From: Folioceros fuciformis
Lineage: Eukaryota
Direction of reading: 5' to 3'
Assembly: GCA_049999805.1 (NCBI GenBank)
Contig: JBNGIO010001013.1
Location: 1-35,877, forward strand
Length of the DNA: 35,877 nucleotides
Positions 1 to 35,877 of the stretch are shown piece after piece. The translations under genes and the position numbers were made by a program. Under the pieces are notes generated by a model. That model was not told the origin of the DNA. It searched no databases and saw nothing but the letters and a program-made list of their open reading frames with translations. Positions within the stretch are counted from its first letter, which is position 1, and the number at the start of each line of letters is the position of its first letter.

Positions 1-85
1 TGGACCTCGCGGTACCCCCGGGTACCATATTTTAACCCCACAGGGACCCATGAACCAACTCATCATCACTCAAATGGTCCTCTTG

Positions 86-127
86 GGAGAGGGTGCCGGC
101 GGGCTGGCACCCTCTCCTCGTTGCTAG
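86..127 (+). mobile_element. GC-rich hairpin followed by CTAG; candidate Helitron 3' terminus
   Basis: GGAGAGGGTGCCGGC (86-100) pairs with GCTGGCACCCTCTCC (103-117) with one G-T pair; CTAG at 124-127. The next base is G rather than the expected T. Confidence 0.25.
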
Positions 128-540
128 GATTATATTGCATACAAAACACTGGTTTAGGCTAGGTGGTACTAGAAAAAGAATCATTGCCGGAATAGAAACC
201 CACCAGAATTTGTTTATTTGTACAAGGTGTAAATTTTGTCAAGAAGGTCTACGCCGCCCTTTAGAAAGGGGGACACTACATTCCCCTCTTACAAGTTTAC
301 CGCGTTTTAGATTCAACAATATTCTTAATTTATTTACATTTTATTGACCAAATGACAATCTACTACTTGCAAACCTATAATGCAAAGATACAAAGTAATA
401 TAGTTAGACTAAGTCAGCGTGTAAAGCTCCATGGGATCATGAGTAGGGTTGTGATATTCCCAACCTAGGTCAATAATCTTGCACCCAAATTCCCTCTACA
501 ACATGGTCGTCGACTGTACATGTGATCACTAATGCGTCAA

Positions 541-674
541 TTCCACTTAGCATGCATTGCATACACATGCAACAAGGAAGAGGTGAATACTCAAGTAGAT
601 TTACATGTTCCACTTAGTATGCATTGCATACACATGCAATAAGAAAGAGGTGAATACTCAAGTAGATTTACATG
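541..674. repeat. 67-bp direct tandem duplication (2 copies, 3 mismatches)
   Basis: ttccacttagYatgcattgcatacacatgcaaYaagRaagaggtgaatactcaagtagatttacatg at 541-607 and 608-674. Confidence 0.95.
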
Positions 675-1561
675 AATATCTTGGACAGTTAATGAGTGAA
701 AAAAAATGAATGGCTTAAGTGCTAAAGACAAGCCTTAATGCCCTCTTAGAAACATCATGTGTACAAGAGTATCTAGGGAATGAGACCGAGAAGTTAGACC
801 ATCGCCCAAGAATACTAAGAGTCTCCTTCCAACTAGAATTGTAGAACAACTTTTATGGACCTTGTAAGATGCTCAAAGTCAAACCCCTCTTCCCACTCTG
901 AGCTTGCAATCCTAGTAACCAAGAGCTAAATCAAGTTTTATTTAAGGGTACAAACGGATAAAAGTTTATGTACTAGTGTGCATTTGAAATGAACAATGTA
1001 GATTCTTGTAACTAATTATAGTACAATAATTATGTTATTATGTTGCGATGAATTATTATTGTACAAGTTGTCCATACATATGCTATTAGATATGAAATTA
1101 AGGCCATATTTGCGGAGGGGCAAATGTAAACGTGGAATAGAAATTGAAAATATATGCTTAATTGAGGAGGGTATTTAAATGGGTGGGCTGAGTGTCAACT
1201 ATCATTATCTTGTAGATAAGGTGATATTAGATTATTTTGTAGTAAAGGTGGATTATGAGGTGTAAAGGTATGTGGAAGAAATCTTTGGGAAGGAGGGAAC
1301 AAAGTAGCTACCTCAATAGTTAGAGGCAAGGTATGCTTTAAGTGCTAAGCAAGCATAGGCAAAGAGGATGCAAAAAAGAAGCCACCATTTGCTAAGACAA
1401 GCTAAGCCCTCATAATGGACATAAAGAAGATGTTAATGAATTTGAGAGTTTGGAAGTGTTTCAAAGGCATTGAACACTTCAGAACTACAAAGAACAACTT
1501 GAAGAGAGATTTCAAGAAGGTATAACTAGGAACAAGAAGTTGAAGAGGGCTTGCATGAACA

Positions 1562-1671
1562 TGTTGGCTAGTAAGCTTAAACGAGGGTGTTGGCTAGTAA
1601 GCTTAAACGAGGGTGTTGGCTAGTAAGCTTAAATGAGGGTGTTGGCTAGTAAGCTTGCATAAAGGTGTTGG
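1562..1671. repeat. 26-bp minisatellite, ~4.2 copies
   Basis: Unit tgttggctagtaagcttaaacgaggg starting at 1562, 1588, 1614 and 1640, plus a partial copy at 1666. Confidence 0.95.
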
Positions 1672-2167
1672 TTTAGGATTTCCTAGATGCATATAGTGAA
1701 AGGAAAGATGCTCTCCGTGCAAGTAGCTAGGTTCACTATGGTATAATTTATTACATACGAACTGCTCATACATAAATCCTGAAGTCCATAAGGCAAATTT
1801 GTCCTCTGATTACATCTACAACAATTTCAAAACTCAAAAACCTATACCTCCACCGGAAGCGTAACCTACGAGTCTTACGAGTTTGAATATCCCTCGCCCC
1901 TAAATAAAATTCTTCTCCTTTCACGTGTATCATCGACGGGAACTTTGTTACGGGGCTTATGTAGATAGAAGGAAGTGTTGGGTCATGGATTGTAGAGAAA
2001 CTCGAAGTCCACACTGCAAAAACCCTTTGGGCCATTTTTTAGGGTATGAATTGCGACTTCTTGGTGTCAGGGTTTAGCGCGGCAGGAGCTAGGTAGCAAT
2101 TGTGTACGCGCCCCGCCCGGGGAAATCTGGTGTCGGGTGCGAGGGTCAAGTTTTGCATCGAGGCGCC

Positions 2168-3423
2168 ATGATGCAGCAGATGCATGTGGACGTACCACCC
2201 AATCAAACGATCTACATCAACAATCTGAATGAGAAAGTGAAGAAAGAAGGTTTGCTGGGATTCCGAGCTTGTATGAGTTGGTGTCCAATTTGAGTTCTTC
2301 TCGCCGCCTTTGACACTCATCACAGCTGACAGTTTGAAATTGCATACAGAGCTAAAGAAGTCGCTGTACGCAGTATTTTCTCAGTTCGGGAAGATAGTTG
2401 ACATTGTCGCATGCAAGACATTGAAGCTGAGGGGACAGGCGTGGGTTGTGTTCGATGAAGTCACTGCTTCCACGAATGCCTTGCGCCAGATGCAAGACTT
2501 CCCCTTCTACGACAAGCCCATGGTATTTTCTTCGTCCCTTAGCCACTTGCTTCTCCTTTCCATTGCCCTGCTGCTCGTCTTTGTCGATTGGCAGCTGTGT
2601 CCTTTTCATGGCTGGCAGAGCCGGCAACCATGATTTCTGTTTGATGATTTTGAATGCTGCTTTCTTCCACAGGCGCTCCTTAGAAGGTTAGGGCTTTGGT
2701 CGGGAGTTTCAGGTTTTATCTGTTTGTGCGGTAACACAGTGATTGTTGGTCTCTTCAGAGGATACAATATGCGAAGTCGAAATCCGACGCAATAGCCAAG
2801 GCTGACGGAACTTACGTGCCTAAAGAGAAGCGTAAGAAACAAGAGGAGAAGGGTAAGTCATCTCCTGTGTACTTTCCGTTATACTTCTCTTGAATTTGTA
2901 CGTATCTCATCGTTTGTCTGTGCCTTGTGTTGGATGTTTTCAGCCGAGAGAAAGAGGAGGGAGGCACAACAGGATTCCTCACACGGTGGACAAGGTCATG
3001 GAGGCTACCCTGCTTACGGAGGAGGAGCTCCGGTAGAGTCTCAAGCATTCATTTTCTTGTTGTGTCCTGCTAAGGCTACGTGCATGGTATCTACAGGGTC
3101 ATGTGTGCTCCCTTCTCTGATCCATCACCTCGTTCCAGGTTTCTCAATCCCAGTTCCAGCGGCCAGCTCTTCAAGAGGCCCCAGCTCCGCCAAACAACAT
3201 CCTTTTTGTGCAGAATCTACCGCACGAGGCGAACACCATGATGCTGCAAATCTTATTCCAGCAGTTTCCAGGTTTCAAAGAAGTAAGGATGATTGAGGCC
3301 AAACCAGGCATCGCCTTCGTCGAGTTTGGCGATGACATGCAAGCAACAGATGCACTGCGGGCCTTGCAAAACTTCAAGATCAATCCCACGCATGCAATGC
3401 AAATCACTTATGCCAAAAAATAG
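2168..3423 (+). CDS. U2B'': U2 snRNP protein B'' (U1A/U2B''/SNF family, two RRMs), ~240 aa
   Basis: Exons 2168-2249, 2350-2522, 2759-2852, 2944-3032, 3139-3423; all introns GT-AG and frame-consistent. RRM1 [50 protein letters not shown], where DIVAxKTxKLRGQA is U2B''-like rather than U1A-like. RRM2 [12 protein letters not shown]...ITYAKK. Confidence 0.9.
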
Positions 3424-4379
3424 TCTCGTGGCAGCCATGTTTTTCGCATCAATCAGACATGCTAAGCAGTTTCTCAATTTGTCACGCTTGGTGCCTTGCT
3501 TTGTGTCATTTGAGCTGTCCTGCCGGTTGTTGCTGGGAACCAGGCATCGCAGAAATGAGTTTGTTAGGATCCTTATCTCAGCTTCAGTATGGCAACAGTA
3601 AAAGGTTTATCGGGCGCCCCTCCACGTCCTGGCCTTGGGCATCCTTGTTGGGTAAAGTTCTCTCTCTGAACCCACAGTACTCCACTTGAACTGCCGACAC
3701 TCTGCATTTCTCGGGCCCACTTCGATTCAGCTCTGTCGTCGCTCCTCAGCGTTTTGAAAGGGGGCCTTGACCTTGCTGGGCAGAGAGCAAATCTGACCCC
3801 ACAAGGTGTCTCCGTCAGCTTTGAGTGCAGATTGGCCTGTGAGCTATACGCATCTTGCAGCCGGGGCCACAAGCCAGACAGGAGACGGGCCTCAGGACAG
3901 CGTAAGTCATCCATGTGCCAGGCAACCCTAATCCTCCCAATGCAAACCAATGCATCCAGGGTTGCTCTCATACTCTCTCCTCATCATCCCAGGCCCGAAG
4001 CTCCCCTTGTAGTGTGCGTCCTCCTGATCTCAGTTAGGTGGAGTCTTCCAACTACATATCTGGCCTGGATGCTTTGGACAACTCACCCTCCCGTTGCCAC
4101 TGGAGCACAGTACGAGAGGACTGGCGAAAGCAATTACTGCGATTTCCTGTCTGTCATCACCAGCTGTGTAGGTAACCAGATTGTCAGATAAAAATGCCTC
4201 TCCTATGTGCGGTAGCATCATAAGCCCAGGGCTGCAGCTGGGGATGGGATTGTGTGCACGAGAATTTGTCCGTTTCATGAAATGTACCGTTAGAGGCCCA
4301 ACACGAGTCAGGACGTCCTAAAAGACCGTTTACACTGACTTTTATAGCTCGGGACTCCGACACAGCTGCGAGTTAATCA

Positions 4380-4536
4380 CAGGTAAGTATAACCTCGGTC
4401 TCGGGCACGGTTACCCCCACCTTTTCCCCTGTCCTTGTTCTTCTCTCTCTTTCGTATTTTCTCTCTCCTCTTGCTTGCCCACTTTCTGACTTGCCTGCCG
4501 GGCGTGCCCTCCTCTCGCCTCGCCTCTTTGCGACAG
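4380..4536 (+). other. Putative non-coding (5'UTR) intron with a perfect-consensus donor
   Basis: CAG|GTAAGTAT at 4380-4390, then a CT-rich stretch with no AG dinucleotide until the acceptor at 4535-4536; CTGAC branch-like motif at ~4486. Confidence 0.45.
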
Positions 4537-4954
4537 ATCCATCCGCTTCCGGACCCTTGCCTTTCCCCGCGCTCTGACGGCTACACTTCAAATCTGCCCT
4601 CGCGGCGCGCATCACGTTCGCTCGGCAACGTTTCTGCTCTCGCTTGCGGTCCCACGCATTGCTGCGCCTGGGCGGGTGCTGGCCGGACCGGGTGGGCATG
4701 CCCAAGGGGCTTGGTGGGAATGAGGCGGAGCAGTTCGGAGCACTGACAGCAGGAGGCGCAAGGTGCAGGTGCAGTACGCAGCTCTGCTGCTTGGGTATGC
4801 GCTTCTCGTCGGCTCTGCCGCTGCGAAGCTCAGGGGATCGCATTTGAGCGAAGCCGTACTACCGGGGGCAAGGGCAAGGCCGAGGGCAAGCAAGGGGCTG
4901 GGTCAAGGGCTGTGAGAAGAGGGTTCAAGCAGCCTAGCCACAGCATTCCTGCAC

Positions 4955-6465
4955 ATGGTGAGCCGTCCCCCTCCCTGCCGCTTTCCCTGCCCGCTGCTAT
5001 ATGTGGTACGTAGGTAGGTTTGTGGCGATCGTGGATGGTGCGAGCAGCGGGATGGGCCAGAAATCGGTTGCGGTCTCTGGGTGCATTAATGGGTGTATGC
5101 GCATGAGGATTGGTCTTGGAGGGCGTCTCGGTGGAAATGCAGTGCTCAATTATCCCCTTGGATTCGGGGTTCAGTAGGGTTGATGGATGCCTGGTTCCAG
5201 AACAAGGCATCCAGGCTTAGGGCTGCTGATTGATCTTGCACTGTGTCAGCCTGGGATATTGCCCGAAGTTTTCCTCACGTGCTCTGTCCTTGCCTAGGCA
5301 ACAAATGAGAATCTGCCACCGAAAGTGATTAAGGAGCTCGCTAGAGAGTTGAAAAGCTTGGATGAAAGCCCTCCTGAAGATATAAGGGTTCTTGTCAATG
5401 AAGACAACTTCTCCACTATCTTTGCAGACATTGAAGGACCGAGTACGTGCCCTTCCATGGAAGTTCTGTCTTGTCCAAGTGCTGGGAGCACTGTTGGAAG
5501 GAAGTGACCTGTCTTGGATTCTGTGCAGATGGCACCCCCTATGAAGGTGGCGTGTTTAGGATGAAGCTTATTTTGAATCAAGACTTTCCTCAAACACCCC
5601 CGAAAGGTATGCACTCCCAGGAGCACGTGATTGTTCAATTTGAGCATACCCCATCCCTTGGAGAAACGTGCCCTAGTAGCAGCATATGGACGTTGTGACC
5701 AAGACGTTGGTGGTGCGCAGGGTATTTTGTGACCAGAATTTTCCACCCGAACATAGCCAAAAATGGGGAGATATGTGTCAACACACTCAAGAAGGATTGG
5801 AAGCCAACACTTGGTCTTCGGCATGTTCTTCTGGTGTGCATCCTGCTGTGTCATGGGGATAATTGCTGCTTGTTTCGTAGTCCTAGTTCTGAGATTTGAA
5901 ATGATTGAGACGACAACCAGGTATATCTGCCTTTTCTGGCGAAGGCTGGTAACTGTGTGGGTCCCTGTCCCTTGCAGGTAGTAAGATGTCTGCTCATAGA
6001 ACCGTTCCCAGAATCAGCTTTGAATGAAGAAGCCGGGAAGATGTTGATGGAAGACTACGCAGGTTATGCCAAGCATGCTAGGTAACACACTGTCATGGAT
6101 ATTTCTGGTGGTACTGTTTTAAGAAATTATGGTCGATCCTTATCTGAGTTTGTGCTTGCAGGCTTATGACGAGCATACATGCCTTGAAGCCCAAACAGAA
6201 AAGTAAAGTGGCAATTGCTGAGTCAACAAGTGTGAATACTTCAGCACCAGACTCAGAGAAGGTTGTGCATGCCCCTTTGACTCACAGTACGGGCAACAAG
6301 GATAACATGAATATGGATTCAGCTTTGACAGCTCTGGGCAATGAGGCTGTGAATGCCAATATCTCGCCTACTGCCAAAAAGCCAAAGGGAGATTTGGGGT
6401 CTGCCAAGGTTCTTGTGGATAAGAAGAAGAATGATGTAAGAAAGAAAAGCTTGAAGAGGTTGTAG
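4955..6465 (+). CDS. UBC22: Ubiquitin-conjugating enzyme E2 S (UBC22/UBE2S, K11-chain E2), ~248 aa
   Basis: Exons 4955-4957 (ATG only), 5298-5442, 5529-5606, 5721-5833, 5978-6081, 6162-6465. [22 protein letters not shown], active-site [20 protein letters not shown] and basic C-terminus RKKSLKRL are typical of UBE2S. Confidence 0.93.
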
Positions 6466-7292
6466 TTGGACTGTCCCTCCATATTTAAAGGGTAGGCTAG
6501 AAACTGATTTAGGCTTAGACTACCTATATGTTCCATATGACTAATTTTCTCAGACTGTGTTTATCCTGTTAGCGGGTCTAAGCATGGGAAAGTGTGTCCC
6601 CGTAGATTACACGTAGGTTGGTTGTGCTTAGGTGTGAGGATAGCGAGATCCTAAAGCAGTCGGCAAACCTTTCATTTGGAGGGGATATCCCACACCAGCA
6701 GCATAATGCAGCTTGCAGCTCACACTCACTTGGTAAGCTGTACATTTTCAGTCACTGGATTGGCACTCATGTGCCTGCTGCTGTCTTGCTGTCTCCCTGC
6801 AGCATCGACTTCAGATTGTTACATGCATGGTATGATGCACAGGTGAACCAGAGAGGAGAGTGAGGCGGCTTCAAAGAACGTGATGAAACTCAGCTATATC
6901 CCCGTCCCGCCTTCGTTATGTAGTTCCCTTTCAGGGCGCTATCTGAGCGCTTTCCAGATTCTGTCCACAAGGTTGTGCTATGTGTATCATAAATGCTGTT
7001 TTTTCATCTGTCCTTTTGCATAGGCTAACTCAACTTCCTGTTGAGCACAGGCATCTCAATTCCAGTAGCAGAAAACGATCCACCTTCTGTAGCAGGCATG
7101 AAACAGCGATCCGAACATACTCGTTGCCTTATCACCTCAGACCTCTTGGTGAAGACGACATAGTAATAATACAAAATGAGGAAGCTGATGCGACGATTAC
7201 TGTCAGCTCACAATAATTAGGTACATGAAAGTTTGATGAGACAGGTTTTGTAAATTGCGTTGGCGAGTTAGGTAGCTTCCAGTGGTGGCCGT

Positions 7293-9120
7293 CTAGGCAG
7301 GCACAAATCCGTCATTGCCAGCCAGCGCTTGGTACTTGTCCTTGCGAGTGAAGTTGGTACACGTGAAGTTGAGCGTAGCCCCCAGGAGGCGCTGGATATG
7401 GTTGGCAACGTGGATGGCGCTTTTGCCGCCAGCGCAGGTGAGCTCCGGCGGCAGTTGCTCCAGGAAAGTGACCTCGTAGACGGGGAAAGGGTTCATGAAG
7501 AAGTAGAATGGATCCATGCACTTGGAGCCCCGTGCCGTGGTGCCGTGGAACATGGACATTCGATTCTGCATAGCCACAGGCACGATGCGATCGGCCAGCT
7601 GCGCAAAGAGCGAACTGAAGCGCAGCAGGAAGGGCTCCCTGCAGGTGGTGCCTTCGGGGCAGATGACCAGGTCTCCCTCCTCCAGCAGCTTCTGGATTTT
7701 TGCGGCGTCGGCTTCGCGGTTGCGGTCGAGCGGCACGGTGCGGATGGGAGACAGGAACTTTGACATCCGAGAGATGGAGTACGTGACCGCCGTGACCGGT
7801 CGGCCCAGCGCCACGGACAGGAAGATGGGGTCTAAGAGGGTTCGATGTGAACAGGCGAACAGCACCCCTAACTTGTTCTCCCTGCTCCCCTTCCCCACGG
7901 CCGCCGGGGGCTTCCCATTCACCACGACCCGGATCCCCAACCACTTGTAGGCGACGCGATACAGGGACATGGGCAGCAGGCAAACGACTCCAATGCGGGC
8001 CACGGCGAGCAAGAACCCGAAAGGGGCCCAGAGCAGCGTACAGAGGGCCACGAGTGGAGTCGGCCTGCGCACCAGCCGTCCGTCGTGGAACACCAAGGGC
8101 TTGGGGAGTTGCTCCATCGCCACCGCCGGCACTAATCCATTACTTGGCACCATGTACGTTTCCTGCGCCAGGAGATGACATGACATGGGGGCCGTTCAGA
8201 GAACACCGGTTTAAATCAAACGCGCAGAGTGCATTGCGACGTGTAGCAAATTCGATCCTCCGCCGTGCTAACGGCAGACCACACTCTCAACCACTGCAGT
8301 GCAGCGTGCATCAGAAGAAATACCTGACAGAAAGACCTGAAGTACGAGTCCATCGTGCGGTCCCCGAGCCCGACGTCGGGCTGCCGGGCCCCGGGCGATA
8401 TGGCCTGCAGCCCCGAACAGTCCCTGACTCTGCCGAAATTCCCGAACACCTTCGCCATGGCCAGCGCCTTGAGCTTCCCGTCCAGCACCCCGGGCTTCTC
8501 CACGAACCCGGTGGTTCTCCTGCCGGACGTGGCCTTGATTTCGGTGCCGAGCACCGCGTCCGCCTTCAGATACTCCTTGGCGAAGTGCTCGACCATAATC
8601 CGGGGAACAGCAGTCACAACATACCTGCCATCACGGCAACCAAGCGCATTACAGAATTGAAGGACCTAACTGCTAGAGCCAGCATGTAGCAGGAGAAACT
8701 TGCAAGCAAGCGTCACTTCTCGCAGCCACAGTCTCTACACACACACCTCTTGCCGAAGGCGGAGAAGACGCGCCAGGTTCCGGAATGCAGATCCTCGATA
8801 TAAAATTTAGGCAGCACGGCGCGCGCCACCAATTCAATTTCTTGTACTTTAAGCCCCGCGAAGGTGATGAAGGTGAGTAGCTTGATCCCCGCCGTCTTCG
8901 ACACGAAACTGTCGAGCAGCCAGGCCAGGGGCGAGGCCACCAGGAGCGTTGCGGCGCGCAACACGCCGCCGGCCTCGAACGCCACAAGCATGTAGTAAGG
9001 GAAGGGGCTTGTGTCGCGAAGCAGCGTCCCTTCCAGGTTCGAGATCACGGTCTCATCCTCCCTGTGCAGAATGTTGCACTTCGTCATCTCCGGGACGCTT
9101 CGATTGTTCTCCGACTCCAT
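7293..9120 (-). CDS. GPAT: sn-2 glycerol-3-phosphate acyltransferase (HAD-like + PlsC domains), paralog A, ~514 aa, HAD motif I altered
   Basis: Exons 9120-8747, 8624-8324, 8162-7293. HRTLLD and CPEGT acyltransferase motifs present. Exon 1 is 374 nt, the same as in paralog B, supporting the ATG at 9120. Motif I reads SNLEGTLL. Confidence 0.92.
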
Positions 9121-10659
9121 CCTGAACCCGTACGCCACTCCTCTTCCCCACAGCTTTGAAACGAGATCAGACATGGCGTTCACCCTGAACAAGCTCTGGT
9201 ACCCTTCCATTGGGTTGGCTCGGGTCGGGCCCTTCAACTGGTTACTTGCACACTCATAACCACGTCTAGGTACCTAGTCGATCTTCAGATCCATGTCCAT
9301 TCATCTTCTCCGTCCTTGGTTCGTGATTTCTCGACTTCCACCTGAATCTTACCATTTCAAAAACGTTAGCTCTCATGATATCAGATTGTGCTCGAGCTTG
9401 GCTACGTGATTTCTTTTAAATAATTTTAAAAATCATATTTGTCCTATGGTTGTATTAAAAATATATTAACAAAGTTAATATGTTAACAAAGTTAATTCTT
9501 ATAATTAATTTCACTTCACATAAGCGCCTATACAAGATTTAAAGGGTTGAAAATGATTAGAAAGAGATGAAGTCATTCATTTTAGTTGCTAGAATGACCG
9601 ATCAAACTATGCACTCCATTCATAATTCATCAATTATTCTAAGAACGATTGTAAGTTTTTATGAAAAAGAAGTTGTCTTATCAATGAAGTCACCATGAGA
9701 TTCATCATGAAGAAAGCATTGATCTCAACATTAGTCCACTCGGCATCTGGTGCGCGACTTAATCGTGGGCTCAATTTCCTAATCGCAGCTCCCAACCTCA
9801 CCTCGCGATAAGCATACTTAGATGCTAACTTAAGTAAACACTTCAATGTCTCATATTTTGGGAGAATTATAAAAGTTGTTGAGCGATTCCACTTCTCCCA
9901 ATGTCTTTCTAAAAGCCCTAAGTCTGATAAATAATACATATTGATGATATGTATTTTGGTCACTACTTATTGAACTTATTTGATAGCCAGGTTACTTTAC
10001 TTGAAGCTGTGTTCCAAACGTCCTAAGTCTGATCACTATTTAGTGAACTTAAAAGAATATGTTGTTGAAATTAGAACTCCAACTTTAATAACTAAGGGCT
10101 CTTTCTTATGGCCCTTCAAAATTAGTATGGTTGGAAATAACTATTCAGGCTACCTTATCCTTAAATAGAAGGCTTGTTCCCAGCAAAAATATTTAGAAAT
10201 GGGCCGCATTCTTTGGTTACATTTTCCAATTCCTAGCCGGGTGTGGAATATGATGTAGCCTTACTTTGATTAGTGTACTCTTGGTCTTGCGGCGCATCAG
10301 TATGGCATACTGCCCGAAGTGTTGCATCGCCTGAACCGGAGATGAGAATCTCCCACCCCAAGAGCTCGGGGGAATGAACGCTCTTGTGAAGGCAGGCAAC
10401 AGTTTACTTTGAATTCGAACATGAATTTCATACAGCGGTGCAGAGGCATTTCAACTTGTCGCAGAGAATGATCTGCAAGGAGCCAAGAATCAGAGAATGA
10501 ACTGCAATGGTGTGTAAATGTCATGTTGGCGAAGACGGCGCGCGTGGTGATCATACAAAATGAGAAGGCATCTGAGATGCATAGCTTGCCTCCATCTTAC
10601 AGAAGTGCGTAAAGGTTCGATGAATGAATAGGGTAAAGAGCGGTGTGGAGGAGAGGTAG

Positions 10660-12410
10660 CTAGCAGCCGGTTGTGGCCTTCTTGACGGCCACAGATCCGT
10701 CGTTGCCAGCCAGCACTCGGTACTTGTCCTTGCGAGTGAATTCAGTGCACTGGAAGGAGAGCGTGGAGGCCAGGAGGCGCTGGATGTTGTTGGCAACCTG
10801 GTGCGAGGTCTTGCCGCCGGCGCAAGTGAGCTCCAGCGGCAGCTGCTCCAGGAAGGTGACCTCGTAGACCGGGGAAGGGTTCATGAAAAAGTAGAAGGGA
10901 TCCATGCCCTTCCATCCCCGCGCCGTGGTGCCGTGGAACATGGACATGCGGTTCACCATGGCCACGGGCACGATGCGGTCCGCCAGCTCCGCGAAGAGCG
11001 CACTGAAGCGGAGCAGAAAGGGCTCGCGGCAGGTGGTTCCTTCGGGGCAGATGGCCAGGTCTCCTTCCTCCAGCAGCTTCCGGATGTTGGCGGCGTCCGC
11101 CTGTCGGTCCCGCGTGAGCGGAACGGTGCGAATGGGAGACAACACCTCCGACAGCCGGGAGATGGAGTAGGTGACTGCGGTGACTGGTCGGCCCAGCGCG
11201 GTGGACAGGAAGATGGGGTCCAGGAGCGTGCGGTGCGAGCACACGAACAGCACCCCCAGCCTGTTGTCCCCCTTCCGCTTCCCCACGGCCGCAGGCGGGG
11301 TCCCTTTCACCACCACTCGGACCCCCAGGCACCGGAAGGCGTAGTAAACCAGGGGCATCGGCAGCAGGGAACCTGCTGCGATGCGGACCACCGCCAGCGC
11401 GAATCCGATGGGAAACCAGAGCAGCGTCAAGAGAGCAATCAGCGGGGTCGGCCTCTGCACCAGCCGCCCGTCGTGGAACACCATGGGCTTCGGAAGACTC
11501 TCCTTCGCCACCGCCTGCACTCTAACATCGCTCGGCACGACGTACCCTTCCTGCGATGCCACGACACACGCGTGCTTATTGTGAGCGTGAACAATGAATT
11601 ATCGTTTCACCTCTCGGATTCGATCCCACGCCGTGCCGGCACCGGATAACAGCCTAAACCACTCCGCCGCACCGTGCAGCAGAAAACCACTTTACCTACC
11701 TCACAGAGCGCCATGAAGGGAAAATCAGTGGTGCGGTCCCCGAGCCCGACATCGGGCATGCTGGCCCCGAACTCCTTCACCATGGCCTGCGCCTTGCGCG
11801 CGTCCACCAGCACGCCAGGCTTCTTCACAAACCCGGTGGCTCTCCCCCCGCGCGTAACCTCAATCTCCGTTCCCAGCACCCCGTCCGCCTGCAGATACTC
11901 CGTGGCGAAGGGCTCGATCATAATGCGGGGATTCGCGGTCAAGACGTACCTGCCACCACCGCAACCAGATCGCAGAATGAACGATCCGAACCACAGACGT
12001 GCGCTCACTCGCAAACACGCACACGCACACACACACCTCTTCCCGAAGGAGGAGAACACGCGCCACGTCTCAGCGTGCAGATCCTCCGTATAGAATTTGG
12101 GCAACACCGCCCGCGCCACGGACTCGATGTCCGCGACCCTGAGCCCCGCGAAGCTGACATAGACGAGCACCTGAATCCCCGCCGACTCCGACACGAAGTG
12201 GTAGAGCAGCCAGGCCAGCGGCGCGGCCACAAGCAGCGCGGCTGCCCGCAAAACCCCGCCCGCCTCGAACGCCACCAGCATGAAATAAGGAAACGAGCTT
12301 CTCCCACGCAGCAGCGTCCCGTCCAGGTCGGAGATGACCGTCTGCTCCTCCCTGCCCACTGAGCTGCATTTGGCTACCGCGGGAAAGGGGCAATTGCACT
12401 GCGACTCCAT
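10660..12410 (-). CDS. GPAT: sn-2 glycerol-3-phosphate acyltransferase/phosphatase (GPAT4/6/8-like), paralog B, ~504 aa
   Basis: Exons 12410-12037, 11949-11700, 11550-10660. [56 protein letters not shown]. Confidence 0.95.
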
Positions 12411-12631
12411 TGTCCTGCGGCCGCCCTCGCCTTCGCCTTCGCCTTCGCCTCCGCCTTCCCTTGCTCAGAGCTTGATGCACCAAAGCCAGCCGAGCGTAGC
12501 GTAATAAAAACGCGCTTGACTGGTCCTCGAGCGTCAAGTCTCGGCGAAGTTTGTACAGTGCATGCAGTAGGCTGCGTTAACGCTGCGTTGCAGTTGTGGC
12601 TGTGCTACGGCAGAGGGGCGAGGGTGGCAGC

Positions 12632-12638
12632 ATTTATA
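12632..12638 (-). promoter_or_regulatory. Candidate TATA box for GPAT paralog B
   Basis: TATAAAT on the minus strand in a GC-rich context, ~220 bp upstream of the ATG. Confidence 0.4.
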
Positions 12639-13561
12639 TGAGTGCTAACCACAGGTTCCCGAGGGTTTACCATCGTTTTCGAGGCGGGACCGTGGGCCGG
12701 ACCGCCCTCTCCGCCTCCCCTTGTTTGCTTCTGGGCAGCTGGGATTTGAGGGTGAGGGGGAGTGGGAAGTGTCCGTAGGTGGTTGGGAGTAGGCTGGTAG
12801 CGATCTCACTCTGCACCTACTCTACTTGGAACCGTTGACCCACACCTCCGTGTTTGATGGGCTTTGGCTCCTCTGGGCTTTGTCGTTTGCCTTCCAGGCC
12901 GCATTGGAGTTATCAGTCTGGCTGCACACCTCCCCCACTCGCCCGCTCCCCGGTGAAGCTTTCTATGCCCATTTTCATTGTCTGGTGAGATTGGGTGCAC
13001 CGGTGCCCTCGCATCACTTTGTCCACACAATCTTTAGCCTTGGTAACCTATGTGCCGTGTCGTACTGCCTTACCCCATCTTAGCTCGAATCCTCCTTCCT
13101 TATTCCATATACATTCCATTCCATTCCACTCCACTCCTCCCCCTCATGGACTCATCCTTTGGATTCCGCGCCTTCTCATGTCTGTGATACTATGTTGAAG
13201 ACTTGCACTTCACTTCCAGGTCTGATGATTTCAAAGACACGGACCCGGCTCCATATCTCTCGTCCAAACCTTCGTCTCATGTCCTTTATCCTGCCATACT
13301 CACTCAGCTCGTGTTAATTTATGAAATAGAGATAAGTAACATTCTTATTGGAGATCCCATACTTATAAGCTAAATGAGCTTAAAGTGTGAGTAGGCTAGC
13401 AGAAAGCTCTTAAGGAGCATAAGAGGGAAAGAAAAAAACTAGAGTCTGAGGTAAAATGAAAAAGATGATTTTAAAGTATTCTATGTAATATTTTCCTCAA
13501 TTCTTAATAGAGTCGAAATTATCACTTATACGTATCTTTCGTGCCTCCTAGTAGAAGAAAT

Positions 13562-13665
13562 AGCAACACTAGTTATGGTGAGTGCTTACGACAGTAAGCT
13601 TCTTGTGGGGAAGCAACACTAGTTATGGTGAGTGCAGTACGACAGTAAGCTTCTTGTGGGGAAGC
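13562..13665. repeat. ~50-bp direct tandem duplication
   Basis: agcaacactagttatggtgagtgc(t/ag)tacgacagtaagcttcttgtgggga at 13562 and 13612. Confidence 0.9.
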
Positions 13666-13858
13666 TTGTTATGGTACCTAGTGGTGCTCAAAGACCTGCC
13701 TCTCAACATGAGGAAAGATGTTACTATGTACACGAGTTGCAACCAACTCTATCGCACTGCTAATGTCTCGATTTAACAAACGGCTTGAGCTACTCACTTG
13801 TGTTTGTTACTGCAAAAGCCTTCTAAGGGTCCGAAGTGGACCTAACTAAGGTGCTGAC

Positions 13859-14323
13859 TTAATAACGGCGTGTCCTAAAAACATTGAACGGAGAAGAGGT
13901 CTCCTCTTGGTCACCGATGCTTGAACCTTCAATCACAGGGGCATTGACGACATCGAGTGAAAGCAACTTTTTGAAATGAGGAGAGGTGTACTCGTCTCCT
14001 CGAAATGGAGGATTCACATAGTAGGGAGGAGGATAATGAGGATTTGGACTGGGATCAACATAATCCGTTTGCACCTCAGTTTCTGCTAACTCTGCCCTTC
14101 CAACAGCTTTTTCAGCCTCACCTGTGTTCCCATGAATTTAGATGAAGGAAGTGCGACCATTAGAAGAAAGAACTGAGCCATCTCTATTATTTGCTCGGTA
14201 TTGAATAGCTAGTGCACATGCACGGTGGTGGCACAGGATAGAAGCACTACCTGCCGTTAGCATCAGTCGTCTCGCAGACACTTGTGTGACAGACAACATG
14301 AAAGGCAGGAGGATCAACGCCAT
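13859..14323 (-). CDS. Small secreted peptide precursor, PSY-like (tyrosine-sulfated peptide), ~111 aa
   Basis: Exon 14323-14251 (signal-peptide-like MALILLPFMLSVTQVSARRL) joins in frame via a GT-AG intron (14250-14122) to exon 14121-13859, which contains GRAELAETEVQT-DYVDPSPNPHYPPP. Confidence 0.55.
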
Positions 14324-15163
14324 GAGGCGAAAGGCACTTCTGCCTGAGCAAAGTCCTGTTGAAACAGAGCGTCAGCCGATCAGAGTCGGAGCGTCACGAT
14401 TTCTCTGACCAGGAAGTAATCGTAAAAAAATGTGATATAGAACAACTCTGGTTGCAGAGAGCTTTGGCAGCAAAGAGGAGGCGGAAGAAAGGTGTCTTGA
14501 GCCATTAGAACGATTCCGTCACCGTCAGCGTAGGTTCATACCAAAGACAATCCTTGCGAAACAGATCACAGAATTTACAAAGACGCAGCTCAAGAAAGAA
14601 GCGAATCAAGAAGCCAAAATCCTGGAGAGCTTAGGACGAATTATACCATGGCGCCCGAGGCTTGGCGACACAGGCTCTGCGCAAACCATGCTGATGGTCT
14701 TTGGACATGTGCCGAGCTTGAGCAGATGGGAGGCCTCGACACGCGAGCTCAGTGCATTTGAATCTCGCTGCATCCCTCCAGACATATGCCACATGCGAGC
14801 TTGTTTCTGCAAAGGTTGATCTACGGATCCAGCCACTGTTTGCTGGTCCTTGTTCTAAGAGGACGCCGTTGCCAGAATGCCAAGCTCGTGAGCTGTACCA
14901 CACTTGCGGCATCACAACAGATCCAAACTACGCTAAGAGCTTTGGACGGACCTGTCGGGCTGCGCATGTGCTGGCCGGCTGGCGACTTACGTCTTCGTGG
15001 AGATTCTTGTCTAGTTATGTTTATCTCCATAGCTCGGCAAAGCCATCCGACCATGCGCGTCGTGTCCGATTGTCAAATGGAGGGAGAGAGATCCTTTTCT
15101 GGCGAAATAGCGAAAAGACAAAATTCTCCTCCCCGCTCTCACCATAGAAGAGGGCGTAACATA

Positions 15164-15249
15164 ACTGAATGATACAGTGACCTGACTGAATGATACAGTG
15201 ACCTGACTGAATGATACAGTGACCTGACTGAATGATACAGTGACCTGAC
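15164..15249. repeat. Perfect 21-bp tandem repeat x4
   Basis: actgaatgatacagtgacctg at 15164, 15185, 15206 and 15227. Confidence 0.97.
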
Positions 15250-15559
15250 AGATATACTGGACAATGCGCTAAAATTTGCAATCGTGTTTCAATAAGAGAG
15301 ATATAAATGACCATGGTGGTTCTAGATTTGCATCGAGCACAGAAAAAACTGCTTTGTCTCATCCAAGTCGGAGATGTGGTACATAACAGAATCCTGAAAA
15401 AACATTTGCATCCGGTCAGGATCTGCAGATAGAAAAAACTGACAATTAAACAAAATGTTCATATGGCAGGCTTACCTCAAAAGAACGGAAGGGGAACAAA
15501 CGAGCGCAGGGCGTTTCCAAGTTGGATTGCATTATGGGATTTGAGAGCACCAAACCTTG

Positions 15560-28503
<12,944 letters not shown>

Positions 28504-29701
28504 GGCGAGGGGCCGGTGTCCCACAAGCCCAAGGCACTCCCACTAGAATTGGGATTGGGCAGCACCACAGTGCCAGCAGCGAAAGGCAGTCCTACCATCC
28601 ATCCAGATCCTCCAGCTCTCAGCCTGGAGCTTGAACCATGATGGAGTGCAGCTGCCTAGGAGCTCATCCTCCGTCTGCGTGCCTCCCCCACAGCTGCAGC
28701 TGGAATGCCAGCAGGACTGCCGATCAAACTGACCAGAATTGCATGCTAGCCACGCGGGGCCGGCGGGGGCCCAGGCAAATCCAGACACCCAGGAAAGATC
28801 GTCGCACGATCACAGACATGCTGCGCCCCGGGCTCCGGGGTTGCTCTCTATCAGCCTTGGCTGTCTGCCACTTCCTAGGAGAGACACCTTCTCGCACCCG
28901 CACACATTACTTCCCCTTTCCCCTCTTAAGCAGGACCAGACTAGCAGTGGTAAGAAAGTATGACTCTCACGCTTTCGTCCCAACAGTAAAAATGACAGCC
29001 TGCATTCTCTTTTGGCGTTCATCAGCATCTTTAACGTCTGGAGACTTCATTGAAAAATCGAAATGAGAACATTATGTAGACGCAGTCACCCCTTATTGCT
29101 ACAAGATCTCACAACTGAGCACGCACAAGAATGGAAAAAAATGTTCAAAACTAAAGTGGAGGAAAATCATTATCTGTAACTATTTATCCCATCCAGTCCA
29201 AAGATTGAAGGAACAATCGACCTGGGCCAAGGCTAAATGGGGTATTTAGTCCCTTCCCATTGCTCCGAAAATGTCATGTCTTCTTACCGTGAGGCAAAAC
29301 ACTAAGGTGCAGAAGATGGATATTAACTTCTACGTGTCACAGGTGAACAAAGGTCACAGCCAACTACACTAAAAACAAAGTTCGTGTGGGCCGGTCACTG
29401 GCCGGTTTCTTGAGCCTCTTCCTGACGGCAGTAGACCATTACACGGGCAGGTGGTGATGGCTTTCCACCATTGACATGCTATGGAAGAAGGCTTGAAGTA
29501 CTTTAATATACATGTACAAATTGAGAAGCTCGCATCGAGTGATGTCTCAATTGCCGCTCTGCTTGTGTCGTATAGGAAAGGGCTCTACTTGCGCCGTCAG
29601 ATGTGAATTGCCAAAGGCTTGTTCCTGGAACTTTACTCCAGTTTCTCCAGAAGGTGGGGAATGAAGAGAACTTGGGCCGAAAGGGTCATGGACTCTGATA
29701 G

Positions 29702-32377
29702 TCAGTTTAAGGAGTGTCGTTGAAGCAAATCTGACACCTCCTGTCTCTGCTCCGGGCTACGGCATGCGGACAAGAGAACGCTAACTGTGGCTGCGTCTGG
29801 GCAGCAGCCCTCCTTCACCATTCTATCAAACAGCTGTATGCATTTTCGGAACAGCTTCCTTTTGGCGTAAACTCCCATGAATGATGTCCAAGTAGTTGCA
29901 TCCCGCTTCAGGCCTCGTTCATCGATAGATGCAAACACTTTTTCTGCGGTTTCCACTGAACCAGCATGTCCGTACGCATTGATGACGGTGTTGATGGTTG
30001 TGATATCTGGCTTTTTCGTCCCTTGGTCAAGGAACTCAAATAAGCTCTCCATCCTGTCGAACTTTCCTGCAAGCCCATAGGCATTCAGTAGACAGTTATA
30101 CACTATGAGATTAGGAGACGGCCCTGAGGTTTCCATGGTTTTCACAAGCTTCTCCGCATCTGGCAGCCTTCCTGACTTGGCATACCCACTTAACAGCAGT
30201 ACATATGATTTCATCGTCGGTTTAAAGCCGACCTTCCCCATCTCCTCAAACATGCGTTGTGCTTCTGCAAGCACGAATACACCCACAAACGTCAGAAGGT
30301 GAAACTACTGTACTCTGCCACCGCAACAGTGCTCAGATTAGCTTCAAACGGTTCATGCTCTGGTTAGGAATTCCAACTTCAACGTCTGCACGTACCAGCA
30401 CAAGATCCCGTCCTCCCGTACGCATCTACCATGATGTTATAAGACACCTGATCCGGAGTGATACCCCTTTGTTGCATGGTGCTGAATACCTCAGACGCTC
30501 CAGCAGCAAGACCTGCACGACTGGTTGACAAAAGGCGAGTTGACCATCGCAACTGTCAGCTAGCAGTTCCCATTAGCTTCAACCCTAGCTCTCCACGTCC
30601 ATGCACGAAGTAAACGGTGTCAGAGATTTTCCAACCTGTAGGCTTCCAAGAGAGCATTGTATGCAAATATGTCTGGCTCATAGCCAAACCTTTGCATCTC
30701 AGCAAATATTTCCTCAGCCTTCTCGCAATCTCCACTCCTCGCATAAGCATTCATAAGTGCAGTGAAGGCATAAATATCAGGGGCACACAGGTCTGTATGC
30801 ATCCCATTAAATAAGCGCTGAGCTTTCTGCGGCCAGCCTGCCTGGTATACACGAACTAGGGTCAGGCTGGTGCTTAACTCTCAAAGTGCGGACACCTAGA
30901 ATGTGAAATTTGCAATAAAGCCTTACTTTCCCGTATGCATTGATCAGCAGCGTGAATGTAGTTGTTGTAGGTGCGCACTTTGCTTTCCGCATCATGCTGA
31001 GCAGCTGCTCCGCCTTGTGAAAATTACCGCGTTTGCTCATCACACCGAGCAATGTGTTGAAGGTGGTTACTCCTGAGAAAAGACAGCCCCTGGGCAATCA
31101 TAATCATGTCATTTGAGTCTACACAGCCATTCTAAGCAATAAAACAGCCCCACCCCCATAATCTGCTATCTGTAGCACTTTAAAAGGCAGAAACGCAACG
31201 AAGAGAGATGGACACCCATCACACAGCTCTCCGACTGGATCGGAACCGAACCTACTTCAGACTAGCAAGAAAAGCAAAGCTGAGGAACAAGCGGGGTACT
31301 GTAATGCACATGAGAGGGCATACCCATAGTGTATCCACGGCGTTGCATATCATAGAATAACTCCTCCGCTTTATCCATCATGTTAGCCTTTGAATACACA
31401 TTCATGAGAGCATTGTAAGTGCCCTCGGTCGGAATGCAATTTGCCTTCTTCATTGACCTGAAAGCCTTCTCCGCTTCTTTAATCTGAGAGTTCTTTCCAT
31501 AAGCCTCAATGAGGTGGTTATAACAGCCAACGTCATACTTGAAAGTCTTGTTCTGAAGCACCCATTCATATATCTGCAAAGACGAAAACATGTTCAGCGT
31601 TATGCAGCACTACACTAAGACCCAGCACCTCCCAAGAGGGCCACAACTACTCACGCACCTGAATCACGTGAGTCCAATCTTGCTGGCGCCTCAGCTCCAG
31701 TGCTGCACTAATAATATCCTCCCAAGACTCATGTCCTGGGGGCATAGAATCAAGAGCACTCCAGACCGTCTCCACGTCACTCTGCTGTTTTATAAACCTC
31801 ACAAGGGCTCCAGACTTCGGGCTCATAATGGCAGGCAACATTTTCTCCTGCATAAGTTCATAACTTGTAGGCCAGCCTCTTCCTCTATTAAGCCGGGCTG
31901 AAACAAGCAAGGCAGTACTGTCAGTTCCAAGAAAAAAATAATAACAATGCCACCATCTCCACAATCGCTATAACATCCCCAACAGTCACCGCCGACCTTT
32001 CACCCTCTGCCTCTTGCGTGCGAGTTCAGCTGCCCGCCCCTCCAATGTCTCCTCGCCGTCCTCTAATGTCCATTGTTCCAGTTGTCGAGCAGCCTGTGCC
32101 GCCCCCGCCTCCCGTGACTGCTCCGTAATCAAAACTCTCCTGCCAGCCGCACACCTGGCTGCACCGCTGCACGGCAACCAAATGCGAGGCTGAGGATTCC
32201 ATGCTTCCCTCCCTCTGCGCCAAGAACGAATCCTATCGTCAATCCAAAGACTAAACGAAAAACATTTTCGCCCATCAACACTTCATCTTGAACAACGAAG
32301 TGCTTCTTTCTTGCTCACCTGATCACACTTGCTCCAGATGCAACGTACGCCACTCCGATATCGATCAAGCCGGCCAT
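29702..32377 (-). CDS. P-class pentatricopeptide repeat protein, At2g35130/PPR66-like (likely plastid), ~601 aa
   Basis: Exons 32377-32319, 32214-31997, 31897-31659, 31573-31324, 31072-30927, 30841-30636, 30520-30396, 30264-29702 total 1806 nt in frame. Tandem 35-aa PPR motifs (YNHLIEAYGK, YNALMNVYSK, FTALMNAYAR). N-terminal RGRGW...SWEDII and C-terminal VLLSACRSPEQ resemble the recalled At2g35130 sequence. Exons 1-2 are less certain. Confidence 0.85.
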
Positions 32378-32887
32378 TTCATATCCCGGCACAGACACGA
32401 ACCAGCGTTCTGAAGATGATATCTTTCGCGGGCTGATACTTTTGCCATGATTATGACTACTGTACATAAATCCAGTACAGATTATACAAACTTTCACGAA
32501 GCAAAATCGTATCTAACCCACGACCGGGTCCAAGAGTTAACTAGGGTTCCTAGGGTTCTACCCCGGACTAGGGATGAGGGTGCCAGGAAGTGGCCGCGAC
32601 CTAGGTATAAAACGGCGGCCTGTCCAACTCGGTGGCACAGTTCTTCGAGGCCACACAACTCAATCTTGCGGGTTGGAGAGCATCGAAGGTTGGCGGACTC
32701 GCAGGCTATTCTTCTCGGCAGGATGTTGATCGTTTTCCCACAATGTGGCTGCTTTCTCAATGGGCTTGAGCTCGCCTCATTTCCATCACCAAAGGAGGCG
32801 CATTGTGGCAAAACTACCAGCCTCCTTCCGAGACTCTCTCAGCTGACGTCGGCCCTCTTCTCCATCTTCAGTTCCTCGTCGAAGGAC

Positions 32888-32991
32888 CCGTCTATGGTCC
32901 AGTTCTTCTCTGAGGGGGCCGTGCAAGGTCCAGTTCCTCCCTGAGGGAGCCGTCCAAGGTCCAGTTCCTTTCAAGCAGCCGTCCAAGGTCC
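32888..32991. repeat. Degenerate ~31-bp tandem repeat x3.4 downstream of the Lsm11-like gene
   Basis: ccgtccaaggtccagttcct... units at 32888, 32919, 32950 and 32979. Confidence 0.8.
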
Positions 32992-33076
32992 TTCCTTGAC
33001 AGCGGGATCGTTGATGCACGGGAGTAAGGTTTTCGAACTCCGGATCTCGCACTGCATTCACATCGCCTGTTGGCCA

Positions 33077-33769
33077 TCACTCCAGCTTCCTTACCATGAT
33101 GATGCTGTCGCCTCTGAGAAAAATCTGATGCAAGTGCCTCCTGCGGTGTTCCAGTTTCGGGAACAGTCTGAGCTCCATTTCCGGCTCGGCATCTTGGTCT
33201 TGTGCGGTCGCTTTGCCCCGGCCCCGAACCCTTACCAACCTGGGTACTTTCCGCCTCACAGTGTATTCCTCGTCCACATCCCGCAGTACCAGGTTCATGT
33301 GCTTGTCCATGGCCTGGAGGTATCCCATGAGCACACCGCGCGGGCCCTTGCTGTGGCGAGTCCAAACCTGAACCCTTCCTCGCCGCCGGAAGCAATCCAC
33401 GAGCAGGGACAGCGGCCCGTGCTCCAGTTTCTCGGCCAGCACGTCCAAGATCTTCACCCGGCGAGCAATCTCGGCCGCCTTCTCCACGAGTACAGAGCTC
33501 CTAGCCTTGGCCCGCTCCTGCGCAGCCACCGATTCAGCAGACCGCGGCTGCTTGGTAGGCGCGTTAACCAGAGCCTCGGGGACCTCTTTCGGTAGGATCG
33601 CCCTGCACCTGTTGAGATTGTCCAGTGGTCGAACCCTTGGGTTCGGCGGCTGCAAGCCTTCCGTCTTCAGGGCTAGCAAGGGATCGAAATCCCATCTTAG
33701 GAAGACAAGACTGGCTGAACTCGCAGCAGCCTCTGCTGATTCTCCTTCCGACTGCGGCTGGGACTCCAT
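33077..33769 (-). CDS. LSM11: U7 snRNA-associated Sm-like protein LSm11 homolog, 230 aa, intronless
   Basis: N-terminal DFDPLLALKTEGLQPPNPRVRPLDNL (human [27 protein letters not shown]). Sm1 GPLSLLVDCFRRRGRVQVWTRHSKGPRGVLMGYLQAMDKHMNLVLRDVDEEY. Long basic/acidic insert, then Sm2 RHLHQIFLRGDSIIMV (human RHINQIFIRGENVLLV). Confidence 0.85.
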   Translation of the reverse strand: MESQPQSEGESAEAAASSASLVFLRWDFDPLLALKTEGLQPPNPRVRPLDNLNRCRAILPKEVPEALVNAPTKQPRSAESVAAQERAKARSSVLVEKAAEIARRVKILDVLAEKLEHGPLSLLVDCFRRRGRVQVWTRHSKGPRGVLMGYLQAMDKHMNLVLRDVDEEYTVRRKVPRLVRVRGRGKATAQDQDAEPEMELRLFPKLEHRRRHLHQIFLRGDSIIMVRKLE

Positions 33770-33782
33770 CGCCGTTCCGCGA

Positions 33783-33790
33783 TAGGGTTT
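33783..33790 (-). promoter_or_regulatory. Telo-box (AAACCCTA) in the 41-bp gap between the divergent LSM11 and mL41 start codons
   Basis: tagggttt on the + strand; telo-boxes are typical near the TSS of plant ribosomal-protein genes. Confidence 0.5.
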
Positions 33791-33810
33791 GGCGCATACG
33801 GAGGAGAACA

Positions 33811-34098
33811 ATGGTACAGCTGGGGCAGGCGATGCAGGCGCTCATGAACATCGGGCGGCGTGTGCCCAGCAGGGGCCAAAAGGTGCTCACCTCCAAGAGA
33901 GGGCCCAAGAATTTCTACAAGGGCAAGGGTTGCATCTCCACCGGCCGCCACACTCGCAAGGGAGGCTATCAGTTCATGGAGGAAAAGCTCCCGAAGTACA
34001 TAGTTCCTGATCTCTCCAACTGCAGCTTCAAGCCGTATGTGTCCCACGACACTCCTAAACTCGAGACTGCAGCTGCGGCTGCCGCTCCCAAGGAATAG
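33811..34098 (+). CDS. mL41: Mitochondrial large-subunit ribosomal protein mL41 (MRPL41/yeast MRPL27 family), 95 aa
   Basis: LTSKRGPKNFYKGKGCISTGRHTRKGGY...PKYIVPDLSNCSFKPYVS signature. Confidence 0.9.
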   Translation: MVQLGQAMQALMNIGRRVPSRGQKVLTSKRGPKNFYKGKGCISTGRHTRKGGYQFMEEKLPKYIVPDLSNCSFKPYVSHDTPKLETAAAAAAPKE

Positions 34099-34473
34099 CT
34101 AGCCAGTAGGAAGCCACCAGCTATAACTAGTCTACAATGCTCATGGAGCATGTCTCGCCTGCTTCAGAGATGGTCGCTACTTGCTGCTTTGCACAACGAA
34201 CTGAGGTTGTTGCACACACAAAGAGTTGGTTGTCACCATTGTTCTTCTTTTGTTAATGGACGAAGTGATTTTGTTAGGGTATGTTCCTGGTGTGTAGGTA
34301 CACGAGGGTTTGAAATCTGCATGCAAGATGGAAGTCGTGTCCAGGTCCTTGGGGGGAATTTCCATTGCCAACTGTTATCTGACAAGACCGGATCCAGGTG
34401 TATGCTTTGTGGTAGGAGGGCTGGGATGAATTCGAAAGTTCAACAGAGAAAATGGCAAAGGATGGGCACATTG

Positions 34474-35877
34474 CTAGCTGGATTCAAGGTCCACCTGACG
34501 GAAGAGGGCATTAAGGACTGAGTACAAGGGTGCAGCTGCCTTCGGTCTGGGAACAGGCCCGAAGAGGATGTCGTGGGCTGTAACACACGGGTCCCCGTAA
34601 AAGCGCGTGTTCATGGCATACCGTGTGGCAACTACATTTCCTTCCAGGGAACAGCCAACAAAGGCTCCTGCATCATCAAACGCAAGAAATAAGAGGGATG
34701 CACTTGTGGTGCTGGATGACGGTAGCTCACCTAACGGGCCTGAACGCTGATGTCAGAGCAGCCTTTGCTGCAGCTGTAGGTGTAACAGGCAGCTGCACCG
34801 CCGTCTCCAGCTCGCACGTCTGCCTCGGCGACTCTACCCACAAGCCCCACTGCTGCACTGAGGCCCGCGCCCATGGAGAGGTGGACGCGTCCTCCAAAGG
34901 CCTTTACTGCCCGCTTGGTTTGGAGAACGATGATGAAGTCCGTCAGTTCTCCGCCAACCTGCACTAGATAGAGACAGTTAGGGTACGAGGGAGGCAGGAA
35001 GCAGGTGCTGGGCGTGACAGTAGGGTGTTCACCTGGGGTCCCCATCCCAACCCGCAGGAGACTATGGCAGACGGTGAAGACCAGGAGCCGTCCACTCTGC
35101 GAGCAACCACGAGTCCTGTGCCCACCTTGTAGGTGACAACCACCCCTGCTTTGATCTCCGTGATGATGGCCAGTCCTTTGGCTCCTTTGAGCACAGAGTC
35201 AGGTATGGATTTCTCTGGTTCTAGCTTGCCGATCTGTAAAGGTTACAAGTACGTGAAGAACCGCTCGCGAGAGGAGACCACTGCAATGTAAAGTAGCCTT
35301 GAAGGCCAGAAGGTTTTACATCACCGGGGGATGATGGGAGCATGGAAAAGTGGCTTGGGAATGGCAGTGCTGGAAGGGAGCAAACCGGGAGCAGCACCTG
35401 GTCAGAGTAATTGCGAAGAGTGTTGGTGGCTTTGTAAATCTCTTGCTGCATTGATAGCCCTAAGGGGCTGTTCACCCAACCCCTCATGCAGCTGGAGTCG
35501 GTGACATCGTGAGTGGCAAGCTGCGAAGCGTTGCTCACACTGGTCATCAGTGTAGCCTGTATTGGTTCCAACCTCTCATAACAACTATCACAAACTCGTT
35601 GAGGATCCCTGGTCAGGAATCTGACAGGCAACAAGCAGCGGGTACTGGAGCATGAGCGACAGAAGAGGCCCCCACAGAAGCGGCAATGGTGCCTGCCGCA
35701 AGTGAGCGGCCGAAACGACTCACCGCATTGCATACACGCGAAAGCAGCGCTATCAGGCATCCACTGAGGCGGCCCTGTATCAAGCAAGGCTTTCAAAGCT
35801 GAGGAGCACTCATCCATGGCAAGGCTGAACCCCTTGCCCATGCCCTTTTCCTGTCTATCATCACCATCACCCGCACC
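34474..35877 (-). CDS. FYVE zinc finger + SYLF (Ysc84/SH3YL1 actin/lipid-binding) domain protein, probably 5'-truncated by the window edge
   Basis: WMPD...CMQC...RHHCRFCGGLFCRSCS...RVCDSC (FYVE); GTGLVVARRVDGSWSSPSAI, GWGPQVGGELTDFIIVL, GAFVGCSLEGNVVATR (SYLF). Exons ..35398, 35233-35033, 34958-34763, 34667-34474. Confidence 0.9.

Follow-up and report, generated by a model that had tools for sequence, protein, structure and literature searches.

The closest described systems to the gene analyzed here are the animal U7-type Sm-like protein LSm11, its relative SmD2, and a protein from the moss Physcomitrium patens that already carries the LSm11 name. The N-terminal domain of animal Lsm11, in a construct of residues 23-130, binds a dimer of FLASH, as described in PMC5636114, and Lsm11 together with FLASH recruits CPSF73, CPSF100, and symplekin, with the human Lsm11 helix 107-118 making contact with CPSF73, according to the account given in PMC12774660. 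For the green lineage, a preprint of October 2026 describes LSM10 and LSM11 homologues in green algae and land plants, and says that canonical histone stem-loops persist in bryophytes and gymnosperms (10.64898/2026.10.14.759114). In Genome Biology, a March 2026 paper reports that green algae, Physcomitrium, Adiantum, and Cycas have SLBP and stem-loop histone mRNAs free of poly(A), with loss in Selaginella and the angiosperms (PMC13130582). As for the RNA component, a 2008 survey considered the plant U7 candidates in Rfam unlikely to be real (PMC5054213), and we found no identified plant U7 snRNA in the published literature. SmD2 (e.g., PDB 1B34 chain B) has the same Sm fold and the same expected position in the ring as LSm11, and its solved chains in the PDB are 94-118 aa long, without an LSm11-type N-terminal extension.

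The window, i.e., the whole stretch of DNA that was analyzed (35,877 nucleotides), carries on its minus strand, at 33077-33769, an open reading frame of 230 aa. The ORF list and the translation agree that it is uninterrupted from the first ATG to the stop codon, as the first-pass annotation had described it; going upstream from this ATG, the frame meets a stop after 25 codons, with no other ATG on the way. The three LSm11 hallmarks that had been named for this frame are all present: FDPLLAL at aa 28-34, followed by the Pro-rich stretch LQPPNPRVRPLDN; GPLSLLVDC at aa 118-126, the opening of Sm1; and RHLHQIFLRGD at aa 211-221, within Sm2. The Pfam family LSM (PF01423) matches aa 146-227 with an E-value of 2e-10. 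Comparisons with the family were made on two alignments and the profiles built from them, one of 22 land-plant-type homologues (A1) and one of 40 diverse family members (A2). The parts of the gene are as follows.

33077..33769, minus strand: LSm11 coding sequence, 230 aa plus stop in a single exon (ORF, PDB match, unbroken transcript contig)
33668..33709, minus strand: N-terminal motif, aa 21-34 (A1 and A2; aligns to the human LSm11 N-terminus)
33590..33667, minus strand: second conserved N-terminal block, aa 35-60, ..LxPPxPxVRPLDNxxKCRxLLP (A2, profile match)
33428..33538, minus strand: predicted long helix just ahead of the Sm domain, aa 78-114 (AlphaFold model from A2)
33260..33418, minus strand: Sm1 region, aa 118-170, with the GPL..L..C lead and D155, H157, and N159 (aligns to human LSm11 Sm1)
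33161..33259, minus strand: variable Sm1-Sm2 insert, aa 171-203 (length variation, model)
33080..33160, minus strand: Sm2 region, aa 204-230, with R211, Q215, R219, G220, and D221 (A2 columns; human LSm11 Sm2)

Within Sm1, the residues G118, P119, R138, D155, N159, and E167 are invariant in A2. D155, N159, and the pair R219-G220, which we take to be RNA-contacting Sm positions, are conserved across the same alignment. Sm1, Sm2, and an insert between them are common to the plant protein and human LSm11. The insert had been called long in the first-pass annotation; an insert is indeed there, but at about 33 aa (aa 171-203) it is modest and shorter than that of the homologues in A1, and its length varies among the homologues in both alignments.

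Human LSm11 (chain D of PDB 6V4X, 8G1U, and 9NH5) was the best match to the protein both by sequence and by fold. When the single sequence was searched against the PDB, four human LSm11 constructs came first, with E-values of 4.3e-10 to 8.1e-10, and SmD2 followed at 1.4e-6 or weaker (42.9 bits for LSm11 vs 31.5 bits for SmD2). The A1 profile gave 3.4e-17 (66 bits) for LSm11 and 1.6e-11 (47.3 bits) for SmD2, and the A2 profile 3.9e-40 (141.5 bits) and 6.8e-18 (68.4 bits). SmD2, the next-best family, thus scores 11, 19, and 73 bits below LSm11 with the single sequence, A1, and A2, respectively, and the gap widens as family members are added. The identity as LSm11 proposed at first pass held in this profile check, human LSm11 beating SmD2 in all three PDB searches. 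A beetle protein, P0175, was found by the plant profile at 1.3e-26 and itself matches human LSm11 at 1.5e-17, with the N-terminal motif included in the match (18.3 bits); by these scores it links plant and animal LSm11. A search among shorter proteins that was aimed at SmD2 sequences returned 12 fragments, none of them named SmD2.

The predicted structure was then compared by fold. The AlphaFold model made from A2 (pLDDT 87.6, pTM 0.61) shows an Sm fold of a helix and five strands. It is preceded by the long helix at aa 78-114, which is basic, conserved in land plants (A1), and modeled with a pLDDT of 83-95 over its blocks. Much of aa 171-203 is modeled as an extended beta3-beta4 hairpin, with only aa 181-197 as loop. 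A model made from the 22 sequences of A1 was poor (pLDDT 61.2, pTM 0.29) and was set aside. When the A2 model was used in Foldseek, the top matches were Sm proteins, and human LSm11 chains occupied ranks 1, 2, 5, and 6. The best E-values were 5.0e-7 for LSm11 vs 6.7e-7 for SmD2; because SmD2 chains score almost as well as LSm11, the fold alone does not decide between the two families. This near-tie, together with the second place of SmD2 in every sequence search, is what speaks for the frame encoding a divergent SmD2 paralogue or some other LSm protein, and not LSm11. Such an assignment would have to accommodate the lead of LSm11 by 11, 19, and 73 bits, a 230-aa protein whose first 115 or so residues form an extension with homology to the one in human LSm11, when SmD2 chains reach only 94-118 aa in total, and algal and moss orthologues to which their sources give the name LSm11. 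We regard it as hardly credible, and the sequence comparisons support the ORF being LSm11 rather than SmD2.

The N-terminal extension is where the protein can best be compared with the FLASH-binding domain of animals. Family members and human LSm11 have a long extension that opens with LD-x-S-x2-FDPL-x-AL and continues into a Pro-rich stretch, and the family consensus reads LDFxSxxFDPLxAL....LxPPxPxVRPLDNxxKCRxLLP. Over the 40 sequences of A2, F28 and L34 are invariant, and D29, A33, L49, D50, and L59 nearly so; this region is the most conserved non-Sm part of the LSm11 family. Its N-terminal region alone aligned with the human LSm11 N-terminus in the A2-profile search (32.7 bits, i-E 5.1e-7), whereas the N-terminal 115 aa of the window protein alone, searched against the PDB, gave no matches. 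We assume that the LD..S..FDPL..AL motif is itself the FLASH contact. The plant protein also departs from human LSm11 in several respects: it is shorter (230 aa vs 259-371 aa in the PDB constructs), its insert is only about 33 aa, the CPSF73-contact helix 107-118 of the human protein had no aligned plant counterpart in the A2-profile PDB search, and in the motif of the window copy V stands for the D of LD and R for the S. A precomputed domain, PF28412.1, is tagged on nearly all LSm11 homologues and presumably covers this N-terminal region. Nine of the A2 rows (P0078, P0098, P0110, P0122, P0125, P0129, P0147, P0151, and P0160) form a subgroup with an extra conserved N-terminal block and a likewise conserved C-terminal tail, both of which are absent from plant and animal LSm11.

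Transcription of the locus was assessed from a sequencing run, X1, which holds 95% of the sampled words of the LSm11 gene and which its record does not class as RNA. Contigs from X1 skip 12 listed introns in the Snf2 and PPR neighbors (CT..AC on the plus strand, equal to GT..AG on the minus strand), and are therefore derived from spliced RNA. One unbroken X1 contig of 2120 nt lies on 32530-34649 and takes in the LSm11 ORF, about 550 nt past its stop codon, and the neighboring gene mL41. The LSm11 locus is thus transcribed without an intron, on a contig that is strandless and spans the divergent neighbor; the expression expected from the first-pass annotation was found, in this one strandless run. 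In X2, which stems from a related organism, a contig aligns to 33073-34071 with about 90% identity, and there too LSm11 and mL41 stand as a head-to-head pair. Two further features come from the X1 contig.

32530..33076, minus strand: transcribed stretch past the LSm11 stop (X1 contig; the contig of the PPR gene ends near 32423)
33693..33705, no strand assigned: cluster of 8 variants, the only differences in 2120 nt against the X1 contig

The first of these is probably the LSm11 3' UTR, by position, the contigs themselves being strandless. The second lies in the N-terminal motif. All 8 base differences between the window and the 2120-nt contig fall within these 13 bp, and in the direction from the window to X1 they translate into V22D, R25S, and W26K plus two silent sites. 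The window motif therefore reads L-V-F-L-R-W-D-FDPLLAL, and the X1 contig carries the consensus D and S. In the printed A2 alignment, the other sequences aligned at the position of V22 have D or N, so that the three deviating window residues beside the FDPL core, V, R, and W, take the place of the D, the S, and a variable residue of the family. The retention of the N-terminal motif, on which the first-pass annotation had built the idea of a partner still under selection, thus stands for the family, where both alignments show it conserved, but does not extend to the D and S positions of the window copy as assembled (V22, R25).

The 13-bp patch could be either a real allele or an assembly error. 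A 19-nt stretch that includes it occurs only once in the window, even with up to 3 mismatches allowed, so that no donor was found there, and no local repeat in the window would explain it. Since two of the 8 changes are silent, the patch looks like a diverged haplotype more than a typical read error. One could take the assembly copy to be an impaired or decaying allele with weakened partner binding, or the patch to be an assembly error with the consensus form as the true one; the crowding of 8 differences into 13 bp, with none elsewhere in 2120 nt, fits this, as does the fact that the X1 form restores the consensus (V22D, R25S) at positions where the other aligned A2 sequences have D or N at 22. 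It fits less well that the frame is intact with every other conserved column kept, that two of the changes are silent, and that the window has no donor copy of the patch. On balance we consider it very unlikely that the locus is to be understood in this way. A bolder side reading would see in the source strain a natural allele whose partner-binding motif is damaged, as an early step in the loss of the U7 module.

Homologues were collected in several searches. The first protein search gave 21 matches, at 49-72% identity to the window protein, and those that could be named came from Sphagnum, Ceratodon, Diphasiastrum, Ceratopteris, Adiantum, Cryptomeria, and Taxus, along with an entry with the prefix Gb_, which we take to be Ginkgo. 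The moss, fern, lycophyte, and gymnosperm matches share 53-72% identity with the window protein and span 87-96% of its length. None of the 21 matches is identical to the window protein, and the window gene may therefore be unannotated. An exhaustive search gave 1762 cluster representatives at E<=1e-3, 783 at 1e-10, and 65 at 1e-30. Ten high-scoring representatives were looked up; the six that could be named all come from green algae (Chara, Mesostigma, Chlorokybus, Myrmecia, Micractinium, and Coccomyxa), and the entry from Micractinium is called 'U7 snRNA-associated Sm LSm11' in its source database. Two proteins of streptophyte algae, P0025 from Chara braunii (1247 aa) and P0026 from Mesostigma (804 aa), carry the LSm11-like region within a much longer gene model, as for instance at residues 396-582 of an 'N-acetyltransferase domain-containing protein'; these long models are either real fusions or merged gene models. 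The 90% cluster of P0010 includes Physcomitrium patens XP_024359265.1 / PNR31934.1, to which the source gives the name 'U7 snRNA-associated Sm-like protein LSm11', and P0004 and P0019 come from two ferns, Psilotum and Pteridium. A profile search with 46 matches extended the family to oomycetes and one beetle.

The Physcomitrium LSm11 can be compared as a named plant protein: P0010, into whose cluster it falls, shares 56% identity with the window protein over 87% of the length and has the same precomputed domains PF28412 and PF01423. Physcomitrium is a moss, and the window protein falls into a clade apart from mosses. In a tree of 21 rows, from which P0017-P0022 (truncated, mis-modeled, or divergent) and P0025, P0026, and P0032 (long fusions) had been left out, the window LSm11 and the 72%-identical P0002 form a clade of their own with 98/99 support, inside a land-plant clade with 96/99 support. 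This clade is apart from mosses, ferns, gymnosperms, and Diphasiastrum, in a tree whose backbone is unresolved. Judged from the sequences, the window lineage is distinct from the sampled mosses, ferns, gymnosperms, and the one lycophyte, and it may belong to the liverworts or the hornworts. Presence across lineages, one of the checks foreseen at first pass, is thereby documented in green algae, mosses, a lycophyte, ferns, and gymnosperms. No angiosperm or Selaginella homologue was seen among the 21 matches of the protein search or the 46 of the profile search, an absence that is suggestive but falls short of proof, since in the profile search a candidate is scored only if it has words in common with the query.

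This distribution bears on what the protein does. The named LSm11 matches, present in moss, ferns, and gymnosperms and with none from an angiosperm or Selaginella, parallel the published spread of SLBP and of poly(A)-less histone mRNAs. The first-pass annotation had set the gene against the premise that histone mRNAs are polyadenylated in flowering plants. That premise concerns flowering plants; in the tree the gene falls among non-flowering land plants, and neither the protein search nor the profile search gave a homologue from an angiosperm. The first-pass idea that this lineage may retain a U7-type stem-loop pathway agrees with the 2026 literature on bryophytes, ferns, and gymnosperms. We consider it likely that the gene is the LSm11 orthologue of a non-flowering land plant, and that its product acts in a U7-type ring with LSm10, in the cleavage of histone pre-mRNA. 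By homology with animals, LSm11 would most likely take the SmD2 position in a seven-membered Sm ring, with LSm10 beside it, and this ring would sit on a U7-like small RNA. The long N-terminal extension would recruit a FLASH-like adaptor and the CPSF73 cleavage module, which would in turn cut replication-dependent histone pre-mRNAs after the 3' stem-loop and yield poly(A)-less histone mRNAs. The analysis itself shows the identity of the plant protein, its conservation, its open frame, and its transcription, while the ring partners, the small RNA, FLASH binding, and the histone targets are proposed from homology with the animal protein and from the published plant data. Within the window itself, neither LSm10 nor SLBP, a FLASH-like protein, a U7-like RNA, or a histone stem-loop turned up.

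A true LSm11 orthologue could also serve in another Sm-type ring or in a different 3'-end or RNA-processing role that is not tied to histone mRNAs. That no plant U7 snRNA was found in print and that no conserved counterpart of the human CPSF73-contact helix could be detected are both compatible with such a role, and a 2026 title asks whether the histone machinery is repurposed in differentiated animal cells (PMC13552480). It is at odds with the finding that, outside the Sm domain, conservation in the family is highest in the N-terminal region that shares homology with the FLASH-binding domain, and with the parallel between the spread of LSm11 and that of SLBP and poly(A)-less histone mRNAs; we therefore hold a role apart from histone mRNAs to be unlikely. 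Histone pre-mRNA cleavage in a U7-type ring is the function that we favor, and we lean, with less assurance, toward a wider form of it, in which non-flowering land plants run a complete animal-type U7 snRNP that disappeared along with SLBP at the origin of the flowering plants. The complete module would comprise the LSm10/LSm11 ring, a putative plant U7-like RNA, a FLASH-like adaptor, and CPSF73.

With LSm11 of Physcomitrium named in the database and LSM10 and LSM11 of land plants described in a preprint, land-plant LSm11 is already annotated and published. The window gene adds one further non-flowering lineage to the known keepers of LSm11 and supports the view now emerging that plants had stem-loop, U7-type histone processing ancestrally and that the angiosperms lost it. 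The practical value lies in LSm11 as a bait for a plant U7-like RNA; if the complete-module reading is true, the protein would be the handle, by RIP or CLIP, for the first plant U7 snRNA.

The rest of the window was searched for protein domains and for structured RNAs. Rfam returned no matches at gathering thresholds; with E-values of up to 1 admitted, a mir-74 match appeared at 24.5 bits against a cut-off of 57 and was taken as chance. The plant neighbors named in the first-pass annotation, i.e., a PPR gene, a GPAT gene, and SYD, are all matched by Pfam, the remodeler only to the level of SYD/BRM-like, and a FYVE gene is found in addition. The remodeler is a Snf2-type neighbor with SNF2, SnAC, and QLQ domains, which fits a SYD/BRM-like protein. 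A stop-to-stop frame of 1151 codons lies on the minus strand at 15560-19015, and the 1058-aa part of it that begins at the first start codon is without a Pfam match; located downstream of the SNF2/SnAC exons, it is probably a low-complexity C-terminal exon of the remodeler. The remaining features are as follows.

7293-8186 and 10660-12410, minus strand: two tandem GPAT-type genes (Acyltransferase; the second also HAD_RAM2_N)
33770..33810, no strand assigned: spacer of 41 bp that separates the divergent LSm11 and mL41 start codons (coordinates and pattern search)
33811..34098, plus strand: mL41, a mitochondrial ribosomal protein gene, head-to-head with LSm11 (Pfam MRP-L27, PF09809, E 1.2e-21)

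The pair of GPAT-type genes looks like a local duplication. The spacer between LSm11 and mL41 holds, at 33783-33790, the sole occurrence in the window of AAACCCTA, with 0.86 occurrences expected by chance window-wide; we take this to be the plant telo-box, an element presumably common at ribosomal-protein genes.
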